From: Candidatus Baltobacterales bacterium
GTDB lineage: Bacteria > Chloroflexota > Dormibacteria > Dormibacterales > Dormibacteraceae
Length of the DNA stretch: 64,000 bases
NCBI GenBank assembly: GCA_035533335.1
Contig: DATLUC010000031.1
Coordinates: 45,814-109,813 of the forward strand
Reading direction: 5' to 3'
Shown: piece after piece, positions 1 to 64,000 of the stretch
How the letters are laid out: every line of letters begins with the position of its first letter
How positions within the stretch are numbered: position 1 is the first letter of the stretch
Program-made: the position numbers and the translations under genes
Notes under the pieces: model-generated
Told to the model about the DNA's origin: nothing
The model's database searches: none
What the model saw: only the letters and a program-made list of their open reading frames with translations

Positions 1-203
1 TAGGGCGCCACGAAACGCTCGATGGCGATGGCGGCTTCGACGCCGGCGTGCGCGGCGCCAATGCCGGTCAGGCCGTCATCGGTCTGGACCTCGATCAGGA
101 CCATGAGCAGGTCCGGCTGGTTGCGGCCCCGTGCCCAGGCGGGGTGGAACTCTTGCTCGAGCGGGAAGTCGACGACGCGGCAGGTGATGCGCTCGATCTT
201 CAA
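1..203 (-). CDS. Enolase-superfamily enzyme (mandelate racemase/muconate lactonizing family), 5' part only; gene runs off the window
   Basis: Manual minus-strand translation from TTG at 203-201 gives LKIERITCRVVDFPLEQEFHPAWARGRNQPDLLMVLIEVQTDDGLTGIGAAHAGVEAAIAIERFVAP. This parallels the N-terminus of the 1213..2379 paralog. The TTG overlaps the stop of the upstream gene (TTGA). Confidence 0.6.
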   Translation of the reverse strand, partial: MKIERITCRVVDFPLEQEFHPAWARGRNQPDLLMVLIEVQTDDGLTGIGAAHAGVEAAIAIERFVAP

Positions 204-1165
204 TCGCGTGTCACGGCGGCGAGCACGCGGGCCGACTCGAGGATCGATTCCTCGACCGGGACGAACGGGTCCTCGTACTCGATGCTGATGGTGCCGCCGA
301 AGCCCTGGTCACGCAGCATTCCGACGAATCGCCGCCACCATTCCTCGTCATGTCCCCGGCCGACGGTGGCGAAGTTCCATGGCATGTCGTCCGGCGGGCT
401 GGGCCAGCGGTTGTCGAGCATCCCGTTCAGAGCCAAGCGGCGCTGGTGGATGGTTGTGTCCTTGCCGTGAACATGGCCGATGCGGTCGCCCAGCGCCTCG
501 ATCATCGCGAGCGGATCCATCGACTGCCAGAAGAAGTGGCTCGGATCGAGGTTGACCCCGAGGTTGGATCCCAGCTGGCGCAACCGGCTGAACGTCTCGA
601 AGTTGTAGACGTAGGTCCCGGGGTGGAGCTCGAAGCAGATCAGGAGCTGGGGATGCTCGCGGCGGGCGAGGGCCGAGATCTCGATCCAGTACGGCGCCAC
701 GCGCTCCCTCCACTGCCAGTCGGCGATCCGTTCGAGGTCAGGCAGCCAGCCGCCGCCGCTAAAGTGCGGCGCCGAGCGGTCGGTAGCCGAGGCGCCTGGG
801 CAGCCCGACATGGCGACGACGCGGTTCACGCCCAGCTCGGCCGCGAGCCGGATCGCCTGGCGCAGGTCAGCGTCGTGACGAGCGGCGATCTCCGGGTTCG
901 GGTGCAGCGGGTTGCCCGATACGTTGAGCGCCGAGATGCCCAGGCCCGCATCGACGATGGGCCGGCGCCACTCGCGGACGGCGGTTGACTTGCCGAGCAG
1001 CGCGGCGACATCGCAGTGGGGCGCGGGCGAGTAGCCCCCGACTCCCAGCTCGAGGTCCTCGACCAGGCCGGTCCGAGAAGCCCAATCCACCACCTCTTCC
1101 AGGGTGCGCTCGGGCAGGGCGTCGGTCAGGAGGCCAATTCGCAGCTCACGATTGGAGCGTTCCAA
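200..1165 (-). CDS. Sugar phosphate isomerase/epimerase (xylose isomerase-like TIM barrel)
   Basis: 321-aa ORF. The pattern of conserved H/D/E residues (FELHPGT, NLDPSHF, HVHGKD, ISIEYED) is typical of the AP endonuclease 2/xylose isomerase-like TIM family. Confidence 0.8.
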   Translation of the reverse strand: MERSNRELRIGLLTDALPERTLEEVVDWASRTGLVEDLELGVGGYSPAPHCDVAALLGKSTAVREWRRPIVDAGLGISALNVSGNPLHPNPEIAARHDADLRQAIRLAAELGVNRVVAMSGCPGASATDRSAPHFSGGGWLPDLERIADWQWRERVAPYWIEISALARREHPQLLICFELHPGTYVYNFETFSRLRQLGSNLGVNLDPSHFFWQSMDPLAMIEALGDRIGHVHGKDTTIHQRRLALNGMLDNRWPSPPDDMPWNFATVGRGHDEEWWRRFVGMLRDQGFGGTISIEYEDPFVPVEESILESARVLAAVTRD

Positions 1166-1212
1166 AATGTTCGTTCAAAATATGGCCCCGCAGGGTGTTT
1201 GTCAACGTGGAG

Positions 1213-2379
1213 TCAGCCGAAGCGGGCCACCGTGTGGCGCTCGACCAGCTCCTCGTCGAGGGTGAAGCCGAACCCGGGTCCCTGGGGCAGGGCCAGTGTG
1301 CCGTCGGCTTCGATCCACGGCCTGGGCTCGATCATCTGGCTCAGGGCCGAGGCCGGCCAGCCGGGCGGCTCGTGGGGGAACTCGAACCAGGACCGGTTGG
1401 GGATCGAGGCGACCAGGTGCAGGTTGGCCAGCAGCCCGATGCCATGCGTCCAGGTGTGCGGGGCCATCGTGAGCCCGGCCGCCTCGGCCAGCGCCGCGAT
1501 CTTCCTCAGCTGGTAGACGCCCTCCGAAAGGACCGCGTCCGGCTGCAGGATGTCGTAGCACCCACGCTCGATCAGCAGCTTGAACTCGTGGATTCCATGG
1601 TTGTTCTCGCCCCCCGCCAGCCGTAGCGTGCCGAGGCGGTCGCGCAGTCGCTTCAGCCCCGCGTAATCGTGCCGCGGAAGCGGCTCTTCGAGCCAGGTGA
1701 CGCCCAGCCTTTCGAGCTCCAGCGCCACGCCGGCCGCGACCGGGAAGCTCCACTGCCGATGGCCGCCGAACCCGGGCGCCAGGCCCGCCTGGTTGGCGTC
1801 GACCAGGACGGCGAGCCGTTCGCCGAACTCTGCTCGCAGGGCCTCGACCACGCGAATGTCTTCGCGTGGGTCGTCGGAGTGGAAGCGCAGCTTGACCGCC
1901 TTGAACCCGTCGTCGAGGATCCGCTGGCAGTCCTCCACCCGGCGCTCCGGCGAGCGGATCTCGCCGGTTGCGCAGTACGCCGGCACACGGTCGGTCTCGG
2001 CCCCCCACATCTTGTACACAGGCATCCCCGCCGCTTTGCCGGCGATGTCCCATAGTGCAATCTCGACGCAGTAAACAGGCGGTCCCAGGATCTCGCTGTC
2101 CTTGAGAATCCCCGTCAGCTGCTCAGGTCGCGCAGCGTCGCGTCCGAGGAGGTGCGGGGTAACGAACCGGTCGATGGCGATCGCGGTCTCGGAACGCGCC
2201 TCGGCCCCGGCGATTCCAGTGATGCCGGCTTCGGTCTCGACCTCGACCACCGTCATGAAGAAGCTCTTCTGGATTTCGCCGCGTCCCCAGGCCGGCCTGA
2301 ACTCCCGCGGCAGCGGCAGATCGAGCACCCGCGAGCGGATACGTGTGATCCGCGTGTCGGGACGAGACGAAGTTGTCAC
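1213..2379 (-). CDS. Enolase-superfamily dehydratase/racemase (mandelate racemase/muconate lactonizing family)
   Basis: 388-aa ORF with an N-terminal capping domain (VVEVETEAGITGIAGAEA) and barrel domain motifs (KLRFHSD, LVDANQA, LEEPL, ILQPD). Confidence 0.85.
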   Translation of the reverse strand: MTTSSRPDTRITRIRSRVLDLPLPREFRPAWGRGEIQKSFFMTVVEVETEAGITGIAGAEARSETAIAIDRFVTPHLLGRDAARPEQLTGILKDSEILGPPVYCVEIALWDIAGKAAGMPVYKMWGAETDRVPAYCATGEIRSPERRVEDCQRILDDGFKAVKLRFHSDDPREDIRVVEALRAEFGERLAVLVDANQAGLAPGFGGHRQWSFPVAAGVALELERLGVTWLEEPLPRHDYAGLKRLRDRLGTLRLAGGENNHGIHEFKLLIERGCYDILQPDAVLSEGVYQLRKIAALAEAAGLTMAPHTWTHGIGLLANLHLVASIPNRSWFEFPHEPPGWPASALSQMIEPRPWIEADGTLALPQGPGFGFTLDEELVERHTVARFG

Positions 2380-2571
2380 CGCCAGCCATCCTATCCGTCA
2401 CAGCTCGCAGGAGCGCCGCACTTGAGTTTGCTGCGGCCATCCCGCTAAGGTGAATCCAGTGGGGACATGCTGACCCGCCGCCGTGCGGTGGACCATTGCC
2501 GGTGCTCATCGGCGCTCTGTACTTGCTGCGCTCCCGTTTTCTTTTGACGCAGCATTTCAAGGAGGTTTCTG

Positions 2572-3081
2572 ATGAGTGTCACAGACGAGCTGGTTCAAAA
2601 CAACGAGGCTTATTCCCGTTCGTTCAAGATGGCCGATCTGTCGATGCCGCCGGCCAAAAGTGTGGCCGTTCTCGCCTGCATGGACGCGAGGCTCGACGTG
2701 CACAAGATCCTCGGCCTGCAGGTGGGCGAGGCGCACGTCATCCGCAATGCCGGCGGCGTCGCCACCGATGATGCCATCCGTTCGCTGGTCATCTCGCAGC
2801 GCCTGCTGGGCACCAAGGAGATCGTGCTGATCCACCACACGGACTGCGGGATGCTGACCTTCAAGGACGACGAGCTCAAGGGCCAGATCGAGAAGGAGAC
2901 CGGGATCCGCCCGCCGTTTGCGCTGGAGGCGTTCAGCAGCCTCGAGGGGGACGTGGAGCAGTCGATCGCCCGCATCAAGGCAAGTCCGTTCATTCCCAAC
3001 AAGTCGAGCGTTCGGGGCTTTGTCTATGACGTCAAGACTGGACGCCTGAACGAAGTCAAGGTCACCGTGGCCGTCCGCTGA
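2572..3081 (+). CDS. Beta-class carbonic anhydrase
   Basis: 169 aa with zinc-ligand motifs CMDARLD and HHTDCGM. AAGGAGG Shine-Dalgarno lies 7 nt upstream of the ATG. Confidence 0.9.
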   Translation: MSVTDELVQNNEAYSRSFKMADLSMPPAKSVAVLACMDARLDVHKILGLQVGEAHVIRNAGGVATDDAIRSLVISQRLLGTKEIVLIHHTDCGMLTFKDDELKGQIEKETGIRPPFALEAFSSLEGDVEQSIARIKASPFIPNKSSVRGFVYDVKTGRLNEVKVTVAVR

Positions 3082-3156
3082 CCGAAGAAGTCCTGTTGGG
3101 GCGCCTGGGCTCGCACAGTCCGGGCGCCCCCGTGCCGTCGCCTAAGCTTTCGTCCG

Positions 3157-3408
3157 ATGAGGCTGGCCGTGGGCAACGTTTTGTCGTGGCTCGTCACGGG
3201 GTTGTTCGGCGTCATCACACTCGCCCTCGCCTTCGAAAGCTGGGCGCTGCTCACGGGCCATACCCCGATCACCGACTACGTGCGGCCGGCCGTCCATTCG
3301 TACCCAGGGGTGGCCTTCTTCATCGCAGTCGTGATCGGCCTGCTGCTCGGCCACTTCCTGTGGGGCCCGGCCTGGGGTAGGACCTCGCCGTCGGGCGACC
3401 GGCCGTGA
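3157..3408 (+). CDS. Small two-TM membrane protein, unknown family (paralog 1)
   Basis: 83-aa ORF with high GC3. It shares the C-terminal motif AVVIGLLLGHFLW with the next ORF. Confidence 0.5.
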   Translation: MRLAVGNVLSWLVTGLFGVITLALAFESWALLTGHTPITDYVRPAVHSYPGVAFFIAVVIGLLLGHFLWGPAWGRTSPSGDRP

Positions 3409-3617
3409 CGTTCAACCCTCCGGCGGTCCTCTCTCTCATCGCGACCGCCGGCTCGCTGTTCGCATTTCTCCTGATGCTCGAGGAGTCGATCGCGCTCGCG
3501 CGGGGCCGCGACCCGATGAGCAACAGCGTGCGCGCGGTGGTCAGGAGATTCCCTCGCGTGACATATGCCTTCGCCGTCCTCATCGGCATGCTGCTCGGCC
3601 ACCTGTTCTGGCCATAA
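3405..3617 (+). CDS. Small two-TM membrane protein, unknown family (paralog 2)
   Basis: 70-aa ORF whose GTG start overlaps the stop of paralog 1 (GTGA). C-terminal motif AVLIGMLLGHLFW. Confidence 0.5.
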   Translation: MTFNPPAVLSLIATAGSLFAFLLMLEESIALARGRDPMSNSVRAVVRRFPRVTYAFAVLIGMLLGHLFWP

Positions 3618-3646
3618 ACCCCGCGCCGACCGCCCGCCGCTCGGAG

Positions 3647-4534
3647 GTGGTGGGAACGGCGATGGTCCTGATCTCGGCCACAGGCTTTGGCACGCTGGCC
3701 ATCTTCGCCAAGCTCGCGTACGCGTCCGGGTTGGGCACCGAGCAGACGCTTGCATTCCGGTTCACGCTCGCGGCGATCGGCATGTGGGCGCTGGCGAGCG
3801 CGCTCGGGCAGCAGCCCTGGCGCCTGGCGAGAAGGGACCTGGTCACTCTTGGCCTGCTCGGCGCGGTCGTGTACACGGGGCAGTCGTTGACCTATTTCAT
3901 CGCGCTCCGCACCCTGCCCGCCTCGCTCGTGGTGCTCATCGCCTACATCTACCCCAGCCTGGTCGTCGTCGCAGGCTGGATCTTCCTGGGCCGAGAGGTC
4001 TCCGTGTGGCATGGGGTCGCGCTGGCGGCCAGCTTCGTGGGCGTCGCGATGCTCGTAGGCGGCGCTCACTTTCAGATCGCTTGGGCGGTGCTCTTCGCCA
4101 TCGCCTCGCCGGCGATCTACACCGGTTACATCCTGATCGGCGAGCGTGTCATGCGCTCAGTTCCCGCGGTCGGCGCCAGCGCGGTAATCATGTCGGGCGC
4201 TGCACTTGCGTTTTGCGTGCTGGCGGCGTTCGGCCACCAGGTCGCCGCGCCACCCAACGTGAACGGATGGGCTGTGGCGGTCGGCATCGCCTTCTTCCCG
4301 ACCATGCTCGCGATTTCGCTGTTCCTCGCGGGCCTGCCCCGCATCGGCGCCGCGCGGGCAGCGCTGATCAGCACCTGGGAGCCGGTGGTCACCGTAATCC
4401 TCGCGGTCACTCTCCTCGGCGACCACCTGTCTCCGGTGCAGGTGGCAGGCGGGGTGCTCGTCCTGCTCGCCGTCGTGGTGGTGCAGGCTGCGCACCTGTG
4501 GCGGCCGGGGGCGCCGAGCGCGATGAAACCCTAG
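3647..4534 (+). CDS. EamA/DMT-family transporter
   Basis: 295 aa with about 10 hydrophobic segments and a duplicated EamA-like organisation. Confidence 0.85.
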   Translation: MVGTAMVLISATGFGTLAIFAKLAYASGLGTEQTLAFRFTLAAIGMWALASALGQQPWRLARRDLVTLGLLGAVVYTGQSLTYFIALRTLPASLVVLIAYIYPSLVVVAGWIFLGREVSVWHGVALAASFVGVAMLVGGAHFQIAWAVLFAIASPAIYTGYILIGERVMRSVPAVGASAVIMSGAALAFCVLAAFGHQVAAPPNVNGWAVAVGIAFFPTMLAISLFLAGLPRIGAARAALISTWEPVVTVILAVTLLGDHLSPVQVAGGVLVLLAVVVVQAAHLWRPGAPSAMKP

Positions 4535-4561
4535 GGTCGTCTCCAGAAATTCGCGCCGGAC

Positions 4562-5197
4562 CTAGCTTCGCTTGATGACGATCACCGAGATCTCGTCCGC
4601 CGCCCGGTCGATGCGGTCGGCCGAGTTCTTGAGGTGCCGGTAGATCTCCCTCGACTTGAGGATCTGGTTCATCTCCGCGCCGCTGTCGAACAGATGGCCG
4701 ACGGCGAGGTGGTACAGGCCGTCGATCCTGTTCTCCGAACGCTTGGCCCGCACAGCGTGGTCGGATGCCACCCTCGGGTGATCCAGCAGCTCTGAGACGG
4801 CGGCGCGGATGTGACGGGCCCCCTCAACGAGCACGCCCGCCATCTCCTGGAGGCCCGCGGGCGGCGGGATCTTGTAGATCGCCAGCTCGATGGCGGTCTC
4901 GTTGGCCGCGTCGAGGATGTCGTCCACCGCGCGTGAAAGCGCGAACAGGTCCTCGCGGTCGAACGGGGTCGCGTAGGTGTGCGCCAGCTCGTCGATCAGG
5001 ATCCGGCGCTTGGAATCGCCTTCGCGTTCGATCTCCTTGATCTCGTCGATGATCTCGGCGTCCGCGGAATCCTCGCGGCCGAACTTCTCGAGCGCCTGCA
5101 GCGCCCGGATGGTGAGGTCGGCCTGCTCGGACAGGAGCGCAACGAAGCGGCGATCGTTGGAACGGGCGAGCGCCTTGATGGTCCGGCCGAAGCTCAT
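4562..5197 (-). CDS. DUF47 family PhoU-like phosphate transport regulator
   Basis: The ORF track gives 4562..5305. The conserved sequence starts at MSFGRTIKALARS (ATG 5197). That ATG overlaps the stop of the upstream PiT gene (ATGA). Confidence 0.85.
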   Translation of the reverse strand: MSFGRTIKALARSNDRRFVALLSEQADLTIRALQALEKFGREDSADAEIIDEIKEIEREGDSKRRILIDELAHTYATPFDREDLFALSRAVDDILDAANETAIELAIYKIPPPAGLQEMAGVLVEGARHIRAAVSELLDHPRVASDHAVRAKRSENRIDGLYHLAVGHLFDSGAEMNQILKSREIYRHLKNSADRIDRAADEISVIVIKRS

Positions 5198-6186
5198 GGC
5201 GCCACCCCCGCGGCCCGGACCGCGAGGTGTAACGCTGCCGTGACCACCACCGCAAGCGGGAGCGTCAAAAGCCACGATCCGAGCATCTCTCGCACGATGC
5301 CCCACCTGACGGCGGATGCTCGTAGAGCGGCGCCGACGCCGACCAGGCCGCCGTCGATCGTCTGCGTCATGCTGACCGGCGCACCAGCCGTAGCGAGCGC
5401 GGCGACCACTGTGCCGGACGCAAGTTGCTGAGCAAGCGCCTGCACCGGGCGGACTCGCAAAACACCAAACCCGATGCGGCTAGCCACGCGCCAGCCGCCG
5501 ACAAGCGCACCAACATAGAAAAGGACGAATGCGCCAATGATAGGGATGGGACTCGAAAACGCCACAGTTGCCGAATGGTTCCCCAGCGCGATGCCGACGG
5601 CGATCAGCCCGACGGACTTCTCCATGTCGTTCGCGCCGTAGGCGAATGCCTGGATGGCGGCCGTGACGAGCTGAAGCCTGGCGAGCTCCAGCATCGATGC
5701 ATGCGGCCGCGTTCCCATGAGCTTGCGGATGCCCCAGTAGACCAGCAGCGAGAGCAGGCCGCCGCCGAACACGGACACCGGCATTCCGATCAATACACGC
5801 ACGACGCCCGGCCAGTGCACGACCGCGTGGCCGCCTGACGCCAGCACCCAACCGAGCATCCCGCCGACCAGGGCCAGGGTCATGCTCGTCGGGATCCCAG
5901 CCCGCCAGGACAACAGGACGACCGACAGCGGCGCCAGCACGATCATCACGTAACCCAGCTCGCCCTGGCCGCGTAGGTCGACGATGTTGACGCCGATCGT
6001 GCGAGCGACCGCGGTGCCGATGACTAGCGGTCCGGCGACGCTGATGAGCAGCAGGCCGGCTGCCACCGGGGGAGTCACGACTCGTCCGGATGTGAACGAG
6101 GCCAGCAGGTTGCCGCCGTCATTGAAGCCGGATACCACGCCGAAGAGACCGGCTGCGACGAGCGTGATGATGGCGGCGGCGTTCAA
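5194..6186 (-). CDS. Inorganic phosphate transporter, PiT family
   Basis: Two PiT signature motifs (GFNDGGN and GANDMEKSVG) and multiple TM segments. The start is uncertain. The upstream part of the 422-aa ORF is not PiT-like and would overlap the UbiB gene, so TTG at 6186 is my best guess. Confidence 0.8.
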   Translation of the reverse strand: MNAAAIITLVAAGLFGVVSGFNDGGNLLASFTSGRVVTPPVAAGLLLISVAGPLVIGTAVARTIGVNIVDLRGQGELGYVMIVLAPLSVVLLSWRAGIPTSMTLALVGGMLGWVLASGGHAVVHWPGVVRVLIGMPVSVFGGGLLSLLVYWGIRKLMGTRPHASMLELARLQLVTAAIQAFAYGANDMEKSVGLIAVGIALGNHSATVAFSSPIPIIGAFVLFYVGALVGGWRVASRIGFGVLRVRPVQALAQQLASGTVVAALATAGAPVSMTQTIDGGLVGVGAALRASAVRWGIVREMLGSWLLTLPLAVVVTAALHLAVRAAGVAP

Positions 6187-6238
6187 GTCCGCTGCATCGT
6201 AAGCGGCTGCCTGGCGCCAGGTGCGCGTTGATCCTGTG

Positions 6239-7897
6239 ATGGGGATCTCCCTGCGGCCCGAGCACCTGAAGAGATACAAGGACATCGCCCTGCTCATCGC
6301 GCGCCATGGCCGTCCCGGGATGATCAAAGACGCCGGGCTCGAGCAAGCGCTGGCCGGCGAGTCTTCGAACGGGCACGTCACGACGGCTGACGCCGAGGCG
6401 CTGGCGGCAGACCTCGAGAAGCTCGGGCCGACGTTTATCAAGCTCGGCCAGGTCCTGTCCACCCGCTACGACATGTTGCCCGACGCGTACGTGGACGCTC
6501 TGGTCCGGCTCCAGGATGACGTGGCCCCGTTTCCCTTCGCCGAGGTCGAGCAGATCGTCAACACGGAGCTGGGGCTGCGGATGTCGAAGGCGTTCCTGGA
6601 GTTCGAACCGGTGCCGATCGCCGCGGCCAGCCTCGGCCAGGTCCACCGGGCGAAGCTGCGCGACGGCAGGCGTGTGGCGGTGAAGGTGCAGAGGCCGGGC
6701 ATCCACCAGACGGTTGCGGACGACCTCGACGCGCTCGAGCAGATCGCGGAATGGATCGATGATCACACCGACTTCGGCCGCGGCCACCACCTCGAGGACT
6801 TCCTGGCCGAGTTCCGCAAGAGCCTCCTCCGCGAGCTGGACTACCGGCGCGAGGCGCAGAACCTGGTCACGCTGGCACGCAACCTCGAGGAGTTCAAACT
6901 AATCCTGGTCCCGCAGCCGGTCGACGATTACACGACGAGCCGGGTGCTGACGATGGATTACGTCGACGGCACGAAGATCACCAAGCTGAGCCCGGTCGCG
7001 CGCCTGGAGCTTCCTGGGAAGGAGCTGGCCGGGGACCTGTTCCGCGCGTACCTCAAGCAGATCCTCATCGACGGCTTCTTCCACGCCGACCCGCACCCCG
7101 GCAATGTGTTCATCACGCGCGACCACCGGCTGGCGCTGTTGGATCTAGGGATGGTCGCGTACATCCCGCCGCAGATGCAGTCGCAACTGACCCAGCTCGT
7201 GCTGGCCATCAGCGAGGGCCGCAGCGACGATGTGGTGATCTACGCCTTGCAGGTCTCGCAGCGCACACCGTCATTCGACGAGCCGGGGTTCACAAGGGCC
7301 ATCGCCGACCTCGTCGCGACGCAGCATAACCGCACGCTCGAGCAGACCGAGGTGGGCAAGGTAGTGCTAGAGGTCCTCACGGTATCCGGCCGCTACGGGG
7401 TGATCCTGGCGCCGGAATTTGGCATGCTGGGGCGCGCGCTGCTCAATCTCGACCAGGCAGGTGCGATGCTCGACCCTCGGTTCGACCCCAATCAGGCGAT
7501 CCGCGACAGCGCGGCGGAGATCGTCCGCCGCCGCATGGCGCAGAGCGTGTCGCCGGGCCGAATGCTGCAGAACCTCATCGAGGTCAAAGAATTCGCGGAA
7601 CGTATGCCGGGGCGCGTGAACCGGATCCTGGACGCCGTCGCCAACAATGAGGTCGAGATCAAGGTCTCCGCGTTCGACGAGAACAAGCTCATGAGCGGCT
7701 TCCAGAAGATCGCCAACCGCATCACGCTCGGCCTCTTGATGGCCGCGCTGATCATCGGAGCCGCGATGCTCATGCAGGTCTCGACCAGCTTCCGGATCTT
7801 CGGCTACCCGGGGATCGCCATCATCTTCTTCTCGCTCGCGGCGGTCGGCGGCGTGGGGCTGATGCTCCAGATCCTGCGCGACGAGCGCCGCGCCTAG
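6239..7897 (+). CDS. ABC1/UbiB-family atypical kinase with C-terminal TM segments
   Basis: ABC1 domain motifs (KLGQVLSTRYDMLP, AAASLGQVHRA, VAVKVQRPG, FHADPHPGN). The start is either GTG 6221 or ATG 6239. Confidence 0.85.
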   Translation: MGISLRPEHLKRYKDIALLIARHGRPGMIKDAGLEQALAGESSNGHVTTADAEALAADLEKLGPTFIKLGQVLSTRYDMLPDAYVDALVRLQDDVAPFPFAEVEQIVNTELGLRMSKAFLEFEPVPIAAASLGQVHRAKLRDGRRVAVKVQRPGIHQTVADDLDALEQIAEWIDDHTDFGRGHHLEDFLAEFRKSLLRELDYRREAQNLVTLARNLEEFKLILVPQPVDDYTTSRVLTMDYVDGTKITKLSPVARLELPGKELAGDLFRAYLKQILIDGFFHADPHPGNVFITRDHRLALLDLGMVAYIPPQMQSQLTQLVLAISEGRSDDVVIYALQVSQRTPSFDEPGFTRAIADLVATQHNRTLEQTEVGKVVLEVLTVSGRYGVILAPEFGMLGRALLNLDQAGAMLDPRFDPNQAIRDSAAEIVRRRMAQSVSPGRMLQNLIEVKEFAERMPGRVNRILDAVANNEVEIKVSAFDENKLMSGFQKIANRITLGLLMAALIIGAAMLMQVSTSFRIFGYPGIAIIFFSLAAVGGVGLMLQILRDERRA

Positions 7898-9327
7898 CGC
7901 GAAGCCAGCCGGTCTCGCAAGCTCGACAGGATCGGATGAATCTCGTGGGCGCCGATGACCCGCGACGTGTCGATCCCCCAGTCCTTCTTGGCCAGCACGA
8001 ACGGGTGCAGCTGCTCGCCCCCGATGGACCCGTGGCCGCCGGCCTGATTCTCGAAGTTGACCTGCTTGCCATTGATGAACGAGCCGAAGACGACGAGGTC
8101 GCCTGCGGCCTCGAACGAGTTGAGGCGAGAGAGCTGGGAACGCAGGATCCCCGCGTCGTCGTAGCGCGCCAGGAGCGACGTGAGCGCATCGCCCTCCAGC
8201 TCAGCGCCGTTCTTCATGAACACGTCCCGGTCATCGTCTCGCGCCATGAGCAGGGCGACCTCATCGAGTGTCGAGAGGCGGGCCGCGAGGTCCGGATGTC
8301 GCCGCAACACCTCGCGATAGCCGAGCCGCCTGGCCTCGCTCGCGAAATAGATGTGAGCCAGGCCACCTGAGAAGGTCACGTTGACCTGGCCCTTCGCCTG
8401 GTCCGGCGGCGGCCCGTACGCCTTGCCCTTCATCTCCTGCACGCGGAACCCGGGGAGCCAGTCCGCGATCAGCTCCCCGAAGCCGGGCTTGCCGTGCTGC
8501 TTGAAGTGGACGGTGTCGATCTGGCCGTGGTCGGAGAGCACGACCAGCTCGTAGCGGTCGCCCCGCGCGGCCGCCACCTTCTTGATCGTGCGGTCGACGT
8601 GTCGCAGGACACGCAGCGAGGAGGGGTCGTCGGGCCCGAAGGCATGGCCCGTCTCGTCGAATGCGTAGAAGCCTGCGTAGATCGGCGAGAACCCTTCGCG
8701 CATCGCCTTGAGCACGGCGTAGCGAGTGATGTGGTGGACGAAGATCTCCTCGAGCACGTCGCTGATGAGGTAGGCCCTGGCCGGGTGCTGACCGCTCGCC
8801 CGAGACATCGTGTACTCCTGGACCGTGCGCCCGAGAACGAGGACCGCCTGGAGAAACCAGTCGGCGACGTGAGCCGGGTTGGCGATGTAGGGGAGTACGA
8901 CGTTCCATGCCGAACTCGACCGCTTGTCGCCCGTGTACGAGCGGTCCTGGTACGCGATGCCAAAGTCGTCCGCCGCGCCGGCCGGGTAGCAGGCCGCGAT
9001 GCAGGCGCCGTCCTGGGTCAGCGGCCGGCAGCCCTGGAAGTACTTGTCGGCGACCTTCTTGAAGGTCGAGCCCGCGCCGAACTGCACGAGAACTCGGCGC
9101 TCGCGGTCCCACCAGCGAAAGCTCGGGATCTCGGAGTTGTCCCCGTACAGGATGCCCGCCTGCACGAACGGCGTGGTCGACGGCAGGCCGCAGCGATAGC
9201 GGTGGATCTCGTAGCCCTCGCTTTCCATCAGCTGCCGGACGAACGGCATGTCCCCTTCGCGAAGCGCCTGCTCCAGCGAGTCGGCGCCAAGGCCGTCGAT
9301 GTGCAGGATGACGAGGCGCTCTGCCAT
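7894..9327 (-). CDS. Alkaline-phosphatase-superfamily protein (nucleotide pyrophosphatase/phosphodiesterase-like)
   Basis: 477 aa. N-terminal ILHIDGLGAD and STTPFVQAG, and later SDHGQ, match the type I phosphodiesterase/AP-superfamily metal and nucleophile motifs. Confidence 0.75.
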   Translation of the reverse strand: MAERLVILHIDGLGADSLEQALREGDMPFVRQLMESEGYEIHRYRCGLPSTTPFVQAGILYGDNSEIPSFRWWDRERRVLVQFGAGSTFKKVADKYFQGCRPLTQDGACIAACYPAGAADDFGIAYQDRSYTGDKRSSSAWNVVLPYIANPAHVADWFLQAVLVLGRTVQEYTMSRASGQHPARAYLISDVLEEIFVHHITRYAVLKAMREGFSPIYAGFYAFDETGHAFGPDDPSSLRVLRHVDRTIKKVAAARGDRYELVVLSDHGQIDTVHFKQHGKPGFGELIADWLPGFRVQEMKGKAYGPPPDQAKGQVNVTFSGGLAHIYFASEARRLGYREVLRRHPDLAARLSTLDEVALLMARDDDRDVFMKNGAELEGDALTSLLARYDDAGILRSQLSRLNSFEAAGDLVVFGSFINGKQVNFENQAGGHGSIGGEQLHPFVLAKKDWGIDTSRVIGAHEIHPILSSLRDRLASR

Positions 9328-9331
9328 GTCT

Positions 9332-10090
9332 TCAGATGTCCGCGAACACCGGAAGGTGGTCTGACGCCCGCACGTTCAGAGTCCAGGCGTGGTGGGGCGG
9401 GGTGGACGCCGCATGGATGTAGATCGCATCGAGCTTCTGGGCGGTCCAATGGGTGCGGCGGATGCCCCTGGTCAGCTCGACCAGGCCCGCCTCATGGGCG
9501 GCCGCGCGCATGCGCCGCCACAGCTGCAGCCGGGGAGGCCCGAACGTGTTGAGGTCTCCCGCGACGATCGTCAGCGGGACCGCGGGTCGAGCGGCCATGT
9601 CGTCTATCACGGTGCGCAGCTGTTGGAGCTTGTGGGTGAATCCGATCACGTCAAGGTGCATCACGTAAACGCGCATCTCGGGCGTTTCCGCCAGGATCGC
9701 GATGCGCCGCTGCGGCTGGATCGCCCGCAGGAGCGTCCGCTCGGCGCGCCTGGTCGCCGCCTCGCCGGGGCTGCTCAGCACCACTATCTCGGGCGGCGCC
9801 GGCCGGAAGAGGTCCCTCCGCCAGACAAGGGCGTTGCCCTGCTCGTGGCCACGGTAGAGCTGAGCGGTGGCCTGGAAGTGTTCGTAACCCTCACCCATCG
9901 CCGCCGCGATGGCGGCGGCGTCCTGCCGTCCACCGTGGACGGACGCCTCCTGGATGCCGAACAGGTCGACGGACCGGAAATCGTGGTGTTTGCGAACCGT
10001 GTCGAGCACGGCGTCGAGGCGGAGTCCCAGCTGGATGTTCCAGGTACAGATGCGCACCTGCTCAGCATGAAGACAATGTACGAATGCCAT
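9332..10090 (-). CDS. Endonuclease/exonuclease/phosphatase (EEP) family protein
   Basis: Motifs TWNIQ, FGIQE, GDLN and SDHLPV. The start is placed at ATG 10090 (MAFVHC) because the longer ORF overlaps the divergent MFS gene. Confidence 0.8.
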   Translation of the reverse strand: MAFVHCLHAEQVRICTWNIQLGLRLDAVLDTVRKHHDFRSVDLFGIQEASVHGGRQDAAAIAAAMGEGYEHFQATAQLYRGHEQGNALVWRRDLFRPAPPEIVVLSSPGEAATRRAERTLLRAIQPQRRIAILAETPEMRVYVMHLDVIGFTHKLQQLRTVIDDMAARPAVPLTIVAGDLNTFGPPRLQLWRRMRAAAHEAGLVELTRGIRRTHWTAQKLDAIYIHAASTPPHHAWTLNVRASDHLPVFADI

Positions 10091-10187
10091 CCACGATCGA
10101 CCTGTCCGGCCTCCGGCGTCCCAGAGATCCGGATCGCGGGGGCGGCCCGGGATGCTGGAGCAATTAATGGTTCGCCAGGACTTCTGA

Positions 10188-11795
10188 GTGGCACAGGAGT
10201 CGAAGCCCCGATCCGCGCCATCGATCTCGGGCGCCCATCGGTGGATCCTCGCGGCCGCCGTGCTCGGGTCGGGCATCGTCTTCCTGGATTCGACGGTGGT
10301 CAACGTCGCGCTGCCTCGCATCGGTCGCGATCTCCCACGCGCGTTTCTCGGTGTGCTGGAAGGCCAGTCCTATGTCTACAACTCGTACCTGCTCACCCTG
10401 AGCTCGCTGCTCATCCTCGGCGGGGCGCTGACCGATTACTACGGGCGCCGGCGGATGTTCCTACTCGGTCTCCTGGGCTTCGGCGTCACTTCCGTGCTGT
10501 GCGGCCTCGCCCCCACGATGGAGACGCTGGTGCTCTTCCGCATCCTGCAGGGCGCGGCGGGCGCGATGCTGGTCCCAGGCTCGATCGCGCTGATCACGGC
10601 CAACTTCTCCGGAGAACAGCGCGGCCGGGCCTTCGGCGTTTGGGCGGGAGCCTCGGGCCTCACCTCCATCCTCGGGCCCCTGGTCGGAGGTGTGCTCGTC
10701 GACATGATCTCGTGGCGCGTCGCCTTCCTGATCAACATTCCGCTCGTCGCCGCCGCGCTGTGGCTCACCTGGAGGCACGTACCCGAGAGCCGCGACGACC
10801 AGGCCTCCTCTCATTTCGACTGGCTCGGAGCGGCGGTCGTCGCCCTGGCCGTCGGAGGGCTGGCGTTTGGCGCGATCTACGGCCAGCAGCGGGCCTGGCG
10901 CGACCCGATCGGCTACCTCGCGCTTGCGCTGGGCGTGCTCGCCACGATTGCGCTGCCCATCCTCATGATCAGGTCGGCCCACCCGCTGATCCCGGTCGGC
11001 CTGTTCCGCTCGCGCAACTTCACCGTCACCAACGTGTCGACACTGCTGATCTATGGATCGCTGTACGTCACCTTCTATTACCTCGCCCTGTTCCAGCAGG
11101 GAACCCTCGGCTACAGCGCGGCGGCCGCGGGTGCGGGCGCCATCCCGGGCTCCCTGTTCCTCATCCTGTTCTCATCCCGCTTCGGCAGCCTGGCCGCGCG
11201 CCTTGGGCCGCGATGGTTCATGGCGACGGGGCCGGTCTTGATGGCGCTCGGGGTGCTCTGGTACAGCCGGGTGCCGCCCGGCAGCGTCGCGTGGCGCCTC
11301 CGCCCCGGCGATGCGTCGAGCTATATCCCGAGCGCGTCGTGGGCCTACGACTTCCTACCCGGTTCGATCCTCTTCGGCGCCGGCCTGTGCATCCTGGTGG
11401 CGCCGTTGACCACGGCTCTCATGACCTCGGTGCCGGTTCGCAACTCGGGTGTCGGCTCGGCCATCAACAACGCGATCTCGCGGGTCGGCCCACAGTTGGC
11501 GGGAGCCCTGGTCTTCGTCTTCTTGACCGCCAACTTCTATTCCTACCTGGGGGCTCGCCTCACCGGCGTCGATGTCTCGTCGACGTCGTTCCGCAACCAG
11601 GTGAGCCCCCTCAACCCGCCGGTCGACCCGCAACTGACCGCGGTCGTGCGAGACGCTTCGACGGCCTCATTTCACCTTGCGATGGTCATCGGCGCAGGCC
11701 TCCTGGTCCTGGGCGCGCTGGTCAATGCGTTCGGCATACGCAATGCGCCCCAAGTCGAGGCGGATGCGTCCAAGGCGCCTTCCGTTTCCGCATAG
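10188..11795 (+). CDS. MFS transporter, DHA2 (EmrB/QacA-like, 14-TM) type
   Basis: 535 aa with a DHA2-like N-terminus (FLDSTVVNVALPRI) and about 14 hydrophobic segments. Confidence 0.85.
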   Translation: MAQESKPRSAPSISGAHRWILAAAVLGSGIVFLDSTVVNVALPRIGRDLPRAFLGVLEGQSYVYNSYLLTLSSLLILGGALTDYYGRRRMFLLGLLGFGVTSVLCGLAPTMETLVLFRILQGAAGAMLVPGSIALITANFSGEQRGRAFGVWAGASGLTSILGPLVGGVLVDMISWRVAFLINIPLVAAALWLTWRHVPESRDDQASSHFDWLGAAVVALAVGGLAFGAIYGQQRAWRDPIGYLALALGVLATIALPILMIRSAHPLIPVGLFRSRNFTVTNVSTLLIYGSLYVTFYYLALFQQGTLGYSAAAAGAGAIPGSLFLILFSSRFGSLAARLGPRWFMATGPVLMALGVLWYSRVPPGSVAWRLRPGDASSYIPSASWAYDFLPGSILFGAGLCILVAPLTTALMTSVPVRNSGVGSAINNAISRVGPQLAGALVFVFLTANFYSYLGARLTGVDVSSTSFRNQVSPLNPPVDPQLTAVVRDASTASFHLAMVIGAGLLVLGALVNAFGIRNAPQVEADASKAPSVSA

Positions 11796-11805
11796 ACTGC
11801 GGGCC

Positions 11806-13368
11806 ATGATCTTCAAGAGCCCTCACCCGGATGTGACCATCCCCGACTCGGCGCTCACGCCGTTCGTGTTCGACAAGGCCCAGCGCCTGAGCGACAAGAT
11901 TGCAATCGTCGAGGCGGTAAGTGGCCGCTCGTACACGTACGGCCGGCTGTCGGACGGCGTCCAGCGGCTCGCCGCGGGTCTGGCGGCCCGCGGGTTCCAC
12001 AAGGGCGACGTGCTGGCGATCATGTCCCCTAACCTGCCCGAGTACCCGATCGCCTTTCACGGCGTCGCGACGGCGGGCGGCGTCAACACGACCCTCAACC
12101 CAACCTACACTGCGGACGAGATCGCTTTTCAGCTCAACGACTCGCGCGCCCGCCTGTTGATCACGATTCCGCCTCTGGTGGGCAAGGCCCAGGAGGCTGC
12201 GGCCAAGTCGATGGTGGAGGAGATCATCGTGTTCGGCGAGGTCGAGGGTGCGGTTCCCTTCGAATCGCTGCTCGCTGATGGGCCGGCGCCCAAGGTCGAC
12301 ATCGACCCTGCAGAGGACCTGATCGCGTTGCCCTACTCGAGCGGCACCACCGGATTCTCCAAGGGCGTGATGCTCACGCATCGCAACCTGGTGGCGAACC
12401 TGGTGCAGATCAGTGGATGCATCCAGATCGCAGAAGACGAAAAGCTCATGGCATTCCTGCCTTTCTTCCACATCTACGGCATGACCGTGATCATGAACGC
12501 GGGCCTGCGCGCCGGCGCCACGCTGGTCACCATGGCGCGTTTCGAGCTGGAACCATCCCTCAAGGCGGTGCAGGACTATGGCGTGACGCGTTTCTTTCTC
12601 GTCCCGCCGGTCGTCGTGGCTCTCGCCAAGAGCCCCGTGGTCGACAGCTACGACCTGTCTTCCATCACGCGCGCTTTCTCCGGCGCGGCGCCTCTCGATG
12701 CGCAGACGGCCATGGCTGTCAGCCGGCGGATCGGCTGTCGGCTCTCCCAGGGCTACGGCCTCACCGAGACAAGCCCTGCAAGCCACGTCGTTCCCGATGA
12801 CTTTGCCGAAGTCGTCCCTGGCTCGGTGGGCCCCACAGTCGCCAACACCGAATGCAAGATCGTCGACGTCGCGACCGGACACGAGCTCGATCGCAACCAG
12901 GACGGCGAGATTTGGATCAAGGGCCCCCAGGTGATGAAGGGCTACCTCAACAACCCGGACGCGACGAAGTCATCGATCGATGCGGACGGCTTCTTTCACA
13001 CCGGTGACATCGGCCACATCGACGATCGCGACGAGTACTTCATCGTCGACCGGCTCAAAGAGCTCATCAAGTACAAGGGCTTCCAGGTGGCGCCGGCCGA
13101 GCTGGAGGCGCTGCTCCTCTCTCACCCCAAGGTCGCCGACGTCGCGGTCATCGGCGTGCGGGACGAGGAGGGGGAGGAGGTTCCCAAAGCCTTCGTGGTG
13201 CTCAAAGAGCCGGTGACGCCGGAAGAGCTGATGGAGTTCGTGGCCTCACGCGTCGCCCCGCACAAGAAGGTCAGGCGCGTGGAGATCGTCGAGCAGATCC
13301 CGAAATCGCCCACCGGCAAGATCCTGAGGCGCGTGCTGCGTGACAGGGAAAAGGCCGGAGCCGCCTAA
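11806..13368 (+). CDS. AMP-dependent acyl-CoA ligase (4-coumarate-CoA ligase / long-chain acyl-CoA synthetase-like)
   Basis: AMP-binding motifs YSSGTTGFSKGV, GYGLTE, TGD and PKSPTGKILRR. The start is ATG 11806 (MIFKSPHPD). Confidence 0.9.
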   Translation: MIFKSPHPDVTIPDSALTPFVFDKAQRLSDKIAIVEAVSGRSYTYGRLSDGVQRLAAGLAARGFHKGDVLAIMSPNLPEYPIAFHGVATAGGVNTTLNPTYTADEIAFQLNDSRARLLITIPPLVGKAQEAAAKSMVEEIIVFGEVEGAVPFESLLADGPAPKVDIDPAEDLIALPYSSGTTGFSKGVMLTHRNLVANLVQISGCIQIAEDEKLMAFLPFFHIYGMTVIMNAGLRAGATLVTMARFELEPSLKAVQDYGVTRFFLVPPVVVALAKSPVVDSYDLSSITRAFSGAAPLDAQTAMAVSRRIGCRLSQGYGLTETSPASHVVPDDFAEVVPGSVGPTVANTECKIVDVATGHELDRNQDGEIWIKGPQVMKGYLNNPDATKSSIDADGFFHTGDIGHIDDRDEYFIVDRLKELIKYKGFQVAPAELEALLLSHPKVADVAVIGVRDEEGEEVPKAFVVLKEPVTPEELMEFVASRVAPHKKVRRVEIVEQIPKSPTGKILRRVLRDREKAGAA

Positions 13369-13388
13369 CCCGGCGTTACAACTTCGAG

Positions 13389-13925
13389 ATGGCGACGGTC
13401 GAGCGTTACGGCCCCGGTGAGGAGGCCAGCAATTTCTCCGGTGGGGATTTCATCCTGGCCCACCGGCACAACCCGATCGCAGGTCTGATCAGCCAGGCCG
13501 AGAAGAGACGGTTCCACGGCTCCGACGCAGCGTTTGCGCACTGGACCCATGCCGCGGTCGTGGTCGCCACCGATGGATCGCTGGTCGAAGCCGAGACGGC
13601 GGGGGTGAAGCGTAGCCCGATCTCGAGGTATCGAGATGACGAATACCATCTTGTCAGGCTGGGTTCTGGGTTCGATGCCGCCGGCCGTTCGCGGGCGGTG
13701 GCCTACGCGGAGGGACAGGTCGGCCAGGCTTTCGGGTTCCTCGACCTCTTCGGCGCCACCCTGTACCTGCTGTTCGGATGGCCCCTGCGCCTGATGCGGC
13801 GCAACCATCAGATCTGCTCCACGCTGGTCGTGCATGCGCTGCAGCAGGGCGGCCAGGCGGCTGACCTCGACCCACCGTTGACCCTGCCCGCGGATCTCGC
13901 GAAGCTGTACGACGCCCGGCCTTGA
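13389..13925 (+). CDS. Hypothetical protein, possibly a permuted papain-fold (YiiX/DUF830-like) hydrolase
   Basis: 178 aa with a His-containing N-terminal segment (FILAHRH, HWTHAAVV) and a later ICSTLV. The family assignment is from memory of the motif order only. Confidence 0.4.
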   Translation: MATVERYGPGEEASNFSGGDFILAHRHNPIAGLISQAEKRRFHGSDAAFAHWTHAAVVVATDGSLVEAETAGVKRSPISRYRDDEYHLVRLGSGFDAAGRSRAVAYAEGQVGQAFGFLDLFGATLYLLFGWPLRLMRRNHQICSTLVVHALQQGGQAADLDPPLTLPADLAKLYDARP

Positions 13926-13946
13926 CGTGTCTACGATGAGGCTCGG

Positions 13947-14657
13947 ATGGCGAACGTGATCGACCGCAAGCGGCTGCAGCAGATGGTCGCCGCCGGCGCG
14001 CAGCTCGTCGAGGTGCTCCCGGCCAAGGAGTACGCCGAGGACCACCTGCCCGGCGCTGTCAGCCATCCGCTCCGCCAGCTGGAAAAGGAGTCCGCCCAGA
14101 TCGACCGCAACCGCCCCGTCATCGTGTACTGCTGGGATGCTGCTTGAGACCTGGCACCCAGGGCCGCGGCGCGGCTCGAGGCGATGGGATTCCGGGAGAT
14201 CCACGAGTACAGGGCCGGCAAGCTCGACTGGCTTGCGGCAGGCCTGCCGACCGAAGGCGACAACTCTCAACGGCCGCGTGCCGCCACGGCGGCGCGCAAA
14301 GACGTGCCTACCTGCGGACCGGATGAGCGCCTGGGGGACGTTCGCGCGCGATCCGAAGCGGCGCGATGGGCCGCCACTGTCGTGGTGGACGACATCGGCG
14401 TTGTGCTCGGGCTGTTGCGCGCCAAAGAGCTCGCGATGGGAGATGACCTCCGGGTCGCCGAGGCGATGCGGCCGGGGCCGAGCACCTTCCGCCCTTACGT
14501 CCCCATCAAGGAGATGGCGGATTACATGACCCACCACAACCTCGAGAGCGCGCCGGTGACAACCTCCGACGGCAAGCTGGTGGGACTGCTCCTGCGCTCC
14601 GAAGCAATCGACCTCGCCGCCGGCTGCGACGACTGTGCCCGCAAGATGATCAGCTAG
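13947..14657 (+). CDS. Rhodanese domain + CBS-pair protein interrupted by one in-frame TGA (14145-14147); candidate selenoprotein, or else a pseudogene
   Basis: Track ORFs 13947..14147 and 14184..14657 are in the same frame, separated only by one TGA. Read-through gives VIVYCWDAA-[TGA]-DLAPRAAARLEAMGFREIHEYRAGKLDWLAAGLPTEG (rhodanese), followed by two CBS motifs. Confidence 0.6.
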
Positions 14658-14836
14658 CGGGTAATCCTGCCGCGACAATCTCGTAACGCCGTCGCGCGCG
14701 CGCCTGCTTGCGGATCAGCCGGTGCGGGGTCTGAGATCCACCGCCGGCGTGGCCGGACGTGGGCGGGACCGCGAACGCGATCATAAACCGCGCTCAAGCG
14801 CCTCACCGTCCTGCCGCCACTCGGTAAGGTGTTCAC

Positions 14837-16264
14837 GTGGCTGAGCACGAGATCGGGATCATCGGCCTCGCCACGATGGGCCAGAACCTGGCCCGCAACC
14901 TGGCTTCGCACGGCGTCCGGGTGGCCATCTACAACCGGACCCGGAAGCGGACCGATGAGTTCATGGCCTCGCACGGTGGCGAAGGAGAGTTCAAGCCGGC
15001 GGGATCCCTGGAGGAGCTGGCAGCCCTGCTCCAGCCGCCGCGCGCGATCCTGCTCATGGTCAAGGCCGGCGCGCCGGTTGACGATGCGATCGATGAGCTG
15101 GTCAACGTGCTGAAGCCCGGCGACACGATCATCGATGGCGGCAACTCGCTGTTCCACGACACGCGCCGCCGAGCCGCCGCAGTCGAAAAACGCGGCCTCG
15201 GCTATATCGGCGCGGGCGTGTCGGGTGGGGAGGAGGGAGCGCTCCTCGGGCCGAGCATCATGCCCGGCGGCACCCTCGAGTCATATGCGCGCGTGCAGGA
15301 GATGCTGACGGCGATTGCGGCCAAGGTCGATGGCGTGCCGTGCTGCACTTACATCGGGCCTGACGGCGCCGGACATTTCGTGAAGATGGTCCACAACGGG
15401 ATCGAGTACGCGGACATCCAGCTCATCGCGGAAACCTACGATCTCCTTCGGCAATGCCTCGGGCTCCCGGCCGGCGAGCTGGCCGCGCTCTTCGCCGAAT
15501 GGAACAGGGGACGGCTGCAGTCCTACCTGATCGAGATCACCTCCCACGTGCTGGCCAAGCGGGATGGCGCCACCCAGGATGCCCTGGTCGACGCGATCGT
15601 GGACGAGGCAGAGCAGAAAGGAACAGGGAGATGGACCAGCGAGTCGGCGCTCGAGCTCGGCGTGCCCCTGACCGGGATCACGGAGGCGGTGTTCGCGCGG
15701 GCGCTGTCCAGTCAGAAGCAGCAGCGCGTCAAGGCGGCGCGGGTCCTGGCCGGCCCGGGTCCATCGAAAGCGCCGGGCGGGCTCGTCGACGACGTTCAAG
15801 AGGCCCTCTATGCAGCCAAAATCGTTGCTTACGCTCAGGGCTTCGAGCATCTCGCCGCAGGCTCGCGCGAGTTCGGTTGGAACCTCGACATGGGCGCCCT
15901 GGCGACCATCTGGCGAGGGGGTTGCATCATCCGCGCCCAGTTCCTCGATCGGATCAAGGACGCATATGCGCGCACGCCCGATCTCCAGAACCTCATGCTC
16001 GACCCGTTCTTCCAGCAGGCTCTCGAGGCCGCACAGCCCGCGTGGCGTAGGGTCGTCAAGACCGCGGTGGACCAGGGCGTTCCGATCCCTGCCTTCGCCT
16101 CTTCTCTCGCTTACTACGACGGGTACCGGCGCGAGCGCGGCCCCGCAAACCTCATCCAGGGGTTGCGCGATTACTTCGGGGCCCACACTTATCACCGCAC
16201 CGACCGCGAGGGCGCCTATCACACGCGGTGGGCGCAGGATGGAACCGAGGTCCGGACCGACTAA
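14837..16264 (+). CDS. gnd: 6-phosphogluconate dehydrogenase (decarboxylating)
   Basis: 475 aa with IGIIGLATMGQNLARN (Rossmann) and a full-length Gnd-like sequence. GTG start. Confidence 0.95.
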   Translation: MAEHEIGIIGLATMGQNLARNLASHGVRVAIYNRTRKRTDEFMASHGGEGEFKPAGSLEELAALLQPPRAILLMVKAGAPVDDAIDELVNVLKPGDTIIDGGNSLFHDTRRRAAAVEKRGLGYIGAGVSGGEEGALLGPSIMPGGTLESYARVQEMLTAIAAKVDGVPCCTYIGPDGAGHFVKMVHNGIEYADIQLIAETYDLLRQCLGLPAGELAALFAEWNRGRLQSYLIEITSHVLAKRDGATQDALVDAIVDEAEQKGTGRWTSESALELGVPLTGITEAVFARALSSQKQQRVKAARVLAGPGPSKAPGGLVDDVQEALYAAKIVAYAQGFEHLAAGSREFGWNLDMGALATIWRGGCIIRAQFLDRIKDAYARTPDLQNLMLDPFFQQALEAAQPAWRRVVKTAVDQGVPIPAFASSLAYYDGYRRERGPANLIQGLRDYFGAHTYHRTDREGAYHTRWAQDGTEVRTD

Positions 16265-16678
16265 CGAGGCACCGGCTCGTGGTGAAGCATCTTCATCACC
16301 GCCGCATAGAGCGCCGTCGCGATGATGAGCCAGAGCGCCAGCGCCAGGACCAGGGTCGCGCCCACGCCGAGGTGCCCGACCAGCACGAAGACGGAAGTCG
16401 CGAACGCCACCATTGCCAGGGCCCCGAGAACGGCCCCTTCCGAATCGATGGCCGCCTCGGTCTTACCGGCCCGCTTCTGGATCAGCGTGAGCGAGGCGGG
16501 GAGGATGGCGGGAAAATCCCAGGAAGACGCCGCCCGCCCTTGTGCCGAATTTCAGCCCGATCAGCCCGGCCACCAGCGAGATGGCCGCCCCGAATCCAAA
16601 GCGCACCACATAGTCCTTGAAGGAGTGCTTTCGGACCTCGCCGGGCTGGACCCGCGGGATCACGCCAACAAGGCTCAT
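16261..16678 (-). pseudogene. DUF3147-family membrane protein with a 1-nt frameshift in a T4 run (plus-strand A4 at 16513-16516)
   Basis: The frame from ATG 16678 reads MSLVGVIPRVQPGEVRKHSFKDYVVRFGFGAAISLVAGLIGLKFGTRAGGVFLGF, then goes out of frame. Removing one T restores PAILPASLTLIQKRAGKTEAAIDSEGAVLGALAMVAF... through to TAG at 16261-16263. Confidence 0.6.
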
Positions 16679-17019
16679 CGCAAGAAGAACCAGAACAACG
16701 CGCCGGCTGGGACCAGCCACGCCACCCAAGCGAGCACGCTTCCGGCGGCCGCGCCCACGCGCTCGACCAGGAAGGCGGCGGCCACGCTGTAGACGACCAG
16801 CCCGCACGCGCCGGCGATCATCCCGGCCGCGGACTGATGGACCTTGGCGGGACCCATCGCCAGGCCGGAGACCAGAAGGCTTGCCGCCGCCACCGAAGGG
16901 GCGGCCGAGAAGAGGCCGGCGAACATCTTGGGTTTGAGAATGTCGCTGACCATCGCGAACGCGACCACCAGCGCTCCGCCCGCCACTGCGCGGACGACGA
17001 GCAGGAGGATGGTACTCAA
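16675..17019 (-). CDS. DUF3147-family membrane protein
   Basis: The hydrophobic sequence STILLLVVRAVAGGALVVAFAMVSDILKPKMFAGLFSAAP... is 114 aa if it starts at TTG 17019. That TTG overlaps the topoisomerase stop (TTGA). Its own stop overlaps the next ATG (ATGA). Confidence 0.55.
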   Translation of the reverse strand: MSTILLLVVRAVAGGALVVAFAMVSDILKPKMFAGLFSAAPSVAAASLLVSGLAMGPAKVHQSAAGMIAGACGLVVYSVAAAFLVERVGAAAGSVLAWVAWLVPAGALFWFFLR

Positions 17020-18185
17020 CCGGCTCGGCGGAGGTGACTCGCCAGCGACGCCGCCTTGGATACCTTGCGCGTCGCGGCGCGTCTGAGCAGCCTCAGCGCT
17101 GCACCCTCGTCGGCGCGCAGCATCGGCGGGGTCGAAGCGCTGCCCTCTACGAGCACCGATTCGAGAGACCCATTCAGGTATGTCTCGATCACGGCAGGGT
17201 GGACGTAAGACCGCCGGCAGATCGCGCGCGTGTGCCCGAGCTTGCCGGCCACGGCGTCCACGGCCGCAACCACGTTTCGCCTTCCGTCCGTCTCGGATTC
17301 GAATCCCACCAGCTCCCGCAGCGCGCAGGTGGCGAGCACCGTGGCGGCCCACGTTCGGAAATCCTTGGCCGTGAAATCTTCGCCGCTCGCTTCGCGCAGA
17401 TACTGGTTGACGTCGTCGGACGTGACATTACGGCGAGTGCCGGACTCGTCGATGTACTGGAAGAGATGCTGTCCGGGGAGCTCGTCGCATCGCTTCACCA
17501 CGCGCGCGACGCGCGGGTTGGTCACGCCCACCTCGACTGGGCGCCCGCTCTTGCCCCTGAAGACAAAGCGGATGGTCGCACCCCTGACCTTCACGTGCCG
17601 GCTGCGAAGGGTGGTCAGACCGAAGGAGCCGTTCTGCTGCGCGTACTCCTCGTTGCCGATGCGAACGAACGTGGTTTCCAGAAGCTTGACGATGGTCGCG
17701 ACCACTTTCTCTCGGGGGAGGCCCCTGCGGCGCAGGTCGCGGGCCACCCGCCTGCGGATGCGCGGCAGCACCCTGGCGAAGCCGACCATCCGGCCGAACT
17801 TGTTCTCATCGCGAACCTCTCGCCAGCGGGGGTGGTAGCGGTGCTGCTTGCGGCCGCGCGCGTCGCGGCCGGTCGCCTGGAGGTGGCCGCGCGGACGCGT
17901 GGTGATCCACACGTGCTCCCAGGCAGATGGGATGGCCAGCGAACGGATGCGCTCGAGCGTCTGGCGGTCGCGCACGACCTTGCCTTCGGGATCGGTGTAG
18001 ACGAAGCCTCTGCCCTTGCGGGATCGCCTCAGGCCTGGCTCGAGGTCCGAGGCATAGGTGAGGCCTGCTTGCCTGGCGGCCTCTGCGCCGTCAGGTGGCC
18101 GCGTCAGGCCGCGGCCGGCGGCGTGGCTCCCGGGCCGCCCCATGTCGACTCGAGCGTGACCTGGAGCGTTCGTTTGCGTGCCCAC
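17016..18185 (-). CDS. DNA topoisomerase IB (poxvirus-like bacterial type)
   Basis: 389 aa with conserved TopIB blocks (YHPRWREVRDENKF, TTLRSRHV, FRGKSG, TAKDFRTWAAT, HTRAICRRSYVHP with the catalytic Tyr context). The start may be the internal ATG at 18143. Confidence 0.85.
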   Translation of the reverse strand: MGTQTNAPGHARVDMGRPGSHAAGRGLTRPPDGAEAARQAGLTYASDLEPGLRRSRKGRGFVYTDPEGKVVRDRQTLERIRSLAIPSAWEHVWITTRPRGHLQATGRDARGRKQHRYHPRWREVRDENKFGRMVGFARVLPRIRRRVARDLRRRGLPREKVVATIVKLLETTFVRIGNEEYAQQNGSFGLTTLRSRHVKVRGATIRFVFRGKSGRPVEVGVTNPRVARVVKRCDELPGQHLFQYIDESGTRRNVTSDDVNQYLREASGEDFTAKDFRTWAATVLATCALRELVGFESETDGRRNVVAAVDAVAGKLGHTRAICRRSYVHPAVIETYLNGSLESVLVEGSASTPPMLRADEGAALRLLRRAATRKVSKAASLASHLRRAG

Positions 18186-18351
18186 AGGCGAACGATCAGG
18201 TCCTCGCGCGAGGTCGCCTCATCGCAGGGAAGACCGAGCTGCCGCAGGTTGGCCTGCACCTCGACGGGGATCGCCTCATCGCAGCGGTGAGGCCGCGCGA
18301 CCCGGGAGATGACCTGGCCGACCTGGATCAGCATCAGCTCTTGTTCGCTCA
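18104..18351 (-). CDS. Small hypothetical protein with an HeH/SAP/Rho_N-like motif
   Basis: The internal ATG at 18351 gives MSEQELMLIQVGQVISRVARPHRCDEAIPVEVQANLRQLGLPCDEATSREDLIVRLWA... It lies between kbl and the topoisomerase, and its 3' end overlaps the annotated topoisomerase start. Confidence 0.3.
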
Positions 18352-18380
18352 TTACCCCGAGAACGCGCGGGGGCGCGACG

Positions 18381-19571
<1,191 letters not shown>

Positions 19572-19574
19572 TGC

Positions 19575-20609
19575 CTACTCCTTGGCCGTCCAGTCGAGGA
19601 CGACCTTGCCGCACCTGCCCGAATGGGCGACCGAGAACGCCTCCTCGAACCGATGGTATGGAAAACGGTGCGTGATGACTGGCGAGATGTCCAGCCCGCT
19701 CTGCGTGAACACCGACATCTGGTACCAGGTCTCGAAGATTTGCCGGCCGTACACACCTTTCACCGTGAGCATCTTGAACACGACCTGCGTCCAGTCGATC
19801 GCGAACTCGTGGTCGGGCAGCCCCAGGATCGCGACTCGGCCGCCGTGCGCCATGGAGGCGATCATGTCGCGCAGCGCGCTCGGCTGACCTGACATCTCGA
19901 AGCCCACGTCAAAACCCTCCTTCATGCCGAGCTCCTCCTGTACCTCGGCAATGCTGGTCTTGCTGACGTCGACCGCTCGCGTCACGCCGACCTTGCGCGC
20001 AAGATCGAGCCGGTAGTCGCTGACGTCGGTGATGACCACGAAGCGGGCGCCGTTGTGGCGCGCGACCTGGGCGGCCATGATGCCGATGGGGCCCGCGCCG
20101 GTGATGAGCACGTCCTCCGCGACCAGGCGGAACTGGGTCGCGGTGTGGACCGCGTTCCCGAACGGATCGAAGATCGATGCGACGTCGAGGTCGATCTTGC
20201 CCAGGTGGGGCCATAGGTTGATCGCCGGCATGACGATCAGCTCGGCGAAAGCGCCGTCGCGCTGCACACCTATGCCGACCGTGTGCGCGCACAGGGCGCG
20301 GCGTCCGGCCATGCAGTTGCGGCACCGGCCGCAGACGATGTGACCCTCCGCTCCCACGATCTCGCCGGCAAAGACCGAAGCGACGCCTTCCCCGAGCTGC
20401 AGCACCTCGCCGACGAACTCGTGCCCGATAACGAGCGGGGGACGGATCGTCTGCTGCGCCCACTCGTTCCAGCTCTCGATGTGGAGGTCGGTGCCGCATA
20501 TGCCGGTGCGGAGCACCCGGATCAGGACCTCACCGGGGCCGGGCGTCGGGTCAGGCACCTCCTGCAGCCAGAGTCCAGGCCCAGCTTTGGCTTTGACCAG
20601 CGCCTTCAC
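19575..20609 (-). CDS. tdh: L-threonine 3-dehydrogenase
   Basis: 344-aa zinc-ADH fold ([23 protein letters not shown]) in the tdh-kbl arrangement. Confidence 0.95.
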
Positions 20610-20646
20610 TGCAAGGCAGGATACTGGCAGCGCGGTGGACGAAGGG

Positions 20647-21090
20647 CTACGGGCCCTCGACCACCAGGTTCGGAAGCTCGGACCAGCCCACCACCGCCAT
20701 GACTCTTGAGATCTGCGGCGGCAGGCCCCGCAACACCAGCCGCCTGCCTCCGACGGCGTGCTCGGCGACGCCGACCATGGCGCGGATCCCGCTCACATCG
20801 GAGAATTCGAGTCGGCTCAGATCGACCTGCAGGTCGCCGTACGTGGAGGCCGCGCCGTCGAGGGCCACCGGGACGCCGTCCGGGACTGACCGCTCCATCT
20901 CACGGACCAGCACCGCGGCGACCGGGCCGGCGTTGAAATAGTCGACTGCCCCGGCGATCACAAGCCTCCCGAAGGCATCCCGCGAGATGACGACCTGCTT
21001 GTCGCTGTAAACCTGACTTCCTTCCATTCCCTCGGAAACCGAGCTCCCTTTCCCTGGTTGCCATCGACCGGTGTCTCGTACGGCTGCCAC
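20647..21090 (-). CDS. STAS-domain protein (anti-sigma-factor-antagonist-like)
   Basis: STAS-like C-terminal half ([20 protein letters not shown]...[20 protein letters not shown]). The GTG start at 21090 overlaps the TAG of the upstream small ORF. An alternative ATG lies at 21027. Confidence 0.7.
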
Positions 21091-21293
21091 TACCCCGATG
21101 CAGGTTCGGTATCGGGCGCTGAATCCGAAGCGGGGCGCCGGTCAACCGGCCTCCCGTCATCGGCCGCCCCATCCAGGCCAGAGTCGATGCGCTGGACCCA
21201 TCGATCGATCACGGCGACCCAGTGCTCGATCATGTCCTTGAGCTCGCCGTCATCGGCATCGCTCGAGAGATCACGACGCTCTACTTCGGCCAT
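21090..21293 (-). CDS. Small acidic hypothetical protein
   Basis: ATG 21293 (MAEVERRDLSSDADDGELKDMIEHWVAVIDRWVQRIDSGL...) is preceded by a purine-rich stretch. Its stop is coupled to the STAS start. Confidence 0.35.
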   Translation of the reverse strand: MAEVERRDLSSDADDGELKDMIEHWVAVIDRWVQRIDSGLDGAADDGRPVDRRPASDSAPDTEPASG

Positions 21294-21395
21294 TTCCCCC
21301 CGTCCTGAGATACCTCCGCCACACCTTTGCGAATTGAAGTGAGGAGATCTTACTACTTCCTCGATAGCTGTGCAATACCTCTCCAAGATTCAATA

Positions 21396-21425
21396 TTGTT
21401 TCCTAACGCGGGACTTTTGTAGAGT
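21396..21425 (+). promoter_or_regulatory. Candidate sigma70-type promoter for the MerR-REC/KaiC operon
   Basis: TTGTTT (21396-21401), an 18-nt spacer and TAGAGT (21420-21425) lie in the only AT-rich stretch here. GGGGAG and the TTG start (21445) follow. The palindrome CAATATTG (21391-21398) overlaps the -35. Confidence 0.3.
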
Positions 21426-21444
21426 TATATACTCAGGGGAGAAA

Positions 21445-22125
21445 TTGAGCGAAAGACAGGCTGAAGCGGTTTACAGCATCGGAGCGGTGGCGGCCATGCT
21501 CGGTATGGCGGCCTCCACGCTGCGCGCCTGGGAGGATCGCTATGGGGTGATCACCCCCGCGCGCAGCGAGGGATCGCAGCGCCTGTACTCGCGCGACCAA
21601 GTGGAGCAGCTGCGGTTCATCAAGGCGCAGCTGGAGCAGGGCGCCAGCGCCGCCGACGCGCACCGGCTTTTGGCCCAGGAGCTGGCCGCCGGCCGCATAC
21701 CCCCCGCCGCCGCTGACGCCAACGTCGACGGCCGCCACCTCGTGCTCCTTGCCGACCGCGATCCCTACGCCGCCGACCTGGCCGAATACTTCCTGCGCAC
21801 AGAAGGCTATGAGGTCGTCACCGCGCTCGACGCGACCCAGGCCAAGGTTCAGTTCGGGGAGCGGTCTCCGCAGGTGGTCCTGCTCGACCTGCTCATCTCG
21901 GGTGGCGCCGGCTTCCGGCTGCTCGGCGAGTTCGTGGCGGCCGGCTCGGCGAGGGTGATTGCGGTCTCGGCCATCGACAGCGCCGAAGAGGCGATGCGCT
22001 CCGGGGCGGCGGCGTTCCTGCGCAAGCCCCTCGAGCCGCTGGAGCTCGTGTCGACCGTCCGCGACCTGCTGGGCACCAGCGCCCTTGCCCGCCAATCGCG
22101 GCGAGCGGCGCAACCCGCCACTTGA
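21445..22125 (+). CDS. MerR-family HTH fused to a response-regulator receiver domain
   Basis: N-terminus YSIGAVAAMLGMAASTLRAWEDRYGVITPARSEGSQRLYSRDQVEQLRFIK (MerR HTH). C-terminus LVLLADRDP...VVLLDLLISGGAGF...VIAVSA...FLRKPLEP (REC with Asp, Ser/Thr and Lys positions). TTG start after GGGGAG. Confidence 0.8.
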   Translation: MSERQAEAVYSIGAVAAMLGMAASTLRAWEDRYGVITPARSEGSQRLYSRDQVEQLRFIKAQLEQGASAADAHRLLAQELAAGRIPPAAADANVDGRHLVLLADRDPYAADLAEYFLRTEGYEVVTALDATQAKVQFGERSPQVVLLDLLISGGAGFRLLGEFVAAGSARVIAVSAIDSAEEAMRSGAAAFLRKPLEPLELVSTVRDLLGTSALARQSRRAAQPAT

Positions 22126-23513
22126 ACGACCGCCTCCCGAGCGGCAACGCGCGCCTCGACGAGATCCTCAACGGGGGCCTGCTCAAGAACGCGATCAACC
22201 TCATCGTCGGCGTGCCAGGGAGCGGCAAGACCATCCTCAGCCAGCAGTTCGTCTTCCATAACGCGAGCGCTAAGCAAAGGGCGCTGTACCTCTCGACCCT
22301 GTCGGAGCCGCTCGACAAGATCCTTCGCTACGGGGAATCGCTGAGCTTCTTCGACAAGGCCGCCATCCGCGACGGGCACATCGTCTACGAGGACCTCGGC
22401 CAGGTCCTCGGTGAGCAGGGGCTCGACGACGTGCTGGAGGCGATCGGCGGGTACTTGAAAGAGGTGCGCCCGGCGGTCGTGGTGTTCGACAGCTTCCGGG
22501 CCTTCCACGCGCTGGCCCCTGACGCGATGGCCTTTCGGCGCTTCCTCTACGGGCTCACCCGCCGGCTGACCGCCAGCGCGACCACCTCGATCTGGAACGC
22601 GCCCTATTCGCGGGTGGAAGCTGTCAATGAGGCCGAGTTCGCCGTGGCCGACGCCATCCTCGCTTTGGACATCAAGCAGATCGCGGAGCGTGAGATCCGC
22701 GTCCTCCAGGTGCTCAAGCTGCGGGGCAGCAGCTATCGATCGGGCGAGCACGCATACCGCATCTCGGGACACGGCTTCGACGTCTTTCCACGGCTGGCCG
22801 ACGCGCAGGATCACTCCCGCTACGACCTCAGCGAGACTCGGGTGGCGACAGGGATCAAGGCGCTCGACGACCTGCTGGGCGAGGGCGGCTACTGGGCCGG
22901 CGCCTCAACCCTGATCGCCGGGCCCTCGGGCATCGGCAAGACCCTCATGGGGCTCCATTTCCTGTTCCACGGGGCGGCGCGCGGCGAGCCGGGCATCCTC
23001 GCCGCCTTCCAGGAGAACGAGTCGCAGCTCGCCAGGATCGTGAAAAGCTTCGGCTGGTCGCTCGACAACAAGAATGTCCACGTGCTGAGCCGCAGCGTCG
23101 TCGACATGTACATAGATGAATGGGTCTACGAGCTGCTCGACCTCATCGAAAGCTCGGGGGCCAAACGCATCGTCATCGACAGCCTTCCGGACCTGATCAG
23201 CACCGCCGCCGACCCTGTCCGCTTCCGCGAGTGGATGTTCTCGCTGTCGCAGCGATGCGCCCGCGCCGGCATCAGCCTGATGATGGTCGTCGAGGTGCCC
23301 GACCTCTTCCAGCTGCGCCGTATCTCCGAGCATGGCATCTCACACCTGACCGACAACGTCGTCCTCCTTCAGTACGTGCAGGAGGGGCCTGAGCTCGCTC
23401 GCGCCCTCACCGTGCTCAAGACCCGAGCCATGCGGCACCGGCCCGTGGTCCACCGTTACGACATCACCGACCAGGGGTTCGTCCTGGGAGACGTGCTAAG
23501 CGTTACGCGCTGA
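22122..23513 (+). CDS. KaiC-like double-domain RecA-superfamily ATPase
   Basis: Two tandem KaiC/RecA-like domains with Walker A motifs GVPGSGKT and GPSGIGKT. The TTG start overlaps the upstream stop (TTGA). Confidence 0.9.
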   Translation: MNDRLPSGNARLDEILNGGLLKNAINLIVGVPGSGKTILSQQFVFHNASAKQRALYLSTLSEPLDKILRYGESLSFFDKAAIRDGHIVYEDLGQVLGEQGLDDVLEAIGGYLKEVRPAVVVFDSFRAFHALAPDAMAFRRFLYGLTRRLTASATTSIWNAPYSRVEAVNEAEFAVADAILALDIKQIAEREIRVLQVLKLRGSSYRSGEHAYRISGHGFDVFPRLADAQDHSRYDLSETRVATGIKALDDLLGEGGYWAGASTLIAGPSGIGKTLMGLHFLFHGAARGEPGILAAFQENESQLARIVKSFGWSLDNKNVHVLSRSVVDMYIDEWVYELLDLIESSGAKRIVIDSLPDLISTAADPVRFREWMFSLSQRCARAGISLMMVVEVPDLFQLRRISEHGISHLTDNVVLLQYVQEGPELARALTVLKTRAMRHRPVVHRYDITDQGFVLGDVLSVTR

Positions 23514-23703
23514 GGCGCACTCCGGGCAGAGCCGGCCGAACAGCAGCCGGTGGTCGATCGCCTTCTACTCACCGCACCCGGTGAGCTTCTTCATCACTTC
23601 GCTGGCCTTCGCGACCTACCTGGCCGTGCGCACCGCGGAGCCGGCGCGATCGTGGGCCCTGCGACGCGCGAGCGCCTGATCGTCAGACCTGCCTTCGCTA
23701 TGG

Positions 23704-24906
23704 TTGGGCGAGATGTGGTGGCGGGTGGGGATCGTGCTGATGGCGGCCGCCGTCGGCGTGGCTGCCTGGAGCTATCTCCGTCCCATACCTGCAGTCGCGG
23801 CCGTCGCAGCGCTGCCCGCGACCGACAACGTGCCCGGCAGCTCTCCGCCGCTTCCATGGCCGAGCCGCGGCTCGGCGGCGGTTTCCGTATCCGGCCTGGG
23901 CTTCATCGGCACGTCTGGGAACGAGCAGCCGATTCCGGCGGAGAGCGTCACCAAGGTGATGACCGCGCTGCTCGTGCTCGAGGACAGGCCGTTGAAGCTG
24001 GGGGAAAGCGGGCCCGTGATCACCCTTACGAATACCGACGTCGAGTATTACCTGAGCGACCTCGCGGACCAGGGGTCGGTGGTCCCGGTGCGGAGCGGCG
24101 AGCAGATCTCTGAGCTGCAGGCGCTCCAGGGCCTGCTGCTCCCCTCCGCCAACAACCTCGCCGAGTCACTGGCTCGGTGGGACGTGGGCTCCGTCGCGGC
24201 CTTCGTGACCAAGATGAATGCGCGAGCCAAGGCCCTTGGGCTCATACACACTAATTTCGCCGACACGTCCGGCGCCAACCCTCAGACCGTGAGCACGCCC
24301 ACCGACCTCATGACGCTCGGGATCGCCGCCATGAAGCAGGAGGTGTTCGCGCAGGTGGTCGCGATGAGCCAGACAGAGCTGCCGGTCGCAGGCACCGTCT
24401 ACAACGTGGACGCCGTCCTAGGCCAGGAGGGGATCATCGGCATGAAGACCGGCTCCGGGCTCAGCACGGGCGCCAACTTTCTCTTCGCCGCCCTTCTACC
24501 GGTGGACGGCCATACGATCACGCTGTTCGGCTGCGTGATGGGACAGGCCACCCTATCCACCGCGTTTTCCGCCGCGAAGACGCTGCTGGCGGCCATGCAG
24601 GCCGCGCTTCACGTACGCCGCGTGATCGCGCGGAACCAGACCGTCGCGACTTACCGCACGCCCTGGGGCCCACAGACCGATCTGGTCTCGACTGTGGACG
24701 TCGACCTCGTGGAATGGCCGGCCATGGTCCTGCGGCAGCGCCTGCAGGCGAGATCGATCGTCGTGGACCAGCCGCTGCCGGCCGGCTCGCAGGAGGGGGT
24801 CGAGCATCTGGTCCTCGGCGACTACGTGCTGGACGTGCCCCTGGCTACCGCGGGCCCGCTCTACCCGCCAGGACGCTTCTGGAGGTTGACCCGGATTGGC
24901 GCCTGA
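23704..24906 (+). CDS. D-alanyl-D-alanine carboxypeptidase (serine peptidase S11, PBP5-like)
   Basis: N-terminal TM/signal segment plus SVTK (SxxK), SANN (SxN) and KTGS (KTG) motifs. Confidence 0.85.
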   Translation: MGEMWWRVGIVLMAAAVGVAAWSYLRPIPAVAAVAALPATDNVPGSSPPLPWPSRGSAAVSVSGLGFIGTSGNEQPIPAESVTKVMTALLVLEDRPLKLGESGPVITLTNTDVEYYLSDLADQGSVVPVRSGEQISELQALQGLLLPSANNLAESLARWDVGSVAAFVTKMNARAKALGLIHTNFADTSGANPQTVSTPTDLMTLGIAAMKQEVFAQVVAMSQTELPVAGTVYNVDAVLGQEGIIGMKTGSGLSTGANFLFAALLPVDGHTITLFGCVMGQATLSTAFSAAKTLLAAMQAALHVRRVIARNQTVATYRTPWGPQTDLVSTVDVDLVEWPAMVLRQRLQARSIVVDQPLPAGSQEGVEHLVLGDYVLDVPLATAGPLYPPGRFWRLTRIGA

Positions 24907-24972
24907 GGCGCCGCCTCGAGGGATCGAATGAAGCGCCGCTATGATCGAAAAGTGATCTCGCCTTTACACGAC

Positions 24973-25233
24973 GTGCGCATCGAATATTGCGTCCCTTGAG
25001 ACTACCTTGACCAGGCCGTGAGCCTGGCCGGCGAGCTGCTGAGCCGCTGGGCGCCCATCATGCGGGCGGTCGAGCTGCAGAGTGGGAGCAAGGGCCGTTT
25101 CGAGGTGTCGCTCGACGGCAGCCTGGTGTTCAGCAAGGAGACCGCCGGGCGCTTCCCCAAACCCGGCGAGGTGGCTGCTCTGTTCGAGAAGAAGCTCGGG
25201 CCGGCGCTCGACTGGCGGCAGTCTTCGACCTGA
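24973..25233 (+). CDS. SelW/Rdx-family thioredoxin-fold protein with an in-frame TGA in the CxxU position (candidate selenoprotein)
   Basis: The track shows only 25018..25233. The same frame from GTG 24973 reads MRIEYCVP-[TGA 24997-24999]-DYLDQAVSLAGELLSRWAPIMRAVELQSGSKGRFEVSLDGSLVFSKETAGRFPKPGEV... Total length would be 86 aa. Confidence 0.75.
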
Positions 25234-25357
25234 GGCAAAAGACAAACCCCGGCTACCAGGAGTAGCCTGCCCGCGAATTGATCAGCGACCAATCCCGCCC
25301 TTCCGACCGTTTTCGATCTGAGCGTTCAGATAAAACGCGTGGTCGATCTATCGGCCA

Positions 25358-26002
25358 GTGATCGGAGGGATTCCCAAATTGCTAGTACAACCCCCCGTAC
25401 AGCAGATCAAGGGATGGTTCGACGCGGTCGCCGTTCTCGGTCTCAAGGTTAAGGACCGGGAATCGCGCCAGCACAATCTTCGCGTCGCCCGGCTCTGCGT
25501 GCACATCGGCCGCCAGATGTCGATGAGCGCCGCCGAGCTCAGGGTCCTCGCCCGGGCCGGGCTCCTGCATGACATCGGAAAGGTCGGGATTCCCGACGCC
25601 GTGCTCGGCAAGCACACCGCCTTGGACGAGTCGGAGTGGATCCTGATGCGATGTCACCCGGAGATGGGCCTGAACTTGCTCGACCGTGCCGGACAGTCGA
25701 GCCGCGAAGTGCTCGCGGTGCTGTATCACCACGAACGCCTCGACGGGAGCGGCTATCCGTACGGCCTGACCTCGGATTCCATTCCGCTCGAGGCGCGCAT
25801 CGTGGCCGTCGCCGACACGTACGACGCCCTGACCTCGGACCGGCCCTACCGCAAGGCGTGCTGCCAACACCAGGCGCGGCGGGTCTTGCACGAGGAGGCC
25901 GGGTTGCGCCTCGACGCCAGTGCGGTCACCGCCCTGTGCGCCGCCCTCGACGCCCAGACCACCACGTTGCGCCCCGCCACGAGCAAAGCCCTGGCCTCCT
26001 AG
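25358..26002 (+). CDS. HD-GYP domain protein (putative c-di-GMP phosphodiesterase)
   Basis: Motifs HNLRVARL, LLHDIGKVGIPD, HHERLDGSGYPYG and DTYDALTSDRPYRKA. Confidence 0.85.
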   Translation: MIGGIPKLLVQPPVQQIKGWFDAVAVLGLKVKDRESRQHNLRVARLCVHIGRQMSMSAAELRVLARAGLLHDIGKVGIPDAVLGKHTALDESEWILMRCHPEMGLNLLDRAGQSSREVLAVLYHHERLDGSGYPYGLTSDSIPLEARIVAVADTYDALTSDRPYRKACCQHQARRVLHEEAGLRLDASAVTALCAALDAQTTTLRPATSKALAS

Positions 26003-26097
26003 TGCTCACCCGCCGGAGGCTCGGACGAACCGCACCATCTTGGCGGCTCTGGTCCTATTAGCCCAACCCGCGGCGCGGGATGGCTCACCATTAGAGG

Positions 26098-26928
26098 GTG
26101 AAGTTCGGCATCGCGATCTTTCCGACCGACTACGCGATCTCGATGACGGAGCTCGGACCTGCCGTCGAGGATCGCGGCTTCGAGTCGCTTTGGGTCGCGG
26201 AGCACTCTCACATCCCGGCCAGCCGGGAATCGAAGTGGCCGGGCGGAGCCGATCTGCCCAAGCAGTACTGGCACTCCATGGACCCCTTCATCGCGCTGAC
26301 AGTGGCCGCCGCAGCCACCAGGAAGCTCCTGATCGCCACCGGCATCTGCCTTGTCATCCAGCGCGACACCATCCAGACCGCCAAGCAGGTGGCAAGCCTT
26401 GACTTCGTATCAGGCGGGCGCTTCATCTTCGGGGTCGGCGCAGGTTGGAACCGCGAGGAGATGGCCGACCACGGCACGGATTTCAGCACTCGCTGGACGC
26501 TGCTGCGCGAGAAGGTCGAGGCGATGAAGGCGATCTGGACGCAGGACCAAGCCGAGTACCACGGCTCGATGGTCGATTTCGGCCCGATGTGGGCCTGGCC
26601 CAGGCCGGTCCAGAAACCTCACCCGCCGATCGTCCTCGGGGGCAGCGGCCCCAAGATCCTCGAGCGAGTGGTGCGCTACGCCGATGGATGGATGCCCAAC
26701 CGCGGCGATGTCATCGAGCGAATCCCGGAGCTGCAGGAGCTGGCCAAAGCCGCCGGCCGCTCGCCCATCCCTGTCAGCTACTACCCCAAGCCCGATGCCG
26801 CGGAGATCGAGCGTCTCGCCAAGGCCGGCGTCGAAAGGCTCATCTACTACGTCCCGCCCGATGGTCGCGATGTGGCGCTGGCCAAGCTGGACGAGCTGGC
26901 CGAGATGGTCCGCCCCTACCTCGGCTAG
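26098..26928 (+). CDS. LLM-class (luciferase-like) F420-dependent oxidoreductase
   Basis: 276 aa starting MKFGIAIFPTDY, with ESLWVAEHSHIP and GVGAGWNREE, typical of the F420-dependent LLM subfamily. GTG start. Confidence 0.85.
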   Translation: MKFGIAIFPTDYAISMTELGPAVEDRGFESLWVAEHSHIPASRESKWPGGADLPKQYWHSMDPFIALTVAAAATRKLLIATGICLVIQRDTIQTAKQVASLDFVSGGRFIFGVGAGWNREEMADHGTDFSTRWTLLREKVEAMKAIWTQDQAEYHGSMVDFGPMWAWPRPVQKPHPPIVLGGSGPKILERVVRYADGWMPNRGDVIERIPELQELAKAAGRSPIPVSYYPKPDAAEIERLAKAGVERLIYYVPPDGRDVALAKLDELAEMVRPYLG

Positions 26929-27929
26929 CGACCTTCCAGCAGGGTGCGCGGGATGGAATCCCACGTGCCGCCGGTCCGCCTGAAGGCGATCCCGGACAGC
27001 ATCTCGAGCACCACCCGGTTCGCGAGGAACGAGGTGATCTCGGCGGAGTCGTAGGCCGGGGCGACCTCGACCACGTCCACGCCGACCACGGGCAGCTCGA
27101 TCGCGATGCGCCGCACGGCGTCGAGGAGCTGGCGGCCCGTGAGTCCACCCGGCTCAGGGGTCCCGGTCCCCGGCGCCATGCCGGGGTCGACCACGTCGAG
27201 GTCCACGGAAACGAAGACGCCGTCGCAATCGTCGACGGCGATGGCGAAGGCCTCCTCGAGTACCGCGTCGAGCCCGCGCGAGACGACCTCGTGCATCTCG
27301 AAGGACCGCATCCCCTGCTCGGCCATCCACTGCAGGGTCGGCGGCTCGGGCCAGTAGCCCCGCAGGCCGACCTGGAGGAAGCGGTCGCCGCGACAAGCGC
27401 CCGACTCGATCAGGCGGCGCATGGGAAGGCCGTGGCCGATGAGGCTGCCGAACTGGATGTCGCCCGTGTCGGCGTGGGCGTCGAAGTGGATCACGGAGAC
27501 CCTGCCCCAGCCCCTGGCGCGTGCCACTCCGGTGACGTCTGGCCAGGTGATGGTGTGGTCGCCGCCGAGAACCAGGGGGATCGCGCCCGCGTCGGCGGCG
27601 GCCTGCACGGCACGCTCGAGCGCATCCAGCGCGGCACGTCCCTCGACGCCCGGCATCTCGATGTCGCCCGCGTCCACCACCCGCATGTCGCGGAGCGGGT
27701 CGACGCGCAGCGCGAGGTGAGGTCGCGACGAGTCGTGCGGCAGCTAGTCGGTGGTGCGGATCAGCCGGGGCCCGAACCGCGCGCCGGCGCGGTACAAGGT
27801 CCCTGCGTCGTAGGGCGCTCCGATGATCACGACGTCCGCGCCCTCGAAGGTCGAGCGGTCCTCGAGGTCGCACCGGTCGACCCCTAAAAAGGTCACGTCC
27901 GGGCCGTACATGCCTCCGAGGCGCGGCAC
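26925..27929 (-). pseudogene. Agmatinase/ureohydrolase-family gene with an in-frame amber codon (TAG at 27744-27746)
   Basis: Track ORFs 27744..27929 and 26925..27686 are in the same frame. Manual translation across the gap gives GARFGPRLIRTTD-[TAG]-LPHDSSRPHLALRVDPLRDMRVVDAGD. The Mn-binding motifs (GGDHTIT, HFDAHADT, SVDLDVVDP) lie downstream of the stop. Confidence 0.8.
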
Positions 27930-27941
27930 GCGTTTACCCCT

Positions 27942-29333
27942 TTACGCGCGCAGGTCCCTGGCCATCTCGGCGAAGTTGTCGACGTAGCGTTGCACGTCAT
28001 CGATCGAGTGCTGGACCGAAAGGGTCCAGTTCTCCTCCGCGCCCGGAGCCATGATGACTCCGCGGTTGCACTGGTAGAGCCAGCTCAGGTAGGCCAGGTC
28101 CTTGTCAATCTCGAGGTAGTCACGGTAGTTGCGCACGCGCCGTGCGCGATACGTGACGCCACCGCGCGCCGCCAGCGTGGTTACGTGGTACGGCAGGTCG
28201 TGCTCGCCGATCACACTGTCGAGTCCGCCCTGCAGCGTCTCTGCGAGCGCGTCGAAGTGCGCATACGCGGACGGGTCGAGGATCTCGAGCAAGGTGACCC
28301 TTGACGCGGCCATGGTCAGCGGGTTGCCGTTGAAGGTGCCCATCTGCGCGACGCGCTTGTCCTCGATCACGCCCATCACGTCGTCGCGACCGCCGACGGC
28401 GCCGCAAGGCAGGCCGCCGCCGATCGCCTTGGCCAGCGCGACCAGGTCCGGCGTCACGCCGAAACGCTCGGTGGCGCCGCCGGCCGAGATGGTGACGCCG
28501 GTCTTCACCTCGTCGAAGATCAGGAGGGCGCCGTGGTTGTGCGCGACCTCCTTGATCGCGGCCAGGTATCCCTGGTCGGGAAGGACGATGCCGACGTTCA
28601 TCATGGCCGGCTCGACGATGACCGCCGCCACCTCGCCCTTGTGATGCTCAAACGCCTTCTCCAGCGCCGGAAGGTCGTTGAACGGCACCACAGTGGTGAG
28701 TTCGACGATCGCGGCGGGGATGCCCTCGCTCTGGGGGACCGAGGCGGGGGACTCGGCCGGTCCCATCCTGTCGGGGGGCGGCTCCACCGAGACCATCAGC
28801 GCGTCGTGGTGCCCGTGGTAGGAGGCCTCGATCTTGATCAGCCGCTCACGTCCCGTGAAGCCGCGGGCGATCCTCACGGCATCGAGCGTCGACTCGGTGC
28901 CCGAGTTGGTGAAGCGCCACTTGGGCTGCTTGAAGCGCCGCGAGAGCTCACGGGCCACGATGATGCTGTTCTCGACCGGCTGGGCGAAGTGCGAGCCGAG
29001 CGCGACCTGGCGGGTCACCGCGTCCACGATCTTCGGGTGGGCGTGGCCAACGATCATCACTCCGAACCCGTTGTGGAAGTCGACGTACTCGTTGCCGTCC
29101 ACGTCCCAGACCCGGCTGCCGTGCCCGCGCTCTATGAAGATGGGCTGGGGCGACGCGTCCTGGAATGAAGAAGGGACGCCTCGAGGCATGACCTCGCGAG
29201 CCTCGATCCAGAGCTGGCGCGAGCGGGGTCGAGCCCGCCGGAACTTCTCCTCTTCGCCTCCGATGAGCTCGGCGACTCGTCCGGCCGGCAGCTCTCGCGT
29301 GGTCGTGGTCGCCATCTGCAAGCCCTCCGTCAC
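27942..29333 (-). CDS. Class III (acetylornithine/GSA-type) PLP-dependent aminotransferase
   Basis: 463 aa with FHNGFGVMIVGHAHP, FTNSGTESTLDAVRIAR, LIFDEVKTG and the rest of the class III pattern. Confidence 0.85.
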   Translation of the reverse strand: MTEGLQMATTTTRELPAGRVAELIGGEEEKFRRARPRSRQLWIEAREVMPRGVPSSFQDASPQPIFIERGHGSRVWDVDGNEYVDFHNGFGVMIVGHAHPKIVDAVTRQVALGSHFAQPVENSIIVARELSRRFKQPKWRFTNSGTESTLDAVRIARGFTGRERLIKIEASYHGHHDALMVSVEPPPDRMGPAESPASVPQSEGIPAAIVELTTVVPFNDLPALEKAFEHHKGEVAAVIVEPAMMNVGIVLPDQGYLAAIKEVAHNHGALLIFDEVKTGVTISAGGATERFGVTPDLVALAKAIGGGLPCGAVGGRDDVMGVIEDKRVAQMGTFNGNPLTMAASRVTLLEILDPSAYAHFDALAETLQGGLDSVIGEHDLPYHVTTLAARGGVTYRARRVRNYRDYLEIDKDLAYLSWLYQCNRGVIMAPGAEENWTLSVQHSIDDVQRYVDNFAEMARDLRA

Positions 29334-29417
29334 CAGGCCCCGCCTTGACAGGTCCGAGCCTTGGCCCTCTAATTGTCCGCTTTTCAGCTATTCGTCATAG
29401 ACGAAGGGAGGGTTTGG

Positions 29418-29975
29418 ATGGGGGATACCGCCGCCGTAGCGGAGCTTGCGGCTGAAAAGCGCAAGCTCAAGAAGTCGCTCTTCCGGTTCGACATGATCTT
29501 CTTCACGATCTGCGCGATCGTGGCCATCGACACCATCGGGCAATCCTCTTCGTACGGAGCCCAGGCGATCTTCTGGCTGATCGTCTCGGCCGTCACGTTC
29601 CTCATCCCTTACGGCCTTCTGACAGCCGAGCTCGGCACGGCGTTCCCGACCGAAGGCGCCACCTACGACTGGGTGCGCCTGGCCTATGGCCACTTCGCCG
29701 GGGCGGTCGTCGGCGTCCTCTACTGGCTCAGCAACCCGATCTGGCTGGGTGGCACGCTGACGGCGACGGCCATCGCCGCGTCGGACGCCCTGTGGGGCAG
29801 CAGCATCAGCGGCAACCAGGGCACTGAAAGCGTCATCGGCTTCCTGTTCATCTGGGTCGCGTTCTCGGCGGTGCGCGAGAACGGCGTCTTCCACTTCCAG
29901 TCGCTGATGAGCGAGTTTCTGAAGCGTGGCCAGCAGGCAGTCTCGCGCACTAGGTCGCGGCGAGCGGAAGCGTGA
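29418..29975 (+). pseudogene. APC-family amino-acid permease, N-terminal fragment only (about 4 TM)
   Basis: MGDTAAV...LFRFDMIFFTICAIVAIDTIGQSSSYGAQAIFWLIVSAVTFLIPYGLLTAELGTAFPTEGATYDWV... is APC-like. Similarity ends near FIWVAFSAV (about 29870), and the frame runs into the convergent kinase gene. Confidence 0.65.
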
Positions 29976-32145
29976 AGTGGAAGTCCGATCCCTTGCCCTG
30001 CTCGCTGTCGGCCCAGATCTTCCCGCCGTGCAGCTCGACGATCTGGCGCGTGATGGCCAGGCCAAGCCCGGTGCCGATGATCTTGCCGCTCGTTTTCTCG
30101 TATCTCTCGTAGCGGCTGAAGAGCCGCTTCACGAACTCGGGTGCGATGCCGACCCCGTGGTCTTTGACGCTCACGTCCACGTGACCATCTCGAGCGCGGC
30201 TGGCAACCACCACCTCGCCTCCCTCGGGTGAGTACTTGATGGAGTTGCTCAAGAGGTTGGTGATGATCTGGGCGATGCGGTCGGGGTCGCACTGGACGAC
30301 GGGGTCGCGCGAATCGAAGTCGCAGACGAACACGTGCTTGGCGGACGAGGCTCTCGCCCGCGCCACCGCCTCGTTCAGCAGTACGTTGATGCTCGAGGGC
30401 TCGAGGTTCAGCGTCAGCCGGCCGGCCTCGATCCGGTCCAGGTCGAGCATGTCGTTGATCATCCGGTTCAGGCGCTCGGCGTCCTTGTTGATGTCGACGG
30501 CGAACCCCTTCGCGTCTTCGAGAGTGATGTCGGAATCGCGGATCATCTCGCTGAAACCCTGGATCCCGACCAGCGCGGTCCGGAACTCGTGGCTGACCAG
30601 GGCCACGAACTCGCTCTTCAGCTGGTTGAGCCGTTCCAGGCCGGCCAGGTGGGCGGCCGCGGCTTCGTTGGCGGCGTGGTCAGCATCCGTGTCTTCGTAC
30701 ATCGCGATGAAGTAGTCGATCCGGCCTGACGCGCTCCTCACCACCGTGGCGCTCCAGTGAAGCCATACCTCGGTCTGGTCTGCGCGCACGGCGCGGCTGT
30801 CCGATTCGATCGTGTCCACGGCGCCATTCCAGAGGGGCTGGAAAACCTCGAACACACGATTGAACTCATCCGGGTGGAGATATGCGGCCACCGAGGTGCC
30901 GACTATCTGCCGCGTGTCTGCGCGCAGGAGCGCGGCCAGGCGCGGGTTGATGTCGATGATCTTCATGTCCGTGCCGACGCGGGCAATGCCCAGCGGGGCG
31001 TGGGTGACGATCTCGTCGAGGAGGCTGTTGCGGCGCGCGAGCTGGGTTTCGGTCCGCTGGCTCGTGACCAGCAAAGACAGCGAATCGCGGTGCGACAGCA
31101 CCTGGCTGCCCACCAGGAGAATCCCGATTCCGCCGACCAGGACGGTGCTGAACCGATCGAGCGCATGGTCGGTGGTGGCCTCGTGGATGGCCACCACCGC
31201 GGCTGCGAGGACGGCCGCCCAGGGCAGCGCAAGCTGCCAGAGCTCGATGGGGCCCTCCGCCCTGACGGTTTCGGTGTCGTTGGTGGGCCACAGCGGGGCG
31301 AGCGCGATCATCAAATACCCGACCACCCACCCGGCGTCCAGGACGCTGCCGATGGCCCCAAACGTCCCATTGGCGGTGAGGTAGGCGAACGCGCTGTCCG
31401 CCAGCGCGGCAGAGGCCAGGCCCCCGAGCAGCAGGAACATGCGGCCGAGCTCGGTCCTGCGCGCACGGCGGATGGCCAGCACGAGGACGGTGATCGTCAC
31501 GATGTCGCCCAGCGGGTACGCGAGACCGATCAGCTTGGCCGCGGGCGAAGCAGGCGAGCTCGAGTAGACCTGGCCAAGGCCCATCGCCCATGCGATAAAG
31601 AGGAGCGACAGGGCGACGATCGCGCCGGCCAGCAGGGCCTCTCCGCGGGTGGTCAGACGGGATGGGGCGGAGGTGAACGCGAACACGCCGCCCACCGCGA
31701 GCGGGACGGCGAGAAGGTAACCGGCATCGGCGGCTGACGGGAACGGGACGGCGATGCCCAGGCCGACCTCGTACACCGACCAGATGACCTCGCCGATCCC
31801 CCAGCTGGCGGCCGAGGCGGCGAACAGGCCCCAAGCAACCCGGGTGCGATGCTCGTTCCTGGCCGCGGCCAGTCCGCAGCTCGCCGCGGCGATCAAAGCA
31901 GCCACCGCCTCGCCGATGTCGTCGACGGCGATCGTCGCCTGGTCTCCGCCGACCCGAAGGGCGGTCCAGGCGACGAACGCTGCCGCGAGCGCCCCGGCGA
32001 CGACGGCCGCGATGGTGAAGGCGCGCCAACCACGCAAGCCGAGCCCGGCCTTCACCACCCGCGTACCTGGCGCGTAAGGGCCTGCCCCTGCCGAGTGGGA
32101 TGCACGCTGCAGGGACGGGTAGGTCGGAGAAGGAGGGGTGGACAC
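29950..32145 (-). CDS. Sensor histidine kinase (multi-TM N-terminus, PAS-like region, HisKA, HATPase_c)
   Basis: 731 aa with the H-box SEFVALVSHEFRTAL and N, G1 and G2 boxes in the C-terminus (NLLSNSIKYSP, DHGVGI, GTGLGLAI). Confidence 0.9.
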   Translation of the reverse strand: MSTPPSPTYPSLQRASHSAGAGPYAPGTRVVKAGLGLRGWRAFTIAAVVAGALAAAFVAWTALRVGGDQATIAVDDIGEAVAALIAAASCGLAAARNEHRTRVAWGLFAASAASWGIGEVIWSVYEVGLGIAVPFPSAADAGYLLAVPLAVGGVFAFTSAPSRLTTRGEALLAGAIVALSLLFIAWAMGLGQVYSSSPASPAAKLIGLAYPLGDIVTITVLVLAIRRARRTELGRMFLLLGGLASAALADSAFAYLTANGTFGAIGSVLDAGWVVGYLMIALAPLWPTNDTETVRAEGPIELWQLALPWAAVLAAAVVAIHEATTDHALDRFSTVLVGGIGILLVGSQVLSHRDSLSLLVTSQRTETQLARRNSLLDEIVTHAPLGIARVGTDMKIIDINPRLAALLRADTRQIVGTSVAAYLHPDEFNRVFEVFQPLWNGAVDTIESDSRAVRADQTEVWLHWSATVVRSASGRIDYFIAMYEDTDADHAANEAAAAHLAGLERLNQLKSEFVALVSHEFRTALVGIQGFSEMIRDSDITLEDAKGFAVDINKDAERLNRMINDMLDLDRIEAGRLTLNLEPSSINVLLNEAVARARASSAKHVFVCDFDSRDPVVQCDPDRIAQIITNLLSNSIKYSPEGGEVVVASRARDGHVDVSVKDHGVGIAPEFVKRLFSRYERYEKTSGKIIGTGLGLAITRQIVELHGGKIWADSEQGKGSDFHFTLPLAAT

Positions 32146-32157
32146 TTCTCCGGTCTT

Positions 32158-32188
32158 ATGTTAATTCAGCTGGAATGTCAGTTAACAT
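32158..32188. promoter_or_regulatory. Inverted repeat ATGTTAA-N17-TTAACAT in an AT-rich intergenic region (candidate operator)
   Basis: ATGTTAA (32158-32164) and TTAACAT (32182-32188) are perfect reverse complements. The spacer contains CAGCTG. The repeat lies between the kinase start (32145) and the next plus-strand ORFs. Confidence 0.3.
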
Positions 32189-32250
32189 GCGGAGGCAGTA
32201 CTTGTAGCACAGCCGCGAGGGTGTGAGCACGGCCAAGCGGGAGGCACTGC

Positions 32251-32574
32251 GTGGAGACGATAGGAAACCGTGGCCCGGGTGCCGCCGAGACCTCGGGCGG
32301 GATTGACCAGGCGGCCGAACTTCGGCCGGCGCGGGCGTTGGCGGCGGTCCTGGTCGCAGGCGGCGCCGTGGTGCTGTGCGCCATGCCGGCGGTGGTCGTG
32401 CTCGGGGTGGCCAGGCTGCAGGTGGAGCAGCTGGCAGGCGGGTTCGGGGACCTGGCTGCGGTCCTCGGCGGGGTGAAGTTGGCGTTGGCGGCGTTCGCTT
32501 CGGTTGGCCGTTGGTGGTCGGAACGCTCGGCCAGATTAGCCACCACGCCAACGGTTGATCTCTGTTTGGGCTGA
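32251..32574 (+). CDS. Hypothetical two-TM membrane protein
   Basis: 107-aa ORF (GTG start) with consistently G/C third positions and two hydrophobic segments. No recognisable family. Confidence 0.4.
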   Translation: METIGNRGPGAAETSGGIDQAAELRPARALAAVLVAGGAVVLCAMPAVVVLGVARLQVEQLAGGFGDLAAVLGGVKLALAAFASVGRWWSERSARLATTPTVDLCLG

Positions 32575-32627
32575 CTTTTTGAGATCTCGTCGCCGCGTGG
32601 TCTGCGCGGCATAAGGAGGTGATTTGA

Positions 32628-32726
32628 ATGCGAAAGCTGCTGTTGGCCGCGATCCTGGCGACGCTGCTGGTCCTCGTCCTCTCGATGGGCGTCGGTGCCG
32701 AGGGGTCGGTGGGCTGCTGCCTGTAA
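32628..32726 (+). CDS. 32-aa signal-peptide-like small ORF (candidate secreted or signalling pro-peptide)
   Basis: Found manually; it is below the track's size cut-off. AAGGAGGTG lies 7 nt upstream of ATG 32628. Translation is MRKLLLAAILATLLVLVLSMGVGAEGSVGCCL, with stop TAA at 32724-32726. Confidence 0.45.
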   Translation: MRKLLLAAILATLLVLVLSMGVGAEGSVGCCL

Positions 32727-32794
32727 TACCCAGGCTGCTGGGCGCTCGTCAATCATTTCTGTCAAGTGAGGTTCGGCTGGATTAAGCTGGCGAG

Positions 32795-34183
32795 GTGTCA
32801 GCCCTGTCTTCGCACCCTGTAGAGCCGCGTGCTCCGACTGGGTCGGCGAAGACGTCGGGCCGTCGGGGACGCCGTCGTGGAGTCGAGATCAAGCCCGGAT
32901 CCGCAAGGCAAGCACGCCTGGAAGCCGGTCTGAGCTTGGCCCAGGTGGCCGGGGACCAGATCAGCCGTACCGCGATCTATTTCGTCGAGACCGGGAAGGC
33001 GAAGCCGTCGATGGAGACGCTCCGGTTGATCTCGGAGCGCACCGGCCGCCCGCTCGAGTTCTTCCTCGCCCAGCCTGCGGAGGGCAACCCCGCGATGTAC
33101 GCCGGGACGGCTGAGCTGGAGCGCCTGATCGCGTCCGGTGCGCTTACCGAGGTCGTCGCGACCGGCGAGCGGGTGCTCGAGCAGAGATTGGACCCGGACA
33201 CCGAGGCCAGGGTCAGGCACCTGGTCGCCACGGCTCAGCTGCGGCTCGGTCAACCGGTGGTCGGCCGCCGCCTGGCGGCCGCGGCTCGGGCCCACTTCGA
33301 GCGGGTCGGCGACTTGCTGATGACGGCCGAGTGCCTGTGCTCGGAGGCCCAGGGCGCCTACCTGATGCAGGATCCCTCGGCGCTCTCCCTGGCCGAGGGC
33401 GCGCTGACGACGGCACGTTCCCTCAAGGTCCTGCCGCCGTCGACTGAATTCCGGTTGCTCGGAACTCTGGCCGGCGTCCATGCCACAAACCGCAACTGGC
33501 CGGCCGCGATCGAGGCATACCAGGCGTCAATCGCCGCGGGCGACAGCATCCATGACCTGCGGCGTCTTTCCCTCACCTTCAGCGGCTTGAGCCTCGCCTA
33601 CCAGGAGCTGGGTCAGATCAACCAGGCTTCTCGTTACAGCCAGCGTGCGCTGGCGATCCACGAAACCTTGAACGACCGGATCTCCCTGGCTCGCTCCGAG
33701 AACAACCTGGGCCTGCTGCTCGTAAGAGTCGGCGAGCCTGCGTCGGGGCGACCTCACCTCGAGCGGGCGCTGCGTCTTTTCGAGGAGGCTGGGTTGACCG
33801 GCCGCAGTGATGTCCTCTTGAGCATGAGCGAGCTCGAATTCACGCAGTCCAACTTCGCAAAGGCCGCCGAGCTTGCCCGCCAAGCCTTGAGCCTCGCGGT
33901 CGAAGAAGCCGCGGTGGGCCGCATCGCGGATGCTCACTTTTGGCTTGGCCGGATTGCCGCCTCGGAGGGGCGCGATGAGGCTGCCGATGCCGAGTGCGCC
34001 ACCGCCATCGGGATACTCGAGGCGGCGGCGGCTGTCGAGCGTTTGGCGCAAGCGCACGCGATCTACGCGGAAATCCTCGAGGCTAGGGGCGATCTGAGCG
34101 GAGCCAATCGTCAATTGAGGCACGCGCTCGCCGCTTCCCGTCCGGGTCCGCACGCGTCCGACACGCGAGCCGCCACGGCCTGA
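32795..34183 (+). CDS. XRE-family HTH regulator with a long TPR-type repeat domain
   Basis: N-terminus ARLEAGLSLAQVAGDQISRTAIYFVETGKAKPSMETLRLISERTG (HTH_XRE), followed by about 350 aa of helical repeats (LSLAYQELGQINQASRYSQRALAI, NNLGLLLVRVGEPASGRPHLERALRLF, etc.). Confidence 0.85.
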   Translation: MSALSSHPVEPRAPTGSAKTSGRRGRRRGVEIKPGSARQARLEAGLSLAQVAGDQISRTAIYFVETGKAKPSMETLRLISERTGRPLEFFLAQPAEGNPAMYAGTAELERLIASGALTEVVATGERVLEQRLDPDTEARVRHLVATAQLRLGQPVVGRRLAAAARAHFERVGDLLMTAECLCSEAQGAYLMQDPSALSLAEGALTTARSLKVLPPSTEFRLLGTLAGVHATNRNWPAAIEAYQASIAAGDSIHDLRRLSLTFSGLSLAYQELGQINQASRYSQRALAIHETLNDRISLARSENNLGLLLVRVGEPASGRPHLERALRLFEEAGLTGRSDVLLSMSELEFTQSNFAKAAELARQALSLAVEEAAVGRIADAHFWLGRIAASEGRDEAADAECATAIGILEAAAAVERLAQAHAIYAEILEARGDLSGANRQLRHALAASRPGPHASDTRAATA

Positions 34184-34303
34184 CCCTCGGCGCGGCCCAT
34201 CCGTTTGGAGCGGATCGGCCGACCCGATGTCCTGTGCGCCTTGAATTAACACTATGATGCTTGAGCCGGATCTGACTTAACGCAGGCGGCAAGGGGAAGC
34301 AGC

Positions 34304-34726
34304 ATGGGATGGGCGTCGATGGAAGTAAGCCAACCGGCACATCAGCTCGTCGAGCCAGGCCGGATCCTGGTCGTCGAGGACGACCTGGCCAGCCAGCTGC
34401 TCGCCACCGTGATCCTCGAGCTCGATGGTTACGAGGTGGAGGTGGCGAACACGGCGGCCCAGGCCAGCCGGCTGATCGCCGAGCACCGGCCAGACCTCAT
34501 CCTGATGGACGTCCAGCTGCCTGGCGAGGATGGGCTGTCGCTGACCGGCCGCCTGAAGGCGGACCCGCTGACCGCCTCCATCCCGATCGTGGCCGTCACG
34601 GCCCTCGCCATGTCGGGCGACCTGGAGCGCACCATCGCCGCGGGTTGTGACGCCTACGTGGTCAAGCCGATCGACACGAAGACGTTCGCCGGCGACCTTC
34701 GCCGCCTCTTGCGCGCCACCGGCTGA
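34304..34726 (+). CDS. Stand-alone response-regulator receiver (CheY-like)
   Basis: Motifs ILVVEDD, PDLILMDVQLPGEDG, IVAVTA and YVVKP. Confidence 0.9.
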   Translation: MGWASMEVSQPAHQLVEPGRILVVEDDLASQLLATVILELDGYEVEVANTAAQASRLIAEHRPDLILMDVQLPGEDGLSLTGRLKADPLTASIPIVAVTALAMSGDLERTIAAGCDAYVVKPIDTKTFAGDLRRLLRATG

Positions 34727-34736
34727 CCCAGCGCCC

Positions 34737-36326
34737 TCAATCCTGGCCGCCGTTCGCCTGGTGGGCATACTCGAGCGAGTCAACCAGGGCGAGCAGCGAG
34801 GCTTCGATGATGTTGCTCGAGCACCCGACCGTGGTCCAACGTTTCGCATCCTTGCCCGATTCGATCAACACGCGAGTGGTGGCGGCCGTACCGGCCTCGC
34901 CGTCGAGGATGCGCACCTTGTAATCGTGGAGGCTGACGCCTTCCAGCGCGGGGAACTGCGGGCTCAACGCTTTGCGGAGGGCCGCGTCCAGGGCGTTGAC
35001 CGGCCCGTTGCCGGACGCGGCGGTGTGGTACACGGCGCCGCCGACCTCGACCTTCACGGTTGCCTCCGCATGCACGGACGAGCCGTTCTTACGGACCTGG
35101 GTCGTGAAGTCCACGACCGTCCACGGCGCCGAATAGCCGGGCTGCAGTCGCCGGACCAGCATCGCGAACGATGCTTCCGCTGCCTCGTACGAGTAGCCGC
35201 GGTGCTCGAGCTCCTTGAGGTGCTGGACCAGCCAGCGGGTCTGCGGGTCGTCGCGGTCGAGCTCCAGGCCGAACTCTCGCGCCTTCGCCAGCACGTTGCC
35301 CCGGCCTGCCAGCTCCGACACGAGCACGCGAGGCTCGTTACCGACCAGGCCCGGGTCGATGTGCTGGTACGCGTCCTTGTGTTTCAAGACCGCGGCCACG
35401 TGCTGGCCGCCCTTGTGCGCGAACGCCCCGTGTCCGACGAACGGCTGCTGCAGCGGCAGGGCCAGGTTGGCGATCTCTGCGACGGTCCGTGACAGGTCGC
35501 TGAACCGCTCCACCGATTCGCGGGGGAGCGCCTCCAGGCCGAGCTTCAACACGAGGTCCGCCACCACAGACACGAGGTTGGCGTTGCCGCATCTTTCCCC
35601 GTAGCCGTTGATGGTGCCCTGGACCATTTCGGCGCCGGCCATCACTCCCTCGAGGGAGTTGGCGACCGCGAGCTCGCAGTCGTTATGGCAGTGGATGCCG
35701 ATGCGCGCGGTGGCCCCGGCCTCGGTCAGCGCCCGGCTGACCGCCTCGACTCCGCGCCGGATGTCGGCCGGCAGCGATCCGCCGTTGGTGTCGCAGAGCA
35801 CGACCCACGACGCGCCGGCGCGCGCCGCGGTCAGGCAGACCTCGATCGCGTATTCAGCATCCCTGGCGAACCCGTCGAAGAAATGCTCGGCATCGAAGAT
35901 CACCTCGCGGTCCCGCGCGATCCCGTACGCGACCGATTCCTCCACCATCGCGAGGTTCTCGGTCGTCGTGGTCTGGAGCACGGCGCTCACCTGCCAGGGG
36001 TCGCTCTTGCCAACCAGCGTCCACACCGGGGCGGCGCTCTGCGCCAGCGCCGCGAGGTTGGCGTCGTCTTCGCAGCTTCCGCCTGCACGGCGCGTCGCGC
36101 CGAAGGCCGCCAGCCTCGCGGTCTCCAGGGGCTGGATTCGAAGGCGATCGAAGAGCTCCTCGTCCTTGGGGTTCGAACCCGGAAACCCCCCTTCCACGTA
36201 GTCGAACCCAAGGCCGTCCAGGAGCCGCGCTATGCGCAGCTTGTCCGAGGCGGAAAAGGACACGGCCGGACCCTGCGCCCCATCGCGCAAGGTGGTGTCG
36301 TACACCACGATTCTTCGGCTGGACAT
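34737..36326 (-). CDS. cimA: (R)-citramalate synthase (2-isopropylmalate synthase family, CimA-type)
   Basis: VVYDTTLRDGAQG, HCHND and a C-terminal LeuA-dimer-like regulatory domain. The start is ATG 36326 (MSSRRIV), preceded by GGGAGG-U7. Confidence 0.9.
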   Translation of the reverse strand: MSSRRIVVYDTTLRDGAQGPAVSFSASDKLRIARLLDGLGFDYVEGGFPGSNPKDEELFDRLRIQPLETARLAAFGATRRAGGSCEDDANLAALAQSAAPVWTLVGKSDPWQVSAVLQTTTTENLAMVEESVAYGIARDREVIFDAEHFFDGFARDAEYAIEVCLTAARAGASWVVLCDTNGGSLPADIRRGVEAVSRALTEAGATARIGIHCHNDCELAVANSLEGVMAGAEMVQGTINGYGERCGNANLVSVVADLVLKLGLEALPRESVERFSDLSRTVAEIANLALPLQQPFVGHGAFAHKGGQHVAAVLKHKDAYQHIDPGLVGNEPRVLVSELAGRGNVLAKAREFGLELDRDDPQTRWLVQHLKELEHRGYSYEAAEASFAMLVRRLQPGYSAPWTVVDFTTQVRKNGSSVHAEATVKVEVGGAVYHTAASGNGPVNALDAALRKALSPQFPALEGVSLHDYKVRILDGEAGTAATTRVLIESGKDAKRWTTVGCSSNIIEASLLALVDSLEYAHQANGGQD

Positions 36327-36358
36327 AAAAAAACCTCCCGACCTGGATGGCCGGGAGG
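36327..36358 (-). terminator. Intrinsic terminator/attenuator hairpin immediately upstream of the cimA start codon
   Basis: The minus-strand RNA is CCUCCCGGCC-AUCCA-GGUCGGGAGG followed by U7 and then AUG. The 3' arm contains the cimA Shine-Dalgarno (GGGAGG). This is the only A7/T7 run I noticed in the window. Confidence 0.65.
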
Positions 36359-36381
36359 TCCCACGACTCGAGCGGAGTGCG

Positions 36382-36444
36382 CTAAGTCGGGGGACCTCCC
36401 CGGCTAATCTCGATCGCAATTCCAATCCGGCGCAGGCAGCGCAT
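36382..36444 (-). CDS. Candidate Ile-rich leader peptide of the cimA attenuator
   Basis: ATG 36444 gives MRCLRRIGIAIEISRGGPPT and stop TAG at 36382-36384. Four Ile codons (ATT, ATT, ATC, ATT) fall within 7 positions. The last codons form the 5' arm of the antiterminator. Confidence 0.5.
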   Translation of the reverse strand: MRCLRRIGIAIEISRGGPPT

Positions 36445-36564
36445 TGCGCGTAAGGCTAAGGCATCGAGCGATGGGCCGTTATGGATTTCACCCCCAAATA
36501 CACGAGCGGGGATTAGTGGCGCGCCGACAGCCCGGATGCGACTCCCACTGTCTATCTTTCGCGC

Positions 36565-37224
36565 GTGAACCCGGAAGTCCTCGGCCTGCTGGTCGAATCG
36601 CCCGATCGGCCCGGCGTCTTCTACCGGGTGGCGGAGACGATCTTCCGCCATGGGGCCAACATCACGTACATCGCCGGCGGCGAGCATCGGGCCGGCGCAG
36701 CCCAACTGCAGATGGAGGTGAGCGGTGCCGCCGACAGCGCGCGGCTGCTCCAGGATCTCGAAGAGCTCGAGGTGGTGACCCGCGTCACAGTCGTTCCGAC
36801 GTTCCAGGCGATCTACGGCAAGCGGGTGATCGTGATCGGCGGCGGCGCGCAGGTCGGCATGGTGGCCCAGGGGGCGGTCTCGGAAGCGGACAGGCACAAC
36901 ATCCGCGGGGAACGCATCTCGGTCGACACGATCCCGCTGGTCGGCGAGCAGCAGCTGGCGGACGCTGTGCGCGCGGTGGCACGGCTGCACCGGGCTCGGG
37001 CCCTTGTCCTCGCAGGCGCCCTGATGGGTGGCGACATCAGCAACGCGGTGCGCGAGATCCGCGAGGCGGGAATCTTGGTCGTCTGCACCAACATGGCCGG
37101 CTCCGTGCCTGATGCCGCCGACCTGGTCGTCAGCGATCCCGTGGAAGCCGGGGTGATGGCTGTGATGCTGATCGCCGACACGGCCAGCTTTTCCATCGAG
37201 CACGTGCGCGGACGCCGCTTTTAG
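36565..37224 (+). CDS. ACT-domain protein with a C-terminal domain of unknown function
   Basis: N-terminal ACT-like LLVESPDRPGVFYRVAETIFRHGANITYI. The C-terminal half (VIVIGGGAQVG...) is an uncharacterised Rossmann-like region. GTG start. Confidence 0.6.
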   Translation: MNPEVLGLLVESPDRPGVFYRVAETIFRHGANITYIAGGEHRAGAAQLQMEVSGAADSARLLQDLEELEVVTRVTVVPTFQAIYGKRVIVIGGGAQVGMVAQGAVSEADRHNIRGERISVDTIPLVGEQQLADAVRAVARLHRARALVLAGALMGGDISNAVREIREAGILVVCTNMAGSVPDAADLVVSDPVEAGVMAVMLIADTASFSIEHVRGRRF

Positions 37225-37230
37225 TGGCCG

Positions 37231-38040
37231 TCAGAGCTCGCGCGTCCTGACCCGGACCGCCATCGTTCCGCTCGCCGACCCCACGTAGATCCCACGGGTG
37301 GGGGCGGCATCGGTGTAGTCCCTGCCGACCGCCAGCCGCACGTGATTCTCGGAGGTTCGGACAGGGCGCGTGGCGTCGTAGCCGATCCAGCCCTTGCCCG
37401 CCACCCAGCCCTCGGCCCAGGCATGCGAGGCGGTCATGACTCCTTTCTCGCCTGCGAAATGGATGTAGCCGCTGACGTAGCGGGCGGGAACGCCCATCGC
37501 GCGCGCCACAGCGATGAAGAGGTGGGCGAAGTCCTGGCAGACCCCGGCTCGCAACGCGAGCACTTCGTCGACCACCGTGTAGACGTTGGTCACCGCGCGG
37601 TCGTAGGTGAACTCCCGGCTGATGGTGAGGGTCAGCTCGTCGAGGGCTCGCTCCACCGCCTCGGGTGACGACGAGTCGGAGATGGCATGGCGCCGCGCGA
37701 GCTCGCGGACGCCTTCCACGTCCGTCACGGGCGAGCGAAACCGCAGAAAGTCCTGGACCAGCTCTTCCCCCGGATCGGGGTCCGGTTCCAACCCCGTCTC
37801 GACCACCGAGCGGCTGACGATGCCCAGGCGGTTGTGCGGTCGAACCAAGTTGAAGTAATGGACGTGGTTGCCGTACCCGTCCATGTACGCGTGAGCCTCG
37901 ATGCCCGAGCTCAGCTCGAGCGAGAACCGGAGGCATCGCTGACCCGCCCCGTCCATGGGCTGCAGCCTCACCTCCATCATGGTTTCAGCGATCGGGCCCG
38001 AGTAGAGGTAGCGCGTGCTGTGCACGATCTCGAGCTTCAC
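37231..38040 (-). CDS. Transglutaminase-like cysteine peptidase family protein (with N-terminal Bact_transglu_N-like region)
   Basis: VKLEIVHSTRYLY..., GVCQDFAHLFIAVARAMGVPARYVSGY, HAWAEGW and GYDATRP. The GTG start overlaps the alpha-E stop (GTGA). Confidence 0.85.
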   Translation of the reverse strand: MKLEIVHSTRYLYSGPIAETMMEVRLQPMDGAGQRCLRFSLELSSGIEAHAYMDGYGNHVHYFNLVRPHNRLGIVSRSVVETGLEPDPDPGEELVQDFLRFRSPVTDVEGVRELARRHAISDSSSPEAVERALDELTLTISREFTYDRAVTNVYTVVDEVLALRAGVCQDFAHLFIAVARAMGVPARYVSGYIHFAGEKGVMTASHAWAEGWVAGKGWIGYDATRPVRTSENHVRLAVGRDYTDAAPTRGIYVGSASGTMAVRVRTREL

Positions 38041-38999
38041 GGTCGCGCGTCCTGCTGCTGCTGCTGCGGCATGGCGCGTCCTTCGTCGCCCATGACGGTG
38101 CTGGGAACCTTGCTCGGGTGGAAGTAGGTCTCGCGCAGAGCCACCTCGAGCTGCCGCAGGAGCGAACGGCATTCAGTGTCGAACTCAACGGCGTGCTCCG
38201 CCACGGCGTGCGAGTCGGCCTGTTCGAACATCGACGACAACCTGGTCAGAACACGTCGCGGCTTCGAGCGGCGACCGCTGCCGTCGATCCTCACCACCGA
38301 CTCAAGCGCGACCGACGCGGAAAAGCGCGCTGACCTCGGCAGGGTGCGGTCGAGCAGCAGGCACTCGATGACGCGGTCATGCGTCACCCCACCCGAGTAG
38401 CGCGCCTGGTACGACTCGAAGGCGAAGCACGATTTGAGGACGGCTGTCCACTCGAGCGCGTCCTCCGGCGTGTCCGCGAGCTCCGCCGATTTCCGGGTGA
38501 CGATGGCCGCCACGTTGCCGGCGCGCTCGACGAACTTTCCCAGCCGCACGAAATCGCGCGCGTCTTCATGCGGCATGGTGTCCTCGAGCAGGCCGTCGAC
38601 GAGACGGATGCTCATCTGCACGTCGTAGAGGAACGGATAGAGGTCTGGCTGCCATCTCGACTCCTGCACGCGCCAGTGCAGCGCATTGACCTGTTCGTAG
38701 AGCTCGCTGGGCAGCGATGGCCTCACCGCCTGGGCCGCGAGGCGGGCGGCTCCGATGCTGGCTCGCACCGACGGCCCGAGCGTGCCGCCCACCACCATCT
38801 CGACCGCCTGGTCTCTCCGGTTGGTGTCGCTGTGCCGCCAGCCCGCGAGCTCCATGAACCGCCTCCAGTACTCGGGGCCTGGCTCGTCCCTCCGGTCGAG
38901 CGACAGCCCAACATGCACGCCAAGGATCCGCGCCAGGTGGTCGGCCCGTTCGAGGTGCCGCCCGAGCAGCGCGAGAGATGTGGCCGCGCGGCTAAGCAT
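38037..38999 (-). CDS. Alpha-E domain protein (DUF403)
   Basis: MLSRAATSLALLGRHLERADHLARIL... is characteristic of alpha-E proteins that accompany circularly permuted ATP-grasp enzymes. Confidence 0.85.
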   Translation of the reverse strand: MLSRAATSLALLGRHLERADHLARILGVHVGLSLDRRDEPGPEYWRRFMELAGWRHSDTNRRDQAVEMVVGGTLGPSVRASIGAARLAAQAVRPSLPSELYEQVNALHWRVQESRWQPDLYPFLYDVQMSIRLVDGLLEDTMPHEDARDFVRLGKFVERAGNVAAIVTRKSAELADTPEDALEWTAVLKSCFAFESYQARYSGGVTHDRVIECLLLDRTLPRSARFSASVALESVVRIDGSGRRSKPRRVLTRLSSMFEQADSHAVAEHAVEFDTECRSLLRQLEVALRETYFHPSKVPSTVMGDEGRAMPQQQQQDARP

Positions 39000-40461
39000 C
39001 GCCGTCCACCGGATCCTCGGTCATCACCCAGGTGTCCCGGCTGCCGCCGCCCTGCGAGCTGTTCACCACCAGCGAGCCGGGCTTGAGCGCGACGCGGGTC
39101 AGGCCGCCGGAGGTGACGGTCACGTCGGGTCCGGTCAGGACAAACGGCCGCAGGTCCTGGTGGGTGCGACGCAGCCGCCCGCCGTCCAGGACGGGCTGGA
39201 CCGAAAGTGCGACCACGGGTTGGGCGATGAACGAGCGAGGCCTGGCCGCGATCCGTCTTTTGAAATCCTCACGCTCCGCGCTGGTCGATTCCGGCCCGAT
39301 CAGCATGCCGTACCCGCCCGAGCCGTCGACGGTTTTGACCACGAGCTTGTCGAGGTTGGCCAGGACGTAGCCGCGCTGGGATTCGTCGGCGCACAGGTAG
39401 GTTTCCACGTTGGGCAGGATCGGGTCCTCGTCAAGGTAGTAGCGGATGATCTTCGGCACCAGCGCGTATACGGCCTTGTCGTCGGCGACACCGTTGCCCA
39501 GGGCGTTCGCGACCGCCACGTTGCCGGCCCGGTACGCGTTCACCAGCCCCGCCACCCCAACCAGGGACTCCTGACGCCCGAAGATCGGGTCGAGCCACGC
39601 GTCGTCGATGCGCCGGTAGATCACGTGGACCGGACGCAGGCCCTGGGTGGTGCGCATGAACACGTGATCCTGGTCGACCACCAGGTCGGTGCCCTCGACG
39701 AGCTCGATGCCCATCTGCTTGGCAAGGTACAGGTGCTCGTAGTAGGCGGAGTTGTTGACGCCGGGCGTGAGCAGGACCACGGTCGGATCGTCGATTCCCC
39801 TGGGAGCAAGCCAGCGCAGCAGGCGTAGGAGCTCGTGCACGTAGCCCTCGACGGGGCGCACCTGGTAGCCGGCGAACAGGTCGGGCAGCACGCTCTTCAT
39901 GACGTGGCGGTTGGCGAGCACGTACGAGACTCCCGACGGGGTCCGCAGGTTGTCCTCGAGGACCAAGAAATCCCCCTTGTCGTCGCGGACGAGGTCGACG
40001 CCGGCGATGTGGCAGTGGATGCCGTGCGGCACGGGCAGGCCTTCGATCTCCCTGAGGTAGAGGGAGCTCGTGAGCACGATTTCGGGCGTCACGCCGCGCT
40101 GCTTCAAGATCAGCTTGCGGCCGTATACGTCGTCCAGGAACTGGTTGAGCGCCCGCATACGCTGCTCCAGGCCTTTCTCCAGGTGCCTCCAGGTTCGGGC
40201 GGAAAGGACCCGCGGGATGATGTCGAACGGGAAGACCTTCTCGGTGCCGTGGGCGTCCGGGTAGACCGCAAACGTGATGCCGTGGTTGCGGAACATCTGC
40301 ATCGCCAGGTCCTGGCGGCGCTGCAGCTCCTTCGAGCCGAGCGCCTGCAGGTGCTCGTAGAGTCGGCGGTAGCCGGGTCGGGGGCGGCCTTCGCCCGCAA
40401 GCATCTCGTCATAAAAGCCGTTGACCTCGTAGCCGTTGTCAATGGAATTCACGGGGGCCAC
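38992..40461 (-). CDS. Circularly permuted type-2 ATP-grasp protein (DUF404/DUF407)
   Basis: 489 aa with N-terminal GFYDEMLAGEGRPRPGYRRLYEHL and the family-typical remainder. It overlaps alpha-E by 8 nt. Confidence 0.9.
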   Translation of the reverse strand: MAPVNSIDNGYEVNGFYDEMLAGEGRPRPGYRRLYEHLQALGSKELQRRQDLAMQMFRNHGITFAVYPDAHGTEKVFPFDIIPRVLSARTWRHLEKGLEQRMRALNQFLDDVYGRKLILKQRGVTPEIVLTSSLYLREIEGLPVPHGIHCHIAGVDLVRDDKGDFLVLEDNLRTPSGVSYVLANRHVMKSVLPDLFAGYQVRPVEGYVHELLRLLRWLAPRGIDDPTVVLLTPGVNNSAYYEHLYLAKQMGIELVEGTDLVVDQDHVFMRTTQGLRPVHVIYRRIDDAWLDPIFGRQESLVGVAGLVNAYRAGNVAVANALGNGVADDKAVYALVPKIIRYYLDEDPILPNVETYLCADESQRGYVLANLDKLVVKTVDGSGGYGMLIGPESTSAEREDFKRRIAARPRSFIAQPVVALSVQPVLDGGRLRRTHQDLRPFVLTGPDVTVTSGGLTRVALKPGSLVVNSSQGGGSRDTWVMTEDPVDGDA

Positions 40462-40494
40462 AGTTATAGTGTCTGCGCCATCGCGACATCACGA

Positions 40495-41310
40495 ATGACG
40501 ATTGACCTGCGGGTTGGTTGCGAGTTCAGGTACGACGTGAGCGCTCCGACGGTTGCCACGGTCCAGGTTCGACCGCGCTCGGACGCCAGTCACCAGCTCG
40601 TCACGGAGACGTGGTCGACCCAACCCTCCGTGCCGGTCGACGAGTACGCAGACCTATACAGGAACCCTGTGAAGCGCCTGGTCATGCCCACCGGACCTCT
40701 GCTGCTCAGGTACAACGCGGTCGTCGCGGTGCCGGACGAACCGGACCTCGACGCGTCCTCCGCCGGCCAGGCGCCCATCGAGGAGATCCCCGGCGAGCTC
40801 TTGCACTTCACCCTGCCCAGCCGCTACTGCCTGTCGGACCAGCTGATGGGGATGGCGTGGGAGCTGTTCGGGCAGACCGAGCCCGGAGGCCCCCGCGTGC
40901 AGGCCGTCTGCGACTGGGTGCACGACCACATCCAGTTCCAGTACGGGGCGAGTAACCCGCTGACCACCGCCATAGACGTGCTCGAGAACCGCAAAGGGGT
41001 GTGCCGAGACCTGGCTCACCTGGCGATCAGCTTCTGCCGGGCCCTCAACATCCCGGCCCGGTACGTGTTCGGCTACCTGCCCGACCTGTACGTGCCCGCC
41101 GTCCCCGAGGCGATGGACTTCGCGGCCTGGATGGAGGTCTGGCTCGGAGATCGCTGGTGGACGTTCGACCCGCGCAACAACCAGCGCCGCGTCGGGCGGG
41201 TGCTGATCGGGCGTGGCCGCGACGCGCTGGATGTCGCCATGCTGACGACCTTCGGGCCCGCGGCGTTCCGCTCCATGACCGTGTGGGCCGACCGGACCGA
41301 GGCGGACTGA
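40495..41310 (+). CDS. Transglutaminase-like family protein
   Basis: The real start is ATG 40495 (MTIDLRVGCEFRY). Motifs GVCRDLAHLAISFCRALNIPARYVFGY, AWMEVWL and FDPRN. The upstream part of track ORF 39835.. is antisense to the ATP-grasp gene. Confidence 0.85.
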   Translation: MTIDLRVGCEFRYDVSAPTVATVQVRPRSDASHQLVTETWSTQPSVPVDEYADLYRNPVKRLVMPTGPLLLRYNAVVAVPDEPDLDASSAGQAPIEEIPGELLHFTLPSRYCLSDQLMGMAWELFGQTEPGGPRVQAVCDWVHDHIQFQYGASNPLTTAIDVLENRKGVCRDLAHLAISFCRALNIPARYVFGYLPDLYVPAVPEAMDFAAWMEVWLGDRWWTFDPRNNQRRVGRVLIGRGRDALDVAMLTTFGPAAFRSMTVWADRTEAD

Positions 41311-42173
41311 TGGCCCTCGAGCACGCATCCGTCGACTGGGGCGGCGCGCGAAAGGCCTCCTATCTCCTGCGCCAGACCTTCCGGTACGAGTACCCGGAAC
41401 CGATCCGCGACCTCAACCACCGCCTCGTGGTCATCCCGCCTGAGCGTTTCGGCGACCAGCGCAGGCTCCGCCACGAGCTGTCGGTCGACCTTGAAGGCGT
41501 GCGTCTGGAGGACCGTCGCGACCGGTACGGCAACGTGATCGTCGACGTGTTTGCGCCGCGAGTGCCGCAAGTGATCGAGTTCACGGCCGAGGTCACGGTC
41601 GAGCGCCGCGCCGAGGAGCCGAACCGCCTCGCTGACGGGTGGCTTGCCGACGGCTACCTGCTGGAGCCCTCCCGCCTCACGGCGGCCGACGATCGTATCC
41701 GGGGCACCGCCGAGGAGCTATCCTCGTCGGCCGAGTGGGGCCTGCCTCTTGCGGACCGCATCAACGATTGGGTCTACCAGGCGATGACGTACCGCTACGG
41801 AATCACCGGGGTTCGCACCACGGCGGCCGAGGCGCTCGCCCTTGGGGCGGGCGTGTGCCAGGACTACGCCCACGTCATGCTCGCCCTTTGCCGCGTCTGC
41901 GGCCTGCCGGCGCGATATGTCTCAGGTCACCTGCTCGGCCAGGGCGGAACCCACGCCTGGGTGGAGGTCGTGCTCCCGACCGGGGATGGCACCGGCGACG
42001 CCGTGGCGTCGGCCTTCGACCCGACCCACGCGAGCCGGGGCGGCCTGGGTTACCTGACCATCGCGGTCGGAGCGGACTACTCGGATGTCGCGCCGACCTC
42101 CGGCAGCTATTGCTCGTCTGCCCAGGGCAGGCTTAGCACCCGCAAGCAGGTGACGCTGACCGACCTGGAATGA
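41310..42173 (+). CDS. Transglutaminase-like family protein (with Bact_transglu_N-like N-terminus)
   Basis: ATG 41310 overlaps the previous stop (TGATG). Motifs GVCQDYAHVMLALCRVCGLPARYVSGH, HAWVEVV and FDPTH. Confidence 0.85.
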   Translation: MALEHASVDWGGARKASYLLRQTFRYEYPEPIRDLNHRLVVIPPERFGDQRRLRHELSVDLEGVRLEDRRDRYGNVIVDVFAPRVPQVIEFTAEVTVERRAEEPNRLADGWLADGYLLEPSRLTAADDRIRGTAEELSSSAEWGLPLADRINDWVYQAMTYRYGITGVRTTAAEALALGAGVCQDYAHVMLALCRVCGLPARYVSGHLLGQGGTHAWVEVVLPTGDGTGDAVASAFDPTHASRGGLGYLTIAVGADYSDVAPTSGSYCSSAQGRLSTRKQVTLTDLE

Positions 42174-42325
42174 GCTGGGCCGGAGTCCCGGCTCCAGCCC
42201 GCGCCCAGATCTATTTCAACAACGACGCCGCCGGCCACGCGGCCAATGATGCGATCACGTATGCAGAGCTGGCCGAGATCGCAGCCCTCAGCCCGACGCG
42301 TGTGCCTTCAAAGGCCGCCGCTTGA
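42170..42325 (+). pseudogene. Remnant of a DUF72-family gene (C-terminal ~40 codons only)
   Basis: Manual translation MSWAGVPGSSRAQIYFNNDAAGHAANDAITYAELAEIAALS... The YFNND..G.A..NA block is the characteristic C-terminal end of DUF72 proteins as I remember them. No upstream DUF72 sequence is present. Confidence 0.35.
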
Positions 42326-42791
42326 GCGCGGCGTCCGCGTCGTCGGTCGTCACGTAGCGGCTGCGAAAGTTTCGGAGCGCGAAGCGATCGCACGCCGTCT
42401 CCGCCGACGAGCCCCTGTGCAGCACCTCGTGGAGGTACCAGTGCAGCCATTCGTGGCAGTACAGGAACCGCAGCACGTCTCGCCGCCCTCGAAAGCACAC
42501 GGTCTCCGAAGCCCAGGCAAACCGCATCCCCGCGCCGCGCATTCGCCGCGCTGCGAACACGACCGGCTCCTTGAACGCCTTGAACGGGATCGGGACCTGG
42601 AGCACGATCCGGCGTTCCTCGAACTCGCAACGTGCGGCGAGATGGGGGGCCGAGCGGTAACGCAGTGGCTTGACCACCACGTCGTAGTCGCAGCGAGGCA
42701 GGCCTTCCAGCGCCCGGCGGGCGTCGGCGGAGGTGAAGCCGGCCAGCTCGGAGCTGATGCCCATGCTCGGAACACGATAAGAGGTTTCCAT
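42288..42791 (-). CDS. Hypothetical protein with an HExxH motif (putative zinc metallopeptidase)
   Basis: 167 aa with YCHEWLHWYLHEV. Good GC3. No secure family assignment. Confidence 0.5.
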   Translation of the reverse strand: METSYRVPSMGISSELAGFTSADARRALEGLPRCDYDVVVKPLRYRSAPHLAARCEFEERRIVLQVPIPFKAFKEPVVFAARRMRGAGMRFAWASETVCFRGRRDVLRFLYCHEWLHWYLHEVLHRGSSAETACDRFALRNFRSRYVTTDDADAALKRRPLKAHASG

Positions 42792-42911
42792 GCGCTCGGA
42801 GCACGTGGCCGAGACGAGTAGACGGCCCTGATCCGACGTTATCTGGCCGGGGGTGCTTGGCCAGCAATGGCCGAGCCCTCCACCAAGCCTTCGCCAGCCG
42901 CTTCGGCCCCT

Positions 42912-43469
42912 TTAAAGCCTGTCAGGCAGCTTGATCAGCCACGAGACCAGCGTCCCGGTGGCGATGCCGATCAGCGATCCCACCGCCACATCGCTGGGGA
43001 AGTGGTGGCCGAGATGGACTCGCGAGACCCCGACGCCCGCGGCCAGGCCGAAAACCAACGGCGATGCCTTGGGATAGAAGGTCGAGAGCGCTGTGGCCGC
43101 GGCAAAAGACGACGCCGTGTGCCCGGAGGGGAACGACGCGTCGGCGGTCTTGATACCGACCACCAGGACGTCGCGGTCGACAAAAGGCCGCTTGCGCCGG
43201 AATACGGGCTTGATCATCTTCTGGACCAGGTACGTCGTGCCCACGGACGCCACGGCCGTGGCAAGACCGGCCCGGCGGCCCTTCTGCCCGCCCATCCAGG
43301 CCACGGCGAGGCCTGCCTCCACCCATCCCAGCCCTTCCCCCAGGTCCGACAGGATGCTCACGTACCTGTCACCCACCGTGGAGTGGGGGAGCCCGTGGAT
43401 CATGTGATAGAGGCGCCGGTCGACCGATTCAGGCAGGCTCGGCGCTGGAGCCGGCCTTTGTGTGGCCAT
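42912..43469 (-). CDS. PAP2-family phosphatase (membrane)
   Basis: Motifs KPVFRRKRP, PSGH and SRVHLGHHFPSD. The start is ATG 43469 (MATQRP). Confidence 0.85.
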   Translation of the reverse strand: MATQRPAPAPSLPESVDRRLYHMIHGLPHSTVGDRYVSILSDLGEGLGWVEAGLAVAWMGGQKGRRAGLATAVASVGTTYLVQKMIKPVFRRKRPFVDRDVLVVGIKTADASFPSGHTASSFAAATALSTFYPKASPLVFGLAAGVGVSRVHLGHHFPSDVAVGSLIGIATGTLVSWLIKLPDRL

Positions 43470-43524
43470 CAGCCAATCAACGCAGCCGCCGGTAAAGACA
43501 CGCAATTCGGCGTTGTGCTTGTGC

Positions 43525-44133
43525 ATGACGCGAACGGCTACGCGGGCACGAAAGAAGCCGGCGCGCGCGCCGGCCGGCATCGCCACGCTCGTGGAGGCGT
43601 GGTGGACGACCGTGCTGGCAGGTGAGGCCGATGAGCCCCATCCGATCCACGGCGACCGTCTCATCGTCCGGCTCGACGATGGAACTCTCAAGGTCTCGGG
43701 AGAGGTCCAGACCAGCCGCGACCGCGACGAGCTGCTCAAGCAGGCTCGCGCACGGGTCGGCCGAGGCATCAACGAGGTCGACTCGTCCGCTCTCGGGGTG
43801 GTGGGTGCGAAAGAGAAGGCCGGCGTGCTCGAGCAGGTTCTCGTCGCCGCCTTCCCGAACCAGGAGACGGCGGAGCTGGCGCTCAAGTTCGTCCTGGAGC
43901 GCAGTCGCACCGCGCCCAGGCAGAAGGTCATCCTCACCTCGAGCGGTCGGAGGCCCCGCCTGAAATCCATCCCCGAGGGTTTCGACGCCGACGTCCGCAC
44001 CTACCTGGACAAAGGCCGCGCGGTCCTCGTCCTACGCGTCGACGAGACCGAGGCGTACCGGGTTCGCGGCCTTCTGGAAGAGGACACACGAAGCCTGTGG
44101 ACGGTCGCGGCGCCCCCTCAGGTCGGGGCCTGA
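43525..44133 (+). CDS. Hypothetical cytoplasmic protein with a BON-like N-terminal segment
   Basis: ATG 43525, high GC3. [40 protein letters not shown] resembles a BON domain. The stop overlaps the NRAMP start (TGATG). Confidence 0.5.
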
Positions 44134-45431
44134 TGTCCGAGATCAGGCGCAAGATCGCGCGCCCCAAGCCGAGCCCGTCGGCTCGGGACGTCAGCACCGA
44201 CCAGCTCACTGCCGGCGACGTTCTCCGGTCGATCGGCCCTGGCCTGGTCACGGGCGGCGCCGACAACGACCCGGCCGGCATCGCGACCTATTCGATCATC
44301 GGCGCCACTGCGGGTTTCACCCAGAACTGGCTGCTTTTCCTATCGACCCCCATGCTGATCGTCGTCCAGCAGATGTCGGCCAAGGTGGCCGACGTCACCA
44401 AGGCCGACCTGGCCACGGTCCTCCGGACGACCTTCGGAGCGCGGATCGCGACGCCGGCAGTCCTGCTCATGGTGATTGCCAACGTGATCACGATGGGCGC
44501 GGACCTGTTGGCCATGGGCGCGGCCATCCAGCTGCTCACCGGGGTGAGGTACATCTACTGGGTCGTCCCGCTGGCAGCGGTGATGGCAGGTTTCACGATC
44601 TTCCTCGACTACAAGATCGTCAGCAAATATTTGCTGTGGTTGGCGGGAGTCTTCGCGACGTACATCGTCGCGGCCATCCTGGCGCGCCCCGATTGGGGGC
44701 AGGTTCTGCGCAGCACTGTCGTGCCCCACGTCAGCCTGTCGCCCTCGTTCATGTTGGGCGCGGTGGGCATGCTCGGCACGACGATCACGCCTTACCTCTT
44801 CTTCTGGCAGGCCAGCGGCGAGGTGGAGGAGAGACGCGGCGTGCAGCACATGCGGCGCACCAACCTTGACGTGGTGGCCGGAATGATCTGGTCCAACGTC
44901 AGCGCGTTCTTCATCATCGTGGCGACAGGAGCCGTCCTGTTCTCTCACCACGCCGCCATCCGAACCGCGGCCGACGCGGCCCACGCGCTGGCGCCCTTCG
45001 CCGGTCGCTACGCGTCCTTGCTGTTCGGGATCGGGATCATCGGCGCCGGGTTGCTGGCGATCCCTGTGCTGGGCGCGTCGGCGGCCTTCGGAGTGGCCGG
45101 GCTTGCAGGTTGGCGCCGCGGTCTAGGTCGCAATCCCCGCAACGCGCCCCAGTTCTACGTCGTGATCGGGCTCGCGTTCCTCATTGCGATCGAGCTGGCC
45201 ATTTCGTCCATCAATCCCATCAAGGCCCTGTTTTACTCGCAAGTGTTGGATGGACTGATCGCGCCGATCCTGATCGTCCTGATTCTCCTGGTGACCTCGA
45301 GCCGCAAGCTCATGGGGGACTTCGTCAACGGCCCCTGGACCAATCTCATCGGCTGGGCGTCGGCGCTGGTCATGGTGCTGGCGGACGGGGCGCTCGTCTA
45401 CCAGGTCGTGACGCAGGGACTCCCCTCCTAG
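44133..45431 (+). CDS. NRAMP-family divalent metal transporter
   Basis: [20 protein letters not shown] (DPGN-like motif) and 11 or more hydrophobic segments. The start is placed at MSEIRR. Confidence 0.9.
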
Positions 45432-45452
45432 CGCGTCTCGCGCTCGAGCGAT

Positions 45453-45941
45453 GTGCGCCACCTTGCAGAGACATCAAGGATCGTGCGTAGCCCTCTGATG
45501 CGAGGCGTTGCACTAGCGAGGCAGTTGGTGCAATCGTCCGTTGGCGGAAAAAAAGCGGCTCGGCCCAGCGCAGGGTCGGGTGAGCTGGCGTCTGAGGTCG
45601 TGCAGGACGCTCAGCGGCTCATGACGCTCGAGGTCGCCCTGGCCAAGCAAGAGGTCAAAGAGCTGGTCATGGTCAACGCAATCGCGGCGGGCATGATGGC
45701 CGGCGGGGGCCTGGTGCTGATGCTGGCGATCTTCGTAACGCTGCCGGTGGCGGTCGTCACCCTCGTACCGTGGCACTGGCAGGCAGCGCTGACCTGGACG
45801 GTCGCTTACGCCGTAATCGGGATTGCGCTGGTGCTCGTCGGCAAGTCTCGGCTGCGGATGAGTCTGCCGGCGAAAACAATCGCCAGCTTGAAGGAGAGCA
45901 AAGAATGGGCGCTTCGGCGAATGAGATCGACCGTCAGATAA
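45453..45941 (+). CDS. Holin-X-like (phage holin superfamily III / DUF1469-type) membrane protein
   Basis: Amphipathic N-terminal region followed by two TM segments. The organisation matches the actinobacterial holin-X family, which is usually found next to DUF3618 proteins. Confidence 0.55.
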   Translation: MRHLAETSRIVRSPLMRGVALARQLVQSSVGGKKAARPSAGSGELASEVVQDAQRLMTLEVALAKQEVKELVMVNAIAAGMMAGGGLVLMLAIFVTLPVAVVTLVPWHWQAALTWTVAYAVIGIALVLVGKSRLRMSLPAKTIASLKESKEWALRRMRSTVR

Positions 45942-46375
45942 AAGAGACCCGCGACCGCATGGACGAAAATCTCGGCGAGCTCGAGGACCGCGCCACGTCC
46001 AATGCCATGCGCTACGGGAAGGTGGCCGCCGTGGCGATCGGCGTGGTCGTGGCGGGAGGGATCGCATTCCTTCTCTACCGGCGCTTTCGCAAACCGACTT
46101 TGAAGGACAGGCTCCAGGGCATGTCGATGGAATCGCTCCGGGACCTCGCTGATGAGATGGCGGCCCGCTTGAAGAAACCCCTTCCCTCGGTGACGCTCAC
46201 GGTCAACGACCGCGGCGCAGGGGACCCCGGCATGCTCCAGTCCATCGTGCGCAAGATGGCACCTGCGATCGTCGGGACGGCTTCGACCGCGCTTATCGAA
46301 AGGGTGACGCGGCCATCTGACGGCGGAGATGAGACAGCCGGCCCGACTCGACGCTCCGCGCCGGCACCCGACTGA
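45905..46375 (+). CDS. DUF3618-like protein
   Basis: ATG 45905 gives MGASANEIDRQIKETRDRMDENLGELEDRA, then one TM segment. It overlaps the previous gene by 37 nt. Confidence 0.55.
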   Translation: MGASANEIDRQIKETRDRMDENLGELEDRATSNAMRYGKVAAVAIGVVVAGGIAFLLYRRFRKPTLKDRLQGMSMESLRDLADEMAARLKKPLPSVTLTVNDRGAGDPGMLQSIVRKMAPAIVGTASTALIERVTRPSDGGDETAGPTRRSAPAPD

Positions 46376-46383
46376 GGGGCGGT

Positions 46384-47424
46384 ATGCGGAATCGCATCAT
46401 GCAGGCGGTCCGCCGCGCCCAGAAGACAGTCCCCGTTCGGGTCCTGACGGCGTTCGGCGAAAGCCAGGCAAGCAACTACGCGTCTGCGCTCGCGTTTGCC
46501 GGCTTCCTGGCGATGTTCCCGATGATGCTCGGGGCGCTGTCCATCATCGGCTTGATGATCCGGAACCCCGGGACCGAGGCGCACTTCCAGGCTCTCATCC
46601 TGCAGGTCTTCCCCGGCAACGCCCAGCCTGAGTTGAGGAGCGCCATTCAGGGTGTCAAGCAGTCCGCCGGCTGGATGGGGCTCGTTTCGATCGGCGGCCT
46701 TGTCTGGAGCGCAAGCAGCATCTTCGCGACCATGGAGTTCGCGCTGACTGAAATCTTCGGCACGAAGCAGCGCGACATGGTGCGGCAGAAGCTGATGGGC
46801 TTCGTGATGATGCTGCTGCTGGTCGTCGCAGTCGTCTTCACGGTCGGAGTGAACTCGATCTCCGGGTTCCTACCTTACGCGTGGATCGTCAGCCTCCTGC
46901 TCGGCGCCCTGGTCATGGTCGGCCTGCTGGTCCTGCTCTACCGCTTCGTGCCCAACCGCACCTTCACGCTCCAGGAGGTCCTGCCCGGCGCCGTGCTGGC
47001 GGGCGTCCTCATCGAGGTCCTGTCGCTCGCGTTCCCCCTGTACGCCCGGTACGCCGGCAGCTTCAACACGTACGGCGCGCAGTTCGGGCTCTTCTTCTTG
47101 CTGGCGACCTGGTTCTACCTGCTCAGCGAGCTACTCCTCCTCGGTGCGGTGTACAACCGGTTCAGGATGGGGGAGCCCGTCAAGAGAGGCCTCATCGCAA
47201 GCCCGCTGGGAGACTCCCGCCAGAACAAGAGGCCCGTCGAGGCGATCAAGGAGAACAAGGCCAAGGACGGTCCGACGCCGAAGCAGATATCCGCGACCGA
47301 GGCTTCCTCGCCCGCAAAACGGCGGCGTTCCGCATTTCAACGTCTCGCTCTGAGCTTGGCTGTGGCGGTCGCTGTGGCGGCGGGCATCGTGCGGAGAAGG
47401 GCGCGCCCGAAGACCGCCTCCTGA
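46384..47424 (+). CDS. YihY/BrkB (ribonuclease BN-like) family membrane protein
   Basis: ASNYASALAFAGFLAMFPMMLG and six hydrophobic segments. Confidence 0.85.
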   Translation: MRNRIMQAVRRAQKTVPVRVLTAFGESQASNYASALAFAGFLAMFPMMLGALSIIGLMIRNPGTEAHFQALILQVFPGNAQPELRSAIQGVKQSAGWMGLVSIGGLVWSASSIFATMEFALTEIFGTKQRDMVRQKLMGFVMMLLLVVAVVFTVGVNSISGFLPYAWIVSLLLGALVMVGLLVLLYRFVPNRTFTLQEVLPGAVLAGVLIEVLSLAFPLYARYAGSFNTYGAQFGLFFLLATWFYLLSELLLLGAVYNRFRMGEPVKRGLIASPLGDSRQNKRPVEAIKENKAKDGPTPKQISATEASSPAKRRRSAFQRLALSLAVAVAVAAGIVRRRARPKTAS

Positions 47425-47525
47425 CCAACCGCGCCTGCGGTCAGTAGACCGGCGGGGTGTGGGCGTTACCTCTACGAGCGCCCCAAGGCTGGGGTCGACT
47501 TTAATTCTGAAAGGAGGTTTCTCGT

Positions 47526-47876
47526 TTGGGTACTTTGCTCTTCATCCTGCTCGTCATCCTTGTGCTCGCGGTGCTCCTTGGAGCCGGCGGGTACAGCGTT
47601 CGACGGTACTGGAGCCCGGCCGGCTCCGAGGTCGTCGAGACGGGTGAAACGACCGGCGGCGCCGGCGCGGGCATCGTGGCGGCGATCCTCGCCCTCCTGG
47701 TGCTGATCGTCCTGTTCTTCGGATTCACGACGTGGAACTGGTTCGGCACCCGCTCGAACGTGCCGCCGGCACAGGGCACGACCGTCACGTCTCCTGCTCC
47801 CACGAGCAACTCGGGCACGGGCGTCAGCGGGGGCACGAGCGCCTCGCCGATGGCGTCCCCATCCTCGTCTCCCTAA
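47526..47876 (+). CDS. Small membrane protein with a Ser/Thr/Pro-rich tail
   Basis: AAGGAGG lies 8 nt upstream of the TTG start. Two TM segments. A strong terminator follows. Confidence 0.5.
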   Translation: MGTLLFILLVILVLAVLLGAGGYSVRRYWSPAGSEVVETGETTGGAGAGIVAAILALLVLIVLFFGFTTWNWFGTRSNVPPAQGTTVTSPAPTSNSGTGVSGGTSASPMASPSSSP

Positions 47877-47889
47877 CCTCCTCAGGGAA

Positions 47890-47927
47890 AGAGGGCCGGT
47901 CCTGGTGGCCGGCCCTCTTTTGTTCTA
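47890..47927 (+). terminator. Intrinsic terminator
   Basis: AAGAGGGCCGG (47890-47900) pairs perfectly with CCGGCCCTCTT (47910-47920), followed by TTTGTTCT. Confidence 0.65.
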
Positions 47928-48006
47928 CGGGTGGCGCGCCATCCAGGCGCGTTGCCGGAAACAGAGGGGTTGGCGGGGGAAATCGTGATGAAAGGGAGGC
48001 CATGAG

Positions 48007-48309
48007 ATGGCAACTACGAAGCTAGGTTCGCGCGGCTTGAGCACGCGCCAGAAGGACCGCATGCCGGCAGGCACGTTTGCGTTTCCCAAGGAGCGCAAGG
48101 AGCCCCTCAACGACGCGCGTCACGTGCGCAACGCGATAGCGCGGTTCGACCAGGTGGAGGGTGTCAGCGACGCGGAGAGAGACGCCGCCTGGCGGCGTAT
48201 TCGGACCGCCGCGCGCAAGTACGGCGTCGAGGTGTCGGCGACAGGATGGAGATCCCTCATGAAGGGCGGCTCAGCCGGCCGCAGGTCAACCTCGAAAGGG
48301 CGTTCCTGA
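48007..48309 (+). CDS. Hypothetical protein (DUF6582-like)
   Basis: 100 aa. FAFPKERKEPLNDARHVRNAIARFDQVEGVSDAERDAAWRRIRTAARKYGVEV resembles that family from memory. Confidence 0.5.
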   Translation: MATTKLGSRGLSTRQKDRMPAGTFAFPKERKEPLNDARHVRNAIARFDQVEGVSDAERDAAWRRIRTAARKYGVEVSATGWRSLMKGGSAGRRSTSKGRS

Positions 48310-48424
48310 GAGATCGAAGGTCCGGGTAAACGACCCTCCCGCGAGCGTTTTTTCAATAGAACCAATCAAATCACGGCTGGCCGCAAAGACCAGCTCGAAA
48401 GGAGGTAGTCAAGAGTGGTTGCGT

Positions 48425-48595
48425 TGATCGTCCTGATCCTGCTGCTGCTGCTCCTCGGTGGGGGCGGCCTGTTGGCACCAGCGCTTCACATCCTTTGGAT
48501 CCTGCTCGTGATCGGGCTGATCCTCTGGGTGCTCGGCTTCTTCATTCGCTCGGCCGAGGGCGGAGGCCGCTGGTACGGCTGGTAGAGCCGGGCGG
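48425..48595 (+). CDS. 56-aa hydrophobic protein (lmo0937-like small membrane protein)
   Basis: Found manually. GGAGG lies 9 nt upstream of GTG 48425. Translation is VVALIVLILLLLLLGGGGLLAPALHILWILLVIGLILWVLGFFIRSAEGGGRWYGW. A terminator follows. Confidence 0.55.
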
Positions 48596-48606
48596 CTGAA
48601 TAGAAG

Positions 48607-48640
48607 ACGGCGCCTGCTCCTGCGGGCGCCGTTTCTCTTG
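48607..48640 (+). terminator. Intrinsic terminator
   Basis: ACGGCGCC (48607-48614) pairs with GGCGCCGT (48625-48632), followed by TTTCTCTT. Confidence 0.6.
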
Positions 48641-48738
48641 TCTCGGGGAATGAGGTAGACCCCGCTCCTACAACTGTACGAAGACACGCCTTGCCGCCTG
48701 GCGATACTTGTCCGCAAGCCTTCGAGCTTGGCCAGAAC

Positions 48739-48969
48739 ATGGGGGTGATCCAGCTGGGTCGCGGTGGGGGCGGACCGGAAAGGGCGGCGCTGCGCCTGGG
48801 CATCGCGGGCGCCGCCCCGCGTGCCGCGTTTCACTTGATCAGCACAGGCCAGCCGCGCGTGGCGTTCTGTGCCGGCTGCCCCGCCCCGATCGAGTTCGGT
48901 CAAAGGATTCGTGCAGGCCAGTCGTTCTGCAGCATCGAGTGCTCGCTCCGGGGTGATCGCCCGGCCTGA
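48739..48969 (+). CDS. Possible small zinc-ribbon/TRASH-like protein
   Basis: The C-terminal FCAGCPAPIEFGQRIRAGQSFCSIEC has C-x2-C-x16-C-x3-C spacing. Support is weak: no clear Shine-Dalgarno and only moderate GC3. Confidence 0.25.
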   Translation: MGVIQLGRGGGGPERAALRLGIAGAAPRAAFHLISTGQPRVAFCAGCPAPIEFGQRIRAGQSFCSIECSLRGDRPA

Positions 48970-49031
48970 CGCGCTCCCATGGCTTGCAGAGGAGCGGCCC
49001 TTCGTTCCCGGCGTGTCTTATGGTTGGGCCG

Positions 49032-49943
49032 ATGCGAGCGATCCTGCTCTGGTGCGCGCAGAACCAATGGCTGGCAGCGCATGCGCCCCACTGGGGCTTT
49101 GCGCGCCGCGCCGTGAGGCGATTCCTGCCCGGCGAAGGATTCGAGAGCGCCCTCCAGGCGGCGGTCGACCTGAAGGCCCAGGGCGTCGGGTCGCTCTTCA
49201 CGCGGCTGGGCGAGAACGTGAAGGACCTCGAAGAAGCCAGCGCAGTGGTCGAGCATTACGAGGAGGTGCTCGCCGCATCGACCGGGGTCGGCGCGGAGAT
49301 ATCGGTCAAGCCGACCCAGCTCGGCCTGGACATCGACGCCAAGCAGGCCTTCGCAAACTTGAGTCGACTTGCCGCAGCTGCCGCCAAGGCGAGGTCATTC
49401 CTGTGGATCGACATGGAGGGCAGCTCGTACACCGATGTGACCCTCGACCTGTACTCGCGCGTCCACGCGGAGCATCCGAACACCGGCATTTGCTTGCAGG
49501 CGTACCTGCACCGGACCGTCGGTGACATCGCGAGGCTACTTGCGCACAAGCCGGCCATCAGGCTCGTCAAGGGCGCATACGCGGAGCCGGGGTCCATCGC
49601 GTTCACGGCCAAGCGCGACGTCGACGCGAACTACCTGGGGCTGTGCGTGATGCTACTTCCTGAGCTCAAGCGCAAGAAGCTCCGCCTCGTCCTCGGCACG
49701 CACGACGTCGACCTGGTCGCCCGCGCCTGGCGTTTCGCCAAGGCCCTCGGTATGGATAGGTCTCAGCTCGAGGTGAACATGCTCTACGGGATCCGGACCG
49801 GGGAGCTGGTCAGGCTTGCTCATGAGGGCTTTGCCGTCAGGGACCTGATCGCTTACGGCGACGCCTGGTACGCGTGGTACCTGCGCCGCCTCGCGGAGCG
49901 ACCCGCCAACGTGCTCTTCGTGGCCCGTCAGATGCTTCCGTAA
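49032..49943 (+). CDS. Proline dehydrogenase (monofunctional)
   Basis: VSVKPTQLG, WIDMEGS, IRLVKGAY, GTHD and MLYGIR, the PutA dehydrogenase-domain pattern. The start is ATG 49032. Confidence 0.85.
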   Translation: MRAILLWCAQNQWLAAHAPHWGFARRAVRRFLPGEGFESALQAAVDLKAQGVGSLFTRLGENVKDLEEASAVVEHYEEVLAASTGVGAEISVKPTQLGLDIDAKQAFANLSRLAAAAAKARSFLWIDMEGSSYTDVTLDLYSRVHAEHPNTGICLQAYLHRTVGDIARLLAHKPAIRLVKGAYAEPGSIAFTAKRDVDANYLGLCVMLLPELKRKKLRLVLGTHDVDLVARAWRFAKALGMDRSQLEVNMLYGIRTGELVRLAHEGFAVRDLIAYGDAWYAWYLRRLAERPANVLFVARQMLP

Positions 49944-50079
49944 AGCCGGAAAGCCCCTTTCCCGGCGGGAGAGGAGTTCGATTCGTGGCCCCGCGCTAGG
50001 GGACGGTGGGGACCTGGCGTTCTCCTGGGCTTCGCGAGCTGCGCTTTCGGCCGATTCGTGCGCCGCCGTCTCGTTGGGC

Positions 50080-50108
50080 AAGAAGAACCGGTGGGGCGTT
50101 ACCACCGG
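50080..50108 (-). terminator. Intrinsic terminator for the small minus-strand ORF
   Basis: CCGGTGG (50088-50094) pairs with CCACCGG (50102-50108) around a 7-nt loop. On the minus strand it is followed by UUCUUCUU (plus-strand AAGAAGAA 50080-50087). Confidence 0.5.
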
Positions 50109-50124
50109 CCATGGGGTAGAAGGG

Positions 50125-50283
50125 CTACCCGCTGCGGCGCTCGGCGGCTTCCGGCACGTCCTCTGATTCGGGCATCATGTCCGGCGTCTCGTCCTCACCA
50201 TCACCTATCGGGTGCACGCGCTCCTGTTGACTCATCAACTCTTCGGAGTTCGCAAACTCCAGGCCGCGTTGATCGCACTTCAT
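50125..50283 (-). CDS. 52-aa acidic protein with a degenerate C2H2-like N-terminus
   Basis: GGGAGG lies 9 nt upstream of ATG 50283. Translation is MKCDQRGLEFANSEELMSQQERVHPIGDGEDETPDMMPESEDVPEAAERRSG. A terminator lies 17 nt after the stop. Confidence 0.45.
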   Translation of the reverse strand: MKCDQRGLEFANSEELMSQQERVHPIGDGEDETPDMMPESEDVPEAAERRSG

Positions 50284-50451
50284 CGGCTTTTGCCTCCCAC
50301 GCGAGGTGTGAAGCGCCCGACCCTGCGGCCCAGGCGCTTCCATTCAGAGAACGCGGGCGCGCGCGAGATTACCGGCCATGAGTTGCGCGCAGCACTCGCG
50401 CGTTGTCCCTCTTGGACGCTGTTTTCGAATGTTCAATGTCAAGGAGGACCG

Positions 50452-50733
50452 ATGAGCTCGCTGGTGGATGAGATCAACAACCAGGTGAAAGAAGGAAAGA
50501 AGACCATCGTCCGCTCGTTGGGCGAGATATCAGACGGGGTCGAAGGGCTGGACGCTTCGCGCGTGCGATTGATGGTGGCAGGCGCGGCGATCGCCGCGGC
50601 GGCAGTTGGAGTTGGCGTGATCCTTTACCGCCGGCGCCGCCGCACGCTCGCCGAGCGCCTGCAGCGCGCGCTTCCCGAGACACTGAGGGACCAGTTGAAG
50701 CGGCCGCTCCAGCGAGCAGTCCAGGCGCTCTAA
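50452..50733 (+). CDS. Small single-TM protein
   Basis: AAGGAGG lies upstream of ATG 50452. Translation is MSSLVDEINNQVKEGKK...VAGAAIAAAAVGVGVILYRRRRR... Confidence 0.5.
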   Translation: MSSLVDEINNQVKEGKKTIVRSLGEISDGVEGLDASRVRLMVAGAAIAAAAVGVGVILYRRRRRTLAERLQRALPETLRDQLKRPLQRAVQAL

Positions 50734-50749
50734 ACCCGAGGGCGCAAAC

Positions 50750-51670
50750 TCAGGCGGCGCGGGCCGGGCTCGATTCGAAGATCGGCGCTGGCCGGCTCGC
50801 CCGAGCTGTTTCCGGCTGCGGTGGGGGAGCGGCGGACCCGAGATAACGGCGCGCCCACTTCTGGCCGCGTGCGATGAGCTCGCTGGTCTGGCTGAAATCG
50901 GCCGGCGAAACGGCGGGTAGGTCGAGCGTCGGCATGACGTGGATATCGGCCAGGTGGCGGTGCATCGCGACCTCCGCGTCGAGCTTCTGCTCGACGAAGC
51001 GCGCCAGCGCGTAGAGGGCCATGCTCAGCGCGTTGGTCGGCTCCTGGCGCATCCATGGGTAGCCCACCGGGAGCACGTAGATCTCCGAGGCGCCGAGCTC
51101 GATCGCAGTGGTGATCGGCGTGTGGTTGGCGATGCCGCCGTCGATTAGGTCACGCCGCCCCACCGTCACAGGAGGAAAGACTCCGGGGATGGCCGTGCTG
51201 GCGAGGAGCGCCGGGATGGTCGGACCCGACGAAAGCACAACCCCGCGCCCGGTCTTCAGCTCCGTGGTGATGATGTGGACCGGGACCGCGGCGTCCTCGA
51301 GGCGCGCGTAGGGGATGTGCCGCTCGAGCAGGGTGCGCAGGCTCGCGTTGGAGATGAAGTGGTTGCTGCGGCCGAGCAGTCCGCGGGCGCCGGCCCACGG
51401 GCTGAGTGGGAAGACGTTCTGCCGGCGCATGCCCAGCCAGATCTCTCCCAGCTCGACGGCGCCGTCGTGGTCCGGGTGTGCGGCCATCCAGGCGGCATTG
51501 ACCGCGCCGACCGAGGTGCCGATCAGCATGTCGGGGCGGACTCCGGTTTCGGTCAGCGCCTGCAGCATGCCTACCTGGACGGCGCCCAGGCTTCCTCCGC
51601 CTGAGAGCACGAACGCCACGGGCGCCTTTGCCCGTGCGCCTCGGCGGCGCGCGGGCGAGCGGTCCATCAC
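50750..51670 (-). CDS. Patatin-like phospholipase
   Basis: Motifs SGGGSLG (oxyanion), GTSVGA (GxSxG nucleophile) and DGG (catalytic Asp). Confidence 0.9.
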   Translation of the reverse strand: MMDRSPARRRGARAKAPVAFVLSGGGSLGAVQVGMLQALTETGVRPDMLIGTSVGAVNAAWMAAHPDHDGAVELGEIWLGMRRQNVFPLSPWAGARGLLGRSNHFISNASLRTLLERHIPYARLEDAAVPVHIITTELKTGRGVVLSSGPTIPALLASTAIPGVFPPVTVGRRDLIDGGIANHTPITTAIELGASEIYVLPVGYPWMRQEPTNALSMALYALARFVEQKLDAEVAMHRHLADIHVMPTLDLPAVSPADFSQTSELIARGQKWARRYLGSAAPPPQPETARASRPAPIFESSPARAA

Positions 51671-51692
51671 AGCGCTCGGAGGCGCTTCGACA

Positions 51693-51872
51693 TCAGGCCG
51701 CCTGGTCGAGGTCGCGCTGCTCGGCCCGCTTCGTGCGCAGGTCGTCGAGCATCACCGCCTGGTCGACGCGATCCCACAGGCGCCAGTCCGACTCGGAGCG
51801 CCAGACCTGGTCGAAGAGGGATTCGAGCTGTGACTGGAGGTCGGGTTCGTCGGGTCGCGATTTGAATCTCAT
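51693..51872 (-). CDS. 59-aa hypothetical protein upstream of patatin
   Basis: GGAGACGAAAG precedes ATG 51872. Translation is MRFKSRPDEPDLQSQLESLFDQVWRSESDWRLWDRVDQAVMLDDLRTKRAEQRDLDQAA. Confidence 0.4.
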   Translation of the reverse strand: MRFKSRPDEPDLQSQLESLFDQVWRSESDWRLWDRVDQAVMLDDLRTKRAEQRDLDQAA

Positions 51873-51957
51873 CTTTCGTCTCCTACCACCAAAACGCGCG
51901 CCCAACCATTTGTCGACTACCACCATTGGACGGATTTCGGATTCCACCGTTGAACGG

Positions 51958-53007
51958 TCACGCTGCGGTCCAGGCAGGAGCCGACGTCGAGTCGAGGTCG
52001 AGGGTTGACGTGAGCGCACGGGGCGTGGGCGTCCCGGACGTGGATACCGCCCAGAGCTGGAAGGGCCCGCCTGCGACCACCGGTGCGAGGTAGGCGATGG
52101 AGTGCGCGTCCGGGGAGAACGCGGGCGACGCCACCAGCCCTGTCGTAAGGATTTCCGGCGCGCCCAGCGTGAGGGTCGCCTCGTCGAAAGAGGCCACATC
52201 CAGCTGAGCGGACTGGACCTGCCCGCCGGTGCACACCATGGCGATCTGCTTCTGGTCGGACGAGATCGCGGCCTGCCCGCAGTCGAGAGCGGGATCGGTG
52301 AGCGCGACGCCCTGGCTGCCGGCCCGATCCTGCACCCAGACCTGCGAGTGCAGCTTCGACTGATCGTCGATGGAGTACTTGGTGTAGATGAGGCCGCCGT
52401 CGGCCAGCGGAAGCGGGATGACGTCGCCGCCCGTATACGGGTTGGGGTACGTCCATCGGAGCGAGCTCTGCGAGGCAGGATCCGAGGGGCTCGCGAAGAT
52501 CGCGAGGTCGACACGGTAGGAGTTGTAGGGATCCTTGGGGTCGTAGTCGTAGAAGAGCTCCGAGCCATCCGGGCCGAAGCGCGGATAGAAAGCCCAGTGG
52601 TTGGACTCGATCTGCGCGGAGTGGTTGTGCGTCAGCTGCGCGATCGTCCTTCCCGTGGTCGTCATCAGGTACAGGTCGGACCAGTCGCCCTGCCGCCTGA
52701 CCACCACGAGCCGGCTGCCTTCGGGAGATATCGAGGGCTGCGTCCAACCTGATTGAGAGGTCATCTGCGTGAATGAGCCGCCCTGGAGCCTGTAAAGCGC
52801 GCCGGCCTGGGCCAGGTACATCACGCCTGGCAGAGCCGGCGCGGATGTCTGGCTGGGGCGCTGGACGACCGGCTTGCGTGCTTTAAGGTAGCCCGCCGCG
52901 TGGTATGAGCCGAACCCGAACGCGAACATCGCCACCGCCAGGGTCGCCGCGGTGAGCCACCGCGAATGACCGCTCAAGCCGATGCCGGCGGGCAGCTGCC
53001 GCTCCAT
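51958..53007 (-). CDS. Membrane-anchored PD40/TolB-like beta-propeller protein
   Basis: N-terminal TM segment, then repeated S(P)DG..(L/I) blades (SISPEGSRLVVV, RFGPDGSELFY, AISSDQKQIAMV, AFSPDAHSIAYL). Confidence 0.6.
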   Translation of the reverse strand: MERQLPAGIGLSGHSRWLTAATLAVAMFAFGFGSYHAAGYLKARKPVVQRPSQTSAPALPGVMYLAQAGALYRLQGGSFTQMTSQSGWTQPSISPEGSRLVVVRRQGDWSDLYLMTTTGRTIAQLTHNHSAQIESNHWAFYPRFGPDGSELFYDYDPKDPYNSYRVDLAIFASPSDPASQSSLRWTYPNPYTGGDVIPLPLADGGLIYTKYSIDDQSKLHSQVWVQDRAGSQGVALTDPALDCGQAAISSDQKQIAMVCTGGQVQSAQLDVASFDEATLTLGAPEILTTGLVASPAFSPDAHSIAYLAPVVAGGPFQLWAVSTSGTPTPRALTSTLDLDSTSAPAWTAA

Positions 53008-53957
53008 CAGGGGAAGCTCTGGTGCACCAGCGGCAGGATCGTCGACCAGTCGGGGAAGACCACGTCCTGGCCTGCCGCGTATCCCTCGGACGTGTAGGGA
53101 GGGAGAAGGACTACCTGGCGGAGGTTCGCCCCGTCAAAGCTGCTCGATATCGAGAGCAGCTGTCGAAGCCGGTCGAGCCCGATGCTCGTCTTGATCTCGC
53201 CGTTGAAAGCGCCGGCCAGCGCGGGCAGGTCCGCGATGTTCAGATGCGACGCTTGGGCTTTGAGTGCCAGGAGCACCTGCTGCTGGCGTTCGGAGCGGGC
53301 GAAGTCGCCCCTCAGGTCGCCATGGCGCGATCGGACGTACTGTAATGCCTGTACGCCGTCCATATGAGTTGCTCCGGGCAGGACGGCGACTCGATAGTAC
53401 GCATAAGGATTGCCCGTGCTGCTCAGATCGGAGGGATAGAAGTCGTCCATGACAGGATTGGTCACCATCACGTCGACGCCGCCAAGCTGGTCGATCAGCT
53501 TGACCAGCCCGTTCAGGCCGATCCAGACATAGTCGTCGACGTGCACCTGGAAGTTCGACTCCACGGCATCGATGGCCCCCTGAGCGCCTCCGAGCTGGTA
53601 CGCCGTGCTGATCTTGCCCATGCCTGCATTCGGGATCGGCACCCAGAGGTCTCGCGGGATCGACAGCATGGTCGCCTGCCTGGACGCTGGGTCGACCCGC
53701 ACGAGGATCATCGACTGCGTGTTCACGCGGTCCGGCGGAAACTTGGAATCGTCGTCGGACCCGAGCAGGAGCACCGTGAACGGCTGGGTGGGCGCCTGGA
53801 TCGGGTTGAGAGCGGGGAGGGTGCCAGCAAGCGCGCCGGAGCTCACCGCCGTCGAGCTGGCGGCAGTCTGGAAGACGGGGAGAAAGTAAGCCCCGAGACC
53901 GGCCAGGCCCGCGAGCAGGAACCCGGCGGCGACGATCGAGGCACGCGGCATGAACAT
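53007..53957 (-). CDS. LCP (LytR-CpsA-Psr) family protein
   Basis: TM anchor, then LLLGSDD, NTQSMILVRVDP, LSIPRDLWV and LIDQLGGVDV. The start is placed at ATG 53957 to avoid the divergent gene. Confidence 0.85.
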   Translation of the reverse strand: MFMPRASIVAAGFLLAGLAGLGAYFLPVFQTAASSTAVSSGALAGTLPALNPIQAPTQPFTVLLLGSDDDSKFPPDRVNTQSMILVRVDPASRQATMLSIPRDLWVPIPNAGMGKISTAYQLGGAQGAIDAVESNFQVHVDDYVWIGLNGLVKLIDQLGGVDVMVTNPVMDDFYPSDLSSTGNPYAYYRVAVLPGATHMDGVQALQYVRSRHGDLRGDFARSERQQQVLLALKAQASHLNIADLPALAGAFNGEIKTSIGLDRLRQLLSISSSFDGANLRQVVLLPPYTSEGYAAGQDVVFPDWSTILPLVHQSFP

Positions 53958-54057
53958 GGGTGGACCCTCCACGGGAGCAACGCTTGAGCGTGGGTAAGGC
54001 CCCGTCGAACGATGACCCAGCGCCAGTAGCCGGCAAGGTGGGAGCGTTGTCTCCGCG

Positions 54058-55116
54058 GTGAAAAAGCTCATGGTGCTCGTGGGCGCCGCGCTGCTGCTCG
54101 GCAGCGTGGCCTGGCAGCAGCCGAAGCCGCCGGCTCCGCTCGCGGGGTTCAGCTTCAGCCCGCTGATCTCAGAGTGGGCTCATCGCGACCCGCACGCCGA
54201 CCTCGGGTTGCTGCTCGACGAGACCAACCCGGACCTGGTGCGCCTCCCTATCTACTGGGAATCGGTCGAGCCCACGCCCGACCAGCTCGATTTCTCCGAG
54301 ATCGACGGTCTGCTGGCCGTCGTGGCTCGGCACAACGAGACTGCCCCCAACCCAACCCGCGTCGTGCTGACGATCGGCGCGCGCAACTTTCTGTACCCAG
54401 AGCTCCACGAGCCGGGCTGGGCCGGCCCTCGCTGGCAGCCGTTCCTGAACAACATGCAGGCGGCCCCGGCGTACCGGGCTTACTTCGATGCGAGCATCAC
54501 CAGGTATCGAGATTCGCGGCTGGTGTACGCGTGGCAGGTGGAGAACGAGCCGCTCGACTACGTCGGGAACGTTTCGACCGGCGACGACCAGATCAAGACG
54601 GCGCAGCTCTCGTGGGAGATCGGCGAGGTCCACCGCCTCGACCCGAGCCACGAGGCCATGACGACGACCTTCGACGGATGGAACGTCGCCATCGACGAGA
54701 TACAGCTCTACGCCAAGCCCGCCTTGCAGCTCCTTGGCGGTTACCCGAGCGGCCACCCCGAAGAGGCGCTGGAGGCCGGCGACGCGCTCGGCCTCGACAT
54801 GTACATCGACGGCCCTTCCACGCCGCTGCGCTTCACGAGCACGGATTTGCGCGAGGCCTGGAAAGAGCAGTCGCTGGCCTTCTGGATCGCCCGCGCCAAC
54901 TCCATGGGCAAGGACGTCTGGGTCTCGGAGATGCAGGCCCAACCATGGGCGGACGTGTCTGGGCAGTTCAACGAGAACGACCTCCTCACCAGCGCGGCCG
55001 ACTACCGCCGGGAGCACGTGAAGGTGGTCTTGATGTGGGGTGTTGAGACCTGGCTGGAGCATCCCGCCTGGATGGCCGCCGCGACCAAGGCGATGGCGAT
55101 CCTGCGCAGCCGGTGA
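54058..55116 (+). CDS. Secreted clan GH-A (TIM-barrel) glycoside hydrolase-like protein
   Basis: Signal peptide MKKLMVLVGAALLLGS. WQVENEP is an acid/base NEP motif. A later SEMQ could be the nucleophile. The specific family is not assignable by eye. Confidence 0.6.
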   Translation: MKKLMVLVGAALLLGSVAWQQPKPPAPLAGFSFSPLISEWAHRDPHADLGLLLDETNPDLVRLPIYWESVEPTPDQLDFSEIDGLLAVVARHNETAPNPTRVVLTIGARNFLYPELHEPGWAGPRWQPFLNNMQAAPAYRAYFDASITRYRDSRLVYAWQVENEPLDYVGNVSTGDDQIKTAQLSWEIGEVHRLDPSHEAMTTTFDGWNVAIDEIQLYAKPALQLLGGYPSGHPEEALEAGDALGLDMYIDGPSTPLRFTSTDLREAWKEQSLAFWIARANSMGKDVWVSEMQAQPWADVSGQFNENDLLTSAADYRREHVKVVLMWGVETWLEHPAWMAAATKAMAILRSR

Positions 55117-55130
55117 CCGGCGTAGCCCCG

Positions 55131-55616
55131 TCAGGTGGCGACGATGCGGTGGCGGTTCTTGCTCGTCACGGTGTAGGTGCCCGAGGACGTGGTAACCCGC
55201 AGGTCCACCACGTACTCCCCATAGCTCAGCGGCGCGATGATCGATTTATCGCTCGTGCATGCGCTCGTGATGGTGAGCTTGATCGACGCGCTCGCACCAG
55301 CCGGCACGCTGGTCGGCGCGAAGGTGGCGCTCCCTGCGTCGTACGTTGCGCCGATCTTCTCGAGCCAGGGCCCCTTGATCGCCTGGAGCTTCAACTGGGC
55401 CGTGACCGATTGGATCGTGACCGGGGCAGATGTCGGGTTGTGCGCGTCCACGCTTGCGTGCAGCGGGTAGGGCGTGTTGTTGGATCCGGACGGGCAGGCG
55501 AACGTGGCATCGACCGTTTCGTTGTCCAGGCTGAACCTGGCCGGCGAGGACGAGCAACCAGCAGTGAGCGCGCAAGCGGCGAGCGCCGCCAGCGGGAAAC
55601 CGGTTGCTCTCCTCAT
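55131..55616 (-). CDS. Lipoprotein, unknown function
   Basis: ATG 55616 gives MRRATGFPLAALAACALTAGCSSS (lipobox LTAGC). The mature part is rich in beta-strand residues. Confidence 0.55.
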   Translation of the reverse strand: MRRATGFPLAALAACALTAGCSSSPARFSLDNETVDATFACPSGSNNTPYPLHASVDAHNPTSAPVTIQSVTAQLKLQAIKGPWLEKIGATYDAGSATFAPTSVPAGASASIKLTITSACTSDKSIIAPLSYGEYVVDLRVTTSSGTYTVTSKNRHRIVAT

Positions 55617-55870
55617 GGGGCGCGCCGACCTCGTTCGGTGGCGGTTGCGACAGCGAGCAGGCCGCTGAACACCGCGCCCTCGAACAGGCCGTAGAAGATC
55701 GAGCGCAGCAGGGGCTGGTTGAATGGGCCGATATTGATCAACAGCATGAGCGCCGCGAACACCGGGAACGACAGCGCGAGCTGCCTCCAGGTCTCCAGCC
55801 TCTCCCACCAGAGCACGAGCTGCGGTGGGGGCCTGTCGTTTCCCTTTTGGCCTGCGCGCGGGGTCCGCAT
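55613..55870 (-). CDS. Small two-TM membrane protein
   Basis: 85 aa. The stop overlaps the lipoprotein start (ATGA). Confidence 0.45.
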   Translation of the reverse strand: MRTPRAGQKGNDRPPPQLVLWWERLETWRQLALSFPVFAALMLLINIGPFNQPLLRSIFYGLFEGAVFSGLLAVATATERGRRAP

Positions 55871-55888
55871 CGATCCGGATGATATGCC

Positions 55889-56407
55889 GTGAACCTGGGA
55901 CCGGCCGTCCGCCTCATCGCGCTGGCCGCATTCCTTCTATGTGTGGCTGCCTGCGACCCCGTGATGGGGACCGGTTCCGGCAACCCGCCGGACCTTTCCC
56001 ATTACATCCAGGTCAACTCCGGCGACCAGTCGGTGGTCGTGATCCTCGTCGCGGGATATCCGGCGAGCGATTACCAGTTCAACTACGACGGATACGGCAG
56101 CGGCGCGCTCGTGCTCACGGTCCCGGTCGGGTGGAGCGTGACGATCCAGTGCGAGAACCATGGCACGGTGCCGAACTCGTGCTCGGTGGTCAGGGGGCGG
56201 CAGGACACCGCGCCCGTGGATCCGCAGTGGTCGACGCCCGATCCGACACTTGGGCTGGGCCCGGGGCAGTCCGCCAGCTTCGAGTTCCAGCCCACCCAAA
56301 CGGGCAGCTTCCGCATCGCCTCACTGGTCGGCGGCAACGAGGCCAGCGGCATGTGGGCCGACCTCGAGGTGACGTCCGGCGGCAAGCCCACGCTGACCGG
56401 AAGCTGA
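55889..56407 (+). CDS. Cupredoxin/sulfocyanin-like lipoprotein lacking the Cys and His copper ligands
   Basis: Lipobox LLCVAAC. FNYDGYGSGALVLTVPVGWSVTIQCENHG and FRIASLVGGNEASGMWADLEV resemble sulfocyanin, but where the type-1 copper site would be C..GH..GM this protein has S..GN..GM. Confidence 0.5.
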   Translation: MNLGPAVRLIALAAFLLCVAACDPVMGTGSGNPPDLSHYIQVNSGDQSVVVILVAGYPASDYQFNYDGYGSGALVLTVPVGWSVTIQCENHGTVPNSCSVVRGRQDTAPVDPQWSTPDPTLGLGPGQSASFEFQPTQTGSFRIASLVGGNEASGMWADLEVTSGGKPTLTGS

Positions 56408-56463
56408 TCGCGTTGAGCATCGCCTGTCGAAGGCGCGAGTGCGCCGCGCTATTGTGAGCGCCG

Positions 56464-56909
56464 ATGGGTCACCTGGACTCGCAGCGATCCCTGCCTGTCC
56501 TCGGCTCCGAGCCATCCGGCTTCAGCCCGGTGGCGAAGAAGCTGCGCCTGGCGCCTGAGCACAAAGTCGTCGTCTTGAACGCGCCCGAAGGGTACTTGGC
56601 CCGGCCGAAGCCCGGGCCACTGCCGTCGAGCCATCGGAAATCTATGACGTGGTGCAGCTGTTTGTGAGCGACGTCGAAGAGCTGCGCAGGTTCGGGCGCG
56701 TAGCAGTGACAGCTCTCAAGCCCAACCGGCTCCTGTGGATCACCTACCCGAAGGACGGCGCGAGCGGGGGCGCCGCCGATCTCCCCACGACACCCTGGTG
56801 GATGCAGCGTGACGTGCTCGGCGAGGTCACCTCGGAGACCGGATTCAAACCCGTTGCGTTCGTGGCGATAGACGACCACTGGACGGCCCTGCGGTTCAAG
56901 CGCACCTGA
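56464..56909 (+). pseudogene. DUF3052-like protein split by a frameshift near 56611-56625
   Basis: Track ORFs 56464..56667 and 56649..56909 are in different frames. Frame 1 gives VAKKLRLAPEHKVVVLNAPEGYLA...GPLP. The other frame continues (A)VEPSEIYDVVQLFVSDVEELRRF...LLWITYPKDG... The junction lies in the CCCGGGCC/CTGCCG region. Confidence 0.55.
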
Positions 56910-56952
56910 CGATCCAGGCGCGCTGCGTCGAAGCGCACGGTCCGGTCGGCGT

Positions 56953-57594
56953 TTGACCCGAATCCTGGCGGTCGCCGACGAGGTCGATGAGACGCTCGAG
57001 GGCGAGAAGCTGGCGGCGCTCAGGCCCGACATCGTCATTTCGTGCGGCGACCTCCCGTACGACTACCTGGAGTATCTCGTCAGCGTGCTGAACGTGCCCC
57101 TTCTTTATGTGCCGGGCAACCACGACCCGAGCTTGAGCTCGGCCGACCCGACCTGGGTCCCGCTCCAGGCCGAGGAGCCCATGGCGGGGCCGCGAGGCTG
57201 CGAGAGCGTGGACGGGCGGGTGATCGAGACAGCGGGCCTGCGCGTTGCGGGGTTGGGCGGCTGCGTCCGCTACCGGCGCGGTGTCAACCAGTACACGCAG
57301 GGTGAGATGCGCAGGCGCGCGCTCAATCTCGAGCTGCGGATTCGCTTGAAGCGGGCCGCGCAGGGCCGCCGCCGGCTGGACGTCTTCGTGACACATGCGC
57401 CGCCATTCGGAATCGCCTCGGCCCAGGATGCCGCGCACGCCGGTTTCGTGGCGTTCGAACGCGTGATTCGGAACTTCGAACCGCTGCTCGCGGTCCACGG
57501 GCACATCCATCCATACGGGCGAAGCCAGCCCGAGCGTTCGATTGGCTCAACCCGGATCCTCAACGCGGTGCCGTCCCGTCTGATCGAGGTCTAA
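56953..57594 (+). CDS. Metallophosphoesterase
   Basis: Motifs ILAVADEVD, SCGDL, GNHD, VTHAPP and HGHIH. TTG start. Confidence 0.8.
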   Translation: MTRILAVADEVDETLEGEKLAALRPDIVISCGDLPYDYLEYLVSVLNVPLLYVPGNHDPSLSSADPTWVPLQAEEPMAGPRGCESVDGRVIETAGLRVAGLGGCVRYRRGVNQYTQGEMRRRALNLELRIRLKRAAQGRRRLDVFVTHAPPFGIASAQDAAHAGFVAFERVIRNFEPLLAVHGHIHPYGRSQPERSIGSTRILNAVPSRLIEV

Positions 57595-58553
57595 AGCGCG
57601 AGCGAGACTCCGGCGCCTTCGGCGACCGCCCGGTCGTACACGAGGCGTGCGGTGGCGGCATCCTCCACTGCGTGCCCGGTCGATTTGTAGAGGGTGATCT
57701 CGTCCTTGTTGCGCCTTCCGGGCCGCGTTCCGGCCAGGACCTCGCCGACCTCCGTGATCGACCCGGGGTCGACGCCCTGCAGCTCGACCGCGCCCGCCGG
57801 CGGCGGGGTGCTCGAGGATCCGCGCCATTCCACGAACACGCTGCTCGCGGCGACGGTCTCCGCGTCGACCTCCGGCCCCCACGTGCCGCCCACCGAGCTG
57901 ACGTGGGCGCCCTTTTTTAACCATTCGCGCCGGATGACCGGCGTGCGCGCATCGGTGCAGCAGGCCACCACGTCGGCGCCGCGGGTCGCCTCTTCGAAGG
58001 AGCTGGACACATGAGCGCGTGGGTACCGCGCGGCCAGCGCCCCCGCGTGATCCGCGTTGCGCGAAGCGATGCGGATCTCCTTGAAGTCCCGGACTCTCGG
58101 GAAGGTCTCGAGGTGGGACCACCCCTGAACGCCTGCTCCGAGAATCGCGAGCACCGAAGAATCCTCGCGCGCCAGCGCCCGTGCGGCGACCGCCGCCGTC
58201 CCGCCCGTGCGGATGGCCGTGATGTAGGTCCCGTCCATCACCGCCAGCGGGGCGCCCGTCGCCTCGTCGAAGATCGCGATCAGGCCCTGATGAGATGGGA
58301 GCCCCACATCGTGGTTGGCCGGGAAGACCGAGACGAGCTTCACCTCCAGCGCGATACCAGGCACATAGCCGGGCATGGCTCCGAGGATTCCGCGCTCGCC
58401 GACGCGAGCGCCGGCCCGCGGTGGCACCGAGGTGACACCGGAGGAGAACAGCACGAGGGCCTTGCCCAGGGCTTCGAGCATCGCGTCGATATCCAGCATC
58501 CGTTCGACCTCTGCACGGCTTAGGTACAGGAGTCCGCCCACGGCGGCGATCAT
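57591..58553 (-). CDS. Ornithine cyclodeaminase/mu-crystallin family protein
   Basis: 320 aa with TAIRTGGTAAVAARAL and ILGAGVQG (Rossmann). OCD-like throughout. Confidence 0.9.
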   Translation of the reverse strand: MIAAVGGLLYLSRAEVERMLDIDAMLEALGKALVLFSSGVTSVPPRAGARVGERGILGAMPGYVPGIALEVKLVSVFPANHDVGLPSHQGLIAIFDEATGAPLAVMDGTYITAIRTGGTAAVAARALAREDSSVLAILGAGVQGWSHLETFPRVRDFKEIRIASRNADHAGALAARYPRAHVSSSFEEATRGADVVACCTDARTPVIRREWLKKGAHVSSVGGTWGPEVDAETVAASSVFVEWRGSSSTPPPAGAVELQGVDPGSITEVGEVLAGTRPGRRNKDEITLYKSTGHAVEDAATARLVYDRAVAEGAGVSLAL

Positions 58554-58561
58554 AGAGGTAA

Positions 58562-59764
58562 GTGAAGGAGTTCCTCCGCAACGGCAAGCTGCTGACCCTG
58601 ATGCTGGGTCACCTCACGGTCGACAGCTACGCCGGGATCATCCCCGTCCTTTTCCCCTTGCTCATAGGGCGCTTCAGCCTGAGCCTGGCGACGGTCGGCC
58701 TGGTCAGCCTCGCGTACAGCGGGATGGCGGCGGTGTCGCAACCGTTGTTCGGCTGGCTGGCGGACCGATTCGGCACCCGTCTGACCGGCCTGGCGCTGGG
58801 CTGGACCGCGATGACTTTTGCGTTGGTCGGCTTCGTCAACAGCTTCCCGCTGCTGCTTGGCCTCGCGTTCCTTTCCGGACTGGGCTCAGGCGTGTTTCAT
58901 CCGCTGGGCGCGCTGGACGTGCGCGCGCTGCTGCCCGCGTGGCGCCGCAGCGCCGGCATGTCCATCTACGTCACCGCGGGGACGGTCGGCGTCGCCCTGG
59001 GACCGCTGATCGGGATTATCGTTTTCGGGGCGTTCGGAATCCACGGCACGGGCCTCCTGGTCGTCCCCGGCCTGGCCACCGGGGGGTACCTCCTGTGGCG
59101 GATGCGCGGCCAGGTGCGCGGCGCCGCCGCAGGCGTGCGCACGGCCGCCTCAACATCGTCAAGCGTTCCGGTCTTCGCGCTGGCGATGGTCATCGGCGTG
59201 ATGATGTCGCGCAGCTGGACCGTCAACGTCTTCCAGGCCTTCACGCCCACCTGGTACAAGGAGCTCGGCTATGGGCCGGCTTTCTATGGGCCGCTCGCCA
59301 CGACCCTGGTCCTCGCGAGCGCGGTCGGCACGGTCGGATGCGGCACGCTGGCGGATCGGTTCGGCCGGCGCACCGTGATCCTGGTGACCCTGGTCCTGAG
59401 CATCCCCGCGATCCTTCTGTACACGATGTATCCCGGGCCGTGGGCCTTCGCGAGCGCGATCCTCATCGGCCTGCTTGCCGCTTCCACCGCGCCGCTGATG
59501 CTCTTGATGGCGCAGCAGCTGATGTCTGCACGTGCCGGTCTCGCCTCGGGTCTGGTCATGGGTCTCGGCTTCGTCACCGGAGCGATCGGGATCCCTGTCA
59601 ACGGCGCGATCGCCGATGCGATCGGCTTGCAGAAATCGCTGATGATGCACGTGATCCTCGTCATTGCGACCCTCGGCATCGCATGGTTCTTGCCGCGCGA
59701 AGACGAGATGGAGCGGTACAGCATCAGGTCCGAGCCTCTGCGCGCGGCGACGGATGCGCGCTGA
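58562..59764 (+). CDS. MFS transporter
   Basis: 400 aa with 12 hydrophobic segments and an MFS-like loop GWLADRFGTR. GTG start; an alternative start is ATG 58601. Confidence 0.85.
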   Translation: MKEFLRNGKLLTLMLGHLTVDSYAGIIPVLFPLLIGRFSLSLATVGLVSLAYSGMAAVSQPLFGWLADRFGTRLTGLALGWTAMTFALVGFVNSFPLLLGLAFLSGLGSGVFHPLGALDVRALLPAWRRSAGMSIYVTAGTVGVALGPLIGIIVFGAFGIHGTGLLVVPGLATGGYLLWRMRGQVRGAAAGVRTAASTSSSVPVFALAMVIGVMMSRSWTVNVFQAFTPTWYKELGYGPAFYGPLATTLVLASAVGTVGCGTLADRFGRRTVILVTLVLSIPAILLYTMYPGPWAFASAILIGLLAASTAPLMLLMAQQLMSARAGLASGLVMGLGFVTGAIGIPVNGAIADAIGLQKSLMMHVILVIATLGIAWFLPREDEMERYSIRSEPLRAATDAR

Positions 59765-59845
59765 CGCAAGGCGCATCATCATTCGCGGTCATGGGTCAGG
59801 GCGCCTGAGCTCCCTGGATAGCATCAGGTCACGTTGAGCGTGACC

Positions 59846-60220
59846 ATGTACGAGCTGGTCGGTGGTGAGCCGGTGTTCCGCCAACTGGTCCGTCGTTTCT
59901 ACGAAGGCATCGCGTCGGATCCGTTGCTCCGCCCCCTCTACCCGGAGGAGGACCTGGCAGGCGCCACGGAGCGCCTCACGCTTTTCCTCATGCAGTATTG
60001 GGGCGGCCCCGATACCTACAGCGCGCAGCGGGGCCATCCACGGTTGCGGCTGCGCCATCAACCTTTCGCGATAGGGGCCGCCGAGCGCGAGGCATGGTTG
60101 CGTCACATGACCGCTGCGGTCGACTCGCTCTCGCTGGCGCCGCAGGCGCGGAAGGCTTTGCTCGACTACTTCGAGACCGCGTCGACCGCGATGATCAATC
60201 GGCCTGCTTCGAGCCGCTAG
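59846..60220 (+). CDS. glbO: Group II truncated haemoglobin
   Basis: MYELVGGEPVFRQLVRRFYEGIASDPLLRPLYPEEDLAGATERLTLFLMQYWGGP..Y...RGHPRLRLRH.PF matches the trHbO pattern. Confidence 0.85.
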   Translation: MYELVGGEPVFRQLVRRFYEGIASDPLLRPLYPEEDLAGATERLTLFLMQYWGGPDTYSAQRGHPRLRLRHQPFAIGAAEREAWLRHMTAAVDSLSLAPQARKALLDYFETASTAMINRPASSR

Positions 60221-61892
60221 GAGTAGGCCTGGACTGGGCCGCAGCGACCCCGGGCCGGGCGGTGACGTCGGGCTGGACGAGGTCTTTCGCCACCACTGGC
60301 GCCTCCTCCAGCTCTATCGCCGGGCCGTGGCCGGCGGCCTTGGCCCGACGCAGCGCGGCGCGCAGCCTGGGGATCTGCTCGCGCAGCGGCTGCTCGACCC
60401 AGTCGAAGGCGATGACCCTCTCGTTGACCTCCCAGAAGAGGCCATGATGCAGCGACTCCATGCGGTCCAGCGCGGCGTCGACGAAATCCGGCGGCGCCGC
60501 CACAATGCCTTCGATCAGGACGCGCGCCACGTCAGGATCGCCGGCGGCCATGGCCCAGAAGGTGAGCTTGGCCACACCTTTGAACAGGCCGTTCAGACCG
60601 ATCGGTTTGGCGTTGGGGATCAGGTCGAGCAGGTTGCCGACGAGCAGGCGCGCCAGACGTCTCGAGACCTCGGCGTCCCGGGCCTGCGCCTCGATGGCCA
60701 GGTCCGCGACATCCTCTGCGGCGGCGCCGAAGATCGCGGGCATGCCGGCCTCGTCGAAGTGCCGCCCGTATCGGAGGAGATGTGCGGCGGCCTCCACGGC
60801 CAGGTCCGGCCGCCACTCGAGCGCACCGATCGCAAATCGCCGGTACTCGTTCATGATCCCCGACGCAAAGGTCGGTGCCGAGCGGTTGATCGCCGCCCGC
60901 AAATAGGTGTTGAAGAATCGCATGGAGAGCTCGGCCGCCTCCGAGTCGCCCACGTCGATGGCGGCCAGACCGACATGGCGGGTGGCCACCGCGATCGCAT
61001 GCACCGCCTCCTTGCGGTGAAGCGGGGTGAGGCCGACCATGTCAACGAAGATCGACATGATCGAGTACGGGAACCAGGTCCCGGCGCGGTTGACCTCGGC
61101 GATGATCTGGTCGGACGCCCCCGGCAGGTCGGCGTGGCCGACCTTGAACCATTCGGGGCTGAACTTCTTCTTCCCGGTCATGTAATCCCTGGCGATGAAC
61201 TGTCCTAGCACCTCGATGCTCATCACGCACACGGGCATGTCGCCGAGCTGGATGGAGCCGAAGGCGATGTCCGTCACCTGCGCGATAGAGGTCATCAGGG
61301 CGTCGCGCTCGCGCAGGTCTTTAGGCCTCTTCGCCGCGCTGCGAAGCTGGCGCGCGGCGCGGCGCATGATCCCGGCCACCAGCGTCTCAGCGCGCATCAC
61401 CTCGAAGATGTAGCCGACATAGGGGAAGAGGGTCGCGAAGTTGAGGAGTGCCAGCACCACGGCGACGGCCACGCTCAGCTTGGGAAAGTACGTGAGCGTC
61501 ACCTCCGAGCGGACCAAGAAGGTATAAAGGATCGACGCCAGCGCAAAGCCCAGCACGAGCGCGTTCAAGGCGTTGCGTGTGAAGATCCCGATGATCCGGG
61601 GCGAATACCGCGAGGACGTCCCCTGGATCCCGAACATGACCGCGACGATGACGATGCTCAGCGTTACACCCTCCGCGCCGCCCGCGAGCGCCAGCGTGCC
61701 GGCCGCGGCGGAGGCGTCTGGGTTGAAGACATCCGTGAGAGTGCGGTAGTGAGCGTCGAGGACGCCGAAGAGGATGAACATCATCAAGGCGACGGATACC
61801 AGCGCAAGGCCGGAGAGCGCGGCGCCGGCCCAGCCGACCGACATCATTCGATCGGAATGGGCAGGCCCTCGATAGGACTTCTCTTCAGACAT
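60195..61892 (-). CDS. DUF2254-family membrane protein
   Basis: Four N-terminal TM segments with SSRYSPRIIGIF, then a large soluble C-terminal region. It overlaps the glbO 3' end by 26 nt (convergent). Confidence 0.65.
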   Translation of the reverse strand: MSEEKSYRGPAHSDRMMSVGWAGAALSGLALVSVALMMFILFGVLDAHYRTLTDVFNPDASAAAGTLALAGGAEGVTLSIVIVAVMFGIQGTSSRYSPRIIGIFTRNALNALVLGFALASILYTFLVRSEVTLTYFPKLSVAVAVVLALLNFATLFPYVGYIFEVMRAETLVAGIMRRAARQLRSAAKRPKDLRERDALMTSIAQVTDIAFGSIQLGDMPVCVMSIEVLGQFIARDYMTGKKKFSPEWFKVGHADLPGASDQIIAEVNRAGTWFPYSIMSIFVDMVGLTPLHRKEAVHAIAVATRHVGLAAIDVGDSEAAELSMRFFNTYLRAAINRSAPTFASGIMNEYRRFAIGALEWRPDLAVEAAAHLLRYGRHFDEAGMPAIFGAAAEDVADLAIEAQARDAEVSRRLARLLVGNLLDLIPNAKPIGLNGLFKGVAKLTFWAMAAGDPDVARVLIEGIVAAPPDFVDAALDRMESLHHGLFWEVNERVIAFDWVEQPLREQIPRLRAALRRAKAAGHGPAIELEEAPVVAKDLVQPDVTARPGVAAAQSRPTPSGSKQAD

Positions 61893-61962
61893 CAGGATCG
61901 ACCCGGGAACACGGCCACGGCGATCCTAAGCAATCGGCACGCGGATAGCTAGAGTTGCGGCA

Positions 61963-62631
61963 ATGTTCAAGGCGATCGTCTTCGATTTCGACGGTCTGAT
62001 CCTCGACACGGAGGGCCCGGTTTACCTTTCGTGGGTCGAGGTCTACCAGGCCCATGGGGAAGAGCTTCCTTTCGAGCGCTGGGTCCAGATCGTGGGCTCG
62101 ACTACGCTCGAGTTCCACCCCCAGCACCACCTCGAGGAGCGATTGGGCAGGCCGTTGCCCCAAGAGGTGCTCGACCGTCGCGTCGGCCGCCGCACCGAGC
62201 TCGTCCTCGCGGAGAAGGTGCTGCCAGGGGTGGTCGAGCTGATCGACGAGGCCCGTGCCACCGGCATCAAGCTCGGCGTAGCGTCCAGCTCAACGAGCGA
62301 TTGGGTCAAGGGCCACCTGGCCCGGCTTGGAATCCTAAATCGGTTCGACTGCCTCCGTTGCCGGGACGACGTAGCGCACGCGAAACCGGAGCCTGACCTC
62401 TACCTGGCGGTCCTCGACTGCCTCGGCGTGGCTGCTGCTGATGCGTTTGCGATCGAGGACTCCCCCAACGGGATCGCGGCCGCCAAAAGTGCCGGGCTGC
62501 GGTGCGTCGCCATCCCCAACTCGATCACCTCAGGGCTGGACCTGTCGCAGGCAGACCTCGTGGTGGCGTCGCTGGCCGATCTCGCGCTGGCGGGGCTGGT
62601 CCAGGGGCTCAACCCGCAGAAGGCCGGTTAA
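61963..62631 (+). CDS. HAD-superfamily hydrolase (beta-phosphoglucomutase-like subfamily IA)
   Basis: Motifs FDFDGLILDTE, GVASSS, KPEPD and EDSPNG. Confidence 0.85.
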   Translation: MFKAIVFDFDGLILDTEGPVYLSWVEVYQAHGEELPFERWVQIVGSTTLEFHPQHHLEERLGRPLPQEVLDRRVGRRTELVLAEKVLPGVVELIDEARATGIKLGVASSSTSDWVKGHLARLGILNRFDCLRCRDDVAHAKPEPDLYLAVLDCLGVAAADAFAIEDSPNGIAAAKSAGLRCVAIPNSITSGLDLSQADLVVASLADLALAGLVQGLNPQKAG

Positions 62632-62642
62632 CCTATCTGCAG

Positions 62643-63677
62643 ATGCGCATTGGAGTGCTTACCGGCGGTGGCGACGCGCCCGGCCTGAACGCGGCGATCC
62701 GGGCGGTGGCCCGACGGTCTTTCCAGCTGGGACACCAGCTCAGCGGAGTCAAGAACGGGTGGGCGGGATGCCTCGAAGAAGGCCTGATCGAAGAGCTGAC
62801 GCCGGCGGACGTGCGCGGCATCCTTCCGCTCGGCGGCACCATTCTCGGCACGTCGCGCACCAACCCGCTCAAGGAAAAGAACGGGATCGCGCGAGTCATC
62901 GCCGCCCTGAAGCACAACGGCATCGACGCCCTGGTGCCCATCGGCGGCGACGACACGCTCAGCGTCGCGGCCGCTCTGCACGCTGCCGGTTTCCAGACCG
63001 TCGGGGTCCCGAAGACGATCGACAACGACCTCTCGTTGACCGAGTTCTGCATCGGGTTCGACACCGCTGTCGGCGTGGTCACCGAAGCGCTTGACCGGCT
63101 CCATACGACCGCCTCCGCCCACCACCGCGTGATGGTGGTCGAGGTCATGGGACGCGACACCGGCTGGGTCGGCCTGACCGGCGGCCTTGCCGGCGGCGCA
63201 GACCTCATAATCATCCCCGAGTTCCCCTCCACCCTCGCCGAGGTCGTCGCCCACCTCTATCGGCGGCGGGGCGACGGCAAGCTCTTCAGCATCATCGTGG
63301 TCGCCGAGGGCGCAAAGTTCGCGGACCTGGACCAGGAACAGGACAGCCAGTCGGAGAAGGACGCGTTCGGCCACGTCAGGCTGTCCAAGCGCGGCATCGG
63401 CGATCTCCTTGCCGGGAGCGTCGAAGCTGAGACAGGTTTCGAGACCAGGGTCACGGTGCTTGGCCACCTGCAGCGAGGCGGGTCACCGTCCCCGACCGAC
63501 CGGCTGTGGGCGACGCGCCTTGGCGTCGCGGCGGTCGAGCTCATCGCGGCCGGCAAGAGCGGGGTGATCCCGATCCGCCGCAACGGCGACGTCGAGGTCG
63601 TTCCGCTGGCGGATGTGGTCAAGGAGACTCGCCGCGTACCCAGGGAGCTTTACGACCTCAGCCGAGTCTTCGAGTAG
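62643..63677 (+). CDS. pfk: 6-phosphofructokinase (ATP- or PPi-dependent; not resolved)
   Basis: MRIGVLTGGGDAPGLNAAIRAV, GGDDT, PKTIDND and MGR motifs. The start is ATG 62643. Confidence 0.9.
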   Translation: MRIGVLTGGGDAPGLNAAIRAVARRSFQLGHQLSGVKNGWAGCLEEGLIEELTPADVRGILPLGGTILGTSRTNPLKEKNGIARVIAALKHNGIDALVPIGGDDTLSVAAALHAAGFQTVGVPKTIDNDLSLTEFCIGFDTAVGVVTEALDRLHTTASAHHRVMVVEVMGRDTGWVGLTGGLAGGADLIIIPEFPSTLAEVVAHLYRRRGDGKLFSIIVVAEGAKFADLDQEQDSQSEKDAFGHVRLSKRGIGDLLAGSVEAETGFETRVTVLGHLQRGGSPSPTDRLWATRLGVAAVELIAAGKSGVIPIRRNGDVEVVPLADVVKETRRVPRELYDLSRVFE

Positions 63678-63686
63678 CCAGCGGCG

Positions 63687-64000
63687 ATGGCCCCCTCTCG
63701 CAAGAAGAAGATGCTCGACCTCGCGGGCACAGGCGACGATGGGAGCACCGGGCTGCTCGGCGGCGGACGGGCCTCGAAGGACGATGCGCGGATCGAGGCG
63801 TTCGGTACCGTCGATGAGGCTTCGAGCGCCCTCGGGCTGGCCAAGGCGCTCACGGCCCAACCGCGGGTCCGCGCGATCTGCGAGGAGTTGCAGCGGGGCC
63901 TTTACTCGGTTGGCGCCGAGCTCGGCACGAACCCCGCCGCCGAAGTCGCCTTCGTCACGACCAAGCAAGCCGACGTCACCCGGCTCGACGAGCTGATCAC
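63687..64000 (+). CDS. PduO-type ATP:cob(I)alamin adenosyltransferase, 5' part (runs off the window)
   Basis: Manual translation MAPSRKKKMLDLAGTGDDGSTGLLGGGRASKDDARIEAFGTVDEASSALGLAKAL... matches the PduO-type N-terminal motif TGDxGxT...R..K.D.R.EA.G..DE. Confidence 0.8.
   Translation, partial: MAPSRKKKMLDLAGTGDDGSTGLLGGGRASKDDARIEAFGTVDEASSALGLAKALTAQPRVRAICEELQRGLYSVGAELGTNPAAEVAFVTTKQADVTRLDELI

Follow-up and report, generated by a model that had tools for sequence, protein, structure and literature searches.

On the forward strand of the window, as the whole 64-kb stretch of DNA analysed here is called, a gene that encodes a rhodanese domain followed by a pair of CBS domains is interrupted by an in-frame TGA at 14145-14147. 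The question raised by this locus is how that triplet is read: as a stop between two polypeptides, as the trace of a mutation or of a sequencing error, or as a sense codon of some kind. From comparison of sequences, the TGA is very probably a codon for selenocysteine (Sec) accompanied by a SECIS hairpin, and the whole would be a single rhodanese-CBS selenoprotein gene.

Structure of the gene and its annotation

The gene (13947-14657, forward strand) runs in one frame from the ATG at 13947 to the TAG at 14655-14657 with the TGA as its sole interruption, and its 236 codons would comprise 235 standard codons and that of Sec67. The first-pass annotation had placed the ORFs 13947-14147 and 14184-14657 in the same frame, split solely by the TGA at 14145-14147, and re-reading of the sequence bore this out. 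Translation across the stop gives ...NRPVIVYCWDAA*DLAPRAAARLEAMGF..., and conservation of amino acids in this one frame spans the TGA in 160 loci. A GAGG read on the same strand at 13938-13941, 5 nt upstream of the ATG, may serve as a Shine-Dalgarno-like motif.

Public annotations split the gene in two, a 66-aa Rhodanese and a 157-aa CBS product. In a protein search, the downstream ORF matched with 100% identity a 'CBS domain-containing protein, Candidatus Baltobacterales' encoded on a 148-kb contig. The same search returned dozens of proteins of 167-175 aa, all of which start with MAPRAAARLE... two codons past the TGA column, and a minority of proteins of 223-243 aa with Cys at that column. 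The fragments are labelled by NCBI plainly as 'CBS domain-containing protein'.

Conservation of the TGA across orthologs

The codon at this column is TGA at 157 of 160 orthologous loci, drawn from species-representative genomes and metagenomes, and TGC at the other three. The first set of loci was read from the DNA of 80 species-representative genomes, mostly labelled Dormibacterota, 'Chloroflexi CF_' or Actinomycetota, in which identity to the window protein ranges from 58 to 87%; 79 of these loci carry TGA and one TGC. The second set came from metagenome contigs by a scan seeded with Cys-form proteins only, and despite these seeds 78 of its 80 loci carry TGA and two TGC. Protein identity among the orthologous loci falls as low as ~58%, and because the identities span 58-87% the loci are not copies of one clonal contaminant. 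The identical TGA and its context recur in three more assemblies of the same organism, obtained independently from different samples (ERZ27256799, ERZ27256814 and JGI 3300031671), which also carry the gene as split in two.

Clustering of homologs at 50% identity left 150 representatives, which are 38-68% identical to the window protein. A start exactly two codons past the Sec column is annotated in 88 of them, and 20 are full length with Cys. Alignment of the Cys-form homologs showed that Cys fills the TGA column, as expected from the first-pass annotation, and Cys codons (TGC or TGT) were read there in loci L076, L093, L114 and L175-L178. Where homologs seem to carry W, R or S at this position, their DNA reads TGA, AGA and TCA, respectively. 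The W comes from a public record that translates TGA as Trp, and AGA (Arg) and TCA (Ser), each one base from TGA, occur once each, the TCA gene looking frameshifted. No TGG (Trp) codon was found at the column among the loci read, and Cys is the only sense codon that recurs there. The idea that residue 67 is dispensable, to which the W, R and S homologs had given rise, was rejected on these DNA readings.

A conserved hairpin downstream of the TGA

A hairpin formed by GGGCCG (14161-14166) and CGGCUC (14172-14177) had been described behind the TGA, and it is present. RNAfold adds a C-G pair, which gives a stem of 7 bp with one G-U pair (14161-14167 with 14171-14177, forward strand), a 3-nt loop GGC (14168-14170) and a free energy of -12.1 kcal/mol. 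This putative bacterial SECIS (14161-14177) begins 13 nt past the TGA. Folding energy by itself is unexceptional at 67% G+C: compared with dinucleotide shuffles, the 48-nt stretch has z = -1.28. No variation was seen in 77 sequences at bases 19-24 and 27-33 (numbering from the T of the TGA), and 92% of cells are paired in the proposed stem, as against 26-48% when the partner is slid. The stem is invariant and shows no compensatory base changes in these 77 sequences; since it never varies, the support for the hairpin is that of conservation and not of covariation.

Whether this conservation concerns the RNA or the protein can be judged from synonymous positions. Third-position entropy was determined at every conserved fourfold-degenerate codon of 149 distinct TGA genes. 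In the hairpin, codons A73, A74, R76 and L77 have values of 0.06, 0, 0 and 0.14 bits, as compared with 0.93-1.93 bits at the 84 other conserved fourfold codons, and the chance that the four lowest-entropy codons among 88 would be adjacent is ~4e-5. In the same genes, no codons other than GCT and GCC precede the TGA, and Arg72 ends in G or A only, either of which can pair with the opposite U. The control consisted of seven Cys-form genes whose products share the R-A-A-x-R-L peptide. They differ from the Sec-form codon at A73 in four of the seven, at A74 in three, at R76 in two and at L77 in one, where one of the four A73 differences is an Ala-to-Gly replacement and not a synonymous change. Because the same codons vary in the Cys-form genes, the constraint on the hairpin is tied to the TGA. 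In one Cys form, L114, the hairpin is still whole, as would be expected if Sec had been replaced by Cys recently. By synonymous-site entropy and the Cys-form control, the hairpin is therefore real and under selection at the RNA level.

The consensus model of bacterial SECIS elements by Zhang and Gladyshev, as far as it is quoted in a recent review, specifies a loop of 3-9 nt, a stem of 4-16 bp, a G in the first two loop positions, a distance of 16-37 nt from the UGA and a minimum free energy of -7.5 kcal/mol or lower (PMC13188914). With a stem of 7-8 bp, a loop that follows C-G-[G/U]-N-G and reads GGC or C-G-G-C-G, 19-20 nt from the UGA to this loop and -12.1 kcal/mol, the hairpin agrees with all four of the constraints as quoted there. 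Rfam gave no relevant match, either over the whole window at the gathering threshold or around the site at E up to 10. The E. coli fdhF-type SECIS is likewise a stem-loop within the coding region directly past the UGA, but the sequence of the present hairpin is unrelated to that of fdhF.

Position of the putative selenocysteine in the protein fold

The TGA lies midway through the Rhodanese domain (residues 8-97; 13968-14237, forward strand), which matches Pfam PF00581 with 48.5 bits (cut-off 22.2). A CBS pair, or Bateman module, follows at residues ~113-223 (14283-14615, forward strand) according to Pfam CBS, an AlphaFold2 model and Foldseek. The Pfam CBS match (PF00571) covers one repeat at residues 170-223, with 43.1 bits versus a cut-off of 24, and the two-repeat CBS fold is seen in the AlphaFold2 model, which was made for a Cys homolog 62% identical to the window protein (pLDDT 94.1). 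This model has a strand at 59-62, a loop at 63-69 (CWDSECD) and a helix at 70-80. Since the TGA lies between the strand and the helix, the 66-aa product of the annotated upstream gene would be half a domain.

In a BLASTP alignment, Cys62 (VYC; TGC codon at 14130-14132, forward strand) stands opposite Cys65, the catalytic residue of E. coli GlpE, and the loop gains two inserted residues. All 152 TGA-form genes examined encode Cys62, which lies at the end of strand 59-62 in the model of the Cys homolog, that is, in the canonical position of persulfide formation. Alignment and model together place Sec67 five residues downstream of Cys62, at the far end of the lengthened active-site loop C62-W-D-A-A-U67-D, so that the motif would be Cys-X4-Sec. 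The first-pass annotation had put the TGA exactly at the site of the persulfide-forming Cys and had read U-X4-R as the C-X4-R loop of rhodaneses. The former was not borne out, because Cys62 aligns with GlpE Cys65 and the model places Sec at the loop end, and U-X4-R lies partly inside the following helix 70-80 in the model of the Cys homolog. The motif that it had given for related proteins does exist, as YCWxxxCxxxxxAA, in BH2092 (PDB 3nhv). This protein has the closest solved rhodanese fold, with an rmsd of 1.7 A over ~107 columns and 25% identity.

Two further sites of Cys lie outside the loop. Cys123 (DVPTC; codon at 14313-14315, forward strand) is the third frequently conserved Cys and is found in 120 of 152 TGA-form orthologs. 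The C-terminal CxxC, C227-D-D-C230 (14625-14636, forward strand), is clade-specific, all 21 of its carriers among the 152 belonging to the AAARL/AASRL (Dormibacterota-type) clade.

Selenium machinery and other selenoprotein genes

Genes for Sec insertion were sought in the window and around the orthologs. Neither selA, selB nor selD was detected in the 64-kb window by Pfam on ~30 window ORFs and by the public gene calls, and ARAGORN found no tRNA-Sec in the window or in 88 loci. In tblastn with E. coli SelA, SelB and SelD over the retrieved window and locus DNA, the only match was a selD in L042, and the Dormibacterota locus flanks examined contained none of selA, selB, selD and tRNA-Sec. L042 belongs to an Actinomycetota MAG in which selD lies 1.5 kb from the rhodanese-CBS ortholog. 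Its product is 42.6% identical to the E. coli protein, and the gene itself has a TGA at the column of E. coli Cys17 (SHGAG*ACK, the asterisk being the TGA). A database search with this SelD returned only matches labelled Actinomycetota or unlabelled, and selA and selB were absent from the 20-kb contexts of these matches.

A second selenoprotein gene lies in the window itself. It is SelW-like (Rdx family), occupies 24928-25233, encodes IEYCVPUDYL with a CxxU motif, and has a hairpin of its own that starts 11 nt past its TGA. This site was found by a separate motif scan and not by a composition scan for in-frame TGAs with coding-like flanks, which returned the rhodanese-CBS site and three others in the window. 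The SelW-like CxxU gene and the Sec-type selD beside an ortholog argue for Sec decoding in these lineages.

Alternative readings of the TGA

A TGA in a conserved loop could have arisen by a nonsense mutation of a Cys codon (TGC or TGT), which would make the gene a pseudogene. TGA is indeed one base from TGC, and a few homologs have Cys at the column. Yet the 157 TGA loci are spread over genomes labelled Dormibacterota as well as Actinomycetota, the protein sequence is conserved on either side of the codon without frameshifts, and Cys is the rare state, with some Cys forms (L114) keeping a remnant of the hairpin, so that a pseudogene is extremely unlikely. The case for an error of sequencing or assembly consists of the prior that single-base errors occur, and an error common to the three additional assemblies named above and to ~150 other genomes and metagenomes has a practically negligible probability. 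Both of these options of the first-pass annotation are therefore rejected, because 157 of the 160 loci and the three additional assemblies keep the TGA, and its third option, Sec, is strongly supported by the conserved TGA together with the constrained hairpin.

If the TGA were a true stop, the locus would yield two polypeptides, a rhodanese fragment of 66 aa and a CBS protein with a start of its own, and the hairpin would serve translational coupling, re-initiation or mRNA stability. Many orthologs do have an ATG two codons past the TGA (D-M-[A/S]-P-R), which explains the starts chosen by gene callers, and a hairpin could in principle pause ribosomes. However, this start is not conserved: the codon is CTG in the window and CTC, ATC, ATA, ACA, GTG, GTC, CTT, ATT or TTG elsewhere. 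The stop would also cut the rhodanese fold, as modelled, between its central strand and the next helix. Homologs of the Cys form have the same loop in one unbroken chain. As synonymous constraint relaxes once TGA becomes TGC, the hairpin is tied to the TGA and not to a downstream start, and two separate products are very unlikely. Alternatively, the UGA could be read through by a near-cognate or suppressor tRNA for Trp, Cys or Arg, with the hairpin as a stimulator. The lack of Sec machinery in the window and the flanks examined would suit such a mechanism, as would the public records that translate the codon as W, but the latter are an artefact of the translation table applied to TGA. Moreover, Cys is the only recurrent sense codon at the column and no locus has TGG, the hairpin fits the bSECIS model in every constraint quoted in the review, and both a SelW-like CxxU gene in the window and a Sec-type selD beside an ortholog point to Sec; suppression is thus very unlikely. 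A genetic code in which TGA is a general sense codon finds no support in the window. Many window genes that are complete by Pfam end at TGA, such as 13389-13925, 22122-23513, 23704-24906 and 46384-47424, and the composition scan gave, besides the rhodanese-CBS TGA, only three other in-frame TGAs. Because TGA ends so many ordinary window genes, the standard code applies and the chance of an altered one is next to nil.

Relation to known rhodanese-like selenoproteins

A 2026 review lists five forms of rhodanese-like selenoproteins, with the motifs UxxS, UxxG, CxU, UxxG and UxxxxU, of which form 3 is the CxU protein of NF041203 ('LYCAU') and form 5 is the UxxxxU protein TsoB of NF045694 (PMC13188914). 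All five, like the present protein, have a PF00581 rhodanese domain with Sec in or beside the active-site loop (PMC13188914). In LYCAU, too, the canonical Cys is kept and Sec lies downstream, but with a spacing of X1 instead of X4, and the window protein scores 24.1 bits with NF041203 against a cut-off of 115. In TsoB, two Sec residues are X4 apart, which is the spacing of Cys62 and Sec67; TsoB is, however, a DsbD-like fusion with two Sec, whereas the present protein has a CBS pair and one Sec, and the score with NF045694 is 24.3 bits against a cut-off of 805. None of the NCBIfam selenoprotein models reaches its cut-off with the window protein. Forms 1, 2 and 4 (WP_010941598.1, MBM9537886.1 and MCY3690685.1) were compared by their motif descriptions: UxxG of forms 2 and 4 differs from U-D-[L/M]-[A/S] here, and UxxS of form 1 would fit those members of the family that read U-D-[L/M]-S, so that the family could in principle coincide with form 1. 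Neither a Cys-X4-Sec motif nor a CBS fusion occurs in the five-form list of the review (PMC13188914). By the rule of the field that a different Sec site makes a different subfamily (PMC9312934), the differing Sec site makes the rhodanese-CBS protein a new form. Hence, the gene very probably encodes a real selenoprotein, and probably a new form of the rhodanese-like selenoproteins, forms 1, 2 and 4 having been compared by description. Within the literature collection searched, nothing turned up on rhodanese, CBS and selenocysteine together, and the same was true of Dormibacterota named together with selenocysteine.

Among proteins that lack Sec, BH2092 of Bacillus halodurans (3nhv), a structural-genomics entry, has the same loop pattern, I-T-Y-C-W-G-P-A-C-N...AAA (Cys-X4-Cys), with Cys in place of Sec at the second position and without a CBS pair. 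In E. coli, the single-domain sulfurtransferases GlpE, PspE and YgaP have the same rhodanese fold, with a catalytic Cys that ends the central strand. Their loop is of six residues, C-X4-[S/T/R], with one Cys, whereas the loop here exceeds it by two residues and contains a second chalcogen residue, with a Bateman module C-terminal to it. Foldseek matched the C-terminal half to the nucleotide-binding AcuB, MgtE cytosolic domain and IMPDH Bateman module (E ~4e-9, rmsd 2.2-2.9 A). In contrast to the present protein, none of the solved structures of CBS pairs is joined to a rhodanese domain, and nucleotide binding here is a prediction.

Gene neighbourhood

No neighbour of the gene is universal; an MFS transporter, merB, a glycosyltransferase, a methyltransferase and 6PGD are each found at some of the loci. 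The MFS transporter precedes the gene in 28 Dormibacterota-type loci, and in L179 its stop codon overlaps the start codon of the selenoprotein gene. Within one Actinomycetota-type subclade, 11 loci have merB as the immediate upstream gene on the same strand, and in a further two it lies a short way downstream.

Proposed mechanism

The UGA at 14145-14147 would be decoded as Sec with the hairpin at 14161-14177 as the SECIS, which, from what is established about bacterial Sec insertion, would recruit SelB carrying Sec-tRNA(Sec) to the ribosome. In the folded protein, Cys62 would hold the sulfane sulfur at the canonical persulfide position, and Sec67 would stand at the loop end before the helix. 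From their position in the fold, we infer that a redox or relay pair is the likeliest role of the two, a proposal that may as easily prove wrong as right. As a relay, Sec67 might attack or accept the sulfane sulfur, or another chalcogen or a soft metal, on Cys62; as a redox pair, a selenenylsulfide between Cys62 and Sec67 might be the redox-active state. The CBS pair may confer regulation dependent on adenine nucleotides, or dimerisation. Any particular substrate that one might name for this selenoprotein would be doubtful.

These points can be joined into a wider proposal, which is offered tentatively, as it is somewhat less likely than not to hold. The gene would represent a sixth, uncatalogued form of rhodanese-like selenoprotein with a Cys-X4-Sec loop and a Bateman module, in which Sec is ancestral and nearly universal and the Cys forms are rare and recent derivatives. 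Soil Dormibacterota and Actinomycetota would carry it widely, its annotation as two genes would be a systematic error, and it would be the first sign found of Sec decoding in Dormibacterota. In the clade with merB, Sec67 may accept Hg(II) or another soft electrophile released at Cys62 or at MerB.

Implications for the family and its hosts

If the Sec reading is correct, hundreds of public records mis-split one gene into a 66-aa 'rhodanese' and a ~167-aa 'CBS domain protein', and some wrongly give Trp for the TGA. The family would also provide a rhodanese selenoprotein that retains the canonical Cys and has Sec at a second position of the loop. Among the catalogued forms, only CxU (LYCAU) is noted as keeping a Cys beside Sec, the others being given by motif only (PMC13188914). 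It would thus be a natural system for the role of a selenol beside a persulfide-forming cysteine. In selenoprotein families, Cys forms usually outnumber Sec forms, which is the reverse of the situation here, where Sec forms outnumber Cys forms by 157 to 3 loci. The rhodanese-CBS Sec family, which was not found in current catalogues, would be a large one of soil bacteria, and its existence would indicate a dependence on selenium in abundant, uncultured soil phyla.

Departures from TGA at the Selenocysteine Position

At the alignment column of the rhodanese-CBS TGA (the Sec column), the codon is replaced by AGA in locus L164 (protein record P0006) and by TCA in locus L165 (P0098), both rare homologs. 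Each of these triplets is one base away from TGA and is a rare codon in high-G+C genomes, the hairpin is intact in both loci, and the C-terminus of P0098 diverges in a frameshift-like manner. The two codon changes look like a recent loss of the need for Sec, like gene decay, or like sequencing errors where contig coverage is low.

Public protein records depart from the DNA in other ways. The JGI record P0040 has Trp at the Sec column, yet the DNA of its own locus (L166, 801-1475) has TGA there, and the record does not match the translation of that DNA; its Trp appears to be TGA rendered as W in the public record, and P0028, P0031, and P0038 are probably the same case. In the public model of P0035 ("Chloroflexi bacterium," 209 aa), a stretch of about 27 residues is left out in the region of the Sec column, and EHP runs directly into IFHYHAGKLDW. 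Its likely locus, L020, carries a normal TGA gene, and the gene model was apparently drawn so as to avoid the stop.

Genes Adjoining the Rhodanese-CBS Gene

In the window, a 178-aa ORF (13389-13925, plus strand) lies directly 5′ of the Sec rhodanese-CBS gene, and its match to Peptidase_C92 is weak and sub-threshold (23.3 bits against a cut-off of 27). In the related locus L179, the MFS and rhodanese genes have no such ORF between them. In a single, Actinomycetota-type subclade of the AAWRL clade of orthologs and in no other, the position directly 5′ is taken by merB (alkylmercury lyase) in the same orientation. This arrangement was found in L129, L132, L133, L137, L141, L143, L148, L154, and L163, where merB ends at about 1464-1488 and the rhodanese-CBS gene starts at about 1501, and also in L061 and L164; merB is on the downstream side in L067 and L165. 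The merB product matches PF03243 with 63.5 bits and keeps the cysteines of WCAYD and EWC.

Further In-frame TGA Codons and the selD Region

The contig carries a second selenoprotein gene, a SelW-like member of the Rdx family (24928-25233, plus strand), whose product scores 68 bits against the PF10262 profile with C substituted for U. Its in-frame TGA (24997-24999) lies in the CxxU motif IEYCVPUDYL, and a 6-bp hairpin (25011-25027, CCAGGC-CGUGA-GCCUGG, -9.5 kcal/mol) begins 11 nt 3′ of this codon.

Actinomycetota MAGs also contain selD with an in-frame TGA, at the column of E. coli Cys17 (SHGAG*ACK). This selD is at 432-1487 on the minus strand in L042, 1.5 kb from the Sec rhodanese-CBS gene, and at 10001-10975 in L169 and 8192-9166 in L170; its public annotation is shortened to 324 aa. 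In four loci, L169 (10001-13581), L172 (10001-13401), L173 (10001-13524), and L174 (6767-10290), selD is followed by conserved genes for JAB (Mec-like), ThiS (CysO-like), PALP (CysM-like), and Asp/Glu racemase proteins. This cluster is an operon of the sulfur-carrier cysteine-synthesis type, located directly 3′ of the selenophosphate synthetase gene.

Follow-up and report, generated by a model that had tools for sequence, protein, structure and literature searches.

The SelW-like gene and its in-frame TGA

The window, by which we mean the whole 64-kb stretch of DNA analyzed here, has a GC content of 67% and carries a candidate SelW-like/Rdx selenoprotein coding sequence at 24952..25233 (+). 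The coding sequence, delimited by Pfam and TIGR matches and by a gapless ortholog alignment, consists of 93 codons and a terminal TGA (25231-25233), and it is interrupted at 24997..24999 (+) by an in-frame TGA that falls in the Sec/Cys column of the homologs and is read here as selenocysteine (residue 16). Translated from 24952 with read-through of this codon, the predicted product is MISPLHDVRIEYCVPUDYLDQ...WRQSST. The putative CxxU redox motif, TGC GTC CCT TGA (24988..24999, +), would encode Cys13-Val-Pro-Sec16; it is invariant among the relatives and aligns with the CTQC of the bacterial Rdx structures 3DEX and 2FA8. The ORF list contains only a 71-aa fragment (25018..25233, +) that starts at a GTG and that we regard as an artefactual truncated call.

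The preliminary description of this DNA had reported the 71-aa entry, a single stop codon (TGA 24997-24999) crossed when the same frame is read upstream, and the translation V/M-RIEYCVP-TGA-DYLDQAV from GTG 24973, and each of these was confirmed on the sequence. The proposal that GTG 24973 is the start codon did not hold, given that relatives have GCG, GCC or ATC at this position and that the conserved start is GTG 24952, seven codons upstream. Fifteen codons before the TGA, the 84 distinct gene sequences that we aligned have ATG (36), GTG (46), TTG (1) or CTG (1). Another potential start, ATG 24928, is preceded by GAGGGA but was rejected, as it is absent even from the 95%-identical relative L002. 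A Shine-Dalgarno sequence is absent upstream of GTG 24952, and a sigma-70 consensus scan found no full promoter upstream of the gene. A putative -10 box, TATGAT, is located at 24940..24945 (+), 6 nt before the start codon; TATGAT or TATCAT occupies the equivalent position in relatives without an abutting upstream gene. The location of this element suggests that it might serve as the -10 box of a leaderless transcript.

The assignment of the gene to the Rdx/SelW family, as proposed earlier, was borne out by two profiles that scored above their curated cut-offs. With U written as C, the protein matched PF10262 (Rdx) with 66.7 bits against a cut-off of 22.6 (E=2.2e-18; profile positions 2-71 of 74), and TIGR02174 (CXXU_selWTH) with 55.7-55.9 bits against 34.2. 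The score against the Campylobacter-type equivalog NF041051 (SelTWH_Campy), 74.9-75.9 bits, is below the cut-off of 88, and together these results place the gene in the broad family, outside that equivalog. Residues 5-85 matched the bacterial Rdx structures 3DEX, 2FA8, 2OKA, 2OBK, 2OJL and 2P0G (E=7e-9 to 7e-5), and around the redox motif IEY-C-VP-U-DY of the window protein aligns with IEY-C-TQ-C-RW of 3DEX and IRY-C-TQ-C-NW of 2FA8. Homology to these solved structures points to a thioredoxin-like fold for the predicted product.

Conservation on both sides of the TGA

Related loci were collected from a genome scan (32 loci) and a metagenome scan (80 loci). The codon aligned with 24997-24999 is TGA in 97 of them, TGT in five and TGC in two. 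TGA is found in each of the 22 Dormibacterota-type genome loci and in all 74 metagenome loci (of the 80) in which the motif search located the codon. The 97 TGA loci are mostly from Candidatus Dormibacterota MAGs and soil metagenomes; TGA is also found at the same codon in a planctomycete locus and in a Burkholderiales locus, the latter outside the 97 counted. The seven homologs with TGT or TGC, from Anaerolineae, Chloroflexota and Demequina, are 40-46% identical to the window protein and read IEYCVPCDY. The homolog alignment thus agrees with the earlier placement of the TGA in the CxxC/CxxU column, which is occupied by TGT or TGC in the Cys-type homologs and by the second Cys of CTQC in 3DEX and 2FA8.

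Between the codon 15 positions before the TGA and the end of the gene, the alignment of the 84 distinct sequences contains no gaps. Mean entropy at codon positions 1, 2 and 3 was 0.39, 0.45 and 0.97 upstream of the TGA (codons -14 to -1) and 0.60, 0.43 and 1.11 downstream of it. IEYCVP is invariant and C-V-P-TGA is present in all 84 sequences, the codons of this segment showing synonymous changes only (TGC/TGT, GTC/GTT/GTA/GTG, CCT/CCC). As judged from this alignment, the codons upstream of the TGA are under protein-level purifying selection, with the third-position-dominated variation of coding sequence. Elsewhere in the window TGA terminates about half of the high-GC3 ORFs, at least 19 of which have Pfam support, and the SelW-like gene itself also ends in TGA. 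UGA is therefore an ordinary stop codon in this genome, and any recoding must be local.

A SECIS-like hairpin downstream of the TGA

A hairpin of the bacterial SECIS (bSECIS) type is located at 25011..25027 (+), with the stem CCAGGC/GCCUGG and the loop CGUGA (25017-25021), and was recovered in MFE folds of 71-nt and 48-nt contexts as well as by its conservation. It had been described as a perfect 6-bp GC stem 11 nt after the TGA; the pairing and the spacer (25000-25010) were reproduced, but the stem is not all-GC, as it consists of five G-C pairs and one A-U pair. An additional pair, G25009-C25028, may close the hairpin below a bulged A25010. The bSECIS consensus has a loop of 3-9 nt, an upper stem of 4-16 bp, a G within the first two loop positions that is usually followed by G or U, a UGA-to-loop spacing of 16-37 nt and an MFE of -7.5 kcal/mol or lower (PMC13188914). 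The hairpin agrees with this model throughout, having a 5-nt loop, a 6-bp stem, a spacing of 17 nt and an MFE of -11.1 kcal/mol (25006-25032), and G at the second loop position followed by U, and the SECIS-like geometry suggested previously was thereby upheld.

Of the 1572 TGA triplets in the window, 4.3% are followed by a perfect hairpin with 6 bp or more in a permissive SECIS geometry. The fold energy is also unremarkable when compared with shuffled sequences (z = -0.8 to -1.7) and is not exceptional for sequence of 67% GC. The hairpin alone is weak evidence, and it is the comparative data that make the case. In a set of 73 distinct 48-nt sequences, standard pairs account for 98.2% of cells at the hairpin positions, and eight cells are unpaired. 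One-sided changes that retain a standard pair number 46, every one of them a G-U wobble, and compensatory covariation is absent from the hairpin in these 73 sequences, with one double change, a number equaled by the shuffles. The codons inside the hairpin vary little: the Ala codon is GCC in 84/84 sequences, the Val codon is GTG in 71 and GTC in 13, and the third base of the Leu codon is G in 84/84. Third-position entropy at these conserved 4-fold codons is 0.00, 0.62 and 0.00, compared to 0.26-1.89 at 14 such codons elsewhere (Mann-Whitney one-sided p=0.007 for lower entropy within the hairpin). On this comparison, synonymous variation is suppressed over the hairpin codons, a pattern indicative of RNA-level constraint.

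We also considered other folds of the region. A 4-bp extension of the lower stem (alignment columns 10-13 with 32-35) was rejected as unconserved, since two of its pairs are not formed in 42-43 of the 73 cells. In a 39-nt context, the window sequence folds slightly better in another register (GGCCG/UGGCC, 6-nt loop), which relies on 3' flanking sequence that is not constant among the relatives. A search of the whole window found no Rfam family at gathering thresholds and gave only meaningless sub-threshold matches around the gene; as far as these searches show, Rfam has no matching bacterial SECIS model.

A divergent clade of SelW-like loci (L095-L105, L107 and L111; 48-65% identity) reads U-N-Y instead of U-D-Y. 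The equivalent of the hairpin at 25011-25027 is poorly kept in this clade, and a fold is present 3-4 nt further downstream (GGCCGUC/GGUCU/GGCGGCU; alignment columns 18-36). The shifted hairpin fits the divergent clade only and was rejected as a general element. From the alignments, this looks like SECIS turnover inside one colinear ortholog family.

A rhodanese-CBS gene with an in-frame TGA

A second selenoprotein candidate, encoding a rhodanese domain and a CBS pair (Pfam Rhodanese and CBS matches), is located at 13947..14657 (+), at a distance of 11 kb from the SelW-like gene. Its in-frame TGA (14145-14147, +) corresponds to residue 67 in a Cys-aligned column and would give the motif C62-x4-U67 (YC62-WDAA-U67-DLAPR). 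The preliminary description had pointed to this TGA as lying at a cysteine position, and the alignment supports the claim: Cys is found in 13 of the 15 full-length homologs that cover the column, a count that leaves out one aligned sequence gapped there. Relatives that are 65-66% identical share the TGA and the 21 nt downstream of it, AGGGCCGCGGCGCGGCTCGAG, without any change, and their flanking codons differ. This shared stretch folds into a 7-bp hairpin (14161-14167, loop GGC, 14171-14177), 20 nt after the UGA.

Close relatives of this gene are stored as ~167-aa 'CBS domain-containing protein' entries, and other close relatives are split into a 67-aa rhodanese piece and a 167-aa piece. The scores against the two rhodanese selenoprotein models were far below their cut-offs (NF041203, 24.1 vs 115; NF045694 (TsoB), 24.3 vs 805). 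Five forms of rhodanese-type selenoproteins have been described, for which the motifs UxxS, UxxG, CxU and UxxxxU are listed (PMC13188914). The window gene differs from these known proteins in having C-x4-U fused to a CBS pair, which is outside the five listed forms, and it may be an undescribed form of rhodanese selenoprotein. A scan of the window for further in-frame TGAs with coding-like flanks found only the one at 14145. Two independent Sec/Cys pairs on one contig provide good indirect evidence that the organism decodes Sec.

Search for the selenocysteine machinery

A Pfam scan of ~50 ORFs and ARAGORN did not detect selA, selB, selD or tRNA-Sec in the 64-kb window, and none of them was found within ~10 kb past either end of the window. 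Using E. coli SelA, SelB and SelD as tblastn queries against the window and 113 loci (~0.56 Mb of related loci), we recovered no Sec gene; the sole match, a SelB-like sequence in L105, is a TypA/BipA GTPase and was discarded. ARAGORN detected no tRNA-Sec in 32 loci. For the loci obtained after the tblastn search, Sec genes were checked through precomputed Pfam labels and ARAGORN only. The DNA covered is a small part of the genome, and the absence of the Sec machinery from it therefore neither supports nor refutes Sec decoding.

Genomic neighborhood and public annotation

The closest genome loci are from Candidatus Dormibacterota MAGs. The order of the genes around the SelW-like gene, MerR/response regulator, KaiC-like ATPase, Peptidase_S11, SelW-like, HD_5 and luciferase-like, recurs in relatives. 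Many of the relatives have a DUF6855 gene (PF21619, E=1e-71; L015 5567-5980) between Peptidase_S11 and the SelW-like gene. DUF6855 is also present at the equivalent spot in L005, L006, L008-L010, L013, L014, L019 and L022, and it is absent from that spot in the lineage of the window. Where present, its stop codon overlaps the start codon of the SelW-like gene as ATGA, an arrangement that suggests possible translational coupling of the two genes. Copies with 76-83% identity occur in MAGs labelled Verrucomicrobiia, Eisenbacteria, Nitrosotalea (an archaeon) and Acidoferrum (L011, L018, L020 and L022), and these four labels likely reflect mis-binned contigs rather than horizontal transfer.

Two other stop codons in the window were considered with regard to recoding. 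An arginase/agmatinase-family gene at 26925-27929 (-) contains an in-frame TAG at 27744-27746 (IRTTD*LPHD). At this codon, five relatives (L004, L010, L013, L014 and L015) have TAC or TAT (Tyr), and the TAG is shared by the near-identical contig L001. As the codon is TAG and not TGA and relatives have Tyr, we consider it a lineage-specific nonsense mutation or a sign of a pseudogene, and reject recoding. The beta-carbonic anhydrase ORF at 2548..3081 (+) ends in a TGA (3079-3081) that is followed by an in-frame, high-GC3 open stretch at 3082-3408. Downstream of this TGA the translation does not look homologous, and in a relative two small ORFs are called in this region; the stretch is probably due to chance or to small membrane-protein genes rather than to recoding.

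The expectation that gene callers truncate the SelW-like gene was confirmed, in that the database holds an identical 71-aa fragment and the best 120 relatives are all 68-72 aa in length. The SelW-like clade (at least 97 loci, and the best 120 protein clusters) is thus stored publicly as fragments that lack the active site, and the value of the present analysis for annotation lies in this observation. The same misannotation applies to the rhodanese-CBS gene, stored as 'CBS domain-containing protein'.

Interpretation of the in-frame TGA

The membership of the gene in the Rdx family, the position of the TGA in the Sec/Cys column, the coding constraint on either side of the codon and the conservation of the hairpin with its frozen synonymous sites are all evident from sequence comparison. 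On these grounds, 24952..25233 is very probably a genuine SelW-like selenoprotein gene in which the UGA at 24997-24999 is decoded as selenocysteine. The product would be a 93-residue SelW-like (Rdx) thiol/selenol oxidoreductase with a Cys13-x-x-Sec16 center at the strand-to-helix junction of a thioredoxin-like fold. By analogy with E. coli, the hairpin at 25011-25027 would act as a bacterial SECIS whose CGUGA loop presents a G-U dinucleotide, and it would bring SelB·GTP·Sec-tRNA(Sec) to a ribosome that has this UGA in its A site. Seventy-eight codons further on, a second UGA (25231-25233) lacks such an element and would lead to termination. The protein might then cycle between a selenenylsulfide and a reduced selenol/thiol form, reducing some substrate. 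The incorporation of selenium, the dependence on SelB and tRNA-Sec, and the redox function and its substrate are inferred.

The annotation of every public contig by gene callers corresponds to a different reading, in which the TGA is a true stop, the 71-aa Rdx fragment from GTG 25018 is the functional protein and 24952-24999 is a uORF or leader. That fragment is devoid of the redox motif of the family, and its GTG start codon is replaced by GTC, which is no start codon, in 13 of the 84 relatives. The 15 upstream codons evolve like the remaining protein and extend the Rdx match from profile position 2, and the Cys-type homologs are translated straight through the TGA column, leaving this reading with very little credibility. 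An inactivated gene, in which a Cys codon (TGC or TGT) has mutated to TGA, was considered because TGY to TGA takes a single transition or transversion and the window does contain one real nonsense mutation, the TAG at 27744-27746. That mutation is restricted to the window's own lineage, whereas the TGA of the SelW-like gene never varies among 97 loci whose proteins have diverged to 50% identity, and selection against amino-acid change persists on both sides of it in 84 distinct sequences, which are hence not one clonal sequence; we accord a pseudogene the lowest probability of the readings considered here. The comparative data across the TGA therefore exclude both the truncated protein and the pseudogene.

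The identity of the inserted amino acid has to be weighed separately, as a conserved TGA, a hairpin and Cys homologs do not specify it. The UGA might be recoded to Cys through a tRNA-Sec-like tRNA with SelB and the SECIS, or the hairpin might stimulate near-cognate read-through with Trp or Cys. Mukai and co-workers reportedly described such a tRNA in 2016 as recoding Sec to Cys, and the failure to observe Sec synthesis genes in the DNA covered would be compatible with an amino acid other than Sec. Such recoding has a low prior, and direct encoding of Cys, as in the Cys-type homologs, would carry no cost. In addition, the rhodanese-CBS gene has the same pattern, and CxxU in PF10262 is a canonical Sec site (PMC1088965, PMC13188914). 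Non-Sec recoding is for these reasons improbable, if a little less so than the two readings above, and selenocysteine is the residue that we favor at position 16.

Implications

Decoding of the UGA as selenocysteine would imply that Dormibacterota, which are abundant, uncultured bacteria of soil and permafrost, need selenium and carry the Sec machinery, and this is a testable prediction. Such a selenium dependence could guide the choice of cultivation media. Existing knowledge of selenoproteins and of UGA recoding is unchanged by the SelW-like gene. A wider proposal combines three parts, namely that Sec decoding is a conserved, undocumented trait of Dormibacterota, with the SelW-like gene truncated in essentially every public annotation; that the rhodanese-CBS gene (C-x4-U) is a sixth, undescribed rhodanese form; and that in one SelW-like clade the SECIS shifted downstream by 3-4 nt while the protein stayed colinear. 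We put these parts forward together only tentatively, and we are more inclined to doubt than to expect that all of them will hold.

Comparison with known systems

SelW-like selenoproteins of prokaryotes have been known since 2005 (PMC1088965), and the window gene is one more member. With 48 genes, the SelW-like CxxU proteins ranked first in abundance among the selenoprotein families of the Sargasso Sea data (Zhang et al. 2005, PMC1088965), and SelW-like selenoproteins were reported in Deltaproteobacteria, Clostridia and Actinobacteria (Zhang et al. 2006, PMC1794560). A 2026 review lists SelW-like PF10262/CxxU as 'predicted with high confidence' and includes rhodanese-related sulfurtransferases among the known selenoprotein families (PMC13188914). 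A literature search for papers linking Dormibacterota to selenoproteins found no such paper, and the recent database BSepDB (PMC13326102) may already contain Dormibacterota entries.

The window gene resembles the prokaryotic SelW-like genes in belonging to the same Pfam family, in having CxxU right after the first strand and one Sec, and in the existence of Cys homologs. A small hairpin with a G in its apical loop directly follows the UGA in both, and gene callers routinely miss such genes. It differs from them in its host, Candidatus Dormibacterota/Baltobacterales soil MAGs, and in a 7-residue N-terminal extension of the window protein, MISPLHD, before the first strand. The Cys-type Rdx proteins SAV_2001 (3DEX), Atu0228 (2FA8), 2OKA, 2OBK, 2OJL and 2P0G are homologous, and their CxxC aligns with C13-x-x-U16. 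These solved proteins differ in having Cys at the TGA site, with CTQC in place of the CVPU of the window, and the identity is low, with scores of 26-39 bits.

With respect to the RNA element, the gene is similar to the E. coli fdhF-type SECIS/SelB system in that the hairpin lies just after the UGA, within the coding sequence, and has a G-U in its loop at a suitable distance. Unlike in fdhF, the stem in the window is much shorter (6 bp) and has no conserved lower stem, and here the role of SelB is putative. Mammalian SELENOW shares the Rdx fold family and has its CxxU at the same structural position, but the sequence relationship is distant, and its SECIS, a 3' UTR element, is structurally unrelated. 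A eukaryotic-type SECIS is neither present in nor needed by the window gene, where the putative element directly follows the UGA within the coding sequence.

Follow-up and report, generated by a model that had tools for sequence, protein, structure and literature searches.

A short leader directly upstream of cimA, lying on the minus strand of a 64,000-nucleotide stretch of DNA (hereafter the window), combines a small isoleucine-rich open reading frame (ORF) with two mutually exclusive RNA hairpins, one of them a terminator [Table 1]. The arrangement is best explained as a ribosome-mediated (leader-peptide) transcription attenuator that makes cimA expression depend on the availability of charged tRNA-Ile, a reading to which we assign a probability of roughly 0.77. 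Under this reading, transcription would start at the leader AUG or 1-2 nt ahead of it, and a ribosome would load once the 5′ end is exposed. With Ile-tRNA in good supply, the ribosome would run to the UAG and, because this codon sits inside the 5′ strand of the antiterminator, that strand would stay single-stranded; CCUCCCGGCC would then pair with GGUCGGGAGG, and the hairpin and U7 tract would stop the polymerase one base before the cimA AUG, the same hairpin also burying the cimA Shine-Dalgarno (SD) sequence. When Ile-tRNA is scarce, stalling would occur on the upstream Ile codons, 30-42 nt ahead of the stop; the antiterminator would then form first and sequester the terminator 5′ arm, and the polymerase would enter cimA with the SD exposed. 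Naked, untranslated RNA would likewise take the antiterminator form, the default state thus being ON. That the pyruvate (citramalate) route would be regulated at its committed step suggests that it is a main source of Ile in these organisms.

Table 1 Features of the cimA leader region and its flanking genes (window coordinates; minus-strand features read from the higher to the lower position unless a gene span is given).
Feature	Position	Strand	Description
Putative -10 hexamer	36458..36453	minus	TAGCCT (TAnnnT), 8 nt 5′ of leader ATG
Leader ORF	36444..36382	minus	MRCLRRIGIAIEISRGGPPT; ATG 36444, TAG 36384-36382; 20 codons + stop; read from sequence
Ile codon cluster	36426..36406	minus	ATT 36426-24, ATT 36420-18, ATC 36414-12, ATT 36408-06; 4 Ile per 7 codons
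Antiterminator hairpin	36404..36350	minus	5′ strand 36404-36380, loop 36379-36375, 3′ strand 36374-36350; 23 bp
Terminator hairpin	36358-36349 / loop / 36343-36334	minus	CCUCCCGGCC-AUCCA-GGUCGGGAGG; 10 bp, GC-rich
cimA Shine-Dalgarno	36339..36334	minus	GGGAGG, inside terminator 3′ arm; read from sequence
U7 tract	36333..36327	minus	Ends 1 nt before cimA AUG; doubles as SD-AUG spacer
cimA	34737..36326	minus	(R)-citramalate synthase, 529 aa; TIGR00977 + Pfam
ACT+DUF5612 gene	36565-37224	plus	Pfam; coding-type GC3

The identity of the regulated gene, called a citramalate synthase in an earlier sequence-only reading of this DNA, was borne out by profile searches. The CimA protein scored 635.2 bits against the TIGR00977 equivalog (cutoff, 450), all LeuA models stayed below their own cutoffs, and the Pfam domains found were HMGL-like, HCS_D2 and LeuA_dimer. 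On the other side of the leader lies a plus-strand gene encoding an ACT+DUF5612 protein homologous to AF1403 (PDB 1Y7P). A 273-aa minus-strand ORF (36382-37203) that is in frame with the leader was rejected as a gene, since it is the shadow of this plus-strand gene; the leader therefore sits in a divergent intergenic region of 238 nt and, with no gene ending upstream on the minus strand, the terminator has no upstream gene to serve.

Both hairpins described in the sequence-only reading, namely a 10-bp stem followed by U7 whose 3′ arm is the cimA SD and a 13-bp antiterminator helix with one bulged G and further extensions, were found as described. The terminator has a folding energy of -20.4 kcal/mol and was the sole terminator-like site returned by a consensus terminator scan of 36200-36700, on the minus strand only. 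Its U7 tract is invariant in all 20 distinct relatives (see below), and (G/C)GGAGG is kept across the Dormibacterota leaders. The 5′ strand of the antiterminator takes in the final seven sense codons and the TAG of the leader ORF: GCCGGG-G-AGGUCCC (36404-36391) pairs with GGGACCUCCCGGC (36362-36350) over 13 bp with the bulged G, and the helix is prolonged by CGACUU/GAGUCG and AGCG/CGCU. The whole is a simple long hairpin devoid of a multi-helix junction or conserved internal loop, and it is the minimum-free-energy (MFE) fold of the minus strand from 36460 to 36320 (RNAfold). This 141-nt region folds at -63.3 kcal/mol, compared to -50.2 ± 3.3 kcal/mol for dinucleotide shuffles (z = -3.98; 0 of 200 shuffles as good). 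Positions 36358-36350 are common to the antiterminator 3′ strand and the terminator 5′ arm, and the two helices are thus mutually exclusive. In addition, the leader bears an SD mimic, GGGGAGG, which competes for the same CCUCCC strand.

The 20-codon ORF with four Ile in seven codons, likewise part of the earlier reading, stands out in the window as a whole. Among 127,960 seven-codon windows in the six frames of the 64-kb window, at least four Ile codons occurred only in the leader and in its reverse-complement echo. This plus-strand echo, 'ISIAIPI' (36407-36427), was rejected as a candidate in its own right, both because it follows automatically from reverse-complementing R-ATY codons and because the element keeps to cimA when the upstream gene differs. 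Across 20 distinct leaders, Ile accounts for 18% of codons versus 4.9% in the genes of the window, and for 30% when Met and the structured tail are left aside, these sequences sharing kinship such that nominal binomial p-values for codon enrichment overstate significance. Val (1.6%) and Leu (1.3%) are nearly missing from the same leaders, which makes the signal specific to Ile; being both compact (~118 nt) and Ile-specific, the element could serve as a sensor in high-GC hosts. The remark that ATT looked uncommon in this DNA also held: it is used for 46 of the 819 Ile codons (5.6%) of the 44 likely genes in the window, as against 48% of the Ile codons in the leaders.

The distance of the Ile codons to the stop is constant in the family, with Ile found at -24 nt in 20/20 leaders (always as ATT), at -30 in 19/20, at -36 in 15/20 and at -42 in 7/20. 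A role for the peptide tail RGGPPT, such as polyproline stalling, was considered and appears unlikely, PP being gone in five of the 20 leaders (S-P, L-P, P-A). It is the antiterminator 5′ strand that encodes the tail, and the P-to-S and P-to-L changes are mostly C-to-U substitutions that keep a G-U pair. That PP is lost mostly through such pair-keeping changes points to a constraint on the RNA rather than on the peptide.

Upstream of the leader ORF, a TAnnnT hexamer (TAGCCT, TAGGCT, TACTCT and similar) was found 8-12 nt before the leader start in all 19 members with upstream sequence, preceded by a conserved ATGCC. When a purine-rich motif was sought between the hexamer and the leader start in these 19 sequences, no SD was found. 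A strict sigma-70 consensus promoter scan gave no match at the locus, and it is therefore the conserved TAnnnT that carries the promoter proposal. From the position of this hexamer and the missing SD, the leader transcript is probably leaderless or near-leaderless.

The closest CimA proteins (84-93% identical) are named Candidatus Dormibacterota (Dormibacteria of Chloroflexota), and a match from a genome collection at 80% identity carries a Chloroflexi label. Relatives were collected from genome and metagenome scans and contig look-ups, yielding 27 Dormibacterota loci with CimA at least 80% identical and upstream sequence present. In 27/27 of them, representing 20 distinct sequences, the leader ends exactly at the cimA AUG. 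An in-frame start is present in all 20 distinct leaders (ATG in 18, GTG in two), the frame spans 17-26 codons, and each leader has three to six Ile codons, a stop within the antiterminator 5′ strand and both hairpins; examples of the leader ORF in relatives are MRNQRGIAIEISRGGPPT, MRKQIANEIEITRGGLPT, MHSAIAIGIGIVIRRGGPPI and MKVSNAIAIEIRLGGPAT. The parts that drift are the N-terminal codons, the loops of both hairpins and the third position of the Ile codons, which swaps between ATT and ATC, whereas the stems hardly vary and the nucleotides of the ATCGAGATT block are themselves conserved. A covariance model trained on the initial 11 leader sequences and run on 62 sources and the remainder of the window found no further copies away from the cimA of close relatives; the model and its alignment could seed an RNA family. 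The gene upstream of the leader is an ACT-DUF5612 gene (divergent), a MIP channel gene (divergent) or a transglutaminase-like gene (co-directional). Since the leader keeps to cimA while its upstream neighbor differs, the element belongs to cimA. It provides a testable regulatory element for Candidatus Dormibacterota, an uncultured soil lineage known here from metagenome assemblies only.

These comparisons bear on the simplest alternative, that the arrangement arose by chance or is an ordinary terminator or insulator between divergent genes. GC-rich DNA does favor long hairpins and open frames, and the leader is in frame with the 273-aa shadow ORF; against this stand the z-score of the fold, the uniqueness of the Ile cluster in the window, the retention of the element with cimA at every one of the 27 loci in three genomic contexts, and the lack of any upstream minus-strand gene to terminate. 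The comparative data effectively refute this explanation.

The sequence-only reading had proposed to look for the small ORF and covarying stems before cimA, leuA or ilv genes in related genomes; before cimA, the outcome was positive for the ORF and for the preservation of the stems but much less so for covariation. With 11 sequences, covariation counts were no better than those of shuffles. With 20, the antiterminator had 91% of cells paired and five compensatory pairs, most of them in the apical hairpin that both conformers contain, and each of the five observed measures was attained by no more than 4 of 500 shuffles, on an alignment that is itself model-fitted; the terminator had 94% of cells paired, variable loops and no compensatory change. 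Covariation was consequently dropped as proof of structure, being at chance level in the first set and modest in the second. Its weakness reflects the near-invariance of the stems, which is to be expected of strands that pair in two ways, encode codons and form an SD. The structure is thus supported, at the level of sequence comparison, by conservation with variable loops and not by strong covariation.

Stems more invariant than pairing alone demands, together with the nucleotide-level conservation of ATCGAGATT, would also fit a ligand- or protein-binding structured RNA of riboswitch-like or T-box-like type, the short ORF being incidental. We consider this very improbable. None of the 4227 Rfam models reached its gathering score anywhere in the window, and at E-values up to 10 the interval 36200-36800 returned spurious miRNA and sRNA hairpin matches only. 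T-box control of cimA, expected on the example of Geobacter, was rejected, there being no match to the T-box model (RF00230) in the window or within 2.5 kb on either side of cimA in 40 other loci. The antiterminator lacks the junction or conserved internal loop that a binding RNA might display, the in-frame start lies at a fixed distance from the -10-like hexamer in 19/19 sequences, the Ile codons vary synonymously, and the analogues in other lineages described below have the ORF-plus-terminator design in common, not the sequence. With no Rfam model available, and with gene callers failing to pick up ORFs of 17-26 codons, cimA attenuators may be missing from annotation.

We then turn to the switch itself. 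The comparison of conformer energies put forward in the sequence-only reading gave -58.2 kcal/mol for the antiterminator and -54.4 kcal/mol for the terminator-enforced fold in the window. In the untranslated RNA, the mean base-pair probability was 0.88 for the antiterminator versus 0.004 for the terminator, and folding of the nascent RNA as far as the terminator loop already gives the antiterminator, before the terminator 3′ arm exists. No trp/his-type 1:2 hairpin was found, in that no stable helix joins the Ile-codon region to the antiterminator 5′ strand; naked RNA is hence predicted to default to read-through. Across the family, per-sequence folding energies ranged from -11 to -22 kcal/mol for terminators and from -31 to -42 kcal/mol for antiterminators, the full-length conformers differing by a few kcal/mol and being nearly isoenergetic in about half of the members.

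Ribosome positions were simulated by masking the nucleotides that the ribosome would cover. With the ribosome on the stop codon, 20/20 sequences folded into the full terminator in silico, in agreement with the earlier proposal that a ribosome reaching the stop would allow termination. The companion proposal, that stalling at the Ile codons leaves the antiterminator intact, fared unevenly. With the ribosome masked on codon 7, 9 or 11 of the window leader, the antiterminator did persist and 0-4 bp of the terminator formed. Moving the ribosome to codon 13, the invariant ATT at -24 nt, made equilibrium folding yield the terminator instead; this codon is only 4 nt from the antiterminator, and a ribosome there would melt its outer 6 bp. 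A clean fit to the model would accordingly be confined to the Ile codons located 30-42 nt ahead of the stop, to the exclusion of the best-conserved one, and the placement of the invariant AUU may be counted as a point against an attenuator. Moreover, the equilibrium fold of about half of the family was the terminator even with the ribosome on upstream Ile codons, and for this reason the model leans on co-transcriptional kinetics: read-through in those members would have to come from the antiterminator forming first during transcription.

The poor placement of the invariant Ile codon for antitermination, and the prediction that untranslated RNA reads through such that any drop in leader translation would induce cimA, raise the alternative that the leader is translated but that control is exerted otherwise than by stalling for Ile-tRNA, be it a readout of general translation or of leaderless initiation, or the action of Rho or another factor. 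There is precedent for such non-classical behavior in the look-alike leaders of Streptomyces coelicolor ilvB and leuA, which are reported not to act as classical attenuators when mutated (PMC1262725). The enrichment is nonetheless in Ile only and not in Val or Leu, occupies fixed positions in 20 sequences and uses the rare ATT; unrelated cimA leaders in other phyla are Ile-rich too; and a canonical intrinsic terminator is present, so that Rho is not needed. On balance we regard this alternative as unlikely.

An extension of the attenuator reading, also unlikely and more speculative in nature, starts from three odd traits of the element: leaderlessness, a default ON state, and an invariant rare AUU at a place where a stall favors termination. 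These might be the marks of a two-tier or band-pass sensor. The terminated leader RNA (~118 nt, with its GGGGAGG) might in addition act in trans, as does rnTrpL, the trp attenuator RNA of Sinorhizobium meliloti (PMC7968998), and this manner of controlling cimA might be recurrent, and so far unrecognized, in at least three phyla. In such a sensor, a mild lack of Ile would hold ribosomes at the late, wobble-read AUU, with cimA off or partly on; under a severe lack, the stall would occur at the early codons and cimA would be fully on.

The classical leader-peptide type of attenuator is represented by enterobacterial trpL, hisL, leuL, thrL, ilvL of ilvGMEDA and ivbL of ilvBN (for reviews, see the references in PMC4007540 and PMC8079986). 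The cimA leader resembles these in having a short ORF rich in codons for the end product, a terminator directly before the first structural gene, a strand common to antiterminator and terminator, and a layout in which a ribosome at the stop favors termination. It differs from them in several respects. There is no sequence or Rfam similarity; the cimA leader has three strands and no 1:2 hairpin, and its untranslated RNA is predicted to read through, whereas untranslated enterobacterial leaders terminate; its Ile codons alternate (I-x-I-x-I) instead of forming a run; the leader ORF has no SD in front of it, and the SD of cimA itself is formed by the terminator 3′ arm. The cimA leader would sense Ile alone, in contrast to the multivalent ilvL (Ile, Leu, Val), and its target is the pyruvate route to Ile, unlike that of the enterobacterial operons. 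Where Ile, Leu and Val genes are under tRNA-sensing control in Firmicutes and certain other phyla, this is usually exerted by the T-box. T-box and cimA leader have a common logic, scarce or uncharged tRNA-Ile leading to an antiterminator instead of a terminator; the T-box binds the tRNA directly, whereas the cimA leader would sense it through the translating ribosome. The cimA leader also differs from the Cys attenuators of mycobacteria, which are not known to use a canonical terminator.

Also related are the leader of Corynebacterium glutamicum ilvBNC and those of actinobacterial ilvB genes, which have in common with the cimA leader a high GC content, a branched-chain pathway, and hairpins followed by a U-run (PMC11857589, PMC1262725, PMC8079986). 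Translation of the C. glutamicum leader peptide (MTIIRLVVVTARRLP) proceeds without a ribosome-binding site, and the measured start of its transcript lies 0-1 nt from the start codon (PMC11857589); for the cimA leader, we infer such a leaderless start. The two also differ in regulated gene and codons (ilvB with multivalent Ile/Val/Leu codons in C. glutamicum, cimA with Ile only in Dormibacterota) and in size, the former spanning 292 nt with three hairpins and the latter ~118 nt with two alternative hairpins. Leaderless attenuator leader peptides have likewise been measured in Deinococcus deserti (PMC4007540) and Streptomyces lividans (PMC8079986). Fourteen leaderless leader peptides are predicted in D. 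deserti, and the main text of that study names no cimA leader (PMC4007540); mycobacteria have leaderless short ORFs encoding polycysteine (bioRxiv 10.1101/834739). The D. deserti and mycobacterial leaders would have in common with the cimA leader a small ORF that opens with a 5′-AUG at the very start of the mRNA and is rich in the cognate amino acid; they precede amino-acid biosynthesis or tRNA-synthetase genes, the amino acids and genes differing from those of the cimA leader.

Published surveys covering the leader peptides of Actinobacteria and of S. lividans include ilvB, leuA, trp, cys and others but do not name cimA (PMC1262725, PMC8079986). A full-text literature search for leader peptides, attenuation or a T-box in connection with cimA or citramalate synthase returned no description of such a leader which, with the Rfam result, agrees with the earlier impression that it had not been described. 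Judged from its sequence, the element would thus represent a classical attenuation mechanism that is novel for cimA and for Dormibacterota within the literature searched; the understanding of attenuation itself is unchanged by it.

Analogous leaders were sought in other lineages by scanning the 400 nt upstream of cimA at 160 loci for a small ORF with at least three Ile in seven codons, followed by a hairpin and a U-run. Sixteen loci were retained on the forward strand, compared to three in the reverse-strand control; one of the 16 (L132) proved to be the C-terminal end of an aspartokinase gene and not a leader. Candidate analogues were found in another lineage of Chloroflexota (L003; MTMHHKASIMIIQLGGTPPS), in Kuenenia (L042, L054; ...IGGIIIARPLQHA), in Planctomycetia (L045, L046, L063, L066, L071) and, within Syntrophia, in Syntrophaceae and Smithella (L068, L075; MTTNPIIEIIIRGIIISFPEGGLAGE). 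The non-Dormibacterota analogues gave no match to the Dormibacterota covariance model and are not sequence homologues. In eight of ten, the truncated fold has the terminator 5′ arm paired to a segment located no more than ~26 nt from the leader stop, and in six of those eight the segment overlaps or abuts the stop. The other Chloroflexota analogue (L003) and one from Planctomycetia (L071) have the Ile-rich ORF and the terminator, with no clear antiterminator in the truncated MFE fold. The analogues thus appear to repeat the design seen in the window without sequence likeness, and Ile-leader attenuators before cimA may be widespread, with candidates also among Planctomycetota (anammox bacteria and others), in Syntrophia and in a second lineage of Chloroflexota.

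The terminators of these distant analogues are found 8-131 nt ahead of the cimA start and do not include the SD. This bears on whether the Dormibacterota element might be mainly a translational switch, in which CCUCCC would act as an anti-SD masking the cimA ribosome-binding site and termination would be minor or absent. The terminator 3′ arm is indeed the SD, and the SD mimic of the leader competes for that very CCUCCC. An invariant U7 after a 10-bp, GC-rich stem of -20 kcal/mol is, however, the signature of an intrinsic terminator, and the SD-free terminators of the analogues make termination the common feature; we thus hold a mainly translational switch to be improbable. Translational and transcriptional outputs are compatible with each other, and both fall within the attenuator reading preferred here. 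As to the cimA loci that remained in the scan, most were without an Ile-rich ORF, and many had an aspartokinase gene directly upstream.

Within the leader preceding cimA, the (R)-citramalate synthase gene, the nucleotides of ATCGAGATT, which encodes Ile-Glu-Ile, were found to be nearly invariant between the window (36406-36417) and its relatives, the Dormibacterota cimA loci that carry the leader, and the final ATT codon was not replaced by ATC in any relative. Conservation of the block exceeds what the coding of Ile would require. No pairing partner for it was found.

Inspection of the DNA upstream of the putative -10 hexamer revealed two further conserved blocks, as well as an ATGCC directly adjoining the hexamer on the minus strand [Table]. 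ATTTGG...CCAT and ATGCC were kept in most of the 19 relatives with sequence upstream of the leader start, including those in which the upstream gene differs, and CACTAA was missing from some relatives with a different upstream gene (e.g. L084, L086 and L175). These blocks could serve as a -35/UP element, or else bind a transcription factor, adding a second layer of control. In many cases, ATTTGG-N10-CCAT forms an imperfect inverted repeat, as in L085 (TTGGCGCC-T-GGCGCCAA).

The ACT + DUF5612 gene of the window also neighbors cimA at L081, L085, L089, L001, L166 and L167, and was not seen in other Dormibacterota. The presence of an amino acid-binding ACT domain beside a gene of the Ile pathway may reflect a functional link. 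A 273-aa ORF on the minus strand (36382-37203), in frame with the leader peptide, was dismissed as a shadow of this plus-strand gene; gene callers choosing it, or skipping ORFs of less than 30 codons, would hide the leader. Downstream of cimA, several Dormibacterota harbor a co-directional PEP carboxylase gene, the two reading frames overlapping by a few bases in L161-L164 and lying ~50 nt apart in L173 and L174. The window and L167-L172 have a convergent gene for an HTH_3 + TPR regulator at this position instead.

Features of the window and candidate leaders at distant cimA loci (L, coordinates within the locus)
Feature	Locus	Position	Strand	Remark
ACT + DUF5612 gene	window	36565-37224	plus	divergent from cimA; homologue of AF1403 (PDB 1Y7P)
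HTH_3 + TPR regulator gene	window	32795-34183	plus	convergent, downstream of cimA
CACTAA block	window	36518-36513	minus	upstream of putative -10
ATTTGG-N10-CCAT block	window	36499-36481	minus	upstream of putative -10
Candidate leader	L042	2290-2440		Kuenenia
Candidate leader	L054	2339-2480		Kuenenia
Candidate leader	L063	1333-1461		other Planctomycetota
Candidate leaders	L045, L046, L066, L071			other Planctomycetota
Candidate leader	L068	2274-2440		Syntrophaceae/Smithella
Candidate leader	L075	2343-2490		Syntrophaceae/Smithella
Candidate leader	L003	2320-2445		other Chloroflexota lineage

No leader ORF was found at the loci with an aspartokinase gene just upstream of cimA (L013, L026, L051-L053, L074, L080, L132, L137, L143, L147, L150, L155, L159 and L160). 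Because cimA directly follows this gene (C-terminal ACT sequence ...MISTSEIKIS...ALHEAF) in many phyla, the arrangement suggests an ask-cimA operon. No leader separates cimA from the leuB-like (isopropylmalate dehydrogenase) gene directly before it in a 64%-identical Chloroflexi relative (L002, 2150-2475), and any attenuator would have to sit upstream of that operon.

Ile-rich leader ORFs followed by intrinsic terminators, unrelated in sequence, precede cimA in Kuenenia, other Planctomycetota, Syntrophaceae/Smithella and another Chloroflexota lineage [Table]. The motif IGGII.ARP..HA is common to both Kuenenia candidates, which also have an identical terminator. The planctomycete candidate at L063 consists of repeated GCGATTCC(T/G)GGCC units, yielding the peptide ...AIPGLAIPGLAILGLAIPG..., and every Ile codon of this candidate is ATT.
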